A stretch of DNA of 64,000 nucleotides from Thalia democratica (Eukaryota), in assembly GCA_965202585.1 (NCBI GenBank), contig OZ241826.1, positions 77,190,001 through 77,254,000 on the forward strand, in the 5' to 3' direction. Positions 1 through 64,000 of the stretch are shown here, piece after piece; the stretch's first letter is position 1; the number at the start of each line of letters is the position of its first letter. Both the position numbers and the translations under genes were made by a program. Under the pieces are notes generated by a model that saw only the letters and a program-made list of their open reading frames with translations, was not told the origin of the DNA and ran no database searches.

Positions 1-1375
1 GTGCTTGAAAGTATAAATAAAGTTTAGTCTGTATAACAAAATATTTATTTAACATTTTAATAATTCTAGATTTCACTAGTATAAATACAGTGTCTAAACA
101 ATTTTTTGTTATTGATCAGTTGAAAGTAAGCGTTTTACTTGTCATTTTACAACTTTTCTCTAGTATAGAGTTAAAAAGTATTTATATGTATTTATTGTTA
201 AGTGATCTCATGTTTCGAACTCAATGCTCTATGCATTACGACTTCTACAGAATAAGTAAGTAACTTGTATCTTAAAAAACAACTAGCAGAATAATAAGTA
301 ACTTATAGCTTACAAAATAAGTAACCTGTTTTTTGTTAAGCTTGATGATCTTCAAGTTTAAACACTTGTAAACTAGCTTCTGTTTTATGTCAAACATATG
401 CTGCTCTACTATTTCAGAAAAGTGTAAAAAAGGTTTAAGCCAAACAAAATATTTTCTAGTTTAAAAAATCGAATTCAGTTGGAAAACTATGTGTTTAATA
501 CAATTTCATTTCAGTATAAAAATGATTAAAAAAAGTTACAGGTTATATTTAAATTAAAAAAAAAACCTGAAAGTTTCAACAATAAACTTGTTTATAAAAA
601 AATAAATTGTACACTTTAATTTTTTTTTTCAAACCTTTAGCAAGTCTACACAAACTTTGTCTACAGCAAAAGTGCGTAAATAAAAAAAAGGTAGAAAATG
701 AACATAATTTAAATTATCTTAAAATTTTTGTTGACTTGTTGTTTTTATGGACTACGAAAAAAAACGCTTATTAAATGACATTAAAAAAAAATATTTCATT
801 TTAATTAGTAGTTAACTTAGTTCTTTATTAAGATAGGAAGGAAAAATATTTTTTAGTGTCAAATTGAGTATATAACACAGTAGAAATAAAATTAAAAATT
901 TAGATTTTATAGACTAAGACTAAGTTTTTTTCAAGTATAATTTTGTTTTTTAGTTTATCCTTACTAGTTTGTTGTTTTAAAAGTTTTAGTTTTGAATTTG
1001 CTTATCAATACAGAATATTTAATTGTATTAGTTGCTGTAATTTTTCTGTGTTTTTTTTAACCTTTTGCTTTTACTATCTACCACTTAACGGTCTACTATT
1101 GTCTCTAACTCGCGGTTATTTAAAAGCCAATAGTTTAAAACTTGACCATTTTAAAGGCAATACTTTTAACTCAATCATACTAAACTCCACCGTATTAAAA
1201 TAAATCAGTTTAAACTTTTAAATGCTAAATTTGTTGTCGTTGAATACATAACATTTTATAACGAAATAAAAACTGTTTTCTTGAAATTAACTAATGTTAC
1301 TGATTACTTTTTTTTGGGTTTTATTAGTTGCTACACAAATGCAATTTTAATAAGTTTCGTATATACTTTTATCAG

Positions 1376-3250
1376 ATACGATGTTGTTTTCTTATTGTTG
1401 TGCCTATAGTAAGTTAATGCACTAATTTCATACATAAACTCAATGTTATTAATTAAGGATTTATTTGAATATTTTTCTAGATGGGATGAAGTTATGGACG
1501 ATGGAAAGCATCTTCATGGTCTATGTGAGATTCTTAAAACAAAGAACTGTAAAAGTTCTTAACTTTAATGTGACACTTTAAGTTTTAAACTTTTTTCAGG
1601 TAATGAACTATGTGAATAAAGCAAGAGTCTTACTTTTTCTAGTAATTATAAAATCAAAATAAAAAGTAAACTTTTAAACTGATAACAAATGTCTTTATGC
1701 TATTTAACAGATGTATTATTAAAATATTCGTTATAAAATTATTATTAAATATTGTGGAGCTTAAAAAGATTATTTAAAAATGGATAACATAAAAAAAACA
1801 ATTCTTAATGTGACGATAATTTGCATTTTAAGTTTATCAAATGTTTTTTGTTTACTTTAATATTTAGTAGTTGTACTGTATTAATTATAAAATTTGATAT
1901 TAAAGTATAACATTTTATTTTCTTTTAAGATACTGACAATGTTTAAACATAACCGTAGTTCACAAATTCATCACATATAATAAACCACCTAAATAGATAA
2001 TATTATAATTTTTTCATCTGAAGAAAAAAATGAAATATATACGTTGAGTAAATAAACTATATCATTTTTAGAAAGAATTTTATACATAAAAAGTTTTTAT
2101 TTTTGTACAAGTATAAATATGGGTTACGCACAAAGCTCATTATTTAGGGCTTGAAAGAAGGAGTTGAAACAATTGTGAATCACGTCAACAAGTTGCAAGT
2201 ATACTGTTTTACCTCATCTTTGTTAATTGCATACTTTGGTAATCAAACTAGTAAACTAAAAGTTAGAATTGTAACATAAAATTTTTTAGACTTACTCAAA
2301 ATTTAACAATAATGCAATTTTAATACGAACGAGTATACTTTAGAAAAACATAAAATATATTAGCAGTTTAAATAAAAAATATACTAAAATAATTAAATTG
2401 TTTACATAACGTATAGTAAGCTATTGATTTAATTTGAAGTTTTTTTTAATTTCTAAAGTCTTGATCATTTGTTCATCAATTAAAATAAAATGTTTTAATC
2501 TAAAATACCTTTTATGTGTTCAACCTTATTTATTTAACTAAAGTTTTTGTTTTTATTATGAAAACGGTAAACTCACCCAAAATAAATCTATAAATCAATT
2601 TTTTTAGTTTAGATTTTATAGTAAGTAAATAAAAGTAACTAGACAGTGGAAAACAGTTTTATTCAAGTTATAATAAAAACGTTAGATTAGAATCTTGAAC
2701 TGTGGTAATTTGATACCAATGAATTTGACAGTAATTTAGTTAAGTAAATTCACTTTTATGTTTAAATTGAAAAAAAAAAATTAATTCATCAAATCTATAA
2801 AAACTATTTAAATTTTTTTTTAAGTTAAATTAGCTCAGTGAAAGGCAAACATCGGCCCTTAAAGCTAAAATCTAATAATTAACTACTCAGAAGAAATCAG
2901 TTTAAAATTATTAATTTTTATTATAAATTCCTAAACTAATATATTTTTCTGATAAAAAATTAGAAATAAGCTTTTTACTTAATAAATAGCAATCACTAGT
3001 TGCTTTATTATTACATATTTTATCACATTTTTTTCTTAAAGTAGTATTGTTTTATTGATTAATAGAACTTTATCAAACAACCGTTGCTTGCGGAATTGGA
3101 TTGTTTGAGTTGTTTATTGAACGAAAAAATAAAGGGACCAAAACGTTAAGTCCAACGAACTGGTGTACAAAAAGCCCTTTTGGTTATCGAGTCATTCACC
3201 ATGGATACAGCTTACTGTTTTGTCCAGGAAAACTTTTTTATACAGTAAGG
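1376..3250 (+). other. Candidate exons of an unidentified plus-strand gene
   Basis: GC-enriched blocks bounded by AG/GT: 1376-1408, about 1481-1523 (WDEVMDDGKHLHGL in one frame), about 2158-2208 (GLKEGVETIVNHVNKLQ), about 3066-3245. No consistent, recognisable protein could be assembled. Confidence 0.3.
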
Positions 3251-3399
3251 TTGGTGAGCCATTTTTAAAATCAGCTTTTTACGTTTAAAAACCCTTGTTT
3301 TAATTAAATCAAAAACAAAATAAAGTTTCTCATACTATTGTTCTATATAATACGTTGTATGTTTTAATAAATTTTCAAAATGTTTTTATCAATCTAGAG

Positions 3400-3762
3400 C
3401 AGGGTTTCCCAAAGTGGGCCAAGTGGCCCCTTAGGGGGCCATAAGCAGCAAAGGGGGAAGAGGGGGGGGGCATGAGTAGTACAGGAGCCACAGGGGGCCA
3501 TGAGGCCATAACTTGTAACTTACACTAGATATGCTTGAGTTGCAGATGAAGAGCAAAAAAAAAAAAAGGTCTTATGTGTATTTTATGATAGTTTAGAAAC
3601 TCACACTAGATATTTTTGAGTTGCAGATGAAGAGCAAAAATAAAAAAAAAAGTCTTATGTGTATTATATCGTAGTTTATGAGTAATCTATATGTTGAAGG
3701 GGGCCATTGCTTTTTCAAACTCTTTAAAGGGGGCCATTTGCAAAAAAGTTTGGGAAACCCTG
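3400..3762. mobile_element. hAT (Charlie-like) MITE with perfect 8-bp TSD
   Basis: TIRs CAGGGTTTCCCAAA / TTTGGGAAACCCTG; TSD ATCTAGAG at 3392-3399 and 3763-3770 (nTCTAGAn preference typical of Charlie hATs); internal tandem duplication of about 80 bp. Confidence 0.92.
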
Positions 3763-4468
3763 ATCTAGAGTTTAAATTTTTTTGATACAGAGAGACCTTA
3801 AATACTATAGTTTAATTAAATGTAAACTGTTATGATTATAATAACTTTGAAACGTATTCTATCTAATATATTTTCATAACAATTTTTATCCATCATCAGT
3901 TTAAAAAAAATTACTAATTAATTTTTAACTAATAAATTTAAAAACACAGTTTTTTGGATCTTGAAATTAAATATGCACCCTTTTTTAAAAACAGAACATT
4001 TAGTTCTTAAAAAAAGTTACAGTTATATTGAGTATTATTACGGAGTCCTAATAAATAGAAATGCCTTTAGTATTTTAAAGTAATTCTTGACAACGACTTC
4101 TTGATATTCATGTAACATATTTTAACATAGCGGCTTTAGCATACAGACTTTAGTTTAAGTAATTAAAGATGTACAGATTTTATTAACTTATTAGTTCAGG
4201 GGTTAGCGAACTGCGGCCAGCGAACAACGAAAATTGAAACCTACACTAGATGTCAGGTATTTCTAAATGAAAAACAAAAAGGCCTTCAATAAGTTTACAT
4301 AAATTTTAAGCTTCCACTTTATGCTCTGGTTATATTTTAAAAAGTAGAAACTAAGACTACAACTACGGCTTGGTTTTTTTCTCAACTTGGTTATCTATTA
4401 CTAAATGCAAGGCATCCCCCTGAACTGGATGGTACTTTTGCTTTAAATATTTACAAACTAGTAAAGAT

Positions 4469-4720
4469 CACGGTTTCCCAAAGTGGGTCATATAGCCCCC
4501 TTGGGAGCCAACGAGAGGGGCTTATGAGTAGTAAAGGGGAAACAAAGGTCATGAGGCCATAGTTTTATACTAACACTAGATATTCTGCATTTAATGGCAA
4601 AAGCAGAAATTTGTCTTAAGTGTATTCAAGGGTAATTTTTTAAGAAATCTTGTCGGAGGGCGTTGAGAGTTTCTTTTTTTGTTAAAGTGGCCTCATGAAA
4701 AACTTTTTGGAATACCCTAG
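4469..4720. mobile_element. Degenerate copy of the 3400 hAT MITE family
   Basis: CACGGTTTCCCAAAGTGGG start, shared core ACACTAGATAT, end TTTTGGAATACCCT; TSD not recognisable. Confidence 0.7.
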
Positions 4721-6566
4721 TATAAATAGTATAAGTAGGATAGATAAAAAACTAGCAAACTTTTGTTTAAGAAACTACAAGTTTGATTCATACACAAGTG
4801 CAGAAAACCAAAAACGCATGCTTTTTAATTTGTCGATACAAAGATAGGTAAAAGAAATATTAAGTCTATATACAACTACAAAACGCAGTAAACTTGTCCT
4901 AGTCCCATATTTAATAGGTACTCTAGTTTGCATTTAGGTCGAAGATAATTTTAAATAATTACACACGAAAGATGAAATAATGTATAAAACATCAAAGTTG
5001 AGTAATTTACAAACGTTCTATTTTGATCATTATAACGGCAGAAAAAGATAGTAAAGCTTGGGTTGAACTCACTTATGCATTCAAAAGATAAATTTGAAAA
5101 TTAAAATGTTTTTTAATTTTTTTTAGTTCCGCATAGTTTTCAATGAAATAGTGAACACAAATTTCAAATTAAAAAGTATAATTTACAAAACTTGATTTTT
5201 TACAACTTGAAATTACACTTAATCTTTAAGAAAATTCTAACAGCTCTATATCAAAACTGTGTGTTGTATTGTCTTATATTTAGACTGTTTTCACAGCATT
5301 TTTGTTATTCATAATATTTTCTACAGGCAAATATTAGTTTAGGAGTTAACTTTTTAAAACCGTCCTACTTTTAAAGATTATGAGATATATATTAAAGGTA
5401 AACATAGCTATTAACAAAATAAAATATATTAAAATAGTTTTATAAAACAGTTCATTTCATAACATATTAAACGTTGCTAGAATTTTAATGCCATCGGTAG
5501 CCTTAAGTTTAAATCTTATTCAAAAGTTGTTTTTTTTTTTTAAGACTTTAAATAGAATTTGTTTAGCTATAAGTATAAATCAATATTTATTGTATTTACT
5601 ATGAGTTCAACATTTTTTTTCAATAGTAGGGTCCTAGTTATATTATAATTTGAAACACTTAATTAAGTTTTTGACTGTTTGAAGCAGTTTTTGAGATTCG
5701 CTTTTGTTTACAATAGGGTACATAGATACTATTTTACTGTGAACTAATGAGTTGGATGACTATTTCTGAATAAATTATAAATTTAATACATTAAAAAAAA
5801 ATTAACTCCACCTTTTTGAGTTTTGAATAATTCAAAATAAAATATAAAGTTCATCATAAAACTAATTAAAGTAATAAAAAATATATACTAAACTAGTAAA
5901 CTCAGGTTTTACATTCTACAGTAATTTTCTAAATAGAACTTAAAAACAATAAGCACATCTGGTAAAAAATAAATTAAACGAAGTAGAATTTACTTTAAGC
6001 TTTCATTTCTTTTAGTAGTATAGTTGAGTTCCAGGAAAAAAGAGACTTTGAACTTTAAAAAGCATGTATGAAGAAAGCATATAACAAACAAATGCTAGTA
6101 CTTTTCAAAAGAGAATTAAAATATTTATTTATATTTTTATGATATACAAATAACCAATAGTTAATAGAAATTCGTAATAGTCTAAAAACAATGTTAACTA
6201 ACGTAAATACTGTTCATAATTTGAAAGTAAAAAGTTTAATGAATGGTAACATTTCTAAAATTTCATTATACTTTCGTAACATTTTGAAAACGCAATAGTA
6301 ACAGTATGTAAAACTTTAAAAATATATTTTAAAAACAATAAAAGCCAATTAAAACATTACCAAATGTTAATTAAACAAACACTTTAAATATTGTTCAAAC
6401 CATTTTTAAGCTATACAAAAAAAAAATTAACACCAACATTTCTATACTAATTAAACTAATAAAAACTTGCGCTAAATCTAAAATACTTTCTTAATAAGTT
6501 AATAAGAGTTTTTTTCTTCTAAAAACGGAGTGATACAAAATTTCCTAACAATATACACAACCACAA

Positions 6567-9500
6567 TTAGAAAGGTTTGTACTTTCTGGACTGGCGCATC
6601 TTCTCGATTTTTTCCTGATCTTCTCTGTACTTTCGCTGCAGTTCTTCTATCTCTGTTTGTTTTGTAAAATACCAATAACTAGTTATCTAACATGGAAATT
6701 TATCATTAAGTTTATACTTCAGTAGTCAGATTAAAGTATGTTATATAAAAAATCAATTCGAAGTGGTTTACAGGGTTGCTACTCTTTGAGTCAAAAAATC
6801 TTCCCTGAGTGACCAGAAACTTCCCTGAGTAACCTTAAACTTCCCTGAGTTTTTTTCAAACCCTTAAAACTACTTTTATTTATTAAATAATTACCATTTA
6901 AATTCTAAGAATATTGAAGAACTTGCCGCAAGGCTAAAAAATTTTAAATAAGCACTTAAATATGAACAAAGTAAACTTTTATGAACAAAATATTGAAACT
7001 GGATTAACTAAATCTCATTCTAGATTTAGAAAAAAAATTCCCTGAGATTTTTGTAAAAATCTTAAAATTTCCCTGAGTTTCGCTGAGATTTTCTACAACT
7101 TTAAAATTCCCAGAGTTTCCCTGAATTCCCTGAGTGTGTGGCAACCCTGAGTTTACGTAAAATACAAAGTTTATTAAAGCTTATTACATTTAAATTATGT
7201 TTTCTATAAACTCTAACAAATGCAAATATAGACGGAGGTGTAACCTAAATTTTAACTTAAGACAAATTTTAAAAATAATAATTAAGTTTTTTGATAAACT
7301 AACTTGCACGTTTTGATTCTCTGGCTTGACTTCCGTATGAGAAAAATTCCTGCAAAAAAAAATTTTTTTTGAAGAAACAGCATTTTAAATTTGTTAATTA
7401 AGTTAGTTTGGATTATAAAATAGAATTAAATTTAAAAGAAATAATACGGTTTAAAATGAACTGATGTATGAAAACAGAAAAAAATTCATTTAGTCAAGGT
7501 TCTATTCAAGATAAACCAATGTTTAGGATTATTTATTTTATAAACAACAAATAAACTCAAATAATATAATTTAATAATAAATAACATATAAAAGTGTCAT
7601 AGACAGGGTTGCCACTTGTTTTTCAAAATTTTTTCCAGGTTTTTCAAATTTCTTCTAGGTTTTTAAAAGTACACATTTTTGGGTCTATTTTAAATTTAAA
7701 GTAAAGTCTAAGGTAAAAAACTGTGTTTAATAGTATAAAAACATAGACAAGATAATGTAAAGCTACTTTAAGTATGTTTTTTATTTAAAAACATTTTGAT
7801 GACGACAACATTTTTTTATTTATATGATAAATTTTTTAAATCAAATCGAAATTTTACTACTAAACATTGGAAAATTGTTCAAAATTCCAAGTTTTTCAGG
7901 CTTTTTCAAAATTTCTCAAATTCCAGGTTTTTCCAGATTTCCAGGTAAAGTGGCAACCCTGCATAGATCACATAATATTTAAATTTTCCTTGCGAAAAAT
8001 GTTAAGCGGTGTAAACTCTGTAACAAAAAAAAACTTATTATATAGTATCAAACACCTAAAAGCTTAAGGAAATTAAGTCTAAGTTTTACAACTAAAATAA
8101 ATGCTAAACGTTTTTTTTTTAAATTTAACAAGTTGTCATTTCCACTGTTGTGTAGTTTTTACTGTTCTTTAGTTGAAAACAAATGAAAAGAGACAGTAAA
8201 ATTTTCGAACAAAACCAACGAGCTGCTTTCTCTTCCGCTGCTTCCTGCTCAACGCGCGCTTCTGGTTGTGCTCCGTGTACGCGAACCCGGAGGTCTTCTT
8301 CTTGGCGTGCACCACCACCTGGAACCCGTCCTCGTCCATTGCGCCCACTTTCTCCTTCTTCTGTTGCTCCTCCTAGCGGTTGGTAAAAAAAAAAACAATC
8401 AGTATTGGCAGCGTGTGTATGTTGTTTGTTAAGTAAGAGAATAAAGTGACAAAAATCCAAAGCTTGGTGTAAATTTTAACTATGCCACGGTGGATTCACA
8501 ATTTTTGTTTATTTTTAATATCGAATTTTATAATTTGGTACGCATAAACAAAAAGCTTTAAATTTAAATAAGGAGTTGCTGTTGTAGTAAAATTAAAAAG
8601 TTTATAAAAAAAGAATTAGGTATCATATCATTATGTAATAACGAGTAACCGAATATACAACTATGTAAAAAATTCAATAAAAAACAACAAGCTAAAACAA
8701 TGCATCATAAGAGTACTCAAAAAATATTTGGCTAAATTTATCAGTAATCTACGAAATACTTTCATTTGTAATATAATACTATATGATTTTTATTGTCAAA
8801 CTGAAACACCAAACAAACTTCAGCCTTCTTTGTGTCGTAATCTTCCATTATTTTGTTGTGAATTTCCAACAATTGTTTGTCTGAGACAAGTTGCGAATTG
8901 TATTCTTCAGCCCACCCTATTATATATACATATATTTGTTTTTAATAATGTTTAACATGTTTTAATTAAATAAAAATTCTTGTTTTTGATTGCTGTCCAT
9001 GTATGTGATAAAAAATATCAACTTTTTTTTTGAAACTATAAAAGTACTATAGGTGGTAATTCATCTTCTTACTTTTGTATTTTTAGTTTAAACCAAGATT
9101 TATAGCAATAAAATATCCATTGTAAAACTTCTAACAATATTAAAGCTAAAGTGTATAACTAATATACAGGGTTGCCACAGATCGAGCTGAAAAAAAATCC
9201 TGAATTTCTTAATTAAAACCGATTAAAAATACATAACCAAAGACTTTAAAAATAAATAATTATAATAAAAGACTTTGATTCATTCCACAAATTGAATTAG
9301 ATTCAGAAAAAAAAACTAATTGCATGGGCAAATTTTTTTAGAATATAGTATTAGAAAAATGCAATCTTTAGTGATGATAAACTTTCTTAAGCATCTTTAT
9401 ATTAATTTTCCTGGTTTTTGACTCTTTTCCTGATTTTGTGGCAACCCTTTTAATACTTTTAATTTAATATAATGTCAATCTTTATTTTAAATTGACAAAC

Positions 9501-12500
9501 AAATGAATGGCAAAAAATTGAAACAAAGTCTAAAAAATTATGTAGTTATTCATGTTAACTTTTGACAGAAAAGCAAATGCACAAGAAATCAGAGTTAAAA
9601 ATTCTTAATATACAAAGAAATAATACAAACACTTAATAATTCCAAAAAAAAGTAAAACCTATAACATATTTATTATTTTTTTTTATATTTTCAAACTTTG
9701 TCTTGGAACCGTTTGTATAAAATATCTTCAAAACTAGTTTGCAAATTTACAAACTAGGACTTTTAACCAACTGTTTGTTAATAAATATTAAAGCTTGTAG
9801 TTAATTATAAAATTTTAGTAGCCAAACAAACACTATAACATTAGAAAAAAATACTACAATAACAATAATATTAATTAATCCCTTTCGTAATTAATATTTA
9901 ATAAGTGCTTTGTCTCAATATTTTATGTTTGTTATAAAGTTAAAAAATAATAAGTGCAAAGTATTCAAATTTTTGAAATCACAATTAATTCATTCCAATG
10001 TACAAAAAATTTCATAAACATTCTTTAAACACTTTGAGCAAACTTAAAAACATCAACTTTTCAACAAACACAACAAACTTTCAACGCCAACAGGGCAGTA
10101 GACACCCAAACTCTCGCAAGAGATCACTTCGGTTTCCTGCAAATATTCCAGTGACCTGTTGAGAGCGCCCTTCGTTTTGAACTGCACGAACGCCACATAG
10201 TCCTCCCAGTACTGGGGAGGAACGTCCTTGCCCATCTCCTCGCCCCTCTCTATTTTGGTGATTACCCCAAACTTTTTGAACATGGCCTTGACTGCCTCCT
10301 GTGGTCATTAAATTTAATGAAAAAATCATACTTTTTATTCTTTTTATATTGATTTTCAATAACTAAGTTGTAATTATTCAATTTTTTTTGTTTCCTAACA
10401 GTTAAAGGAAATTTCTGTAATTAAAAATGAAGCAATGTTATTATGATAAAATAAATTACATAAAATATTTTTGCAAACGTTTCAAGTTTCAATTTATTTA
10501 ATAAATATAATAATAATATAATTTTAAACAACTTGGCAGCTATATAAGTGACTCTATTTATGTACTTATACAGTTGATGGGGTTGAACAGTATCTGTCTA
10601 GACACAAACTTTAAATAATTAATATAGTATATTAATACATGGCAACCACATAGGTCAAATTTTCTGTAATGGTGGACATATGACCTATCTTAGGAAACCC
10701 TGATCTAGTGGTTATTAAATGTTTTATTAAATAGTATGAAGAACAAACTTAAAGAATCATTGCTATAAGCTATTAACTAAAAATACAAAACACTGATTAT
10801 GAATAAGTTGTTTTTCACTTTTCACATAGAGTATTTTAAGTATGATACAACATTGTTTTCGTTATTGGCCTAAGTTACATAAAGCTATTCTAAAAAATTA
10901 GTTTGTTATATTTTTTAAAAAAATTGAATAAGATTTCACTCAACTATAAACTATTTATCATTTTAGCAAAAAATACATAAACAACATCAAATTTAAAATT
11001 ATTTTGTGTAAAACAATTTAACTTACATTAGCTAGCTTTAATACAGGGTTGCAAATGGTTTTAGCAAATTTTCTTCAATAACAGTTTTCTCCAGGTTTTC
11101 AAAATTTATTCCAGGTTTTTAAAATTACACACTTTAGGGTCTATTTTTGTTGAAAATTAAGTTAACAGTAAAAACTGTGTTAAATACTATAACTATATTG
11201 AAAAGATATCTTACAGCTTCTTTATATGTGTTTTTTAATAAAAAATGTTTTTGATGATGACAACAAAATTTAGTCTATACAATAAATCTTTTGTGTCAAA
11301 TCAGAATTTTACTACTGTGTATGTAAAAATTTGTTTAAAATTCCAGGTCTGTTATTGATTTTTAGTCTTTTTTTTACAAAATTTCTCAAATTCTAGGTTT
11401 TTCTAGGTTTGCTAATTTGATAAATTCCAGGTTCTCTCAGCCTAAATTGTTAAATTCCAGGCTTTTCCAGGATTCCAGGTTTTAGGGCAACCCTGTTATA
11501 ATCATGCTACTTGTGGTTTTGTTACCATACATTTTAGTTATAACTTTGTTAAACTACCATAAAACCACTATAAATATAAAGAATAAAATAGCAACATATT
11601 TTAAAAAAGGGTTTATATTTATTTGTCTAAATGTGATAGAATGTTTAAACAAAAAACCTTTTTAGGCATGTACCAAGGAACATTTCTAAGTATCATGGTG
11701 GGCAGATCAGCTTGGTCATATTCTTTAGCAAACATGGGTGTCAGACTTTCAGAAGCTCCAGACTCATAATACTTCATGTTCACCACTAAAAAAAATTAGT
11801 TGAACTAAAACTATGTAATATTTTTGCAGGTTTGCCACTTTACTATAAAAAAAACAGCATGAATTACACCAAGCTAGCCAGAAGCTGTAAGAAAACTTGA
11901 AAAAATAATTAAAAGCTGCCAAAAAACTTATAAATGTTGTTATTTTGACCTAAATATCTATAAGTACCAAAATAATTACAACTGTACTAAATTAAAACCT
12001 GGTTATTAAGAAAACAACCAGCCTGAAATTTACAGGTAAAATTCAAATATCTCTCTGTCAGTATGAGTTTGTCAAAAACTTTAAACTAGTCTGAGTGTAA
12101 GCGACTCTGTTTTTGTTGAAACATGTAATTTAGCCTTTAAGTTAAATTAGTTTAAATTTTTAAGAGAAATAGAAAAAAAAATGTTATACTTCATTTTTTT
12201 TAATTGCTATGGAGCTTTTATATACAGATTGCTCTTTATTCTGTTGATTGCTAACAACTAACAATAAAATTACTGAATAAAAAATCTCTACAGGTATTTA
12301 GTAAAACAGTACATTTAACTAGAATTTAAACTTACTAAGTAATGATAAACGATTAAAATGTTTATAAATTAGAAAAAAACAATTAACTAATTAAATCTGT
12401 TAAGAAAAAATTTGAATAGTAAAAAACAAAACAAAAAGTTAAACATTTTTTTTTTTCCAAAATCTATCAGAATTTTTAATACACAAACACATTGCACAGT

Positions 12501-12697
12501 AGTAACTAAAACAAACTTTGAATAAAAAAAGTTGTTAAAAAAATCAATAACAAAAAACATATTGAAATTTATACCTTCAAAAAAAAAATAAACAGACAAA
12601 TACTGCAGTAATTAATTAATTAAAATTTAATTTAAAAAAATTAAAACAAACCAGTGTAACCAGGCCAGCCCCACTCTTCACCAGTATCTTTAACCAT
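6567..12697 (-). CDS. RRP7A: Ribosomal RNA-processing protein 7 homolog A, 7 exons, 258 aa
   Basis: Exons 12697-12652, 11785-11658, 10298-10079, 8916-8819, 8372-8220, 7349-7304, 6652-6567 join in frame (777 nt), all GT-AG. Protein MVKDTGEEWGWPGYTVVNMKYYESG...PTMILRNVPWYMPKKEAVKAMFKKFGVITKIE...YVAFVQFK...RWAEEYNSQ...IMEDYDTKKAEEEQQKKEKVGAMDEDGFQVVV...QARESKRAKIEELQRKYREDQEKIEKMRQSRKYKPF*. This matches the RRP7 RRM-like N-domain and C-terminal (DEEGWVKV...RESK...FEEDKQRI...RKFRPY) pattern recalled from the human protein. Confidence 0.95.
6771..7149. mobile_element. CAGGGTTGCCA-type MITE (CCTGAG-rich subfamily) in RRP7A intron 6
   Basis: CAGGGTTGCTAC ... GTGGCAACCCTG; subterminal TTCCCTGAG repeats; flanks GGTTTA/AGTTTA (6 bp, 1 mismatch). 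Confidence 0.85.
7604..7961. mobile_element. CAGGGTTGCCA-type MITE (CCAGG-rich subfamily) in RRP7A intron 5
   Basis: Perfect TIR CAGGGTTGCCACTT / AAGTGGCAACCCTG; perfect 6-bp TSD CATAGA (7598-7603, 7962-7967). Confidence 0.92.
9167..9449. mobile_element. CAGGGTTGCCA-type MITE in RRP7A intron 3
   Basis: CAGGGTTGCCACA ... TGTGGCAACCCT; TSD not preserved. Confidence 0.75.
11044..11495. mobile_element. CAGGGTTGCCA-type MITE (CCAGG-rich subfamily) in RRP7A intron 2
   Basis: CAGGGTTGCAA ... GGCAACCCTG; body aligns with 7604-7961; flanks TTAATA/TTATAA. Confidence 0.85.
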
Positions 12698-13638
12698 TTT
12701 GATGTTTTATTTAAACTTGTCCGAAAATTTGTTATAAATCTAGTAAATGAATAATAAAGTGATAATCAAAAGTATAAACTCTATCTTTATTTAGCGCAAT
12801 AATTATTTAAAAACATAAAAATAAGTCTTTTTATATAGTGAAATAAAAAGATTGATCAATACTTTAAAAGTATAATTGTTTAAAAGTTAAGTTGTTGATT
12901 AGCATCTAATAACTGCAAGAATATCCAAAATAATAAGTATTAAAAAGCAACAGATAAAAATATACTTATAAAATCTTATCTTATAAATAAAAATTTAATC
13001 TACAAATATAAATGTAAATACAAGTGCTTATTTATCACTAAATAGTCGAAGTATTGTTTTTTAAATGAAAAGATATATGTCAAATTAGTAAAAATTTTAA
13101 ATTATTTAAAGCTTTACTTAAAATGTGGCTTCAGTGTAGAACATATTGAATTTATATTAATTTATGCCAATATTTACAACAATTTTATATTATTATTAAA
13201 CTAAATTTTTTATTGCAAGTTTAATAAAAACAAAAAAAATCCTACTAATCTAATAAAAATATACTTTACATCTTTGAATCATTTTCATTTAAAACAGAAA
13301 AATGTTTAGCAGAAGCACAAAATTTCCTTTTTTTTGAGTACCACAAGATGTATTCATATTTGTTTAATTAGTACAAAATATATTTGTTACACTATTTCTT
13401 AAAACAAAACAGTTCTTATGTTAATTTTGTACATAATTTCTAACAAAAAGAATCTATAGCTGTAGTTTAGTTATCTATTGAATGTATAACTATTTAAATT
13501 ATAAGAAACAAAATTTAAATGTTAAATTTTTGTATAACTTAGATATGGTACAATTTTAAGTTATAAGATTATTAAATGTGCTTAATTATCAAACTTGATG
13601 TACTTATAATATTTACTCAACTATATTGGTGTCTAATT

Positions 13639-13864
13639 CAGGCTTTTCCAAGTTTGAAAATAGTTCCTAATTACTATATTAGAAATTTAGGGGACTTTAA
13701 GTCCATAATTTGAAACATACACTAGATATTCTGAAGTCAATAATGAACAGCAAAAAAAAGTGTTAATCAAATTTAAGGGTAGTATTTTGATAAATTTTGT
13801 TGGAGAGGGCCAATGCTTTTTTAATTTCATCAGAGGGTGCATTTAAAAAGGTAAGAAAACCCTG
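13639..13864. mobile_element. Degenerate copy of the 3400 hAT MITE family
   Basis: CAGGCTTTTCCAAG ... AAGAAAACCCTG with shared core CACTAGATATT...GCAAAAAAAA and GAGGGCCAATGC. Confidence 0.6.
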
Positions 13865-15199
13865 ACCTAACAGTTTAATTGCTATGAAACCAACATGTTA
13901 TAATATAGAAATATTAAATACGGTAACAACAATAAATGTTATATTATTTCAATGTATGGAGAAAAAACAGTAAAATAAAAATAAATATTTGTCCTTGACA
14001 AACTTTATAAGGTATCCAAGTGATGTGCAATTCGATAATAGAAATATTTTTTCATGCACAAGGTCCTAGGACCTAATATTTTGAGTGTTTTTTTGTTATT
14101 CAATAAACAATAATAATATTTGAAAGAAATGGATATGTAATAACTTATATATTTATTTTACTGTTAGCTAAAACTAACATGTTAATTGTTAACAATTTTT
14201 TTAGATTTGATAATTATTAATATAATTATATAATAGATTTTAATTTTTTACTATAACAATCACATCTTTTAATAACTTATGCTGAATTGTGATCACTCTT
14301 AACAGTAACCTCTTATCATTGTGCTTATACTAAAAGTCAAGTAATTTAAGGCCATAGGGGAAGGTTAATTTTTAAAATGTGTCTTATTTTTTAATTTAAA
14401 AATCAAATATGTTTAGGCTGGAACTAGATTAGACAAAATAACATGTTAGTTAGACTCAGACCTTGGCAAGTTGCCGCAAAATACAGCACTATCTGGCATT
14501 ACTATCTAGTAGAAAACTAGTATATATAACATAAAAAAGCAAAACATAACTTAGTACTGTTTACTTAACTTATACTTATATACTTTTCAAAACATTAACC
14601 TGAAAATTTTGAGTTAAAAAATAATAAAGTAGAGAATGAATATGAAAATTAAATTTTTAACAAATAATTTATAAATGAGACATAGTAAAAAAAAATCTTG
14701 GAACTAAATATTGTCAATTTTTTTCTTAAAAATATTCTAAAATTTTTTGTTACACAACCAAAAATTCAGTATTCCAGAAAAAAAAAATACAAACTTAAAC
14801 AAATAATTATTCAAAAAAAGTTGATCTACATGTAAATACTTGAATTTCAGCTTAATAAAATTAAAGAAGGGACAAAATAAAATAAAAAACAGACTAATAG
14901 AGATAAAAATTTAAAAATAAGGTCTTCAAAATATTATGGTATAAGTTAAAAATGGATTTTTCCCCACCTATTTTGTTTAAATTTATCTTTTTTGTTGATT
15001 TTAATATAATGTATTGTTTTTATTTGAATTTTTAAATTAAAATAAAACTAAGCAACTTGGTACATAATATTTTTGAAAAAATAAGGAATTTATATTTTTA
15101 AACACAAATTAAAACATAATAACTTTTAAATAGAAATAAATAACATTTTGATGCATTACTTAACAGTAATTACAAAAACAAATAGTGTGTGGCTCTATG

Positions 15200-15671
15200 C
15201 AAGGTTGCAAGAAAGAAAGAAAGAAAAATGTGAATCCTCACAACTTTGGTCAATGGATTGGTGTGGAGAAAGACCTTTCTGATACCTCACACCAACTCTT
15301 TGAGCAAGTTTAAAGTCAAAAAAAATATCCTTAGTAACATTGTCTGTTCTGAGTTATCCTGATTTATTTTAAATATTTGAAAAATTTTAAAAAACTTATA
15401 AAATAATTTTTGCAAAATCAATAAAAATTAAGTTTTTGAACTAAACTGTTTATAATATATCAAAATATTGAAACTGGCACAACTAAATCACATTAAAGGG
15501 TTACAAGAAAATAGAGACTGATTTTTTTTTTTTTTTAAACTATCCTGATTTTTTGAATTTTAAGTTAGCCTGAGTTAGTTATCCTTAGTCATCCTAATAT
15601 TTTCAAAAATTTCAAACTGTCCTGAGTTATCTTGAGTATAATGAGTATTCTGAGTGTGTAACAACTTTCTG
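15200..15671. mobile_element. Old CAGGGTTGCCA-type MITE (CCTGAG subfamily)
   Basis: CAAGGTTGCAA ... TGAGTGTGTAACAACTTTCTG; CCTGAG repeats; flanks TCTATG/TCTAAG. Confidence 0.55.
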
Positions 15672-17849
15672 TCTAAGATCAAAATGTCTTCCTCCACATC
15701 AGTCTACTTGATCATTTCTTAGTTTCAAAATATATTTTTATCCATTATGCTAACTCATCTAATGATTATAAACATGAATGATGAAAAATTTTACTTATTG
15801 ATTTTAGCTCTAAAACATAAATTTATGTTTTGAGTTAAGTATGAAATTACAAAAATAATAGCTGATATCATTTGTTTAAAATCAACATTCAAATTTTGTA
15901 GAGTATAAGTTGCAGTAAATATTTAGATTTTGCATATCTTTGTAAAAGTTTTAAAACTAAATAAAAAGTCTAAATCTGACCTTTTTCAATTTAAGAAAAC
16001 AGTTATTTTCTTCAAAATTTTGATCTTAAGAAGAGTAAAGATGTAACATCAAAATCACTTTTAGTAAACTACTTATATTTATAAATGTGAAATGCAATGA
16101 AGCTAAAAGTTTCTTATATACAATACAGGATTGTGCACAAAACATTTTAAATTTAGCCTGGCCTTTCTCAATCAAGAACTATTTAGAACCATTTTCCCAA
16201 AGGTAGCAAATATTACCAAAGGGGTAATTTTGGCTGTCAAGGGGGTATTTATGAGTAAGGTGAAAAAAAAGTAAATTAGTAGTTTACTAGTAATGAGGTA
16301 ACATTTGGAAAATAGTGTAGTTATATTTAGTTTTCTGCCAAGAGAGCATTTATATAAATTACTTTAGAAAACCTTTGTTAGTCAGTGCCCAGATGGTCTT
16401 ATAACCAGATGAACCTACATAAGTTATAAGATAAGCTGTAGTTGTGTGGCTTAACACTAACAGAACTTTCTAACACATTATTTATTATTCAATTACAACT
16501 TATTTAAAAATATATTGTCCCTGAAAAAAAATCATAAAGTTTCAGTATTCAGTACTTGAATTATTGTGTAACTGCAACAGATTCATTTAAAATTTCTTTT
16601 ATAGAATGCAAACTCACAATAACTAACATTTTGCTGAATGCTTGTTAAAAAAGAAAATAACAGTTTAATAATCTATAAATAAAAAACTTAGTTTTTCAGC
16701 ATTTGAACTGACAAACACTAACATTTTGCCACTTTTTCCGAAAAAAATTATTTAGGCTGAATTAGCCACAAGCATTTAGATTCCAAAAACTCTGATTATA
16801 TTTTATTGCATTACTTACAAGACTTTTAATAGTCTTATGAATGATTTAAGTACTTATTAGACTAAGTGTAGTTTTCTAACATAAAACATTATATTAAAAA
16901 TATTAATTTGCTACAAACTGTGTTGTTTCATCATAGTTTAACTTTTTTACTAAATTTTTATAAGGTTTTGCTATCTACTTTAAAAGAAAAACTTAAATTA
17001 AATAACAATGTAGAAACATTGATAACAGCTTTTTTTCATCAATAATAAAGTTGTGTATTGAAAACAAGGTTTATTGATGAAAATTAGAAAAACAATATTA
17101 GTATGATTCACTTCATTTGTTAAAACTGTACTAATTATACTCTGTCAAAAAAGATTTGTGAAAAAGTATATTTTTTCAAATGTTATGACTTAATAGTATA
17201 TAACAATACAAAATTGATGACATAAATTTTTATGAACTAAATAATGCAGTAAAACATTATTAATAAAGTGAGAATATTTGTTGAGTAAAAATTAAAAGAA
17301 TATAAAGTTTTATGTTAAATATAGAAAGAATAAAACTTTGCAATTATAACCATATTTAAAATTTTAAAGATATTTTTTAAAAGAACACAACATATTTTTA
17401 ATACACTAGAATATTTAATGATATTGAAATAAAATAAAACTATTATTTTTAACCCAAACTAAGTTCTTACAATATCATTCTGTATCTAAACTTTATTACA
17501 GACAATGTTTGTTTGAAGTCTATCTCCTGGAGACTGGAAGAAGGCTAATTCAAACAAATATTACATCTTATTATCCTAATTTATCAAGGGTTGATATCTC
17601 TGCCACAACTGTTTTTACCTTTTCAAGAAGAACATGTTTTGTAATAAATGATAAATACCACTTGAGTTATGAAATACCTGTTTAGGGTTATTACTTTCTA
17701 TATACTTAGCAATTGTGACAAATATAATATTCTTAAAGTAAGACAAAATTTGTAAACATTTTAGATTTTTAGATGCTGTAAAACTAACTAACATGCTCAG
17801 AAATATTATGCTTGGTTGGTTAGGATAGGTTTTGTATTCAAAAGTTATA

Positions 17850-19300
17850 TTTCGAGAAAAAAATTAAAAAGTTATCTATAGCAGGGTTTTTCAGACTCAT
17901 TTTTTTAAAAACCCTTCCTGGGTAGAAACTTAACAATAATCACCTCTGACCTCGCCACTATTTGTTAAATTACTTTCTTTACTTTTTTTTCATTTAATTT
18001 TTTCCGGCTAGTTATTTACCGATAATGCCCTGTACTAAAAAATAACAACAACTAAAAAAATTTGTTATTTTTTTTACACTAAACTAAATCTTAAACTTTA
18101 ATAAAAAAAAACTATATTCAGAGTTTATTAAAATATAAAGTTTATAGACTCTTTCTGCACCAATAAGAAGTGTGTATAAAAATAACTGTTTATCAAACAA
18201 CTGACGTATAAGTTTAAATTATTAAAGTCTTAATCGAAATATCGAAAGTTTAGTTAGACTTTAAATATAAGTAAATAAAATATATTGAAAAAAAAAGATT
18301 ATAAAACACTTAAGAAAAAATAGTTAAAAAAAAAATTTTATTTTCAATTTAAGTGATGTAGAAACAAACAATTGCATTATGAAATTTTACTCTACTGCTG
18401 TATCTACGTGATTTTTTTAAAAATTTTATTTATATACTACTATAAATAACATTATTATGTAATAAATAATTTGATATTAATTTTTTTCTGTAAATTCTTT
18501 CGTTATTATTAAAAAACTTCAAATAATTAATTTTTGACAGAAGGTTTTATGTATAAAAAACTTATACGTTTTATTTAGTTGGTTTTTTGTGATCATATAG
18601 GTTTTTTTTTTAATTATGTAAAAATATTAAATAGTAAAGTAAAGAGCAAGGTTAAAATTTTCACAAAGATATTTAGAACTTGTTTTAATTAGAAAAAATT
18701 GATGTTAAAGATATTTTTTTATGTAGAGTTGTTAGAGAATAAAAATTTATGCGAATACTATTCCTTTTTACCATTAAAGCAAGAATTTCTAAAAAAAATC
18801 GAATTTCTTTATAAATGCTGATCACTTATATTAATTTTTTATCTCGAACAATTTTAGCTATATTCCAAGTACCATAATAATATGTTTGATCATAAAAATC
18901 TATTATAAATACTCAGAGGAAATCTGAAATAAAAACATTACATCTTAATTTTTAGGTAAAAAACAGGTATTTGTTTGTTTAAAACTTAAAAAAAAAGAAC
19001 ATTTTTCAGTTCGTTTTAAATTTTTGTTTTGCATAAAAAAAAAAGAATTGTCACAAATTTAGCTGATTTCAGTATTAATCTTAATGAACAAAGTTGTAAA
19101 GATTAGGTGGTAGATGAAGTAGACCAAAAACCAATAGTAATCTTCTCTAGTCATTCAAAGCGTCTTGTCTAGATCTAAGTCTTACTAAATAAATTGAACT
19201 AAGACTAACCTTTCACATTTAAAACTACTTTACAAACATAAAAAAATAACAGTTAACCGGCAGAACTGTTGTTTTATTTTTTTGTAAAAAATAATTCTAT
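17850..19300. promoter_or_regulatory. CpG-retaining island between two CpG-depleted domains; candidate divergent promoter of RRP7A and the rost-like gene
   Basis: More than a dozen CpGs by eye in 1.4 kb versus a handful across 13100-17800; lies between two divergently oriented genes. Confidence 0.35.
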
Positions 19301-19644
19301 AAATTATATACAAGTTTTCTAATGGTTTATCAGAATCAATAACAAGGTCTTGAAGAAAATTGTATTTAAAAAAAAATGTTTAATGTAGTGAATGTATGTG
19401 ATTAATTTATTGCTTTTTTAACATCAGCTGAAATATAGGTTCTTTCCCTAAAGTACTCATTTTAAATGTTTTTTTTTGTGGTTTGAACTACAACATTAGA
19501 GTAAAAAAATGCTGTAGCTAAAGTACAAAAACAAAAATTTACATATAATTAGTTTTGAAATCATATCAAAAATAACTTAACTATTCATAATAGAGTTTAT
19601 TTAACAGTTATTCATCTAAGTGTTAACAGTGTATTCCTAAATAT

Positions 19645-19960
19645 CAGAGTTTCCATACTCATTTTCATAATCACCTCTTTTCAGAAAATTATAAAAAAGA
19701 TTTTAAGTGAAAAAAAAGGTTGCCCCCATAAAAAAAGATTGCCTGAAAATTAGTCTTATGGTATGGGGGTCATAATTAAAAACTCTCTGAGTTAAATATT
19801 GCGAGATTAAAACCAAATGGTTGACAAACATTCAAAAATTAATACTACATTGCAATATATCTAGTGTGAGTTATAAATCTTCTGTCAATTTTATCTAGAA
19901 CTTGCTACCTTACTAGTTATAACCCTTATTTTCATTACTAATCATCCTAAACCCCATTAT
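19645..19960 (-). mobile_element. Degenerate inverted copy of the 3400 hAT MITE family
   Basis: CAGAGTTTCCATACT end and ATATCTAGTGTGAGTT (reverse complement of core AACTCACACTAGATAT); right boundary approximate. Confidence 0.45.
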
Positions 19961-20564
19961 TTCTAGAGTAAATTTAAAATATCCCTATAAATAAAATTAG
20001 ACCATCAAAAAAAATCATTACATACCCAAGAATACTATGGTACATTGCTTGATACTACAAAAAGTCTTTTTAAAACATTTAGTAATTATTCTATTAAAAA
20101 CAGTTAAGTTGATTCCTTAATAATCATTAAGAACAAAAACAAACTACTTATCAAAATATTTTGCACTTTAAATATAAATAAAATATAGAAAATTTTTCAT
20201 GGAATATCAATTCATAACAATTTAATAAATGCACAAACTTAATTTTTTTCATAAAAAAAATTTCAAATCAATTCTTATTTACTGTTAAATTCATGTTAAA
20301 TTTTTATGTTAAATTTTTAAACATTAAATGTTTATTTTTTGTGAGTTTTTTCTTAATTTTTGTTATTTAGTATTTGTTACAAAAAATAATAAGTTTTATT
20401 TTTTTTTACAAATTAAATAAAATGCACCCTAACACCATTTTAAATTGAAATTCATTAATATTTTCTTTAAGCATAAATGTTTTGGTGCTGTCTATTGAAA
20501 ACTAATTGTTATAAAATTTAAAACTTTTTAATTTGTTAAGACTAGGCTCTTGAATGATTTAAGA

Positions 20565-21110
20565 CAGTGGTCGGCACGGTGTACACTGGTGCACATTAGT
20601 GTACATGAAATTTATTTTACGGTGCTCAAGACTTTGGGGTGCATGAAACTTATTTTGGGGTACATGAATTTTTTTTTTTTGGGCAGAAACTAAAGTAATA
20701 CCTATGTTAAACACAGATAGTAATTGCTTTATAAAAAGTTATTAAGTTAACTTAACTAAATATTTAAACTACTATTTAATAAAAAGTACCAAGACTACTG
20801 GTAATTTGGGTAGTTGCAATGAATTAACTTAAACTAGTTAGTATTTTAGACCTGGGTGATACAAGTAAAATATTGTTGTGAAAATTAGATCATTGATATT
20901 AAAAGTTTATTGAAATGGATAGGGTAAACTGGTAAATTTAAAGTTAGAGTGTAAAAATTAACTTGGTGTTACCAAATTATTAAAAAAAAAGGTTAAAAGT
21001 GTTTACATATTCTTAAACACTAGCAGCGCTAAAGAATGCAAATTGGGGTGCATAGAATTTTAATTTTGTGATTTAGGGTTCACGGATTCGAAGTAGCGCG
21101 CCAACCACAG
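20565..21110. mobile_element. hAT MITE, CAGTGGTCGGCAC-type TIR
   Basis: CAGTGGTCGGCAC ... GCGCCAACCACAG; flanks ATTTAAGA/ATCTAAAA (8 bp, 2 mismatches). A related end (CAGTGGTCGGCAAAC) lies on the minus strand at about 38780-38804. Confidence 0.7.
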
Positions 21111-21715
21111 ATCTAAAAGAAAGAAGCTAAATTATTTTATTTTCATTAGTTTTATATAAAATTAAAGTATGACAACTATGCACCTTAGAATTTTTTTTTT
21201 TTTTAAACTTTACCATTATTTCTTAATTAGAAGCCTTTTTTAGTCATATTTGAATTATTTTTTATTTAAGCTTAATAAGTTTTGACCCTTATAAACTTTT
21301 AATATCAAAGTTTAAACTTTTAAGTTTAATTCTATTTACATACAAAAAAGGTTTGTGCATTATTTTATATGTATGATTTAGGTGTTTTGACTTAAATGGA
21401 ACTGTATTTCTTTTTAAACTTAATGTTATACTCAAATTTCTTAATTTCATGCTTTTCATGTACTACAAAAAACTCTAGATAATAATGTAAAAGACAAGTT
21501 TAATCAAAAACTTAGGATTAACTAAAAAAAAAGTTACCTAGTTACTAATGATTTGTTTTTAGTTTTGAAATAGCTTGTAACTTTTACAGTATTTGATAAG
21601 GTTTATTTACAAAATTAAGCTCTAAGCTTAAAGCTAGTTTTAGCTCTAAGCTTAAAGACCATAAGGGGTAGATCCAGCATTTTTATCAAAAAATGACACC
21701 AGCCTATGTAAAGCT

Positions 21716-22400
21716 TAAGGCCATAGGGGGGGTAAGCCATGTTTTTTACAAGTTGATCTTATTTTAAAGATTTTTTCTAAGCTTCAAGATGCCTTTATCA
21801 TTTTAGAAAATTCGAATTTTTTTTTGAGATATGTCCAGTCAAAGTTGGGCCTCATAACAGGTTCCTGTAGGAAGGGAAAACTAAAACAGCAAAAAAAGAC
21901 TATTTTATTCAAAATCTATCTCCTCCTACATTTTCAAGCAATCTTCTTCAAACTTTCTCAATCTAACCTTTATACATTAACAAAAAAACGTTACTTTGGA
22001 CTTAAAAAAATCTTCTGAAAAATTTTTTTTTTGAAAAAAAAAACTTTTTTTTTTATTTTTGTTATAAAAATTTTGTTTTATTAAATTATTAAAATTCATG
22101 AGTAAAGTTTTTTTCTTTTAATTTAAGGAACATTTCTCTAAAATTTGAAGAAGGTTGCTTGAGAAATGAAGGAGATAGATTTTTAGAGATTTTTAAAGTT
22201 TCTATCAAAATTTATCCAAATAATTTTTGGTCCATGCGTTTGTATCAAAAATCAGTCTGACTCAAGGTAGTTTTTTTTTATTAAAAGGCAGGATAGTTTT
22301 GAGATTTAAAAAATATCTTAGCACAAACTTTTTTATAGATATTGAATAAGATTTGGTTGATTCAGTTTTTATATTTATTTAAACATCAATTATATAAACA
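21716..22400. mobile_element. Possible TTAA-flanked (Kolobok/piggyBac-like) foldback element
   Basis: TTAA|GGCCATAGGGG start, also at 14346 and similar at 21652 and 23504; inverted arms about 21910-21960 vs 22135-22185. Right boundary uncertain. Confidence 0.4.
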
Positions 22401-25076
22401 TATATGTATGATTTTTATTTATTCTTATAAATAAAATGGACATGAGGTAAAGTAGTGTGCGCCAGAGTCAAAAAATCATTTTAAGGATTTAAAAAAAAAA
22501 CTGGACTACTCAGGACAGTTTAAGGTCACTCAGGACAGTTTTTGATCATTCAGGATAATTTTTTGAATTGAAGAAAGGCAACCCAAGTATAAGCTAAAAA
22601 TACTTTCTATAAATTAAAGCAGAAAATTTACTTAACCCTTTAGATATATTCAGTATTGCATGTAAGAAGTTTTTTTTTGTTTTGTTTTTTAAGAACATTA
22701 GCATATAAATATTTTTTGCTTTATGTTTTTGTGCTAAAGACCCTTAAATCCTTTTAGTTTGATTTTTCTACATAACACCTGTTATGCTATACAGTTTTAA
22801 TCTATAATATCTCAAAATTTACTTTGAACTTTTGAAATAAACAACTATTAGCTTTGTAAAATTATACTAATTAAGACTAAATATTTAAAAAACTGTTCTT
22901 CCGTACCGGCCTTAATAGCTTGATTAATATTTTCAGATTTTATATTGTAAATAGTGAATAATGTCATAAAAAATAAACTTGAATTTTCTGGTATAAAAAT
23001 ACTTAGCAACCTTTTATTAATTAAAAGATGTTATATTAAAAATGTGTATTTTTTAACTTGGAAATTACCAGGTGATGTGTAAAAATAACATTGTATATGT
23101 TGTCTGAAAGTTGTTTGGTAAACATTTTATCTCTTTTTGATTTATAAACTTACTCTTTTTTGTACTCAAGTTATATAAATGATAACTTACTACTTTTTAT
23201 TTTTAAACTTTTGCTTTTTAAGCTTCTTGTCACATTATACTTGTGAAAAATCTTTATAGTTTAAATAAACTTAATGTTCTATTACTTTTAAGAAAATGTT
23301 TTTAAATTTATTCTGTTTGTAAGTTAATACAATCCTTGAGTTTTGACTTATTCTCTGAAAATCACGTAGCCTACTGGTACTTTTTCATAATATTGTAATC
23401 AATTATGTTATAAAATTGACCTTAAAAATTAGAAGTTACAGCATAGTAAATATGAGTTTAGCATAAATTTTTGTACTTAAAAAAATTATTTGATTGTTTT
23501 ATTCAGGCCATAAAGGGTCAAAGTACCCTTTACAAAAATTAAGATAAGCTTATATATTATAGCTTAAAGTATGAATTATACTTATAGGCCAGTTTTTGTA
23601 GAACAAAAGTTTCCATCAACTCTTGTGGTAAAGACATTAAAAAAAAATTATAACAGATGTTTTTTTTTAATAAACTTTGTGTAGCTATTTTTATTTAAAA
23701 AAAATCTAAGAAATACCTCTACTTTTTGAGCCATAATCTTAAATTTTTAAGGAACATTGTTTGATTAGTTAAAGAGATCTTCTTTAGAACTAAGAAAAAG
23801 TAGGCAAAAAAAGCAAAAAAAAAAGTATTTTATTTTATCCAAAAGTATTTGAAAATAGTTTTACTAGAATTATGTAGTTATTATTAATATTTAAGATATT
23901 AAAAATATTTTTTTAAATAAAAGAAAAAGTATATTTCTAATAAAGTTGTCTTTTTTGACATTTTTTATAAGGAACCCTTAAACTCAAAAACTTAAGTTAT
24001 TTATATCTTGAAAAACCTTTGTATATTTTTAAGCTTTAAAAGATATCTAATCTGATAGTTTAGTTAAATTTTATAAAATAAGAGCAGATAGTAAAAAAAA
24101 GTTGAACTTCCTATAATTTTATCTTACAACTTTTAATGAATCTGAAAAAATGTTACACTTCACTATTTTAAATTTTTTGTGCATCCTTTTTGTTTAGTTA
24201 TTCGTATTGTGCTTTTGTAAAAAAAAAAAGGTAACTTTAAACAGCAGGTTATAGAAAGTAATATGCATATACTTCTAATAAACATAAAATATTATTTAAC
24301 ATCACATTATAGTTTTTATAAGTTTGTGGTTATGATTTTTTAAACTTATAGCTACAATATAATTAACTAAAAACCAATAATTAAAAAAGTATTAACAGTT
24401 TTGGTATATTGCTAGGAAGACTAAACTAATTGTGTAATGCAAATGCAAAACGTATATATTTAGTGGCTTTTAGAAATTGCAAGAAGAGTATCACAAAGAG
24501 TTAATCCACTGAAGTTTTAAAACAAAGAGTTTCTTACAAAACTAACTTTGTTCAATAGTTTTTATTAAAGTTTTTATATTATTTGTAAAGTATCCTACAG
24601 CCATACTTTAAGCCAGGTGTTAGCAAATAGTGATATGCTTCTTAGCTAAAAACAATTTATGCAGTAGAAGAAAGTTGCAAGCTTTTTTATAATTAAAGTA
24701 TACCAACATGTTCTTTCTTACTTGTTATTTGGCACATTATGTCTGTTTTAAATGGTTTAATTTTATTTTAAATAAAACATAATTATAAAATGACTTCTTT
24801 TAAGTTTGTATCGTCATAAAAATATTAAAGCATGATTGTCCATTACTCCTAAAAGGCTGCTATAAACTTTCAATAACATTTCAATTTCAATCTTAGCAGC
24901 AAATTAATTTTTATAAAAACTTTTTATACCTCTCCTATCACTAAAACCAAGCTAATTAATTACGCTGTTGAAGGATGAATAAGATTTTTTTTACACTCTC
25001 TTGAGAGATCAAACTTGTGTTTTAATTCAGATACTATAAATGTTAATTAATTGAGCAAATAGTTTTTAGGCTTCTG

Positions 25077-25531
25077 CAGGGTTGCCACACACTCATGGAA
25101 TTCAGGGAAACTCAGGGACTTTTCAAGTTATAGAAAATCACAGGGAAGCTCAGGGAATTTCGATTCTTTCTTTTTAACTCAGGGAAACTCAGGGCAGTTT
25201 TGGTTTTTCTAAAAGTTTCAGGAAAGTTTTAAGATTTTTAAAAAGATCTCAGGAATCTTTTTTCTAAATCTAGAATGAGATTTAGTTTATCCAGTTTCAA
25301 TACTTTGTTCAAGAAAGTTAATTTTATTTGTTTTTAAGTGCTTATTTAAAAATTTTTTAGCCTTGTGGCTAGTTCTTCAATATTCTTAGAATTATCATTG
25401 TAATTTTTTAATACACAATTAAAAATTATACATTTAAAAAAAAACTCAGGGAAACTCTGGAAGTTTAATGTTACTCAGGAAGGTTTCTGGTCACTCAGGG
25501 AAGATTTTTTGACTCAAAGAGCGGCAATCTG
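25077..25531. mobile_element. CAGGGTTGCCA-type MITE, inverted relative of 6771-7149
   Basis: CAGGGTTGCCACACACTCA ... CTCAAAGAGCGGCAATCTG; body is the reverse complement of 6771-7149; 6-bp flanks CTTCTG/CTTCTG. Confidence 0.88.
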
Positions 25532-25699
25532 CTTCTGTTAGTAAAACAATTTTTTGTTTGAAATTTTTGTAGAGTATAATAAGTTAATCATTGTAAAAGA
25601 AAAACCATGTAAAGCCTTGGTTAATCAGTTCAAAATTATAATGATCTTGTTTTTCTCACTTGTAAACAAACAGTTTAATGGGTTTTATAAAGTTCTAAA

Positions 25700-26055
25700 G
25701 ACTATCTAGGCTAAAAAAACTGAAAAACCTGGAATTTGAAAAATTTTGAAAAAACCTGGAGTTTTGAACAAAAATCACTAAAAAACCTGGAATTTAAACA
25801 ATTTTCACATGTTAAGTAGTAAAATTTTAGTTTGGCATGAAAAATCTACCATATAAATAGAATTTTTTTTTTAATATAAAAAACATTTAAAGTAGCTTTA
25901 CAGTATCTTTTTAATGTTGTTATATTACTTATCACAGTTTTCAACCTTAAATTTAGCTTTAAACTAAAAATTGACACAAAATCATGTCCTTTTAAAAACC
26001 TGGAAGAAATTCAAAAAAGCTGGAAGAAATTTCTCAAAAAAACTTGGCAACCCTG
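25700..26055. mobile_element. Truncated CAGGGTTGCCA-type MITE (inverted relative of 7604-7961)
   Basis: AAAAACCTGGAA repeats ending TTGGCAACCCTG; other TIR missing. Confidence 0.75.
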
Positions 26056-26641
26056 AATATAAGTTAGTTTTAGTTAAATTCGCAGAAGTTGTTGGTAAAA
26101 TAAGGTTTGAAGAAACAAATTTTTGATAAATTTCGAAAAATGTGTTTATTTAACTTGTCTTTATTGAAATAAATTGTTAACTTTTAGTTTTATTTTTATT
26201 TAACTTAATTTTTTAAATACCACTATTATAAATGATTCCAACAAAACTGTTAAATTTAGCTCAGCGTTTTTTATAAGAATACTATGCAATATATTTAAAT
26301 CTTGAGTTTTTGAGTTTTTTTATTTTAAACTTGGAACAAAATTGTTTAACACTACTATCTTTTTATTATGAAAGTGTAGAAACTAATAATTTATTTAAAT
26401 TTTTTTCAAATACAAAGTTAAAAAAAATAAGCCTTTAATCTTTAAACTTAAGTTGAATAAAATCAAAATATCAAAGTATTTATTAATGTATACTTTTACT
26501 AAAACTTAATACTTTCAAATTGAAATAGTTACTATGGTTTTATATTAAATTAGTGTATATATTTCAACTAATCAAAAACCAATTTTTACAACTACAGCAC
26601 AAAACCATCTTGTAAATAAAAATCTATGACAAACACAACAA

Positions 26642-27373
26642 ATGATAACGCTGAAAAAAGATAACAAGAAGCAGTTGGACACAGAAGTCTTCACCAACTT
26701 GCAATGGAGCGATGACAGCAAGCTCTTCCACAAGTACAGGCTGGCAGTCACCACCTACATGGTCTCCATGATACTGAGGGACTTCTACTGCGGCTACTAC
26801 TCTTCCGTCTTCCACTACACGTGGTTCTTCACCAACTGGCAGATCCTGTGGATCACCTCCTACAACCTCCTGTCTCTTTCAACGTACCGGGCCATCGAAG
26901 ACAACAAACCTGTGAGCAGCAGGCACCTGAAGTGGCAGATGTACCTCCAGTCGTTCGGCTTCAACTCCTCCTTCACCGTCATGACGTTTTTCTGGTTGCT
27001 GCTGGCTTCTAGGACGGACAAGCCTCTGTGGTCGCTGCACAACTTGCACGTCCACTGCTTTTCGTTCTTGCTCATGCTGGCAGACGCGATGGTGACCAAG
27101 ACTCCGGTGCTGAAAGAGCATTTCGTCTACACTGTGTTCGGGGGCATGGTGTATACTTTTTACACATTTTTGTTGTACCAGTTCAGCGTTGTCACTGATG
27201 TTTACTTCTTTTTGAACTGGGCGAACCGTTCCACTGTTTTTGTTGGAATTGGTTTCAGCTTGTTTAGTGGCGTTGCTGGACATAGTTTACTGTATTTTCT
27301 GTTTAAACTAAGGTCAGTTTTACACAGAAAATACGTAAAAAAAGAAGCCTTAGCTAAATACGAGTTGGTATAA
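26642..27373 (+). CDS. Rolling-stone-like (FAR-17a/AIG1-like family) multi-pass membrane protein, 243 aa, single coding exon
   Basis: Uninterrupted ORF with strong C/G-ending codon bias and several hydrophobic helices. Motifs WFFTNW, LHVH..F.LML.D, P.LKEHFVY..FGG.VY..Y, VYFFLNW resemble the rost/AIG1 family pattern. Confidence 0.85.
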   Translation: MITLKKDNKKQLDTEVFTNLQWSDDSKLFHKYRLAVTTYMVSMILRDFYCGYYSSVFHYTWFFTNWQILWITSYNLLSLSTYRAIEDNKPVSSRHLKWQMYLQSFGFNSSFTVMTFFWLLLASRTDKPLWSLHNLHVHCFSFLLMLADAMVTKTPVLKEHFVYTVFGGMVYTFYTFLLYQFSVVTDVYFFLNWANRSTVFVGIGFSLFSGVAGHSLLYFLFKLRSVLHRKYVKKEALAKYELV

Positions 27374-30300
27374 AATTTTAAAACATACTTTGATTGTTTT
27401 ATTAAATGTTGCTGAGAGAATTATATATTTTTATTTAAATATTAATTGTTTTACTCACTATAGAATTATTTATAATCCAAATTTAAATTACTACTGTGAA
27501 AATATTTTTAGAGAGTTTTTTACTAAAATATTTAATTACAAATAAAAAACAATATGTACTTTTTTAAATGACAAAAAAATAATTAGTATACCTTCATATA
27601 CAAATATTATATTTAATAATAAAAAACCAGAAAAATTACCTACATTAATCAAATTATAAAACAGGTATAAAACCTTTTGATATTTATACTATATTAATTG
27701 TCTATTTTATTGATGTTTTTTATTTATCGTCAATGTGATAAAAATATTTAACAGTAGAAATAATTAATTTTAGTTAAACCAAAGTTTTAAACATTTTATT
27801 GTTAATTTATGTAAAACTATTTGAAGTTTTCTATCAACTGTTTTATTTGTAAAGTTTTGTCTATAACTGTTGACACTACCTATTTTTGTTTTATATATGT
27901 TTAAGATTTTAACTATGTTAATCAAGCATTTATAATTTCAGTTCATTTTCTTAAATTTTTTTTTAAGATCTAAGTACTAATCTAAAAATAAGGTTATAAA
28001 AGTTTAATGTTATTATTTATCGTTATATCTATTAAATATTTCATAACATTCCTTTTACGAATTTAAAACTGTTAAATCTAATTTTGATATTAAAATATTT
28101 GAATTTTTTTTTATTTTTAGAAATTTTAGAGCTTACAATTGAAATATAAGCAATCATTATTTATTTTTAAGCTTGTGTTATCTTTCCGTGAAATGAAAAT
28201 GGAAAGTCAAACTAGTTACCATTTTTTTTGTCTTTTGGCCAACTCTGCTTTACTTTTTTTAGTTCAATTTTAGTTAAGTTAGTTTTTTACGCCTACATAA
28301 AAATAGCAGCTATACTGTTAAAAAAGTAACAGTTGCTGTTTGAATAAAATATAAAAGCATTAATTTTTTTTTCACATTTTTTAGCTAATTGAAAAGCTCT
28401 TTTTTTTCTATAAGACAATTAAATTATTGATGGTTCATTTTTATCATAAAAATAGATTTAAAAATTAATAAAACAAAACATATATTTTAAATTTTTGAAA
28501 ACAGCTTAATATATTTATCTGCACAAATTCAATTTTTGTATGATTTAGGCATTTATTACTTAAAGCATCTGTTGGTTTCTTGATTTGAATAGTACATTTA
28601 TAATAAACAAAAAAGTATTGGGTATAAAATAAAAAATCTCCTTACTAGTTATAGTCAAATAATTGGTAACTTTTCAATTGAAATATTTTAAGTTTTTAAG
28701 CATAAATTAAAAAGACAACATTCAGCATGTTTTATAGAACCTAATTTATACAGGTTTGTATCTAAAATTGTTATAGTTAATGTTAAATGTAAAATTTTAA
28801 CTTCATTATTTAAAAGTTATATTGTCTTAATTTGTGAGAACCGTAGTTATTAAGTAAGAGTTTAATAGAGGGTGAGTTTGATTTTCTCTGCTGTTAAAGG
28901 TGGAAGGACCTAGCTTTAAGTTTACACATTTATTCATACTTTTTGAGTTTTAAATATTTGTAAAATTAAAAACACTAGTAAGAAATGTTAACTTTGATAA
29001 ATAACACAGTTTAAATGTTTGATATTGTAAATTATTTCGTGTTTATCTTAATAAAACGTTCATTACTTCAAAAACTATGTAAAAATTAAACATGTATAAA
29101 ACGGAACTAATTTAATTGAAATCTACCCTTCTTTCAAGAGTATTTATGAAAATATCTACCCTATATAATACTTTAATCCACTTTGAATAAATACTGATAG
29201 CTATGCATTCTGTTTCTGGTTGTATATTTTATTTAATTAAAAAAAACATTTAAAAAGAAAAAGTAGTTAATAAAAATTAATTTGAGATTTTTTAAATGAA
29301 GTTTGTGCTTTTCCTAAATTGTTAAGAATTTATATTTCATTAATAACTTTCTGTATTTTTTTGTCTTTAAAATGCAAAATGTTTTGATAAGTAGTTTATT
29401 TTTGTTTTTAATGCTTATTAAGAATTATTAAGAATTAATGCTTATTAGTTTTGTTTTTGATAAAGTTTAGTTTTTTATTAATCACTAAAGTACTTATTAG
29501 TTTAGCATTCTCAAGTATTTTTTATTTTTACGACATGAAAGATGATGCAAAATCGTTTGAGTATTTTCCATTTTCTTAGTAAAATTATTATTTTTTAATT
29601 TTTATAGCTATTCAATCAAATGATCTTTTAACCATTTTATAAGCGTGCTAAAATTTTAATTTTTTAGTTTTACTCCTGTAATCTATTTATTAAATCGATT
29701 AGTAAACTGATATTTAAAGAAAATAGAATTCAACTAATAACAATTTAACACTTCTAGGTTTAAAAACTGAGAATGCTACAAGATTTTTTTTTTTGTTAAA
29801 GCTTGTAATAATAATAGTTTAAAACTACAGTTATAATTTGTAGAAATTTATTTAACGTTTAATGCAAAGTTGTTTACATAAGTTAAACTATAAAAAATAA
29901 TTTTATTATTGGTTGTTTAGTAATAAATACGTTCAAGTTCCTAAATTTATTTGAATTAATTTGCAGTAAGACAATTTCTAAAACTAATTTCGAAAATCTG
30001 TTTAGCTTTCAATTTAAGTATATTATCATTTAGTTTAAATATGTAGTCACGTAAAAAGCAGTATTTTTGTGTGTAGTTTCTTTTAACTTATCATTGGAAT
30101 TATATTTGATGTTGTACACTAAGTTTTTAGAGCTGTCCTTACTGTAGCTAATCAAAGTAATTAACCTGACTAACATATAAGACCTAACTTAAAATGTCAA
30201 AATGTTTTTCTTGCTACCTGTTGATACTGCTTTCATTTGACCTTTCGAGCTAGTTTATTTTTTAATTCAAAAACTATTTTTAAAGCAATGTTAAAAAGAC

Positions 30301-33075
30301 TTCTAAAATTACAACGCCGGTCAGTCTGAAGACTAGAGTATTGAAAATGTTAACATGTCCGAAAAGATTATTAGTGTTTTTTATAAATGACACAATTTTT
30401 TTCTCAATCTCTTTGAAAGACTTTTTTTCCAAAGATGTTTTGTTTTTAAGTAAAAATCTAAACAACAACTTTTACCTAACATGTTTTACCATTTGTTTTC
30501 AGCAGTTACCTTGAAAACTCGACGTGAACCAGATTTTAAATCTATTGTATACACTTAACATGAAATAGTTTTACTATTCATATCCAATTAACAAATTTAA
30601 ACCTTGTACATCAAGTCTTAACACTGATTTTGAACAAATTTAAATATTTTCATTTTATAAAAAGTATATATGGTAGGTTGCAGTTTATAAATATACATGT
30701 TATTAGGTATATAAAGTTTTATAATTGCTCAAAACTTAATTTTAAGAGTTTCAAGCTAAAATTTTTGTCCCTAGACTTATAAAATACTTTACTGAATATA
30801 AATAGTATTAAATGGACTTTCTTATAAACCTAGTACCTAGAGTACCTTACGTAAGTTATAACCTCATACATATTTAATTTGAAGTATAGTATTTTCTCGC
30901 TTGAGTGAGTACTTAAAACACAAAAAAAAAAGCGTGTTCATGAAGTTATATATAAATATTCTCACTTTAAACTTAACTTTAATATATTAAAAGTAGATAA
31001 TATATCAATAGATGTACTATTTTCTGTGAAGTTGACAATAACAGCAAACAAGTATTTAAAAAGAATGTTCAAAATTTTGCAAATGATATGTTTGTGATTA
31101 CTTTGTTGTCCTACAACTGAGCTAAATTTTGTGTTTTAATGGTGCACAGTATTTAACTACAGTGATTTTTATTAATTAGTTAAAAATATGTTGTGTGTTC
31201 TTTAGTATTTTTGTACCTACTCTTTACATTTTTCAACAACACAACACATAAAATAGTTTTTTAAACATTAATTACAGAACGACTTTTTTTGATCAAAATA
31301 AAAAAAGAGTATTTTAAACACAATATTATTTGCCATAAAAAAAGTGCGTACCAAACTGTAAGTGCAGACTTGAAAATAATGTATTTCTAACATCGGGAGG
31401 TTACTTTTTACTTAAAATCTACATAACCTTTAACAGTAAAAAATCTGGTAGTAGAGTTGTTCTGAAATGGTTAAGTATTCTACCTTAAGAAGAATGTTAG
31501 AGAAAGGTTAAAAGCAACGTATGCCCTATCATTATAACGAATTTTAACATATCAAAACTAGTAGTCATAAGTTAGATACGTAGTTAGTGCCAATTTTAAA
31601 ATTTTGTTATAAAAACTTTTTTGTATTTGCATTCTTGAAGTATTTAAAAATATGTATTTTTTATTGAACGACAAAAAAGCCGTCAAAATAAACTGAAGGT
31701 TTGGTCCTAAGACCTGGTGATTGAAGAACCTTTCGGTTATGGAGTCGCACACCACTGATATCTTTTAACATCTTGTCAAGGACAATAAGTGCTAATCAAC
31801 ACTAAAACAAAAAATATCCAAATTTGAAATAGTATTTACTTATTAATGAACTTGTAATCAGTATTATTTTATTGATGCTCCTGCTTAAATTAAATTGGTT
31901 TGGTTAAAAGTATCAGCAAACTGTTGAACTGCCAATCTCTGATTAGAACTTTTATAATTATGACATGGTAAACATTAAAAAATCTAGTGTAACTAGAAAA
32001 AAACAGAGATGTAAATTTAATATTTTGCGGTTCATATAGTTCTACATCATAAGGTAAAAAGCTATAGAAAGTATAAAGTAGATTAAAGGTCATTTTACAT
32101 TTGAACAATTGAATATTTTTTATATATTTTAATTTTAATACCTGGAGTCTTACTTTTTTCAAAGAAACTACAGTTTTATACATTTAATTCGAAGCTAGCA
32201 AAATTTTAAGCTTTTGAGTAAATACTTTGGAGTTTTTCAAGTATAAAGCAATTTTAATACTTTTTAAGTACTCAATTTTTAACTGTTAATTATTACAACA
32301 TTAATATAAAATAGTGAAAAAGAGTGTGTCTCAAGTCAGCAAATAAAAAAAAGTAATTTTAATGAACAGCATTAAAATTTATATTAAGTTTGAAGTTGTT
32401 TTAAATCTAACTGTTAATTTTTTCCAATATATAATGTTAGTTATTTTAAAATTACAACTACTAAAAATGTTACAAAAATTTTACTTTATATACGCTATTT
32501 ATTAAAAAGTGAAAAAAGTTGGAAGCTTTTTAAAGAAAAAGTTTTATTTTCTTAAAAAAATAAAATAAAACAAGAGTAATCATCATTTTATTTCAGAACT
32601 TTAGCTGAAAGAAAATAAAAAATAATTTTAAAGACTTATGTACTTAATCCATTAAGATACTTCTGATTCAACAAGACATAATGGTTTTTCATTACCTGAA
32701 AATATAAAACAAATGTAAAGTCCTTTTTTTTATGTTCAATCGTTGAACTTCACACTTTTAAATTAACTGTTAATTAATAAAACTTATAAAAAACCGTAGA
32801 ACAACTATTATCTAAACTAAATAAAGACTATGGAATAATAAAATAAGAGTCAGTGATTTAAAAGTACGTAAAATGTCTTTATAAGGAGAAGTTTGTTCAA
32901 TCTTGATGTTTAAATTGAATTTAGTCACTATAATGTATAGAAATGAACTAAAAATTTTCCTAATAAAACTTTAAATAGATATTAAGTATACAGTTTTCGT
33001 AAAAATAAATTAGAAAAAATAAATTTGCTTTTGTTGTGTTCTTTTTTGTTAATTAAACCAAAAAAAAACCTTTTG

Positions 33076-35843
33076 TTAGTTCTCTACTACAGTATCTGCA
33101 TATATCTTATTATAGTCAACATTATTATCAACGTAGTTTTTCTTTGGATCTGCTAAATCAATATAAACTGATATTTTACCATCTTCAGAACTCGTACACA
33201 CTGTTTATTTATGAACATTTTTAGGCTTGAACGTGAATTTCTTTCGAAAATAAACAAGAAATAAGAAGAACAAAGGTTAATTTTTTATTTATAAGTCTTT
33301 TTTTATAAGTTATTTTATAAGCCTAATTTAGAAAATTAATGGAATGTAAAATAAATGCAAATAACTTAAACAAAAAATATTATTTTAGAGAAGTTTTTAT
33401 ATAATTGTATACGAAAAATCTGCTTTAAATCACACTATTTTTTTAAATTATCTATTTCAAATAAAAACTTTTAAGTAGTTGTTATACTAAAATTTATAGA
33501 AATTGGTTAAAAGCAAAAGCTTCGCGTGTAAAAAATTAAAAATCTACAGATACTAAAAAGTAGTTATAAAAAATCAAAAATATGTAATTGTTTACCAAAT
33601 ATAAAAGTTTATGTTTCTTCTAGTTTATTTTATTGTTACTAAAGTAAGTATACTTGAAACTTAAAAGAAATCCGATATAACAAATTGTTTACTCTAATAG
33701 AGATCTTCATTTGTAATTGAAACTTTAATCAAGTAAAAATTAATTATAACTTTTTTCTTCTTGAATTTAATTTGAGAACTTTTAAAAGTGTTACGCTTAA
33801 AGCGAACGTCATGCAATATTTAAAAATAACGAACACTAACTTTGTTTACTTTGATCTTCTGCATCAACATAAACTGCTTTTGTATCATCTTCAGAATTTG
33901 TATCAACTGTTTATTTATTAAATGTATTAGTCTTTAAAGTGTTTGTTTTAGAAAAGTATATGAGTCTTGTGAAGAACAATATTAAAAAAAAAAACGCTTT
34001 TTAAAGGTCTTGTTTAAATCCTTAAGCTAAAAAATTATTTTATAAGTCTAAATTAGAAAATTAATGGAATGTAAAATAAATGCAAATAATTTAAACAAAA
34101 AATATTATTTTAGAGAAGTTTTTATATCATTTTATACGAAAAATCTGCTTCAAATCACACTATTTCTTTAAATTATCTATTTTAAATAAAAACTTTTAAG
34201 TACTTGTTATACTAAAATTTATAGAAATTGGTTAAAAGCAAAAGCTTCGCGTGTAAAAAATTAAAAATCTACAGATACTAAAAAGTAGTTATAAAAAATC
34301 AAAAATATATAATTGTTTACCAAATATAAAAGTTTATGTTTCTTCTAGTTTATATTATTGTTACTAAAGTAAGTATACTTGAAACTTATAAGAAATCCGA
34401 TATAACAAATTGTTTACTCTAATAGAGATCTTCATTTGTAATTGAAACTTTAATCAAGTAAAAATTAATTATAACTTTTTTCTTCTTGAATTTAATTTGA
34501 GAACTTTTAAAGGTGTTACGCTTAAAGCGAACATCATACAATATTTAAAAATAACGAACACTAACTCTGTTTACTTTGATCTTCTGCATCAACATAAACT
34601 GCTTTTGTATCATCTTCAGAATTTGTATAAACTGTTTATTTATTAAATGTATTAGTCTTTAAAGTGTTTGTCTTAGAAAAGTATATGAGTCTTGTGAAGA
34701 ACAATATTAAAAAAAAAACGATTTTTAAAGGTCTTGTTTGAAAATCCTTAAGCTAAAAAACTTAAAAATTAAAATGAAGAAACTAATAATGTACAGGTTT
34801 TTATTTAATTTGAGTATCTACAAATCCTGTATTGGTTCATTAAAAGCATGAGAAAGAAAAATTAGTTTAATAGCTAAAAATTATTTTTTCAATTTTATAG
34901 TTTACTTAATAAACATATCATAAAAAAACTAACTGTGTTTAGTTGGGGGATCTGGCAAAGTTTCATAAAAGTTTGTTGGAGTTTCTGTAAATTAAGATAC
35001 TTTATTTTTTGAAAAAGCATTGACTTTAATTTAAGTTAATTAGTAGATTTCAGTTTATGACAAAAATTAGTACTACATTAGACTTTTTTTTCTGTCAATT
35101 ATAAAAGAAATGTGACCTAGCTGTATCTAGAATTAAGTTTTTAAAGTAAAACATGTTTAACTTTTTTTTACCAGTTAACTTTTTTGTTTAAAACTAAGTA
35201 AAAATATTTACATACCTTCCATTTCTATCCTCTTTTTGCTTTGTTCTGTTACGTTAAACAATTGCATGAAAGTATTATTTATGAGTTTTTGTTGTATATT
35301 TTGTATCTATTAGGGCTATTAGCATATCAAGATAAATTTTAAGAAAAGCTCATAAACTTAAAACAACAAACTTACTCGTCATAAAATCTTCTTTTTTACT
35401 GTCTTCTGTAAAAACAAATATAAATAATGATTTAAAAAACAAGCTTTTAGTTATAAAAAAGCTATTAAAGGTTTTAATTTAAATTTACAAGCTAGTATAC
35501 GATAAAATGTTTTATTTTTTTAAACAGAATGACAAGTTTTTTTTTACTATGAATCTTACTTATACATTAAATACCACTATAGATCAAAACAATTCAAAAC
35601 TTTAAAGTTATTAGAGACAAATGAGTAAAGTATTAATAAAAATTTATTTTGAACTTAAACAAGTTGCTATTTTTCTATACGTTTTTAGTTTAGGTTGTAT
35701 CAAAAAGTATACTTACTTGAACGTATTGTTTTTAGGTCCAGTTTCTTACAAATACAAACGACAAAAATAAAAATTAAGTTAACTGCAGCATAAGCAAACA
35801 ATGCTATTGGTATATAAATCATAGTTTGACTTTGATAATATAC
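33076..35843 (-). CDS. Unannotated type I single-pass receptor: TM exon plus microexon-encoded Tyr-motif cytoplasmic tail (3' part of gene)
   Basis: TM exon 35843-35717 (CAG|...|GTAAGT): VYYQSQTMIYIPIALFAYAAVNLIFIFVVCICKKLDLKTIRS. Phase 1-1 microexons 35405-35376 (DSKKEDFMT), 35245-35216 (QSKKRIEME), 34631-34575 (YTNSEDDTKAVYVDAEDQ), 33906-33850 (DTNSEDDTKAVYVDAEDQ). Terminal exon 33200-33076 (CTSSEDGKISVYIDLADPKKNYVDNNVDYNKIYADTVVEN*). All junctions keep the frame open. Confidence 0.75.
33311..34760. repeat. Recent tandem duplication, about 725-bp unit, 2 near-identical copies (plus a diverged partial copy at about 33130-33310)
   Basis: GAAAATTAATGGAATG begins at 33331 and 34056 (period 725), and the units align nearly base for base. 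33130-33310 aligns with the last third of the unit at lower identity. Confidence 0.95.
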
Positions 35844-35960
35844 CTGATAAAATTCACAAATTAAAATAGATAGTTTTCAACTTACACAAGGTAACTATTT
35901 TAGTACTATATAACTTTAATGAAGTTGTAAAATATTTTTTGTCTTTGTTTGAGTTTTTAC

Positions 35961-36377
35961 CATGTTTTGAGATAATCTACTTTGAAGTTCACTTTGTTTT
36001 CAAAGAGACGTTTAATTTCAGTTCTATACACACAATTTTTCATTTATATGATTAAATAATTATTTATACTTTGGAGTAAACTAATATTTACCAAGAATTT
36101 ATAAACCTTGCACTAAAAAAATCCATACTTTGTAAAATAACAAAATGCTCGCAACATAAAAATATTACTTTGGTTTTGATTTAAGTTTAAAAACTTATTT
36201 CTCTCACTCTCTTTCTTCAACTAATAAATTAAAATAATAAATACGGTCAAAAAGGTATTTGCTCTTTCTATCTTAAAATAAAACGGTTATTTACATCGCA
36301 AATAGTTGACAGAATATAAATACTTTCCACATAAGCACTTTGAACAAAGCACAAAAGAGCGTATTTAACTGGAAGTG
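35961..36377 (-). CDS. Candidate ectodomain exons of the same receptor (divergent FN3-like)
   Basis: Phase-compatible chain: 36377/36368-36295 (..KYALLCFVQSAYVESIYILSTICD|GTAAAT), 36220-36129 (LKKESERNKFLNLNQNQSNIFMLRAFCYFT|GTATGG), 36023- (KTEIKRLFENK, donor uncertain). The L.(P).T.Y.F.LRA-like spacing suggests FN3 strands E-F. Boundaries are tentative. Confidence 0.4.
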
Positions 36378-39337
36378 CTTACTTAACAAACTGCTAAAAA
36401 AGAAATTGAACACAGAATTTATTAGTTGAAATTGCGTACTCATGCTAAAAAGATGGTAGTTATTTTAACTGAAGTGTTAAACAAGAAGTTGTGTAATGTG
36501 CAATGGGTTTACTATTGATTTTATTTATTTTAGCATGAATATAAAAATACTTTAATCTAACCAACAGTTAAGAGTCACAACCAAATGCTTTCAAAATGCA
36601 TCTTAAATACTCAGTGCTTTATAAATGTTATAGTTGGTTTTTTAAATTAGTTTGTGTCTTTTTTTAAAGCAAACTGTTGTGCGTATTGTTACTTGTAAAC
36701 AATTTTTTAAACAATTTGTTATTCAAAAAAATTAAAACCTAGTATATAAAATATCTCATTTAAAAAAATATTTGCTCTGAGCTTAGTTTATATAAAACTT
36801 AAACATTCCTTTATTAATTTAATTTAAAAAAACATTTTTTTTGCTTTCAAAATATTATCTAAATCATACCTATTTGTACTTAATTAAATATTAAAACTAA
36901 AGTAATAGTTTACTACAATATACCGTATAGTTAGATCTAATTTTTAATTAATTGTAGCAAAACGTAACAACAAATTTTCAAAAAAATGAATACTAAATAA
37001 AGTTTTTAATAATAAGCAAACTTTACTGTTGTAAGAGATGACTAATAAAGATTTTGCGTAACTATTTTACTGCTTTATGACTCACCCGAAGCAACTGTTT
37101 GTTATTTTTACTTTGAATAACAACTTTATCCTTACTTAATATACATAAACTTGTGTTACTGCTTTTAATAAAAAATGTAACTAATTTGTTTATTTGTTTT
37201 TTACAACATTTTACTATCAAACTGTGTATTTTTGACACTTTATTGAGATTTTACATATGTTTTTGATTTTTAACACAGGAATCAAAACTAATTTCAAGAT
37301 AAACGTTTTTTTGAATCTTTTTTTATAAATTTCACGGTTTCAAAAACGTATTAAAAAAAAAACATTATTATATCAATGTTAAGCGAAGTTTTTACGAACA
37401 AACTTTTAAACAGCTCACAGCATAAATCAGATTTTTAGATAAATAAAATGAGCCAGAAAAATGAAAGACATGTATAGGAACATTAAAATTAGGCGTATCG
37501 TTAAAGAAACAGTTTAATAGAAAAGCAAACAACTAGTTATTATTTTTCTCTCCTACTCTAAAACTAAAATAACTTACAGTCAAATACTTATGAAACAGGA
37601 AAGTGATACATTTTTTATTTCATTTCAAATCTAAACATCTTGGAAATTGATAAAGAATAAGAAAATAAAAATTGAAGCTGATCATCTTAAATGAGGTACA
37701 TATCGCTGCTGAAGCTAACTTAAATAAGATTTTTATTAAAAACAAAACAGACGCTTTCTTTTAGATTATAAATTCAAAGAAATCTAGTGAAAAGCTGAAA
37801 ACTAGTGTTTTATAGGTTAACTATTTTGAAAATTTATCATCAGTTGTTTTGTTCAACATTTATTTAAAAAATCATGTACACAAAAAAAAAAATTTAACTT
37901 TTTAACAATACAATTTAATTTTTTTTAATATTTTTCTTGTAAATAACCTTACACTACTTCGCAGTAAAGCATCATTTCAACTACACACAGCTTTTGAATA
38001 GAGTTAATTTATGATTTTAATACAGAAATAACTAAACATTTACTAACTTTAAATTGTACAGTTTAAACTTTTTTTAATCTATATATTATTTTATTTTACA
38101 ATTTTAAAAGGAAACCAAAAATTAACTAAAAAAACTTAAAAGTAGAACTAAACTTTCTGTAGTTTTTTACAACTTCGTTAACCGTTCACACTTAATAAGT
38201 TTCAGCTAAGACAATATTTGTATTCTTATGTACGTATTTGTAAATAAAACTCATTCTTCCTTATTAGGTTTGATCAAATTTGTTTTTTTCTAATTTTTAC
38301 TGCCTAAAAACTAAGAAAACCTTTAGATTGATGTTACTAAATTATCTTTTAGAAAGGTAAAAAAACAAAAAAAAAACAAAGTATATATATAAATAATAGT
38401 ATGAGCAAATATAAACTTGTTTTCAATTTATTTAAATAAAGGCTAGCAGACTTTTATAAATAAGGGCTAATTGATCGTACTTTATAAAAATGTCTTCAAC
38501 AGGCAACAGTTATTTATTAAAATTTTATATATTTATAAAACGGCACTAAATTTACGCAAAAAATATGATAAAATATGCAATAATAAAGCATTAGTTAATA
38601 ATAACCAAGTTAAGAGCTTAATTCAAATTATTTACGACAAAATACGTTTATTTTTTATTTTTATAGCATATTTTTACCTGAAATCTTCATCTCATCAGCA
38701 TATTTCAAACTTGACTATTTTAATTAAAAAAAATGACGCTCCTTGCGTTTTCGAACACCTAATCGTAGAATATAGCTTTCAGGTCCGCTGTTTGCCGACC
38801 ACTGAGATAAAACAACTGAAGGTCGTCAGTCAAAATAATAATATTACGTCAATATATTGGTTCGATTTAAACATAACAATTATTTTTAGTTTTAAAGTTA
38901 TTTCAAATGTTTATCTTTTATAAAGTAATGATACATTAAGTTTCTAATCTAATTTGAAAATTAAATACTCGTACAATAGTATACTTTACTGTCCAGTTAC
39001 TTTTATTCTAGCTTGACTCTTTTATTGTTCTGTAAAGTTTTGTTTACTTTTAATGAGTAGTGTTTTGTATTTTAAATAAAAGTTTTGATAACGAAGACGT
39101 AAACTTAAGTTAAATAAACAAGTTTGAAGACTAGAAAAGAGAAACTCTAAGCTGCCGAGTCACAAGCAGCTGTTAGTTCACGTTCTAAAAAGTATGGACG
39201 ACTTTTTGAAGTCTTTGGACGATTCTTTGGAGCGCAATAAGGATAATTGGTTAAATTTACGAGGATTGGAGAATGTTGATGAGAAAACGTGCGACTTTTC
39301 CAATGGAAACATCGAAGTATCCTGACATGGCATAAAA

Positions 39338-39362
39338 GTCACGTGACAAATATTTATTGGCC
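39338..39362. promoter_or_regulatory. Palindromic E-box (GTCACGTGAC, USF/TFE-type) next to a CCAAT box (ATTGG)
   Basis: GTCACGTGAC at 39338-39347 and ATTGGCC at 39356-39362, adjoining a GC/CpG-richer block at 39160-39330. Confidence 0.4.
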
Positions 39363-40747
39363 AAAAAAGTTTTTTACAATCTACCTTTAACCTGATGTAA
39401 ACATACCCAATGTCTACGGGCTAATCATTATACTAACTTTGATACATTTTAAGCGTTGTTTGGTATTATAAAATATTGTTTTAAAGTAGGTTTTAAAATA
39501 TTTTATAAAGATAGTTTTTTCATTATATTGTTAGCTTCTAGATAAAACTTAAATACACTTTTATAACTGTTTTTTTATTATTATTATAATTTAATTTAAC
39601 TGAAAATGTTATTAAATATTATAAACTATCTTTTCAGCTTTTAAACTTTTTAGTAAACAAATAGCTTCTAGACATGTCCAAGCTAGTAAAAATATCAAAA
39701 AGTAATGCACAAAAGCGTTTTGAAAAAACCATTACAAAATCTTCTATAGGGAATTCTAAACAAGGTAATTGTAAAACAAAATACTTCTTTTAGGCTTGTA
39801 TTATAGCAAAGAATAATATAACCATCTGACCTATTATCACAATGATCTGACTTGTGGTCATTATGGATAAAAAGTCTAATATGGTTACGAGGGATAAAAG
39901 ACATCATAGGGGAGCGAAATATGGAAATTTAAATGTTATAATTTTATTGATGCGTTACTAAAAACTAAGTAATTGTATGAATGCAATTTCATTCATTTTA
40001 ATCGACTGTATTTTACTTTTTGTTTAAATTACTTGTTATAAGTTTCTAAATTCTAAATACATAAATTAGGTCAGAAGGCTTTCTGTTCTTAATTCTGTTA
40101 ATCTATTTATTATCTACCACTATTTTTAAGACTTTTAGATTTTATAAAGTAGTAAATAAGTATATAGAAAAGGAAATTTGTAAAATATAAATAAACTATA
40201 AATTCGAAAACTAATAAAATTAGTTTTCGATCTTGACTAGATTAACAGCAACTTAAGAATACTTTAATCTAGATATTAAACACGATTAAAGCTAATACTA
40301 CTTTTTATAACACACAACGATACTAACACAATCACGAATGAGTAGTCGGTGTTGGGGGAGAAAACCCGTTTAGTAAACGAAACCCAGGGGAAATCGGAGT
40401 AAACTGGATAAATCTGGATCGACCTCTTCGAAATGTGGTGAACTAATGACCCTGAACTAGATAACAAGGGTGCTCGATTAGTCTTGTCTTCGACACGATC
40501 GTAGTAAATGACGTAACTAGAACGGTGATGACGTAATAACTTTTCGCTTTTTCCCAAGAAACAACCCGAAAAATGTTGTTTAAGTAACTTAGTAACTTAA
40601 CTTGACTTTCGGTACAAAGACCAAAACAAAAGCCGTCGCGTCCGCGGGACTAGTGCCTATATGCCAATAATTTGAGAGAATCGGGTTTTTTTCTCGGCAA
40701 ATAATTTATTTTCCGCGGAAACTTCGAAGAATTAAAAAAACAACATA

Positions 40748-42420
40748 TGGAAAAATTTTCCAAGGAGGAACTGTGTCATATATTTTAGAAAGTCGGTTAA
40801 AATGACAAATTCATAGGGAAATTTATTATTATTTAGTGTAAGGAAATTCAAATAAAGGACTACGTCCTTACAATAACAAAAAACAAACAAAATGTTTTAC
40901 TAAAAACATAAAGATTTCAGTAAAATTAAAAGAAACTGTTGAACAAGCTTATACGACTGTACAAACTTTATAAATGTTTTTTAGATGAAATACAGGTTGA
41001 AGAAAACAAATTAGCGGCAGCTTTAAAACAGAACAAGCTGATGTTAAATGATGATGATAGTCTACAAGTATCCGACTTTATAAAAAACAAAATAACTAAA
41101 GATAACGTTCTTGTCTTTCACAATTTAGCAGAACTTTACAAACTACCTACTGTTTCTGAGTCATCTTTTATGCTTATAAAAAATGTTTTCCAATGGTAGT
41201 TGAAACTCTAAGCTTTTTACACAAATACTTTGGTCTTGTTGCAAAAATACTAAGTAGTTCTGGACTTAAAGTATTTAATGCAGCAAATGCTTGGTTAAAA
41301 AACACAACAGTGAACGTAGCAAATATGCAAAACAACGGTTACTAGAAGTCGACTTTCTATGTTGTCAGAACACGCATTAAATTATATTTTAGATAGAACT
41401 TTTTCATTAATGGGAAAATATGAATGTTTTTAACATAGTGAAAGTAGTTTTGTCAGACGAGACCAACTCATATCATAATTGTAGTTATAACCACACAAGT
41501 AGGTATTGTAACCAGAATAATTTCAACGTACTAATTTTCGGTGGATTTGATACAAAACGAGCAGCTTGTGTGGCAAATGTGCGTAAAGCTGATAGAAGCA
41601 ATCTTAAAAGTGTAGATGTTCTTTCTAAAATGAAAACGGAGAAAAAAAACGATTTGAAACTTGTTGTTTGAAATGAGAAGTATGTAGTCGGTTGTCGTTA
41701 CAGTGCTGGTAATTTGTTAAAAGTAGTTGAAAAATATTCACCTTTCACTGACACGTGGAATGAGGTAACAAATATGGTTGATGAACGTCGGTCTTTTTGT
41801 GTTTATCCATTCATAGAAAGTATATTTATCGTTATTGTAACTATAATGGTTATAATTATGCAACACCAATCACTTCATGTTTACAGTTTGATACAAAATA
41901 CCAAAGTTCGAAAAAGGTTTCTGGAATGATTGTAAAACAATATTGTCCAGCATGCGCAATTTTTCAAGGAAATGTTGTTGTTTCTGGTGGATACGATACT
42001 AATGGACGTATGCTAAACTCAGTAGAATCATGTGATATTTTTGCAGACAAATGGTCGCCAATGCCTAACATGGTTTGAAGTATAAGTAGTCATAGTTTAG
42101 TTGTTGTAAAAGATAAACTGTTTGTTATTGGTCGTTTAACATACACTTGTGAAGTTTTTGATAATGACAGTAAGAATTTTCCTGTTTAGGAATCCACTTT
42201 TACCTGTAACAAGTGTGTGGCAGAATTTTGTTGTTTTTAGGAATCAGCCTTTTATTTCCTTTAACAAGTGTGTGGTAGTTGGTTATAAAGTTCTAATATT
42301 TCAAGAGCATAGATCATTGGTAATTTGTTAAGATGTTGATAAAGATGAATGGTTTGAAGAAGCATACAAAGTAACGTGGCACCTTGTCGGTTTTTCCTGT
42401 GCGAAGTTACCTTCGTATTT
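40748..42420 (+). pseudogene. Intronless BACK-domain/Kelch-repeat protein pseudogene
   Basis: Fragments in shifting frames: IKNKITKDNVLVFHNLAELYKL, CFPMVVETLSF..GLVAKILSSSGLKVFNAANAWL (BACK), TSRYCNQNNFNVLIFGGFD, VEKYSPFTDTWNEV, CAIFQGNVVVSGGYD..LNSVESCDIFADKWSPMPNM, DKLFVIG, CAKLP (Kelch). Several in-frame stops and frameshifts, and a small internal duplication at about 42175-42275. Confidence 0.9.
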
Positions 42421-45400
42421 ACACATTCTGTTAAAACAAGCTATGTACTGAGATTTGCTTTTTACTTAAATATATATGATACTGTAATGTAAATAATGTA
42501 ATATTTATAAAAACAATTAGTAATTTATCATTTTGACTGTTGCGTTTTTATTTATTTCTAAACAAAAGTTGTAAATTTTAATAAACATTCTTTGGTATTA
42601 TGTTTGAAATTGCTTTGAAGTTGTAAATTTTTATAGGAATTGTTTATGTAAGTTATTTAGAGTAGGTTGGGCAATACTTCTAGTTGAGGGAACAAATGTA
42701 GAAAAAGTTAGTTATCTGTGAACATGAGAATTTCGAAACCTATTGGTTCACGAAAGTTGTGGAAGTGTAGTGCATTAAATTAGAATAAACGTTAAATAAA
42801 AGAGTATTTCTATTTATTTTGTTAGATTTCTATCTAATTTGGGCTTAAAATTTACAAAAAAAAAGTGTTAGATTTAATAAATAACTTCAGCGACAAAAAT
42901 CACTTAAGGTTGATATCTTAAAGTTCAATTATATTTACATATATAAAATATAAAAGTTTTTTACGTTTCAAAACTATTTGCTGAAATATTACATTAATAA
43001 TAGGTCATTTAGTAAGTAATATTATCGTACAACACAACTTCATTTTACTTTTTAATAAATAAGCTAAAGGCTATGTTACAGTAAGAGATATCAATGATGT
43101 TATGCACGTACCTTGAATTCCAAGCAAAACGCGTACCTAAGTAAAAATTTACTTTACAGGTTACGGATAAACGCTGCCCTTAAAAGAGCGATTAACAAGT
43201 AGTACTTAATGATTTAGTTAAAAAGAGTTAGGTTCTAGTTTGTTTTAGACTTAATAAAAAAATAACTTGGTATACTTTTATGAATCATAACATATTAATG
43301 TTTTTTTAAGTAATATAAGTAAACATATTGTTTTTCTCAAAGAATTTTTGATAATACTCAAATTCATAAACTTTTAAAGTGCTAATCATATCGGTTATTT
43401 ACACGCATGTGCGAAAAAATTGATACACGTAAATTAAAATAAATAATAACAATTTTTTTCTATAATTACTAAAAGTTAGTTGAACTTGTAAAGTAAGAGT
43501 TTGAGTTGTCGTGCACTCAAAGGACTTTAAAACTGGTTATATTGTAAAATGCTTATTATTCGGTGTTTGTTAAACAACTTAGTCGAAAATCTTTAATGAA
43601 AATTTCAGGTTGAAACAGAACAAGTGGTAAAATGCCCTTATTTTACAATTTAACAATCTTTTTTTTTAAATTGAAACAAATTTCACTTGGTGATTCGTAT
43701 CCTGCCTGCTTTATAAGTACGCTACCAGCCCCTACTCTATAGCTGTTCTTTATAAATGATTATAAACTATTTTTTACATATAAACATGTATTTTTATGTA
43801 AAACATAAAATAATTACACAGTTGTAGTTATTACTTTTCTTCTAATTATAACTTTAAATAATTTAAAAAAAATATTAGTTTTTAACTTCGTCACGAGTGT
43901 TACATGTTGATTATTTGTATTAACAAAAATAAGTCAATATAAAATATAAATATAACATAAATATAACTTATACTTTAATGTTATAAAATTATGTATTATA
44001 AAATATAAAGGTATGAGTGCGACTTGCACGTCCTTCAAATATTTTAGTCCTGCTGTCCACAGCCTAAATAAAATATTTATTATATAAAGTTACTATATAT
44101 TATTTACTGACTAATTTGAGTCTAAAACAGTTGCCATCATAAATAATTTTGTTAAATTAACAGGGTTTATGAGCTAAATTTGAATGAAAAATCTCTAAAA
44201 AACACTTTAAGCTAAAACAAGCCATACTTAAACAGCCTATTTAAATACTTAAATGAATGTAAATAATTAATTATAAAAGTACCAATAATGTGGCCAGTCC
44301 ATTTCTTTATCATAACTTCTTTATGTCTTTGTAAAGAAAAATGAACAAATTTTTATAGAGTAAGTAGAATAAAAAAACAAAAAGTTTAAAATTTTAAACG
44401 TATAAATTTAGTAAGTTTAAATTCAAGTCTAATTATAAAATATTTTGAAAGTTTAAAAATAAAGTCTAAATTTTTTTTTGAAAAGTTAGGTACTAGTACT
44501 CTTATTTTTTATCGTCTTCATTTTGATTTCCCTATTTTAACTTTTATAAAAAAACACATTTACACTTAAACAAAAAATACTCAATAAACTACTTGAAAAA
44601 GTCCCAAGAACGTCAAATATAAATCTGGTTACTGTACGTGCTTTTTTTTAAACTTAAAATACCATGCCAGAATGTCTTTTAGCTAGCTTCGCAACATTTA
44701 CAACTATGGTTATATTGAAGTTCAATAACTGAGCCATAACTATAAACTTATTTAATTTCAATAATTGTAATAACATGAAAACTGTTTAGCTTGTTTGTTT
44801 CTTTTATAAAACTCTATTTATATACCTTAAGATCATATAATTAATTAAAAAAAAGTTTTACTTAAAGTATCATATCTTAAGTTTATTTTAAAATTAGCAA
44901 GTTGACTAAAATATCAATTTTATTAAAACTTAAAATTCTGATAAATAAACTGTTATTTTAATAAAATTTCATTAATTTTTTATTGTTGCTCATTAAACTT
45001 GTTTAACTGATTATAATTTAAAACTAACTATAATGCTAAAATATTAAAGTTAAGTTCAGCTGCTTTAACATTGAAATCAAACAAAAGTAATGAATTAAAA
45101 TCACAAAACAATTTCTATAGTTGATTTACTCTACATGAATTTATATAGTAAAAACAGAAATAAACTTACGTAAAAATATTGAATGTCAATAAAATGTCTA
45201 TAAGGTTACTACTCGCTAACGAATTCAACTCCGTTGCGCCCATCATGTAAAACAATTTAAAACAGTAAAACATTTTATTCCGTTACGGTATGTTTAATTT
45301 AAGAGAGATAGTACTTCAGTGATTCATACTAATGAGATTAGTTATTCTTTCTACCAAACTAAAATAACTTTGCAAAATTTAGACTGGTTTTTTAGCCGAA

Positions 45401-47859
45401 CAGATTAGATTCTTCACTTATAAAAAGTTTAAAAATACATGGTACAATTTATAGTAATCTAAGCCCTGATAATTCGTTTTGAAGAATGGTTTTATTTTTA
45501 AACTTTGGCTAGCGACCATCATACGCCTGCCGACCTCTGGATAAAAGTAGCGATTGTTTTTAGTTTTGTGTTAAGGGGGCGACTTTGAAAGTGTGTTTTG
45601 AAAAAATCTGTTTAAGAGTGAATTGTCTTTAGTAGAAAAAAATTTTAGATGTTATAAAGACGACGTCAACGAAGGAATTTTCATTTGTCCTAAAGCGAGT
45701 TTAAGTTTGTTACCAACAAAAATTGACCGTATAATTTGATCATCATAGAAAAGCTTACGGTAGAATAAGACTCTTATTTAAACTACTAGCTTTTTTTAAT
45801 GTTTTTATTTTTTAACGTTAAATATTTTTTTTATTTAAAGTAAACACTGTTTTGTGTAACTAAAATATTGATTCCTTTAATTTAACTAAAAGGAAGTAAA
45901 AACAAAATATATAAAACCTTGTATACTAGTTTTTAGTGTGTTGTTTAGATTTAAAAATGTTGTCAAAAAAGTTGACGATGTTTAAGTCTATAAATCACTT
46001 TTTAATTTTTAATAAGTTGATTACTACTTTAACAAAATAAATCAGTAGACGAGCTTTACTTAACAAAATATTAAACTATTTTTAAATCTTTAACTATTTT
46101 TAAGCAAACTGGTAGTATCTTAACAAAAAAGTAAAGTATAATATTAATTTAGTGCTTTATAACTGGTAAATACAATTACTTTACTAAAAAGCCTCTTACA
46201 ATCATATGAAAATATTTATTTTGTTTTGCTTTTAAATTCTGGTCTACTAAATAACCTTTTACATCTGTCGCATAATTTAAAATCAAGATTTTTTTATTAG
46301 AATTTAAAGTTTAATTTAAAAACTTACTTAGTGGTAGATTAAACCCTAATTAAATTAATAAAAATGCTTATGATATTTAAGACTATAAAAATACATTATT
46401 TTTTTAAGTTTAAAAAAAAATAACTTACGAAACAACAACTTATATAGTTAAATCACCCTAAGTTCAGAAGGAAAAGGTTAAAAACTAAAATATGTTTTGT
46501 AAAACTTTGTGTGTAGTTTACAAAAGTGTTTGACACTATGAAATCACCAAATATGTCATTTGTAAGCTGAACAAAATACCGTAAACCTATTATCTTTAAT
46601 TTTAATTATACCAAAGATATTTTATCTTTTGCTAAAAATAAAGTTTTATAAATTTTTCTAAGTTTATTAGCAATTATACAACTCATCTAATCTCACACAT
46701 GACAACTCAGTTATTCACACCCTTCATTCCAATTACAACTGCGGTCGTAAACCCGTCAGAAGCCTGTTTAAACCGTCGACTTTTTTGGTATGAAAAAGTA
46801 AAAATCCATCACCAAATAAAAACCAATCGCTCAAACGCAAAACGGCGTGTAGCAAAAGCTTTTAAAAGCTACGAGGGTCGTAAATCAAGATTAGCGTTCT
46901 GACTGTTTGAAACGCCACCGTCGTCAATCAATCAGACGGTGAAGGGAAGGCAAACAAACAAACCGCTTGAAAAATTCTGTAAATTAAATGGATGTGTTTT
47001 TTTTTTCAATAAAACGGATTACGGGTTGTTTGTGTTTCGGAATTGGAGGGTTTGCTCGTTATAGCTGTGTTGGTAAATAAATAGTTTTTAATTAACACGT
47101 TTAAAAATTAGTACAGACATAAATCAATTTGAATTATTTTTTGAAAAACTAAAGTTTCAATATTTTGCCTCATTATATAGTTATGAATAATACTAACAAA
47201 AAGTTAAACTATTGTATAAAAAAAGGTAATGCTTAGTGGTCACTAATAAGATTACGGTGTTTAAAATCATTTAACAGTTTTATTGCACTAGACGTTCTAA
47301 ATCAATCATAGTTTGAAATTTATCGATGTTTTATCAGGTAACCTTCTACAGTAAATTTTACTTATAACAATTGAGATTTGTTTTAAAATAAGTCTAATTA
47401 ATATCTAATTTAGAAAAATTTAAAACAGTTAAAAACATTTCTTTACAATAGTCCAATGAAAACTAAATATTTCTAAACAAAATAATTTTTTTATGATAGA
47501 TTTTTTGAACAATGCTAAATTTAATTTTTTTTATTCCAACAAAACAACATTTCAAAGTTGTTTAAAACTACTTAAAAATAATTTTAGAAAAATCGACAAT
47601 TACTAAACTGACATTTCAAAAATTTATGATGCATAAATAATTTTTAAAACACTCTTTCTTTTCTAATTCTAGTACATTTAAAGCAAAGGTAACAGTATTT
47701 TGATTTTGCAATTTTTTTCTTAAACAATCGCAAGCTTAAATAAATGTGGTCATGCTAGTACACACAATTCACCGAAATAGTTTTAAACTACTTTCTAATT
47801 TAAATTGCAGTTTGCATTCAAAAATGTGAATTAAGCCTTATAAAGTTTGCCTTTCACAA

Positions 47860-48187
47860 AGTTTGCGTTCAAATCAACTTGACGATCGACAAACAACGAG
47901 ATCCGAACAAAACTGCTTGTCATTTGTAATCGCGCGCAGTGATCGAAAAACACCTGTTGGCGCTGCGTTCGCGGTTATCATTTAATTTGCTGCAGCGATT
48001 AAGTTTGCTTGCTGATCGGCTTGACAGACGGGGATTAAACTTTTGTTTACCTTCTAACCTTCCAAATTAGAGCTCAATTTAATTGTTTGTCGAGTCAGCG
48101 AACAAAAGCTTTTGTTGTTCGACCTGGCTTCGCGTGACAGCTAAACTTTTAACACTTCTGCATGTTTTTATTTTGTTTGTGGTAAGT
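47860..48187. promoter_or_regulatory. Candidate cis-regulatory module or promoter downstream of the NET gene
   Basis: CpG-dense non-coding block with TGACAG x2, GGATTA, CACCTG, TGTTTAC and several TAATT sites; ends at a plus-strand G|GTAAGT. Confidence 0.4.
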
Positions 48188-49115
48188 ACAAGTTTAACTG
48201 TGTAATTTTTAAAGTTTATATACCGTACAAGCTATTAAAAAACTCAAACTTAAGTAATTCATGATTAATATTTATGAAAGTACTTCCTGGTAGTGATATT
48301 TTATACTATTCAAAGCGCTTTTTCTAAATTGTAGGTGATTTAATGTAAAACTTTTAGAATAAACAGAGACAAAGAATGTTTGTATTTGTTTTGTTTTTTG
48401 ACCCATTAGACAAGTAAACATTTGTTTAGGTAGTTAATTAATCTAAAAATAATGACGTTATGTTTTTTATCGTTTAAAAGGAAAGCTTAAATGAAAAATA
48501 AATACTAAAAAAACAAGCATTTATAATTTTTGTATCAATCATAAATCAGTTATATAACAACATCATGTTAGATTTTATCTTTTTATTATCAGGTCTTAAA
48601 AAAAGATGTTAGATTTCGAAAAAAAAAGTTTTAGTTGGTTGAAGTTTATAATTTTTTGAAAGTGTTTCTATAAAGAAAATTTGTAAAAGTTAACTGAAAA
48701 AAAAAATACAAAAACAAAAATAAAACTGGAAGTAAGCAGTAAATAGCAATAAGCTTTCATAGATTACGATAAATAGATTGCACATATGATAAATAAAAAA
48801 GTTTGTTTAAATACCCTGTAACAACAAAATAAAACTGTAAAATATAGAATTCAGTTCATTACTAAACTTATCACAACTTTTTTATGCCTAATTGTGAGAT
48901 GAGATTGTAAAAAAGTCTAAATCTATTGCTTTGGACTAAACTACTATTAGGCCCAACAGATTAAACTACTATTAAAAGTATACATAAATTATTTGTCATT
49001 ATTGTCAATAATTAAATGTGTTTATGTTTTAAGGTCAAAATGGTACGAATTTGTCCCTTTATTTATAAAATATTAAGTAAAGACAAAACTGCTAGCTTTT
49101 ATAAAGTCTTAACAA

Positions 49116-50322
49116 TTAGAAAAACTCTAAAGGGTTTTTGTAATTGAACAACCTGGCAAAGTAGTTTTGGGTGGCGATGTGCTCAAGCTGACTTTGTTGG
49201 TACTGCGTCATGTTGTAAGCTGGTTGGAGAATCTGATTCGTTTGCAAGCTGCTGATTGCTGGATATGAAGGTTGTTGTGACGTCATAGCGTGAGTTTGAA
49301 GGTGGGAGAGAAGTTGGTCGGAAGTGGAAAACTTCTTGCCGCAAGTGACGTTATTGACCATCCAGTTGCAGACGTGCTGAGAACTTTTCAGCTGATCTTC
49401 GATTGTCTTCATGTAGTAATGCATTGGATTCATCATCTGCATTTGAAATTGTGCTTGGTGATTAAAGTTATTTTGATAATGATTATGATAAAAGAGGTTG
49501 CTGTGTAAAAGCTGGTTGTTTTGGTGCAACATGGAATAAAGAGAAGCATTTCCGTAATTAGAATTGCCAGAAAAACCAGTAAACTCTGTGTTTTTCACAG
49601 TATCTTTCCTCACAGGAGTAAGCCTCAGTTTTTTTGATGAGCTAACATTTTCATTTGATGAGTTTTGACTGTTAGGGCGCTTTGAAACTTTACTGGCCGG
49701 TCTGTCAATGCTAACATTTTCGTCAGTCGGTTTATTAAATGATTTCGCCGTTTTTGTTGGTGATACGTGTTCAGTTTTAGGTGTCAGGGTACTTTTATTA
49801 GCTTCTTCTTTTCTTTGCTCTTTTTGCTGCCGACTGAATTTTTCTTCTTGTTGTTGTGTTGCAGGTGATGGGTAAGTCGCAGTGGCAGCCGGTCTGTTGG
49901 TTGAACTGAGGTTGCTTTCAATTGCTGAACATGATTGGACGAGCAGCGCCAGTGGAGACTGCTTTAAATTGATCTGCCAGAACAATAATGTATTAAAAAC
50001 AATGACTTACACAAATATAGAAAAAACGATAGATACGTTTTTAATACTTACTTAATAAATGTTACTATTTTTAAAACAATTCTTTTTGTCATTAAAACTA
50101 AAAAAAATGTTTAAAATTCTTAATAATATAAAAAAAGATATATGCTTTACTTTTTTCGGAAAAAAAAAGCTTTGCTAAAACAAAAATACAAAAACTTGCT
50201 TTAGTTTAAACACAAACTTTTAGCTTTAAAAAAAATTATATAAAACTTTTGTTTACCTGCGGTGTGTCTTTCTCGGGTTGCAAGTATTTGTTAAGAAAAA
50301 TATTTTCCTGCTTAATTGACAT
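49116..50322 (-). CDS. ZNF503/703-like: NET/NocA-family (ZNF503/ZNF703, Nlz, Elbow/Noc-like) zinc-finger protein, 2 exons, 307 aa
   Basis: Exon 1 50322-50257 MSIKQENIFLNKYLQPEKDTPQ|GTAAAC; exon 2 49973-49116 begins INLKQSPLALLVQSCSAIE (Sp motif). Single atypical C2H2 finger HVCNWMVNNVTCGKKFSTSDQLLSHLQTH. The intron sits between YLQP and SPLALL, as recalled for NET genes. Confidence 0.93.
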
Positions 50323-52992
50323 TTTGCTACAAAAATATGACAGTTTCTAAAAGTTAATTTCTTAGAAACTTATTCAAAGTTGTAAATAAATAATTCTAAC
50401 GAGACGCTTTTTGATGTTATAAACAGAACATTGAAACAAAAGTAGTTTTCAAATCATACAAAACGAGAGAGCTTTGACGCTTTTTTACCTCTCTCGTTAA
50501 TTTGATCATTTGTTTTTAATTACACAAAATCAATTTCTCCACGTTTATTTACGTACTTTTATTCGATTTAATATAATAAATTTATTGAGTTTATAATTCA
50601 AAATTTAATTATAAAATAAGCTTATGTTTAAAAGTACTCTGGGTTTTAATTTAAAGTCACAAAATGTTTATATAAAGTAAAGATTAGTTGCATGTCAACA
50701 AATTTATTAAACAGTTTGCTCTGTATAGTGTTAAAATCAATAGTACTCATAACTTACAGACGAGAAAACAAAAGTGATGATTTTATTTTAAAGGCTTTGA
50801 AAAAATATTTTTTTAAAACGGTTAATTTTTGATTAAAGTTACTTCTCAATCGGGAAACATAAAGTACTTTTATTATATAATAGAAAATATTGTAGATTAA
50901 ATGAGTAACATTAAAAAAAGCAAACAAACAAAAACGTTAAGAAAGTTTTAATATATAATTTTTGAATCGTATACTTATAATATTATTTTATTAAGATGAG
51001 TTATTTTTAACTACTGCATTATTTAAATACTTTTCTGATTAAGAGCTGTTTATGATTGATAGCAGCTAATTTATTTATCATAATTAAACTCAAATTTCGA
51101 CTTTAGCTTTGTCTTTTCATTGTTTTACATAAATCGCAAATATTTTCTTCAACTGTTCTGACATTGCGAATTAGCAATAGATCAAAATTACTTTTATTAC
51201 AAGTTTTTTAAACTCGACACAAACTAACCGTTAGCTCGTTTAAACTCGTAAAGACGTCTCCATTAATCAAATATTAGTTTGAATTAGTTTTGCGCATGGT
51301 TTTTTTTTTTGAATTTTAGCTAAAAGTTAAGCTTAGCAAATATCTTAGGTAATAAAAACCAACATATTGCACATGTAATTTTTGTTGCATAACAAAAATA
51401 ATAAGTAACACAACCTATACTCATAAAAACTTAAACTTAGATAAGATACCTAGTTAGAACTGTAAATTGATTATAAGATAAGAGCTAGAGTGTACCTAAA
51501 AAGCTTCAAAGTAAACTGTTTTGTTGAAATTTCTTTGTAGTTTCTAGCTTAACAGCTTAAAACATTTGAAGTATTATTTCTAAAATAAACTGGTATTAAT
51601 TATGTTATATATTTTTGTTGTTAAATTTATTTCATACTATCTTAAAAACCTGTTTATATACTAAACTGAAACTTATACCAAAATTTAGTCAACTGTACAG
51701 CTTAACATAGCAGTAAATAACTTGCAATATCAAACTTTCTGTTTTTTATGTTTAAGTATGCATACTACTTTAGGTACTTTTTAGTTTCTTTTTCAGCAAA
51801 ACTAACTTTTTTGTAAGAAGCGTTTATACAAAACCACTTTTAGTTTTAAATGTACTTTCGTTATTATTTCGAAAGCTTTATCACAAACATAAACAAGCTG
51901 ATAAACTATCTTTATTGTAGAGATGGTGTTTTATTCGAGATTCTTAAATCAATTAAGGCGACTTTAACTTTTCGTCAACAAACATTTTAGAAAATTTTCT
52001 GCATTTTCCATCCAAATCATTGTTCACATAAGTCGAGTTCATTAACTCGGATAATTTAGCAACTGTTTATACCTTCGTCGATTCAATTATATACCAATAA
52101 TTTAATCGAGGCAACTTTAACTGCTAAGGTAAATTTTGAGAAATTTTAAAAGGAAAGAATACGTTTAAAGTGCGTTTTTTGTGAAAGATAATATTTAAGT
52201 TAAACGTGCATAAGCTTTTTAAGTTAGTGTACTAGAAATTCTATCAAGCTTTTATTTGACATGAGTATAGAAAATAACTAAAACTTAAACATGTATATTT
52301 GTTTTTTAAAACTATACTATTAATAAAAAACTGACGTCAGTTTACCTATATGAGTAATAAAAAAAATATTCTAAGTTTTGTAATTAAATAATAAATTTAA
52401 TCAATTAATTTAGACAACTTGTTATTACTTTTGTTGTTTTAAGAAAGTTATGGTTTTAATACGTTTTATTGAGATTTTATTCACAAACAGATCATTGGAA
52501 ACTACAAAAAAAATGTAAGTTTTTGGAAAAAAAAAAAAAAGATTTATCTGATAAAGTTAATTGTACAACAAAGAAAATAGTAAGTTTGTTTTAACATTTT
52601 TATTGATTATATAATTTGTTTCTCTCTTTGTAAAATGCTATTAAAAAGTACTATCAAGTAGATTAATTTTGTGCAGTTTTAATTTAATAAAAACATTTGT
52701 TTTATAGAAAAAACCACCTACTCTATTTTAATCAAGTTCATAACAATTTTATCTCTTGTGTTAAAACTAGATGTATTAAAATATGTGTTTGAATTTGTTT
52801 CATATTTTTTAGTGGTTTTAACTTAATTTATTATTGTTGTCCGAGTAACTTTGTATAAAATTCAAAAATAATTTCTATAACAAAAAATCATTGCTTTATA
52901 ATCATGCAAAACTTAAACTTATAAAGAAGCTCTATATTTGTTATGATTTTTGTAATATTCTACTTGATTAATTTAGTTTAAATATCAATTAC

Positions 52993-53089
52993 TTTTTAAT
53001 GTTCCAGCTTCTTTGCGAAGTAGTTCTTGACATGCGACCTAACTTTACTGCTTCAATTTTCTCTACAACTGGAGCCTTTATGGCAGCAT
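52993..53089 (-). pseudogene. Orphan paralogue of BPI-gene exon 2
   Basis: AACAG|AT GCT GCC...ATT AAA AA|GTAATT, same phases (1 to 2) as 59062-58957. AAIKAPVVEKIEAVKLGRMSRTTSQRSWNIK vs ASRDISGGLISKQVEAVKVGGMSGTKSGVKWQIK. Other exons not found by eye. Confidence 0.7.
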
Positions 53090-56000
53090 CTGTTAAACTT
53101 TTTTAATTTGGAAAAATGTGTTTTAGTTAAACGTTTGTACTAGTCGTGTTTAATTTTAAATTTTGTAAACTATTTGTAACAGTTTGTAGTTATAGTAAAA
53201 AATAACTGCATTTTTAAACAAAATAATCTAACCTGTAATACGTAAATAAAGAGTTTTATTTGTAAGAAAATAAGTTAGTTTAAGTTATAACTTTTAGCAA
53301 ACTATTAGGCAGCTAAATGTATGTTGAAAGTGCTTTAGTTTAAAGTAGCGTTGTGATAATTTAAACATACTTTTAGTTTAAAAGTTAACGAAAGTATTTA
53401 ATTGAGATTTGTATAGCTTTAAGAGCAATGCTATGTCTTAATATTATTTAAACGGTTAATAAAAGCTAGTTTAATGCCTTAACGTTAACAACTAAGTACT
53501 CAGTTTGCACATTATGCTATTTAGTTTTCTTTAAAAAGTAAAATCTGAAGACTTTGTTGTTAAAATAATAGTGATTTAACATTTTTGTTGAAAGTTTTGT
53601 ACGTTACATAGCAACAGAATGAAGTCGAACAGAATTTTTTAAGACGACTGGCAATTAAGGTTAGGCTTATTAATTAAATAAATAAGCCATATCTTAATTA
53701 GGTTTTCTTTTGTTTTAGTAAACCTATTTCTATTTATGGCAATCGTTATGAGCAAAAAATTTTTTTGAATTATTTGAGTAGTTCTTTTTCAGTGTTTTTA
53801 ATTTGAGTTTTTCAAATTAGATGATTAAACGTACTTTAACACATTATAAAATACTCTATTATTTACTATTTTAATAGTTTTTTTATTGTTATTTATTATT
53901 TGATGTTGTTTAGCGGCATTTTAAGATTTTGTCGATTTCACTTCAAAAGTAGTTTTTAGTTAAGCATTTGAACTGAATTGAAAATTTTTGATATCGTCAT
54001 AAGCTTTAGTAAAGTTTGAAATAAAATACTTTTAAAACTTAATTAATTTTTTTTTAATCTTTTTTACGCAATTAAAAGTATTTAAGCAAAAGTTTAATAC
54101 TATTCCGTACATGTTTTAAAAACATTATTTAAAATGTTCAAAAGTTTTAATAGTTTTATTTGTTTTACATTGTTTATTTTAGTCGTTGTTAAATAGTTTA
54201 AAAGTAAATTCATACACTTAAAATAAAACGTTGTCTTTTTAAGCTGTTTTTTTTTTTCAGAAAACAATTATTGATAGTTTTAAAATAACATTATTTATAC
54301 TGTTTTAAATATACTTTCTTTGTTTCGGCATCTTTTGTTTTTAGGGCAAATAACTAAAAAAAATTTGTCGGTTTATATTATTAAATAAAAGAAAAATAAA
54401 TTTTTAGTATAGTATATATCTACAAATACAGCAAAATTTACTTTAAAATAATTAAGATACCATAAACGTTAAAACATTTTATAATTGATTAATTAATAAT
54501 GTTTTTAGCAGAAGTTTTATTAAATATTTAGCTATATTTTTACGGCACATGTCATTAGTTTAGTTTTTCTGACTAATTTTATAACGACAATTTCTTCTAA
54601 TTTAGGTTTTTCAACGCTGCTAATTAGCAATACATTATTAAGATTTATAACTTAATAAAACTTACATTTTATGTAGAAAAAAAAACCTTTAACATATAGA
54701 TTTTATTTTTAAAGTTAATTGCTTTTTAAAAGAAATAAAAAAAACTCATGCAAGATGAGTAGAACTCAGTTAATCTCAAAAAATATGAAAACTAGTTATG
54801 TAACAAAAATATGTTTTTTTATGTAAAATATAAATTGTAAAAGTCTAATTTACGTTTTTAAACTTTAAGCAGATTAAATTGTTAGTCTTCTTTCTTAAGA
54901 CCAATATAATAAAACAATTTATGTTTACAAAATGAATGTATAGTGTTTAAACTATATCTATGTGGTAAAGTTTTTTATATTAAAAATCTCACATAAAATC
55001 ACATATATCTATAAATTTATTCCTATAAATAACTAACTAGTTTTGGTATTTGAATTAAAAAAAGTCTAATACATTAACTCTTTTAATTAGATTACAACTA
55101 AATATAGACTAACTAGTTTTTACTGATTTCAACCTATGCATCAAAGTAAATACAAATTTTGCTAATTTTGTAGATAATTGAGTTTAAACTAAAACTACTG
55201 GTAATTTGTCTTAAAATTGAAGTTAACAAACCAAATTAAATTTATATAAAAATTACGTATAAAAAAATTTATTAGTTTTTTGTCTACTCAACCTCAGGTA
55301 TGCACACAAAATGAACACTCTTAAGCTATTACAATCTAAATAAAATAAACTTATAATACATTTGTTTAGAATTTCAGATACTATATCTCAATTTTAAATC
55401 AAAATGCTACATATTCATTTTATCGGTCGGCAACTTTTATTTGCGGGCTGATAAAATTTGATATTTGCGGCCCTTTATTTTATAAGTAAAAACTGCCAGC
55501 GAACCGCAACTATTAAAAAATTTTATATTAATCAATAAAAATACCATTCTTTGTTTATGTTCTTAAATTAAGAATTTGCTAATATACGCAGTAATAAACC
55601 GTTTGTAATTAATATTGGTCAGGTTGATAGATTTATTATAATTTCTTACCACTAAAATTCTAAAAAAACAGTTTTTTATATAGTATATGAGGTTATTAAA
55701 GTTTTTAAATATCATTATGTTAACAAACAATTATAATTATTTGAGTTCGTTTATATTTTACAGTAATTTCTAGTACCTTTAAAAAAATTCTTTCCGCTTA
55801 TCAGGTTTAGAGAGAAAACTTTATATAAACTTAAATTACGAAAACAAATATCTCACAACCAAAAGCTCGAAATCTCCGTACACTAGTTAAATTATTTTGT
55901 ACTTTTATTTTATTGTAGAACACCTTATTCTTTTTCGAAGTTTTAATGTACACTTCTATTTCATTGGAAAATTAAATCGGAAGAAAGATATAAACTACTA

Positions 56001-56312
56001 CGTAAGCAATGATCAATAAAACATTTTTAACTACTCATTGTCTATGAAAAGTTAAAAGAATATAACAGTCCATTCATTTACTTTTAAATTATATTGTGTT
56101 AATTTTAACTACAATAAGTTTAGATTTCAACAAACTTTTTTATAAAACTAAAAATTGTGCATCTATATGTTAGTTGAATTTTTATTTTGTTGTTAGTAAA
56201 ACAAATAGTCAACAGATTAAAAAAAGTATATGTCAAAGATCACAAATCGAAGCATTACAAAAGTAGAATTTCTTTAGCGGAAGCTAATTGTCAATAACAA
56301 TTCAAAAACAGT

Positions 56313-59274
56313 TTAGAAAAACCAATTTGATTTGAAAAATTTTGCGACATCTAGCTGAAACTCGTCAGATGAAGCGTACTCCAACATCTTTTTGTTAATG
56401 GTCACACAAACCTGAAATTTTTCTATTTTTATTTTTTTAATAACTATAATAAAATCACTTAAATGTGTTCAGTCAGTAAAAACTTTGCTTTGCATGTCTT
56501 TCTATTCTACTCTACTAAAACAATAACCATTTTTTGAACATTAATAACCAAAAAATCAAAAAATTAAACAAATATAAAGCATATGTTGAGATAAATAGTT
56601 ATTTTTAATATAAGTTTTAAGTTAAAAAAAAGGATTAAAGCAAAAACTTATACACTTTTAATTATAAAAGTAAGTTCGATGTAAACTTTGATCAACAAAA
56701 AACAAACCTCTTTCTCAGCAGCAGCTTGCAACTTTGGTTTTATTAAATTTTTGATCGCATTAGGAACCTTGCTTGAGTTAATGACTAAATTAAAACTATT
56801 TATGTTGGTTTTGCATGAAACTGGAACCATCTAAAATTATGTTTTCTTTTAAACAGTACTTAAAAAAAATTCTAAATATTAAATCAAAGCTTTGAAATAT
56901 TCAATAAAAACAGTTAAACTACTAAAAGATTAAAAAATAATTTTATTTAAGCTTTATTTGTTGTTTTATAATAAAATTAAGTTCTGAGTATAAAATAGTT
57001 GTTTAAAAAAATGAAATTATAAAACAAAGCACAAAAGTTTACATAAAACCTTGTTTGTAACAGAACTTTTAATTTTACCACTTTTAAACTTGTTTCTGTA
57101 GAAAATAAACTTACTGCAATTTTGCCGTTCGCAATTCCGAGTGTTACAACCTGTGCAATTGACATGTCCGTAACATCTACAGTTATTCCCAACTTGAACC
57201 TATCATTTTGTTTTTTGATAAATAAATATTTTGTTAAGCTTTGAAAATATTTGTTTGATATTTTGTGAATTATTGAATCTAAAGTTGTTTTTAATAATAC
57301 ACAAAAACAAAAATAAGTTAAAAAATAGCTAAGTAAACTAATTACAAAAAACTACTTATTTATCAGGTTAAAAATATTTTAATTAGTTCTTTAAAGAGTA
57401 ATAACAATAAATTTAAATAAAATAATAAAATAATAAAATAAATTTTAAAATTAGTAGAAGTTTGCTGTTTGATTATAAATTAGGTATTTAAGTTATGTTG
57501 ATCTTAAGTAGATAAACGACTAAAAATAGATGCATCATTTATGCTAAAGAATGAATTTTTTATTTAAGTTTTGTGTGATTACTTTATTTATGTAAACTAA
57601 AAAGCGATTTTATTTTAGGTTCCCGCAATTTACTTTACATCTACTTTGTTCCTGTGAGCATAAATAAAGCAAACTCACAGGGTAATGACCCAACCGTTTG
57701 TTCCTTTTATATCCGCACCAATCTTAACTTTTATTCCGGGAACTTCAAACTTTAATCTGCTTTCATCTGATATGTAGGCATTTGCGCTTTTGGTTGCAGA
57801 AAATGAATGCAACTTGATGCTGTTGGTAAAAACAAAAGTAAACTCAAAACACATTAAATGTACTTGATTTTACAGTTCTGTATACACTCGCTTTGAGGCA
57901 TAGCTTATAAGTGGCTTAAGTAATAAGTTGTTTAATGTTATATATTAAACTTAACAACAAGTATTGCCTTTATTTAAACGTTGGACATTATACTAAATGA
58001 ACAAGTCACCTATAACATTGTTTTTCTTTTGCTAGAAAATTAAAAAAAAATTATCATTAATTTAAATGTTGTTTAAAAATATCAAGTGTCTTTTCGTTAC
58101 AATTAGTGAAAAACTATAAAGAAAAAACAATTCATGTCAATCAAGTGAATTTTTCATTAGTTCTAAAAATGTAATAAGAGATTAATACTTTTTTATCAGA
58201 TTAGTACTTTGTACAAATAAGTGTTAGGCTCATTTAAGATAAATGTTAATTACATTTCAATGTGCTAGACTAATGTTTTTTTTTTGAACCTGGCCATATA
58301 AAAAAATTATTAAACAGTAAAGAAGTAGTTCAATAAAAAATAAAGCTTATGTTTTTAAGTTAAGCTTTGTTGTACATTTTCATTCTTCTTTTAACAACGC
58401 TTTTATATTTGAAACCTAAAAATAAAGTTTAAATTGTCACTGTTAGCCAGCTTAGTTTTAAAATTGATTATGAAACTTTAGAAATGATTAATTCAAAAAT
58501 CATACTTTAAAGTATCCAATATAATAAACATGTGAATTTTGCTGATTGGTGTAAGGCTGAGCATCCTCTAATAAGCTGTGAGGCAATTTTTCTTAAAAAA
58601 TTGCTCGCTTGCCTTACTTTGTACAAAAAAATCTATTGCGGACCGCAATTGTTTAAAAAAGTTGTTTTTGATTAACAATATATACCGTTTCTAACCAAAA
58701 ACATGATATAATAAGCAATAATAAAGCTCTATCAAATAATATTTTTTAAACTTAGAGCCTAAATGTAAATTTATATGTAAAATATTTGTTTAAAAAAGTT
58801 AAAAAAAAACTTTTTTTAGAGAGGGCCGAATTTCGCCGACCCCTGATAAAAATAAAGCTTTATGGTGTTTTAAAACTCTAGCTTTTGTTTTATAACACTC
58901 TAATCATTTGTACTACTATTATACTATTATCGCTGTCAATTTTAAATTTTACTCACTTTTTAATCTGCCACTTTACACCTGACTTTGTTCCTGACATTCC
59001 GCCTACCTTGACTGCTTCAACCTGTTTTGAAATTAAGCCACCCGAAATATCCCTGGAAGCATCTGTTGAATTTTTCTATTTTAAATTAACAAAATTAAAT
59101 ACTTGTGCTGTTTTTTAATTGTAAACACCTATAACATTTGCTTCAAATTGTTTTTAACAATGTTGTTTAACTTTGTTGATTTATAAATCATAACTGACCG
59201 TAGGACTTGAAAAGCTGCCAGTTTTCTGCATTAACAGAAGCAAAAATTGTGAAGATTGCAAAAAATGTCTGCAT
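56313..59274 (-). CDS. Secreted BPI/LBP/PLUNC (TULIP)-family protein with a single N-terminal BPI domain, 6 exons, 209 aa
   Basis: Exons 59274-59199, 59062-58957, 57819-57679, 57199-57115, 56830-56708, 56411-56313 join in frame (630 nt), all GT-AG. Signal peptide MQTFFAIFTIFASVNA. ITVDVTDMSIAQVVTLG..NGK...VSCKTNINSFNLVIN..KVPNAIKNLIKPKL....KEVC matches BPI1 strands, including the conserved Cys pair. Confidence 0.85.
58552..58845. mobile_element. hAT (MER58/Charlie-like) MITE in BPI intron 2; related fragment at about 55420-55620
   Basis: Right end GGGCCGAATTTCGCCGACCCCTG; internal GCGGACCGCAA..TT.AAAAA matches 55498-55530; 55424 GGTCGGCAAC resembles a left end. Confidence 0.5.
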
Positions 59275-62200
59275 TTTAATTAGAAAGTTCATTTTTCTAT
59301 AATAAGATAAAACCTATAGTTAGAAAAATAATAGATTATTCGAAGTTTGATATCTTTATTATAAACTTTATTTATTTAAAATGTTATAAATTTTTAAATA
59401 TTTTAATTAAAATTAAAATTATTTTAAGAACTACTACTAGCAAATTATCAAACAATTATTTACATCATAAAATAGTTTAACTGTACAAACACTTTGTGAT
59501 AATATAAGTATATACACAAGTCTAAAAACTAAAAAAAGTATTTATTTAGTTTTACTTATATTCTGATAACTAAAAACAGTTTTTAATTTAAAAGTATTAG
59601 ACCGTCTATAATTTAAACAAATGTCTCATCAAAACAGTAAAACAGCTATTTTACACTTGACTTTACTTCGAATTTCTTAAAATATTTAAAAGCTTCCTAG
59701 GTAAAACAGCTAATGATCGTACTAAAAAAAGGTTTTGAAATTAACATAGCAAAAAAATGCAGTTAAACAGGTTTCAAAGAATTACAAACAGCTATCCGTT
59801 ACCGCGGAGTTTATAAGTTTTTTAAACAAACACTTTTTTGAGTTTGAGGTTTTTGAGTAATTTTCAATCAAACCAGCTACATATATGGTAGTTGTTACAC
59901 TAACAAATTTGATTGGTAACACCACAAAATTATTTAATTTTTTACAGTAAACTTTTTTACATTACTTAAAACTACGTATTATTATTTAAAGCTATAAATA
60001 TTCAAAGCAAGGTTATTGTAAACGTAGTTTAGCATCATATATAAGTTTCATTTACAAATTTTATATATGATGCTAATAGAGATTTACATATCAGTTTTAA
60101 TATTTTATATATTGTTAAGACTTCTTTACAAAGTTCTATGTAAATAAAAATCGTATAATATTTTTGTTCCTAATTTTTTTTTATGTTTGTTATTTCCTTA
60201 CATTTTTATTTGAGCTAATGTTGCTCTACTGTGTTTTTTTTGAGATATCGTCATTGCAAATCAGTTTACGTATATTTTTTCATGATAAAAAAAACATAGT
60301 TTAAACTTTAAAAAGCAAAAGTCAAATTTGTTAAATTTCTAAACAAAAACATTTTTTCTGTTTCAAATATACTCTTGAGCTTAGAAAGTATGTTATTAAA
60401 ACAATTTTTTTTATACTTATAACTATGATATACAAAATTTATTGAAAAAACTGTTTTAGTAAAACTGATAACAACAAAAAATAAAATTTACTACAATGTA
60501 TCATAAATCTAAGGTAAGAGAAATCAACAGTTTTTTATAAAATATATCGCTTTCCTTGAGAAGGCAAATATTATGGTTACTACAAAATATTTTATAACTA
60601 ATTTTTTAAATTTCACTTTATAATAACATTTTTGTTCGATTATTTAATCTTAAGTAAAGTCTCGAGTTACCATTATTTTTGTTTACAATAAATTGCAAAG
60701 TATTAAATTCAAACTAAACACACTAAGAATAACAATGGCATAAAATATCGAAAATATAATACTATGAACAGTAATATTTTTGTATAAAGTATTGTTTTGT
60801 TTATTTCTATGTAATTTGTTTATTATTGATTTATTCAAAATCGAAGCTGCACTTTATTCACAAACATATGTTTTCAAATACAGATACTAATGATGTATAC
60901 TAACGCAGTAAAATATATAAAGTCACTACAAAAAAAAAACCTAAAGAAAAAAATTGTTAGGTTGAAAACATGCTTATCAAAACAATACATTAATTTATTT
61001 ATATAAACACCTGAATGAAGAGTTAATTTCAAGTAGGAAGTGTAATAACTTTTGTAAAAAAGGTCCATTTGTACAGCTCGCAATAGTAACTAGGTGCAAA
61101 AAGTAATTTTACTTCGTACTTTATTATTGAAGCAGAAAACAACAATAAATATATATATTTATCAATTTTCTAATTTCATTAGATAAACAATACAAAAACA
61201 CAAAGTTAAGTATTCTATAATCTTTGGTTTCAAAAGTTTGCTTTATTGACAGTAAAGAGACAAACTTATGAAAATATAGAAAAAAAAAATAAGTTGTGAG
61301 CATTTAGCTCCTTGCAAGTTTTTACCACTATAATATGTATGATATTCTTAATCATTTTTTGAATTATAATATATATAAATTTGCCTATTAGACGCAATTT
61401 TTCATTTTTTCGTTAAAGCAAGTTTAATTAATTTTATACTTGCTTTTGGTCTTATCAATATTTGAACCTTTTTTCTTAGTATAACTCTTTTCAGATCATT
61501 AAAAATAAGAAGTTTAATGTTTTTAGCTTAAAATAGGTGTTAAAGTAACAGCAACCTTCATACGTAAATGAATTAGTAATTTTTATCTGCTTACTAGATA
61601 AACTTTTTTTTTTAATTTTTTTTCTGTATGCAAACTAGTTAAAGCAATTATATGACCAAATATTTTGAGTGCCTTTTTTTTTCTTCAACAACAATGTAAA
61701 AAATAAACTTCTTGAACAAACTTTTAAAACAGAACTAATTTGAAAGCTGGTAATACTTTTTAAAACTGTGCAACTAAACTGTGGATTTAGACGATTTTTA
61801 AAACAAACGCTTTACACCTTAGTTTTGTTAAACTAAGCTGAGACCATTCACAAACTATACTAAGGCTAACAAGTAGCAATGAAAAAGTGTAAAGTACATA
61901 TACTACTTTATACAGAAAAAGTGTTGATGATAAAAACAAATGCACAATGTATTTATTTAACCAATCTTTTTTATAGAACAGAGTTTCACAAGGTAGCGTT
62001 ATTTTTTTTCCATCAGGGGACAGTGTTTTTATGTTAAAAACATTGCTATACTAAAAAAAAATATATACAAAATGTCTAAACTCATTACTATAAAAATAAC
62101 ATTTAAGCTTATATGTGGTCTGAATTTTAAAAGTTAAGCAGACAATATGCGCAACTTTAGTAACAATTTATACAAAAAACTTTTTGTTAAACTAAGTTTT

Positions 62201-64000
62201 TTTTTTCCAATGCCAGCGAGTGAAAAACAAATATTTCTTAAATAGAAACTCAGTTGGCTAGATAATACTGTAGTATATTATCAAAAATAAAATACAGTGT
62301 TCTATCAAGCTTAACTTTTAAAATATTATAGTTTTCGTCTCACTTCTTTCAGACAGCAAAAAATTGTTAATAAAAAACGGTAAAATTAAAACTAATCCAT
62401 AGAAGACATGATCTTTTTTAAAAGATGTTTCCTTTTTAGAATACCATTACTAATTTTGTATAGACTTTCAAACTTAATAAGATACAACCAGTAGTATGAA
62501 TAAACGACTTTTTAAAACACAGTATAAAAAAATTTAAAGAAAATTTGTATTCAGATATTAAATACTTACAATTAATAGTTATTTTAAAATACAACAATTT
62601 ATTAATTGTATTGAAGAGTGTTGAGTTTTAACTACTTCATTTAATAGATTTTTTTAGTTAAATATTGTTGATTTATGTTTTTCAATTGTTATGCACTATA
62701 CGAAAGTTAATTTTTAGCAATCCTTATCTGATGAGAAGCTAAAAATTAATAACAAATTTTTTGAACCTTTAAAATAAGTGATTTATGTATGACATAATAA
62801 AAAAAGAACTCATTTTAGTATTCAAACATTGAAATCAATGTTTTAAAGACTAATAAGTATATTTTCAATCAAATATTTAAAAACAATTTTAAAGCAGTTT
62901 TGCTCATTTTTTTATTTTACACTAAAAAAACAAACGCGACAATAAAGCTAAAACTTAATACGGTTTAAAGTATTAAAAAAAAACTGTTTTTGTTAAAATT
63001 AGGTATTGAGAGTATTTTAAACCCGTTTTTGTGTAAAAGTTATGATTTTTTGCTTTACAAGTTGACTAGAATCATCAAGCACTAGGGAGTGAAAGCTTAC
63101 ATTTAACAATACTGGCCTGGGGTAACAGTTAGGATAAGGAAAAAAAAAACTTCAAACTTCTCTTTCTTATTAACTCTATAGTACCAAACACGTTGGCTGC
63201 TACTGGACGCTCATTTTGAAATCAGTAGATTTTTTTTGTGTATTAGAAGGTTGAGCCTAATAACTCATTTAAGCTACCGTTAAACTTAACAACAACTTAC
63301 TTTCAGCTTATTAGTTACATATATGTTATTAAAACTCGATAAGATTTTTAACTTTATTGACCTTATAAGCACCTAGAATTCTAGCTTATACCTTACAAAC
63401 TAATTGTATTACAAATATACTTTTAACTGTAATAACTTTTTGACCTAAAATTCAACTAAATTTTTTATACTATTTTAAAACTTTTTGACATGCTAATATA
63501 ATCAATCTTATTTTAACTTACAGTTTCTTATTATTAATAAGTTATTTTCTATAAGGTTGCTTGTTTAGTTATTGGAGAAAACATTGAATACTACCAATAA
63601 AACTAAACGAGAAAAAGTAATATTAGACAGGTCAATATTTTAAACAATAGAAATAATTCACGTTCCTACAGAAGTTACTTCCAATTTAACTGCGCAAAAC
63701 AATAACTAAAGAAAAGTTTAATAATATATTAATAACAACATTAAAAATAATACATACATATGCAAATAATATTATCGAAATGTTAACAAGTCTTATAAAG
63801 AAGAAGTAACGATGGAACTTTAAAAGCGCAAAAAACATAAGACTACTCTATTACGTTGAAAGTGGTCAACGTTTCGTAAAAAATATTTTTTAATGCTTTA
63901 GTGGTTAATAGCTAACAATAAAATGATTTTTTTTAAATGAAGTAGATCTTTTATAGCGTGTTTTAAAAAAACATCATGGAGAACTCTTTACCTTAACAGT

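Follow-up and report, generated by a model that had tools for sequence, protein, structure and literature searches.

The window analyzed here, a 64,000-nucleotide (64-kb) stretch of DNA from the planktonic sea-squirt relative Thalia democratica, is very AT-rich (~25% GC) and gene-poor. On its minus strand, between 35843 and 33076, lies a chain of short open segments that we regard, reading from the DNA itself, as a candidate for a small lineage-restricted gene, with a probability just short of even. The segments and the repeats among them are:

35717–35843, minus strand: candidate first coding exon, 127 nt, phase 0 to 1, acceptor ttttatcag, donor gtaagt; contains an ATG, a putative transmembrane (TM) helix and a CxC-KK juxtamembrane motif
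35820–35822, minus strand: candidate start codon, 21 nt 3′ of the acceptor, A at −3, good context
35748–35819, minus strand: hydrophobic segment IYIPIALFAYAAVNLIFIFVVCIC, 24 residues, followed by KK (35742–35747); best 21-residue Kyte-Doolittle window 2.59, rank 7 of 1680 stop-free stretches
35376–35405, minus strand: 30-nt micro-exon (K)DSKKEDFMT, phase 1-1, acceptor tttttacag, donor gtaagt
35216–35245, minus strand: 30-nt micro-exon (K)QSKKRIEME, phase 1-1, acceptor cag, donor gtatgt
34934–34984, minus strand: 51-nt exon (E)TPTNFYETLPDPPTKH, phase 1-1, cag/gttagt, GC 0.37, the maximum of the chain
34575–34631, minus strand: 57-nt exon, copy A, YTNSEDDTKAVYVDAEDQ, phase 1-1, cag/gtaaac; an alternative GTTAGT donor gives 66 nt, ending at 34566
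33850–33906, minus strand: 57-nt exon, copy B, DTNSEDDTKAVYVDAEDQ, phase 1-1, cag/gtaaac, one base different from copy A; the alternative donor gives an end at 33841
33076–33200, minus strand: terminal exon (M)CTSSEDGKISVYIDLADPKKNYVDNNVDYNKIYADTVVEN and TAA; its first 57 nt are an older paralog of the 57-nt exons
33310–34760, strand not assigned: two tandem 725-bp units
33138–33309, strand not assigned: third unit of the tandem array, older and partial

Canonical AG/GT dinucleotides and one consistent frame run through the chain, and every internal exon is phase 1-1. The strongest splice context belongs to the micro-exon at 35376–35405 (tttgtttttacag / gtaagt). Either 57-nt exon can equally be read as 66 nt by using the GTTAGT donor. 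All of the exons, splice dinucleotides, phases, peptides and tyrosine motifs quoted in the initial annotation were present on the minus strand. Its six exons stand, but the set was incomplete: an in-phase 51-nt exon (34984–34934), whose peptide ETPTNFYETLPDPPTKH carries NFYETL, had been overlooked.

Each of the 725-bp units contains one 57-nt exon together with its downstream intron. The units are 96% identical in a 300-nt core family and 90% identical over 919 aligned nucleotides. As originally proposed, the 57-nt exons have a paralog in the 5′ part of the terminal exon, an older copy of the module with 76% identity over 106 nt (E=6e-15). For the two 30-nt exons, described as paralogous in appearance, a hand count found 14 of 30 bases in common, which falls short of demonstrating paralogy in A-rich sequence. 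We rejected a reading of the locus as a repeat or transposon, as the window holds no copy besides its own tandem units.

Comparison of the paralogous exons revealed 1 synonymous and 10 non-synonymous codon differences and no sign of purifying selection. Since these counts equal the neutral expectation, the comparison is uninformative, being equally compatible with fast evolution and with non-coding DNA, and the description of the locus as a fast-evolving immune or allorecognition gene gains nothing from it. Identity between paralogs was barely higher in the exon (75%) than in the adjacent intron (65%), and the probability of remaining stop-free after 13 random changes was 0.52.

We compared the chain with chance expectation. 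A run of open, same-phase CAG...GT exons with lengths divisible by three is the single outlier of the window (6 exons, or 5 if one duplicate is left out); the longest equivalent chain on the opposite strand has at most 2 exons. In third-order Markov simulations, chains of at least 5 exons occurred in 3 of 300 and chains of at least 6 in 0 of 300, giving P ~0.01 per 64-kb strand for a locus that a reader had preselected for these very features. Four strong donor motifs (GTAAGT three times, GTATGT once) fall within 670 nt, versus 0.4 predicted from the 39 present per 64-kb strand. GC content is 0.294 in the exons versus 0.206 in the introns. All 10–11 G's of each 57-nt exon occupy codon position 1, as do 16 of the 23 G's of the terminal exon, the ORF of which ranks second among 346 ORFs by G periodicity; a decayed GAT/AAT-type simple repeat could be the source of this pattern. 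These data support in part the view that the locus resembles a spliced coding unit more than every other AT-rich stretch in the window.

The TM helix and the ITIM matches are near what chance would give. TM-like segments are frequent when the window is translated at random: 65 stretches reach KD ≥2.0, among them one (rank 8) read from the strand opposite the terminal exon. The ITIM consensus, (I/V/L/S)xYxx(L/V/I), is satisfied by 10.9% of the tyrosines in such random translations, so that 0.87 matches are expected among the eight tyrosines of the predicted tail and the two formal matches (SVYIDL and VDYNKI) are unremarkable. The label of an inhibitory, ITIM-bearing protein is not supported by these counts.

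Searches for relatives and transcripts gave negative results. An exhaustive HMMER search with the terminal exon against 1.84 billion representatives returned no homolog or known-family match; two matches, both repeat proteins with a DGK..V..LDLSDP-like repeat, were judged spurious. Scans of contigs from JGI metagenomes and metatranscriptomes with the three-module alignment and with the TM ORF produced 42 and 473 pattern matches, none of which was confirmed. Neither the TM exon nor the terminal exon had a Pfam match, the window yielded nothing in Rfam and tRNA scans, and recognition by the ESM Atlas was low and offered no lead.

The JGI collection does contain the transcript of a neighboring gene. 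The exact protein of this neighbor's 243-aa ORF is not on record; a 97%-identical relative is carried on a 901-nt transcript contig without flank. The transcript of this relative starts exactly after a genomic AG, 45 nt 5′ of the ATG, indicating that first exons with an acceptor followed by an ATG occur in this lineage.

The main alternative, which we consider a serious possibility although clearly below an even chance, is that no gene exists here. Very AT-rich intergenic DNA would then have produced the TM-like ORF, mini-exons and acidic ORF by chance, and the 725-bp tandem duplication with its older partial copy would make one chance ORF look modular. Open phase-1 AG..GT mini-exons of any kind number ~700 per strand, and the TM-like stretches and ITIM matches occur at the background rates given above. 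The neutral substitution pattern and the failure to find relatives or transcripts in the HMMER and JGI searches also fit this explanation. Moreover, the locus lies in a GC desert, within a 7-kb stretch lacking any 100-nt window with GC ≥0.34, unlike the confident exons of the window, and since chains of 5 arise in ~1% of simulated 64-kb strands, dozens are expected genome-wide. Against chance stands the chain itself, the lone outlier of the real window at a length that no simulation reached. If the candidates that lie between the TM and terminal exons are limited to CAG acceptors with decent donors, all main pairings of acceptor and donor span a multiple of three nucleotides and are open in the single required phase, phase 1. 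Independent features also coincide, namely an ATG shortly 3′ of the acceptor, KK directly behind the helix, an in-phase terminal ORF, the GC contrast between exons and introns and the bias of G toward codon position 1. If the gene is not real, the locus is a caution that 25%-GC DNA readily yields TM helices, ITIM matches and frame-preserving mini-exons by chance, with the joint pattern of phase and splice sites as the sole informative signal.

That the locus is transcribed and spliced into another product, either a non-coding RNA or other combinations or frames of the exons (for example, the alternative frame of the 57-nt exons, FIQILKMIQKQFMLMQKIK), is improbable. The cluster of splice sites speaks for splicing rather than coding, stops close only one of the three frames in the 57-nt and 51-nt exons, and purifying selection left no sign. 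However, the phase-1 frame alone is open through all seven exons, ending in a 41-codon ORF, and the codon-position-1 G bias is specific to this frame.

Least probable of all is the originally proposed receptor, in which the exons would be the TM segment and tail of a larger gene with signal-peptide and ectodomain exons farther upstream, like Botryllus FcoR or other ITIM receptors. Since the TM exon starts in phase 0 and the codons VYYQSQT, in frame 5′ of the ATG, extend to the acceptor without a stop, there is formal room for an upstream coding exon, and AVYVDA and EDD...VY are loosely like the tail motifs that tunicate FcoR exchange by alternative splicing (PMC12582321). However, no signal peptide or ectodomain exon was found within ~5 kb upstream, and an ATG follows the acceptor by only 21 nt. 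The minus-strand stop-free stretches from 35876 to 41000 contain no Pfam domain and no Ig- or Sushi-like features, and no minus-strand ORF further upstream has a domain. The sole strong upstream donor (35885) closes a frame of just 3 codons. Pfam analysis of ten upstream ORFs detected only the Kelch motif of a plus-strand pseudogene (40930–42450), which is the next feature upstream, followed by a zinc-finger gene ending at 49119. Chance-level ITIM matches also weigh against a receptor.

Returning to the candidate gene, we propose that its first coding exon would begin at a splice acceptor, to which a spliced leader or a small 5′ UTR exon may be joined, and that translation would initiate at the ATG 21 nt downstream. 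The TM exon reads VYYQSQT-M-IYIPIALFAYAAVNLIFIFVVCIC-KK, and a start at 35822 would yield M-I-Y, then the 24-residue hydrophobic segment, then KK. The protein from all seven exons would have 151 residues, with ~3 of them on the exoplasmic side, a single TM helix, a juxtamembrane Cys-x-Cys-Lys-Lys motif that may be palmitoylated, and a 124-residue acidic tail. The KK..K..R that follows the helix would, by the positive-inside rule, place this tail in the cytoplasm. The predicted tail has a net charge of −14, 8 tyrosines (five as Y-[VIA]-D) and no recognizable domain or Pfam match. It contains YETL, YIDL, YNKI and AVYVDA.

The product would thus be a single-pass membrane protein with an acidic, tyrosine-rich tail enlarged through exon duplication. 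Because the exons encoding the tail are symmetric (phase 1), each could be left out or repeated with the frame intact. One module would be an ancient copy of part of the terminal exon, and the 725-bp tandem duplication has doubled it once more in the recent past. Judging from topology, the protein may serve as a membrane-anchored scaffold of the LAT/NTAL/PAG type, with phosphorylated tyrosines recruiting SH2 proteins, rather than as a ligand-binding receptor. Provided that the gene is real, a chance that we put at slightly less than even, it would encode such a LAT/PAG-like transmembrane adaptor, with an outside stub of ~3 residues.

A more far-reaching version is unlikely. In it, the protein would be an orphan, ectodomain-less, palmitoylated LAT/PAG-style adaptor of a non-vertebrate chordate, its symmetric tyrosine-docking micro-exons would now be amplifying by tandem exon duplication, and their inclusion or skipping may set the number of docking sites. 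The adaptor design would then have been invented independently outside vertebrate immune cells, possibly as a partner of motif-less tunicate receptors.

Irrespective of that version, a real gene would mean that a pelagic tunicate has a membrane adaptor specific to its lineage, caught gaining tyrosine modules by exon duplication, and a small, clean case of the growth of a signaling tail. The adaptor would further qualify as a candidate for partnering receptors without signaling motifs, as proposed for the Botryllus fester proteins.

Among known systems, small ITAM adaptors (DAP12, FcR gamma and CD3 zeta) are alike in being single-pass proteins with a minimal ectodomain and YxxL/I motifs, and we take YETL and V-Y-x-D-L in our candidate to resemble half-sites of the FcR gamma and DAP12 ITAMs. 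However, the candidate has no exoplasmic dimerization cysteine, its TM helix contains no D or E and hence no acidic residue of the ITAM-adaptor type, and the spacing of its motifs is not that of a canonical ITAM, as YIDL (123) and YNKI (140) are 13 residues apart and YETL is followed by YTNS. ITIM-bearing inhibitory immunoreceptors possess a signal peptide and an extracellular ligand-binding domain (Ig, lectin or similar), neither of which was detected here, and their phosphorylated ITIMs recruit SHP-1/2 or SHIP. The candidate's two formal motif matches compare with 0.87 expected for 8 tyrosines.

Tunicates offer a comparison in the fester co-receptors (FcoR) of Botryllus schlosseri, the tails of which contain ITIM, hemITAM ([E/D]3xYxxL) and core tyrosine motifs ([A/D]VYxxV, YxxI/L/V), with motif content that varies by allele and alternative splicing (PMC12582321). 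The predicted tail likewise has tyrosine motifs (YETL, YIDL, YNKI and AVYVDA), but AVYVDA departs from the core-2 consensus in having A, not V, at +3. The predicted tail also differs from hemITAM receptors, defined by [E/D][E/D][E/D]xYxxL (PMC12582321), because at least 4 residues separate the acidic cluster from the tyrosine in both SEDGKISVYIDL, which is four residues longer than a hemITAM, and EDDTKAVYVDA. FcoR proteins have Ig-like and Sushi ectodomains, whereas none were found upstream of our candidate. For tuning of a tail by exon inclusion, FcoR3/4 of Botryllus provide a tunicate precedent (PMC12582321).

A further comparison is with the vertebrate transmembrane adaptors known as TRAPs (LAT, NTAL/LAT2, PAG/Cbp and LIME). 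By definition, these expose only a few residues on the exoplasmic side, cross the membrane with a single helix, have cysteines next to it and end in a tail with many tyrosines and no enzymatic domain (PMC3342071). The predicted layout matches this definition: the tail has multiple tyrosine motifs and no enzymatic domain, and the short extracellular part and single TM helix follow in silico, provided that the ATG at 35822 is the start. The 8 tail tyrosines, several near acidic residues, compare with 9–10 in LAT, NTAL and PAG. The candidate differs in being shorter (151 aa), in having CxC at the end of the helix (VVCICKK) rather than CxxC, and in its tyrosine motifs, most of which are Y-[VIA]-D where TRAPs have YxN sites for Grb2. 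Neither Pfam nor HMMER with the terminal exon detected sequence similarity to any member. The likeness to TRAPs is an analogy of design, not family membership.

All exons listed in the initial annotation are present on the minus strand with the borders it gave, and the peptides it reported (VVCICKK, EDDTKAVYVD twice, SVYIDL, VDYNKI, NYVD and IYAD) were read correctly. That list was accurate and slightly incomplete, as it lacked a 51-nt exon. The candidate chain is as follows:

35843-35717, minus strand: exon with the predicted transmembrane helix (TM exon), 127 nt; acceptor ttttatcag, donor gtaagt
35405-35376, minus strand: micro-exon 1, 30 nt; acceptor tttttacag, donor gtaagt
35245-35216, minus strand: micro-exon 2, 30 nt; acceptor cag, donor gtatgt
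34984-34934, minus strand: additional exon, 51 nt, in phase; acceptor cag, donor gttagt; encodes ETPTNFYETLPDPPTKH
34631-34575, minus strand: repeat exon A, 57 nt; acceptor cag, donor gtaaac
33906-33850, minus strand: repeat exon B, 57 nt; acceptor cag, donor gtaaac
33200-33076, minus strand: terminal exon, 125 nt; acceptor cag, ending in a TAA stop

A single reading frame is stop-free across the whole chain, with the TM exon running from phase 0 to phase 1 and the exons after it all phase 1-1. Joining all seven exons from the first ATG gives a predicted product of 151 residues. An equally good alternative GTTAGT donor would extend either 57-nt exon to 66 nt with phase unchanged. The string acgttcaa|g, given as the TM exon's last 9 nt plus the donor G (35726-35718, compared with the region 35237-35229, minus strand), recurs in the intron upstream of the terminal exon at about 33237, just before that exon; this could be chance or a splice-junction echo.

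The 57-nt exons lie in two tandem 725-bp units, one in each, which are 96% identical within a 300-nt core family and 90% identical over 919 nt in a longer alignment; repeat exons A and B differ by 1 base. The proposed paralogy of these exons to the 5′ part of the terminal exon holds, as an older copy (E=6e-15; 76% over 106 nt) is made up of that exon's first 57 nt and ~45-110 nt of the preceding intron. Paralogy had also been claimed for the two 30-nt exons, which by hand count share 14/30 bases; it is therefore not demonstrated. Since no further copy was found elsewhere within the window, we rejected a dispersed repeat as the identity of the locus.

Taken singly, most features of the locus do not exceed chance. 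The window contains ~700 AG..GT mini-exons per strand (27-60 nt, phase-1 open) and 65 stop-free stretches with hydrophobic 21-mers (mean Kyte-Doolittle at least 2.0). By hydrophobicity, the TM helix is 7th among 1680 stop-free stretches, directly ahead of one in the terminal exon's antisense (8th). Two formal ITIM matches do exist among the eight tail tyrosines, as had been claimed, versus 0.87 expected by chance (10.9% of tyrosines in random translations satisfy the consensus). Codon changes between the 57-nt and terminal exons comprise 1 synonymous and 10 non-synonymous, while random substitution would give 1.3 synonymous and leave the frame stop-free in 52% of cases. Because the synonymous ratio is close to random and exon identity (75%) is little above that of the adjacent intron (65%), this comparison gives no signal of purifying selection.

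Combined, the features form an unusual pattern. If candidates in the interval from the TM exon to the terminal exon must have a CAG acceptor and a reasonable donor, hardly any remain apart from these exons, and every main acceptor-donor pair is 3n long and open in the one required phase. We scored chains of non-overlapping, same-phase, symmetric, open exons inside 2.6 kb, each of which had to follow a CAG acceptor and to have a donor agreeing with GTAAGT in at least three of positions 3-6. At this locus, already picked by the initial annotation for the same traits that the statistic scores, the longest chain was 6 (5 with one 725-bp copy removed), versus 2 on the opposite strand of the window. 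Across 300 third-order Markov simulations of 64 kb, the longest chain was 2 in 91, 3 in 165, 4 in 41, 5 in 3 and 6 in 0; the per-strand rate is ~1%, and many chance chains are therefore expected genome-wide. Four strong donor motifs fall inside 670 nt versus 0.4 expected, and GC is 0.294 in exons versus 0.206 in introns. G is strongly concentrated at codon position 1: counts by position are 10/0/0 and 11/0/0 for the 57-nt exons and 16/3/4 for the terminal exon, whose bias is the 2nd among 346 ORFs.

Window GC is 25%, and tRNA and Rfam scans of the window gave no match. In the 7 kb around the locus (31820-38691), which has a GC island on either side (31651-31820 and 38691-38880), no 100-nt window reaches GC 0.34; confident exons elsewhere in the window attain 0.4-0.6. 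With the terminal exon as query, exhaustive HMMER searching yielded two repeat proteins only, both matching via low-complexity repeat and rejected. JGI contigs, scanned twice, yielded no relative, and Pfam and ESM Atlas were blank for the locus. These external negatives carry limited weight, since the collection lacks this genome's proteins and close relatives are sparsely sampled. The locus is the most gene-like part of an AT-rich desert, without independent support. We put a real coding gene here at close to an even chance; that the pattern arose by chance and there is no gene is a serious alternative, somewhat under even.

No ectodomain-like exon or domain was found upstream on the minus strand (35876-41000), and the sole strong donor just upstream of the TM exon (35885) closes a frame of 3 codons. 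Further upstream come first a plus-strand BACK/Kelch-like coding remnant (40930-42450; Kelch_1 Pfam match at 41785-42075) and then a zinc-finger ORF ending at 49119. The remnant is probably a Kelch pseudogene, since it is disrupted by in-frame TGA stops (41669-41671 and 42076-42078) and a frame change near 41790. The zinc-finger ORF (50006-49119, minus strand; 296 open codons, Q/N/S-rich) has one C2H2-type finger, CNWMVNNVTCGKKFSTSDQLLSHLQTH, and presumably resembles the NocA/Elbow/ZNF503 type. An intact 243-aa ORF (26642-27373, plus strand), multi-pass membrane and in a GC-rich island, has relatives that carry PF21534 and a 97% identical 901-nt JGI transcript contig (sample 3300019144). The relative's transcript starts right after genomic ACTACAG at 26597, so that 45 nt precede the ATG; this fits a trans-splice or 5′UTR acceptor. 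Spliced-leader trans-splicing is established in tunicates. The TM exon has an ATG 21 nt past its acceptor, and the base at -3 is A. Because of this neighbouring start, the 3-codon frame, the ATG position and the ectodomain search, we read the TM exon as the putative first coding exon. About 3 residues of the protein would then be exoplasmic, and the KK..K..R cluster that follows the helix would make the tail cytoplasmic.

The inhibitory immune or allorecognition receptor originally proposed is thus not supported, given the lack of an ectodomain in this interval and ITIM matches near chance. The predicted tail has neither the canonical ITAM nor the hemITAM pattern. Botryllus FcoR3/4, the nearest tunicate precedent for splicing-swapped motifs (PMC12582321), bear Ig and Sushi ectodomains, unlike anything found in that upstream interval. 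Transmembrane adaptors, by definition, have little extracellular sequence, a single TM helix, juxtamembrane cysteines and a tail that is rich in tyrosines and lacks an enzymatic domain (PMC3342071). The predicted product would share this topology by analogy only, as it has no sequence similarity to these adaptors and carries CxC in place of their CxxC cysteine motif. Should the locus be a real gene, the most defensible guess at its function by this analogy would be an orphan adaptor of the LAT/PAG kind that gains tyrosine modules by exon duplication.

Follow-up and report, generated by a model that had tools for sequence, protein, structure and literature searches.

Does the small membrane-protein gene at this locus, which lies in a window of 64,000 nucleotides of Thalia democratica DNA, carry a tail that has recently gained a tyrosine-based signaling module by exon duplication? 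[quoted passage not shown] The host genome is very AT-rich. A preliminary description of the window proposed a 725-bp tandem duplication that adds a signaling-motif exon to the tail of a receptor. The duplication is borne out below, and we consider it reasonably probable that this recent event adds a predicted 19-residue tyrosine module to the tail of an adaptor-like, single-pass protein.

Self-comparison reveals a direct repeat between positions 33307-34037 and 34032-34764 with a period of 725, 96.7% identity and an E value of 0. The two units, to which no strand is assigned, occupy 33307..34031 (725 nt) and 34032..34757 (726 nt, 96.7% identical to the first) and meet at the junction 34031/34032. 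Their alignment of 734 columns contains 20 substitutions, a divergence of 2.7%, and three indels of 1-2 nt. This is a recent, head-to-tail duplication of 725 bases within a small orphan membrane-protein gene, hereafter gene A. Divergence is lowest in the middle segment, 33479-33786, where the units differ by 1.0%, versus 5.8% and 2.9% in the other segments (p = 0.009); gene conversion may account for this segment and for a mosaic contig described below. The repeat is absent from Tandem Repeats Finder output because the longest period in that output is 500; BLAST and a repeat search both detect it. In a search of the whole assembly (801.8 Mb), the unit matches the copies at this locus and, elsewhere, only an intronic piece of ~90 nt, and a transposon or dispersed-repeat origin was rejected on these grounds.

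Each unit contains one short exon on the minus strand, as had been claimed. Unit 1 comprises exon d1 flanked by 125 nt of its upstream intron and by 543 nt of the intron that separates it from the terminal exon. Exon d1 (33850..33906) is 57 nt long, of phase 1-1, and encodes (I)DTNSEDDTKAVYVDAEDQ between a cag acceptor and a gtaaac donor; exon d2 (34575..34631, minus strand), likewise 57 nt and phase 1-1, has the translation (I)YTNSEDDTKAVYVDAEDQ. In each case taaataaacag comes before the exon and gtaaac after it, with identical AG/GT sites, and the two are thus homologous exons of equal length and phase within a repeated unit, as expected of tandem exon duplication. The two exons are identical at 56 of 57 positions, and the one-codon D/Y difference noted earlier is confirmed: it lies at 33904 (C) and 34629 (A), giving GAT (D) in d1 and TAT (Y) in d2. 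Aspartate is the ancestral state and tyrosine the derived one, because GAT is present in d1 and in both the d exon and the terminal exon of a neighboring paralogue, B. The derived G>T change at 34629 places the d2 tyrosine in a Y-T-N context, a Y-x-N site.

Gene A is modeled on the minus strand with a start codon at 35822 and a stop at 33076, comprising 151 codons in seven exons. All seven have AG/GT sites and form a single continuous frame with no lesion in any exon; at the local base composition, 151 open codons would arise by chance with a probability of ~1e-6. The helix exon (35717..35843, minus strand) encodes MIYIP-IALFAYAAVNLIFIFVVCI-CKKLDLKTIRS and ends in phase 1. Three short exons on the same strand, all of phase 1-1, lie between it and d2: e2 (35376..35405, 30 nt, (K)DSKKEDFMT), e3 (35216..35245, 30 nt, (K)QSKKRIEME), which is conserved in paralogues B and C, and e4 (34934..34984, 51 nt, (E)TPTNFYETLPDPPTKH), with a YETL motif that all three genes conserve. 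Exon e2 is uncertain because stop codons interrupt its counterparts in B and C. The terminal coding exon (33076..33200, minus strand, 125 nt including the stop) encodes CTSSEDGKISVYIDLADPKKNYVDNNVDYNKIYADTVVEN*. The exons of the acidic tail are all phase 1-1 micro-exons carrying tyrosine motifs, with eight tyrosines in total. Further upstream, a 47-nt block (36345..36391, minus strand) is 72% identical to a block lying equally far upstream of the first coding exon of paralogue B, and is a weak candidate for a non-coding first exon or promoter element. An Rfam search found nothing in 32500-36600.

The predicted start codon lies five residues ahead of the membrane helix. The helix has a mean hydropathy of 2.4-2.8 over 19 residues in A, B and C, contains an invariant asparagine (Asn15), and is followed, in all three genes, by ten residues with four K/R versus one D/E. 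By the positive-inside rule, this K/R-rich flank predicts a cytoplasmic tail. The start codon is retained within MIYIP in A and B, and an in-frame TAA lies upstream of it in B; the protein would therefore have no ectodomain, and looks like a transmembrane adaptor rather than a receptor. The proposed "receptor tail" thus holds in one respect, since the tyrosine-motif exon does belong to a membrane protein's tail, and fails in the other. An upstream signal-peptide exon with an ATG at ~36330 was considered and rejected, as the phase of its donor is incompatible with the helix exon and a stop precedes the start codon in paralogue B. The product would accordingly be a single-pass protein with about five outer residues, an asparagine-bearing helix, a K/R-rich stop-transfer signal and a C-terminus kept inside, its acidic cytoplasmic tail assembled from phase 1-1 micro-exons with tyrosine motifs.

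No named homologue was found in Pfam, in the Atlas or in a profile search of 1.84 billion proteins. Homologue searches used single exons rather than the joined protein, which limits their sensitivity; searched in this way, neither the helix exon nor the terminal exon matches Pfam, and the Atlas yields no neighbor and no usable match. The profile search returns one unnamed 73-aa ORF from an ENA metagenome, which aligns with the terminal exon at 46.5 bits (E = 2.9e-7, 59% identity). A protein scan of JGI metagenome contigs finds no relative, and the 18 matches of a JGI DNA pattern scan were dismissed as chance, the only suggestive one (L054) being part of a longer, unrelated ORF.

Two paralogues, B and C, lie 44 and 81 kb from gene A. 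The helix exon, e3, e4 and the terminal exon are common to all three genes, and internal d-type exons number zero in C, one in B and two in A. Because the paralogues carry none and one, the number of d-type exons has grown stepwise, which supports the repeated amplification of tyrosine-motif exons suggested in the preliminary description. That description also recognized a third, older copy that had become the terminal exon. Such a copy exists: 33138..33235 (minus strand) shares about 79% identity with both units over 98-100 nt, a stretch that takes in the terminal coding exon's acceptor and its first 63 nt. The direction proposed is less convincing, since the terminal exon is common to all three paralogues and the metagenomic relative and more probably gave rise to the internal exon than derived from it. 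The order of the older duplication cannot be read from pairwise identities, which all fall at 58-72%.

In the mechanism we favor, a 725-bp segment comprising the 57-nt exon and parts of both flanking introns was recently copied in tandem at breakpoints with little or no homology, after which the first full codon of one copy changed from Asp to Tyr. Both d exons are probably used in the mRNA. If both are spliced in, a 19-residue module (S-E-D-D-T-K-A-V-Y-V-D-A-E-D-Q) would be added to the tail, raising its tyrosines from six to eight and supplying a new Y-x-N site. By analogy with LAT-type adaptors, the tail tyrosines are putative sites that, once phosphorylated, would dock SH2 proteins, and the genome encodes SH2 domains, with 29 exon-level matches.

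The duplication may instead be real but neutral, with splicing ignoring one or both d exons or the gene unexpressed or decaying. In line with this, the young exon copies are no more conserved than the intron: comparing exon and intron divergence within the unit, as had been recommended, gives one substitution in 57 exonic nt versus 19 in 668 intronic nt (Fisher p = 1), so the young copies carry no sign of selection. The d donor (AAA|GTAAAC) is also of a weak type, weaker than the remaining donors of gene A. In paralogue B, GG replaces AG before e3 and the d exon is followed by no donor; together with the stops in the e2 counterparts of B and C, these lesions suggest that parts of the family may be decaying. 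Gene A, however, is free of lesions throughout, and each copy keeps an intact frame and intact splice sites. Family-wide dN/dS is 0.33-0.41 at dS of ~0.9-1.1, which supports coding function and purifying selection on the family. Moreover, three tail tyrosine positions are conserved across A, B and C, and those of e4 and of the terminal exon are retained across the three paralogues and partly in the metagenomic relative. We regard neutrality as unlikely, though worth keeping in view.

A second alternative accepts the tail and questions its function. The sequence Y-x-x-hydrophobic is a sorting consensus, which both YETL and YIDL fit, and the tyrosines could serve as sorting signals or simply lie in an acidic, disordered tail; the duplication would then alter trafficking or nothing specific. 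No exon translation of gene A contains the ITAM consensus YxxL/I-x6-8-YxxL/I; the nearest stretch, YIDL-ADPKKN-YVDN, has a second half ending in N and lacks conservation in B and C. Two stretches of the terminal exon, S-V-Y-I-D-L and V-D-Y-N-K-I, fit the ITIM pattern [S/I/V/L]-x-Y-x-x-[I/V/L], without conservation of either one in B or C. None of the canonical ITIM, ITAM or ITSM patterns accommodates the d-exon motif A-V-Y-V-D-A, and the duplicated YVDA matches no named SH2 consensus. On the other hand, YVDA and YADT fall equally outside the sorting consensus, and eight tyrosines in an acidic setting, together with the conserved I-Y-A-D-x-V-V of the terminal exon, bear a closer resemblance to multi-site adaptor tails. 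A sorting or nonspecific role is improbable in our judgment, if by no means negligible.

Exons d1 and d2 may also be alternatives, either mutually exclusive or cassette, yielding isoforms that carry either D or Y and zero to two modules rather than a fixed, longer tail. Tandemly duplicated exons are frequently spliced alternatively, every exon combination stays in frame because the tail exons are all phase 1-1, and the sole d1/d2 difference turns a residue into a potential phosphorylation site. Nothing enforces exclusivity, however: the copies are separated by a 668-nt intron, a length that permits splicing of both, and their joint inclusion also preserves the frame. Alternative use strikes us as quite unlikely, and the tail containing both modules remains the preferred reading.

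Finally, the two units are not an assembly artefact, since contigs from two independent samples, one of them a marine metagenome, bridge the junction. Record 11 of run X2 (33964-34082) does so with zero mismatches; record 26 of X4 (33930-34170), from the marine metagenome of another study, bridges it too, and run X3, a third sample from a second study, yields contigs of both unit types, with the letters of unit 1 at 33717-33872 and those of unit 2 at 34442-34597. A false tandem, in which the assembly joined two haplotypes or collapsed or expanded a repeat of a single-unit genome, is highly improbable. In its favor, the sample is heterozygous here (X1 and X2 alleles differ at eight sites in 36065-36173), a mosaic X2 contig (34204-34718) carries unit-1 letters at 34309, 34354 and 34389, and the reference-type junction contig has a depth of 49 versus ~96 for homozygous sequence, or about one haplotype; against it, the summed depth of unit segments is 3.3-3.8 haplotype equivalents rather than two. 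These depths fit three or four units per diploid, and copy number may vary between haplotypes, as the preliminary description suggested. None of the public sequencing runs found is RNA, and their contigs at the locus retain introns throughout. The X4 contig 34574-34717 was set aside as uninformative for a D/Y polymorphism, since a single mismatch separates it from each of the units.

If the extra exon is used, the locus would offer a cleanly dated, stepwise example of a signaling tail gaining docking sites, with the ancestral states preserved next door as no internal module and then one module lacking a working donor, and it would indicate that tunicates have a class of small, adaptor-like membrane proteins that is unannotated. 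A bolder reading, which we hold to be rather doubtful, is that of a LAT-like, ectodomain-less adaptor family restricted to pelagic tunicates, in which the asparagine pairs with a receptor, docking modules have been growing (zero, one, two), and the newest step, with a Y-x-N site gained, is exchanging sequence between copies or varying between haplotypes. Were that so, signaling valency would have been caught evolving, possibly in connection with the tyrosine-tailed, lectin-fold receptors of this genome. On present evidence, this is a tidy but ordinary tandem exon duplication in an orphan gene.

Among known systems, the vertebrate TRAPs (LAT, NTAL/LAB, LIME, PAG, LAX, SIT and TRIM) share three features with gene A, all as predictions for the latter: a short extracellular part, a single helix, and a cytoplasmic region, by predicted orientation, with several tyrosine-based motifs. 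The resemblance to the LAT type is one of architecture only, with no sequence similarity and no Pfam or other match for any exon. A juxtamembrane CXXC palmitoylation motif marks the raft-associated TRAPs LAT, LIME, NTAL and PAG (PMC2803307). In gene A the helix carries a pair of cysteines at its inner end (C-I-C-K-K), but these form CxC rather than CXXC and are not conserved, C having one cysteine and B none. The tail of gene A is also much shorter, at about 115 residues; its motifs are Y-[VIA]-D and YETL rather than the YxN of LAT sites, except for the derived Y-T-N; and its family has a conserved asparagine in the helix.

DAP12, DAP10, FcR gamma and CD3 zeta are small, single-pass proteins with a polar helix residue and tyrosine motifs in the tail, and in CD3 zeta the motif modules are repeated. 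The predicted gene A product is likewise small and single-pass, with a polar helix residue and a tyrosine-motif tail. ITAM signaling subunits with minimal ectodomains have been treated previously (PMC4536121). Unlike them, gene A has no signal peptide, no ectodomain cysteine, asparagine in place of the helix aspartate, and no canonical ITAM, its nearest approach (YIDL-x6-YVDN) lacking L/I at +3 of the second half.

Within the same genome, a tyrosine-tailed, lectin-fold receptor (L032 3723-4604) carries tail repeats of the form S/F-P-T-Y-E-T/N-I/V-x-E-P, which resemble T-P-T-N-F-Y-E-T-L-P-D-P of exon e4. That gene differs in being intron-free and in having a lectin-like ectodomain (weak Pfam Lectin_C match), and the likeness, confined to a short motif, may be convergent. 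A further parallel is tandem exon duplication in general, an ordinary route of gene growth and alternative splicing operating here in an orphan gene family. Adjacent homologous exons, equal length and phase, a duplicated unit, and an older round, involving the terminal exon, alongside a younger one are all shared with it, and nothing essential differs. The present case stands out as very young, with its pre-duplication states still kept in two neighboring paralogues.

Gene A, a predicted minus-strand orphan gene running from an ATG at 35822 to a stop at 33076, carries a genuine and recent tandem duplication that includes a symmetric micro-exon, and is predicted to encode an adaptor-like membrane protein. 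Self-comparison of 32000-36500 returned one strong repeat, a direct repeat with a period of 725 nt (33307-34037 versus 34032-34764), confirming the near-identical units proposed in the preliminary description. Units 1 (33307-34031) and 2 (34032-34757) share 96.7% identity over 734 columns, differing by 20 substitutions and three 1-2-nt indels. Tandem Repeats Finder did not report the 725-nt repeat because its longest period is 500. A third, weaker copy (33138-33235) shows ~79% identity to both units over 98-100 nt. G+C content is ~24% throughout the window.

Read on the minus strand, gene A comprises seven predicted exons with AG/GT boundaries and a single continuous frame. These are the helix exon (35843-35717, 127 nt, containing the ATG; MIYIPIALFAYAAVNLIFIFVVCICKKLDLKTIRS), e2 (35405-35376, 30 nt; (K)DSKKEDFMT), e3 (35245-35216, 30 nt; (K)QSKKRIEME), e4 (34984-34934, 51 nt; TPTNFYETLPDPPTKH), the unit-2 exon d2 (34631-34575, 57 nt; (I)YTNSEDDTKAVYVDAEDQ), the unit-1 exon d1 (33906-33850, 57 nt; (I)DTNSEDDTKAVYVDAEDQ), and the terminal exon (33200-33076, 125 nt; ...SVYIDLADPKKNYVDNNVDYNKIYADTVVEN, then stop). 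Every tail exon has phase 1-1, and the frame from the ATG spans 151 codons, for which the chance probability at local base composition is about 1e-6. The d1 and d2 exons are identical in acceptor (taaataaacag) and donor (AAA/gtaaac), with the first intronic difference at donor position +8.

A search of public sequencing runs yielded DNA-type data from two organisms and some marine metagenomes, with no RNA run among them. Contigs of four of these runs (X1-X4) were aligned to the locus at a likeness of at least 97%; parts of the locus are present in marine metagenomes. X1 and X2, which derive from one sample, carry opposite alleles at eight linked sites (36065-36173), and the sequenced sample is therefore heterozygous at the locus. 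This strongly heterozygous block lies directly upstream of the first coding exon of gene A. Contigs of the block give an estimated haplotype depth of ~48. Depth reaches 119 for the unit-1-type and about 38 for the unit-2-type middle segment, 55-65 and 119 for the corresponding right segments, and 49 for the reference-type junction. Unit-segment depths total 3.3-3.8 haplotype equivalents; depth excludes one unit on both haplotypes, and both 2+2 and 2+1 units fit. Inter-unit substitutions are unevenly distributed across three segments (5.8%, 1.0%, and 2.9%; chi-square p = 0.009), and the segment of low divergence is also mosaic in X2, where a 515-nt contig (34204-34718) carries unit-1 letters at 34309, 34354, and 34389 and then agrees with unit 2 at six sites. 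Low divergence together with the mosaic suggests either that the units have exchanged sequence or that a second haplotype form exists. In X1, X2, and X3, contigs all stop exactly at 33304, two bases short of the left edge of unit 1. These shared ends at 33304/33305 indicate that the three read sets each branch at the edge of the duplication, candidate causes being a homopolymer, a variant, or a further haplotype form.

An assembly artefact, the alternative raised alongside the original claim, is contradicted by the reads. The 34031/34032 junction is crossed by X2 record 11 (33964-34082) with zero mismatches and by record 26 (33930-34170) of X4, a marine metagenome from a different study, with one mismatch and one homopolymer gap. 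X3, a third sample from another study, contains unit-1 letters in one contig (33717-33872) and unit-2 letters in another (34442-34597). Independent samples thus carry the tandem arrangement. A mobile-element origin can be dismissed, since a search of the whole 801.8-Mb assembly matched the unit elsewhere only through a ~90-nt intronic piece with weak copies, which argues for local duplication. This piece (33661-33751 and the equivalent part of unit 2) has several 75-84% copies on two other contigs, C4 (about 54.19-54.29 Mb) and C28, and resembles all or part of a small dispersed repeat.

An exon-by-exon genome search, which may miss relatives visible to the full protein only, identified two relatives of gene A, paralogues B and C, both on the same chromosome (C1); a genome search with a profile built from the three terminal exons added none. 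Paralogue B precedes the window by 11 kb on the plus strand (C1:77177721-77179350; L018 1721-3350) and contains the helix exon (MIYIPVSL...), e3, e4 (TPTNFYETLEEYANIN), a single d-like exon (DTNSEYDKKAVYLE...), and the terminal exon. Ahead of its e3 stands GG instead of AG, its d exon lacks a GT at, or close to, the predicted donor position and reads on into TAG, and an in-frame TAA lies upstream of its ATG. Paralogue C, on the minus strand 47 kb before the window start (C1:77142585-77140797; L019), contains the helix exon, e3, e4 (TSKNIYETLPSYPTKH), and the terminal exon, with no internal d exon and with a stop inside an e2-like piece. The repeated exon amplification originally proposed is matched by a stepwise series in neighbouring paralogues, with no internal d exon in C, one in B, and two in A. 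Summed over shared exons, dN/dS is 0.34 (A-B), 0.33 (A-C), and 0.41 (B-C) at dS of about 0.9-1.1, pointing to moderate purifying selection family-wide. Invariant features include a mid-helix Asn, a K/R after the helix, the Tyr of YETL, the Tyr in K-x-Y-[VA]-D, and the end I-Y-A-D-[TI]-V-V. The young d copies show no selection signal (1/57 nt differences in exon versus 19/668 in intron; p = 1).

Homology links the d exon to the terminal exon, whose acceptor and first 63 nt it matches. The terminal exon reads on at d's donor site (GATCAAA/GTAAAC versus GATC[CA]AAAGAAAAA) and is common to A, B, C, and a metagenomic relative. On the simplest account, part of the terminal exon was duplicated long ago and the copy became an internal exon after a donor arose. 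The third copy named in the preliminary description is real, but the direction proposed there is probably the reverse, the widely shared terminal exon being the more likely source. B's donorless d exon looks like an intermediate or a decayed copy. Pairwise identity among the six copies is 58-72% throughout, figures that do not set the order of duplications. The 725-bp duplication is the latest step, confined to gene A, and the mechanism is ordinary. The variable codon is GAT (D) in d1 and in B's d and terminal exons, so the TAT (Y) of d2 is derived; it yields I-Y-T-N, a Y-x-N string. Strings of this type bind Grb2-family SH2 domains in LAT. LAT's Grb2 sites are listed in a review (PMC2803307). 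Both the D and Y letters occur in samples S1 and S2. One X4 contig reads C at 34629, but it differs from each unit by a single mismatch, making that C uninformative.

Two further open reading frames lie in the window. An intron-free 243-codon ORF (26642-27373, plus strand) has several hydrophobic stretches and no Pfam match; overlapping ORFs in other frames there suggest a G+C-richer island. A 289-codon, Q/N/S-rich ORF (49116-49985, minus strand) with a single C2H2 zinc finger (weak Pfam match) is probably a transcription-factor gene exon.

The conserved start codon lies five residues ahead of the helix and, together with B's upstream stop, indicates that an ectodomain is absent; the earlier designation as a receptor is not borne out. 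The helix has a mean hydropathy of 2.4-2.8 over 19 residues, and the ten residues after it contain four K/R versus one D/E in A, B, and C, from which the positive-inside rule would place the tail in the cytoplasm. The gene A tail contains 28 D/E, 12 K/R, and 8 Tyr in 110 counted residues. Exons searched singly gave no Pfam match, and the language-model Atlas gave no usable match. Among 1.84 billion proteins, a profile search produced a sole outside match, an unnamed 73-aa ORF on ENA metagenome contigs with 59% identity to A's terminal exon (46.5 bits, E = 2.9e-7); two scans of JGI metagenome contigs found no relatives. The ENA ORFs P0001 and P0002 (contigs of 639 and 781 nt) are one residue apart (N/D) and represent this outside relative, which reads ...KIYVDTVVEN, followed by W and 22 more residues; this Trp may be a TGA stop misread by the gene caller. 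The gene family is new and its function putative.

SH2 domains are encoded in the Thalia democratica genome, and readers of phosphotyrosine therefore exist. Gene A contains no canonical ITAM, and ITIM-like strings occur in its terminal exon only, without conservation. Elsewhere on the chromosome, an intron-free ORF with a weak C-type-lectin match (C1:35697723-35698604; L032 3723-4604) has tail repeats of S/F-P-T-Y-E-T/N-I/V-x-E-P resembling T-P-T-N-F-Y-E-T-L-P-D-P of e4, and a docking motif could be common to this receptor family and gene A. Unlike LAT-type adaptors, the family lacks a juxtamembrane dicysteine, with CxC in A only. The term adaptor-like describes an anatomical fit, from which we infer adaptor function: while sharing no sequence kinship with transmembrane adaptor proteins, the predicted gene A product matches the architecture that a review gives for them, in which a single helix joins a short outer portion and there are several tyrosine sites (PMC2803307).
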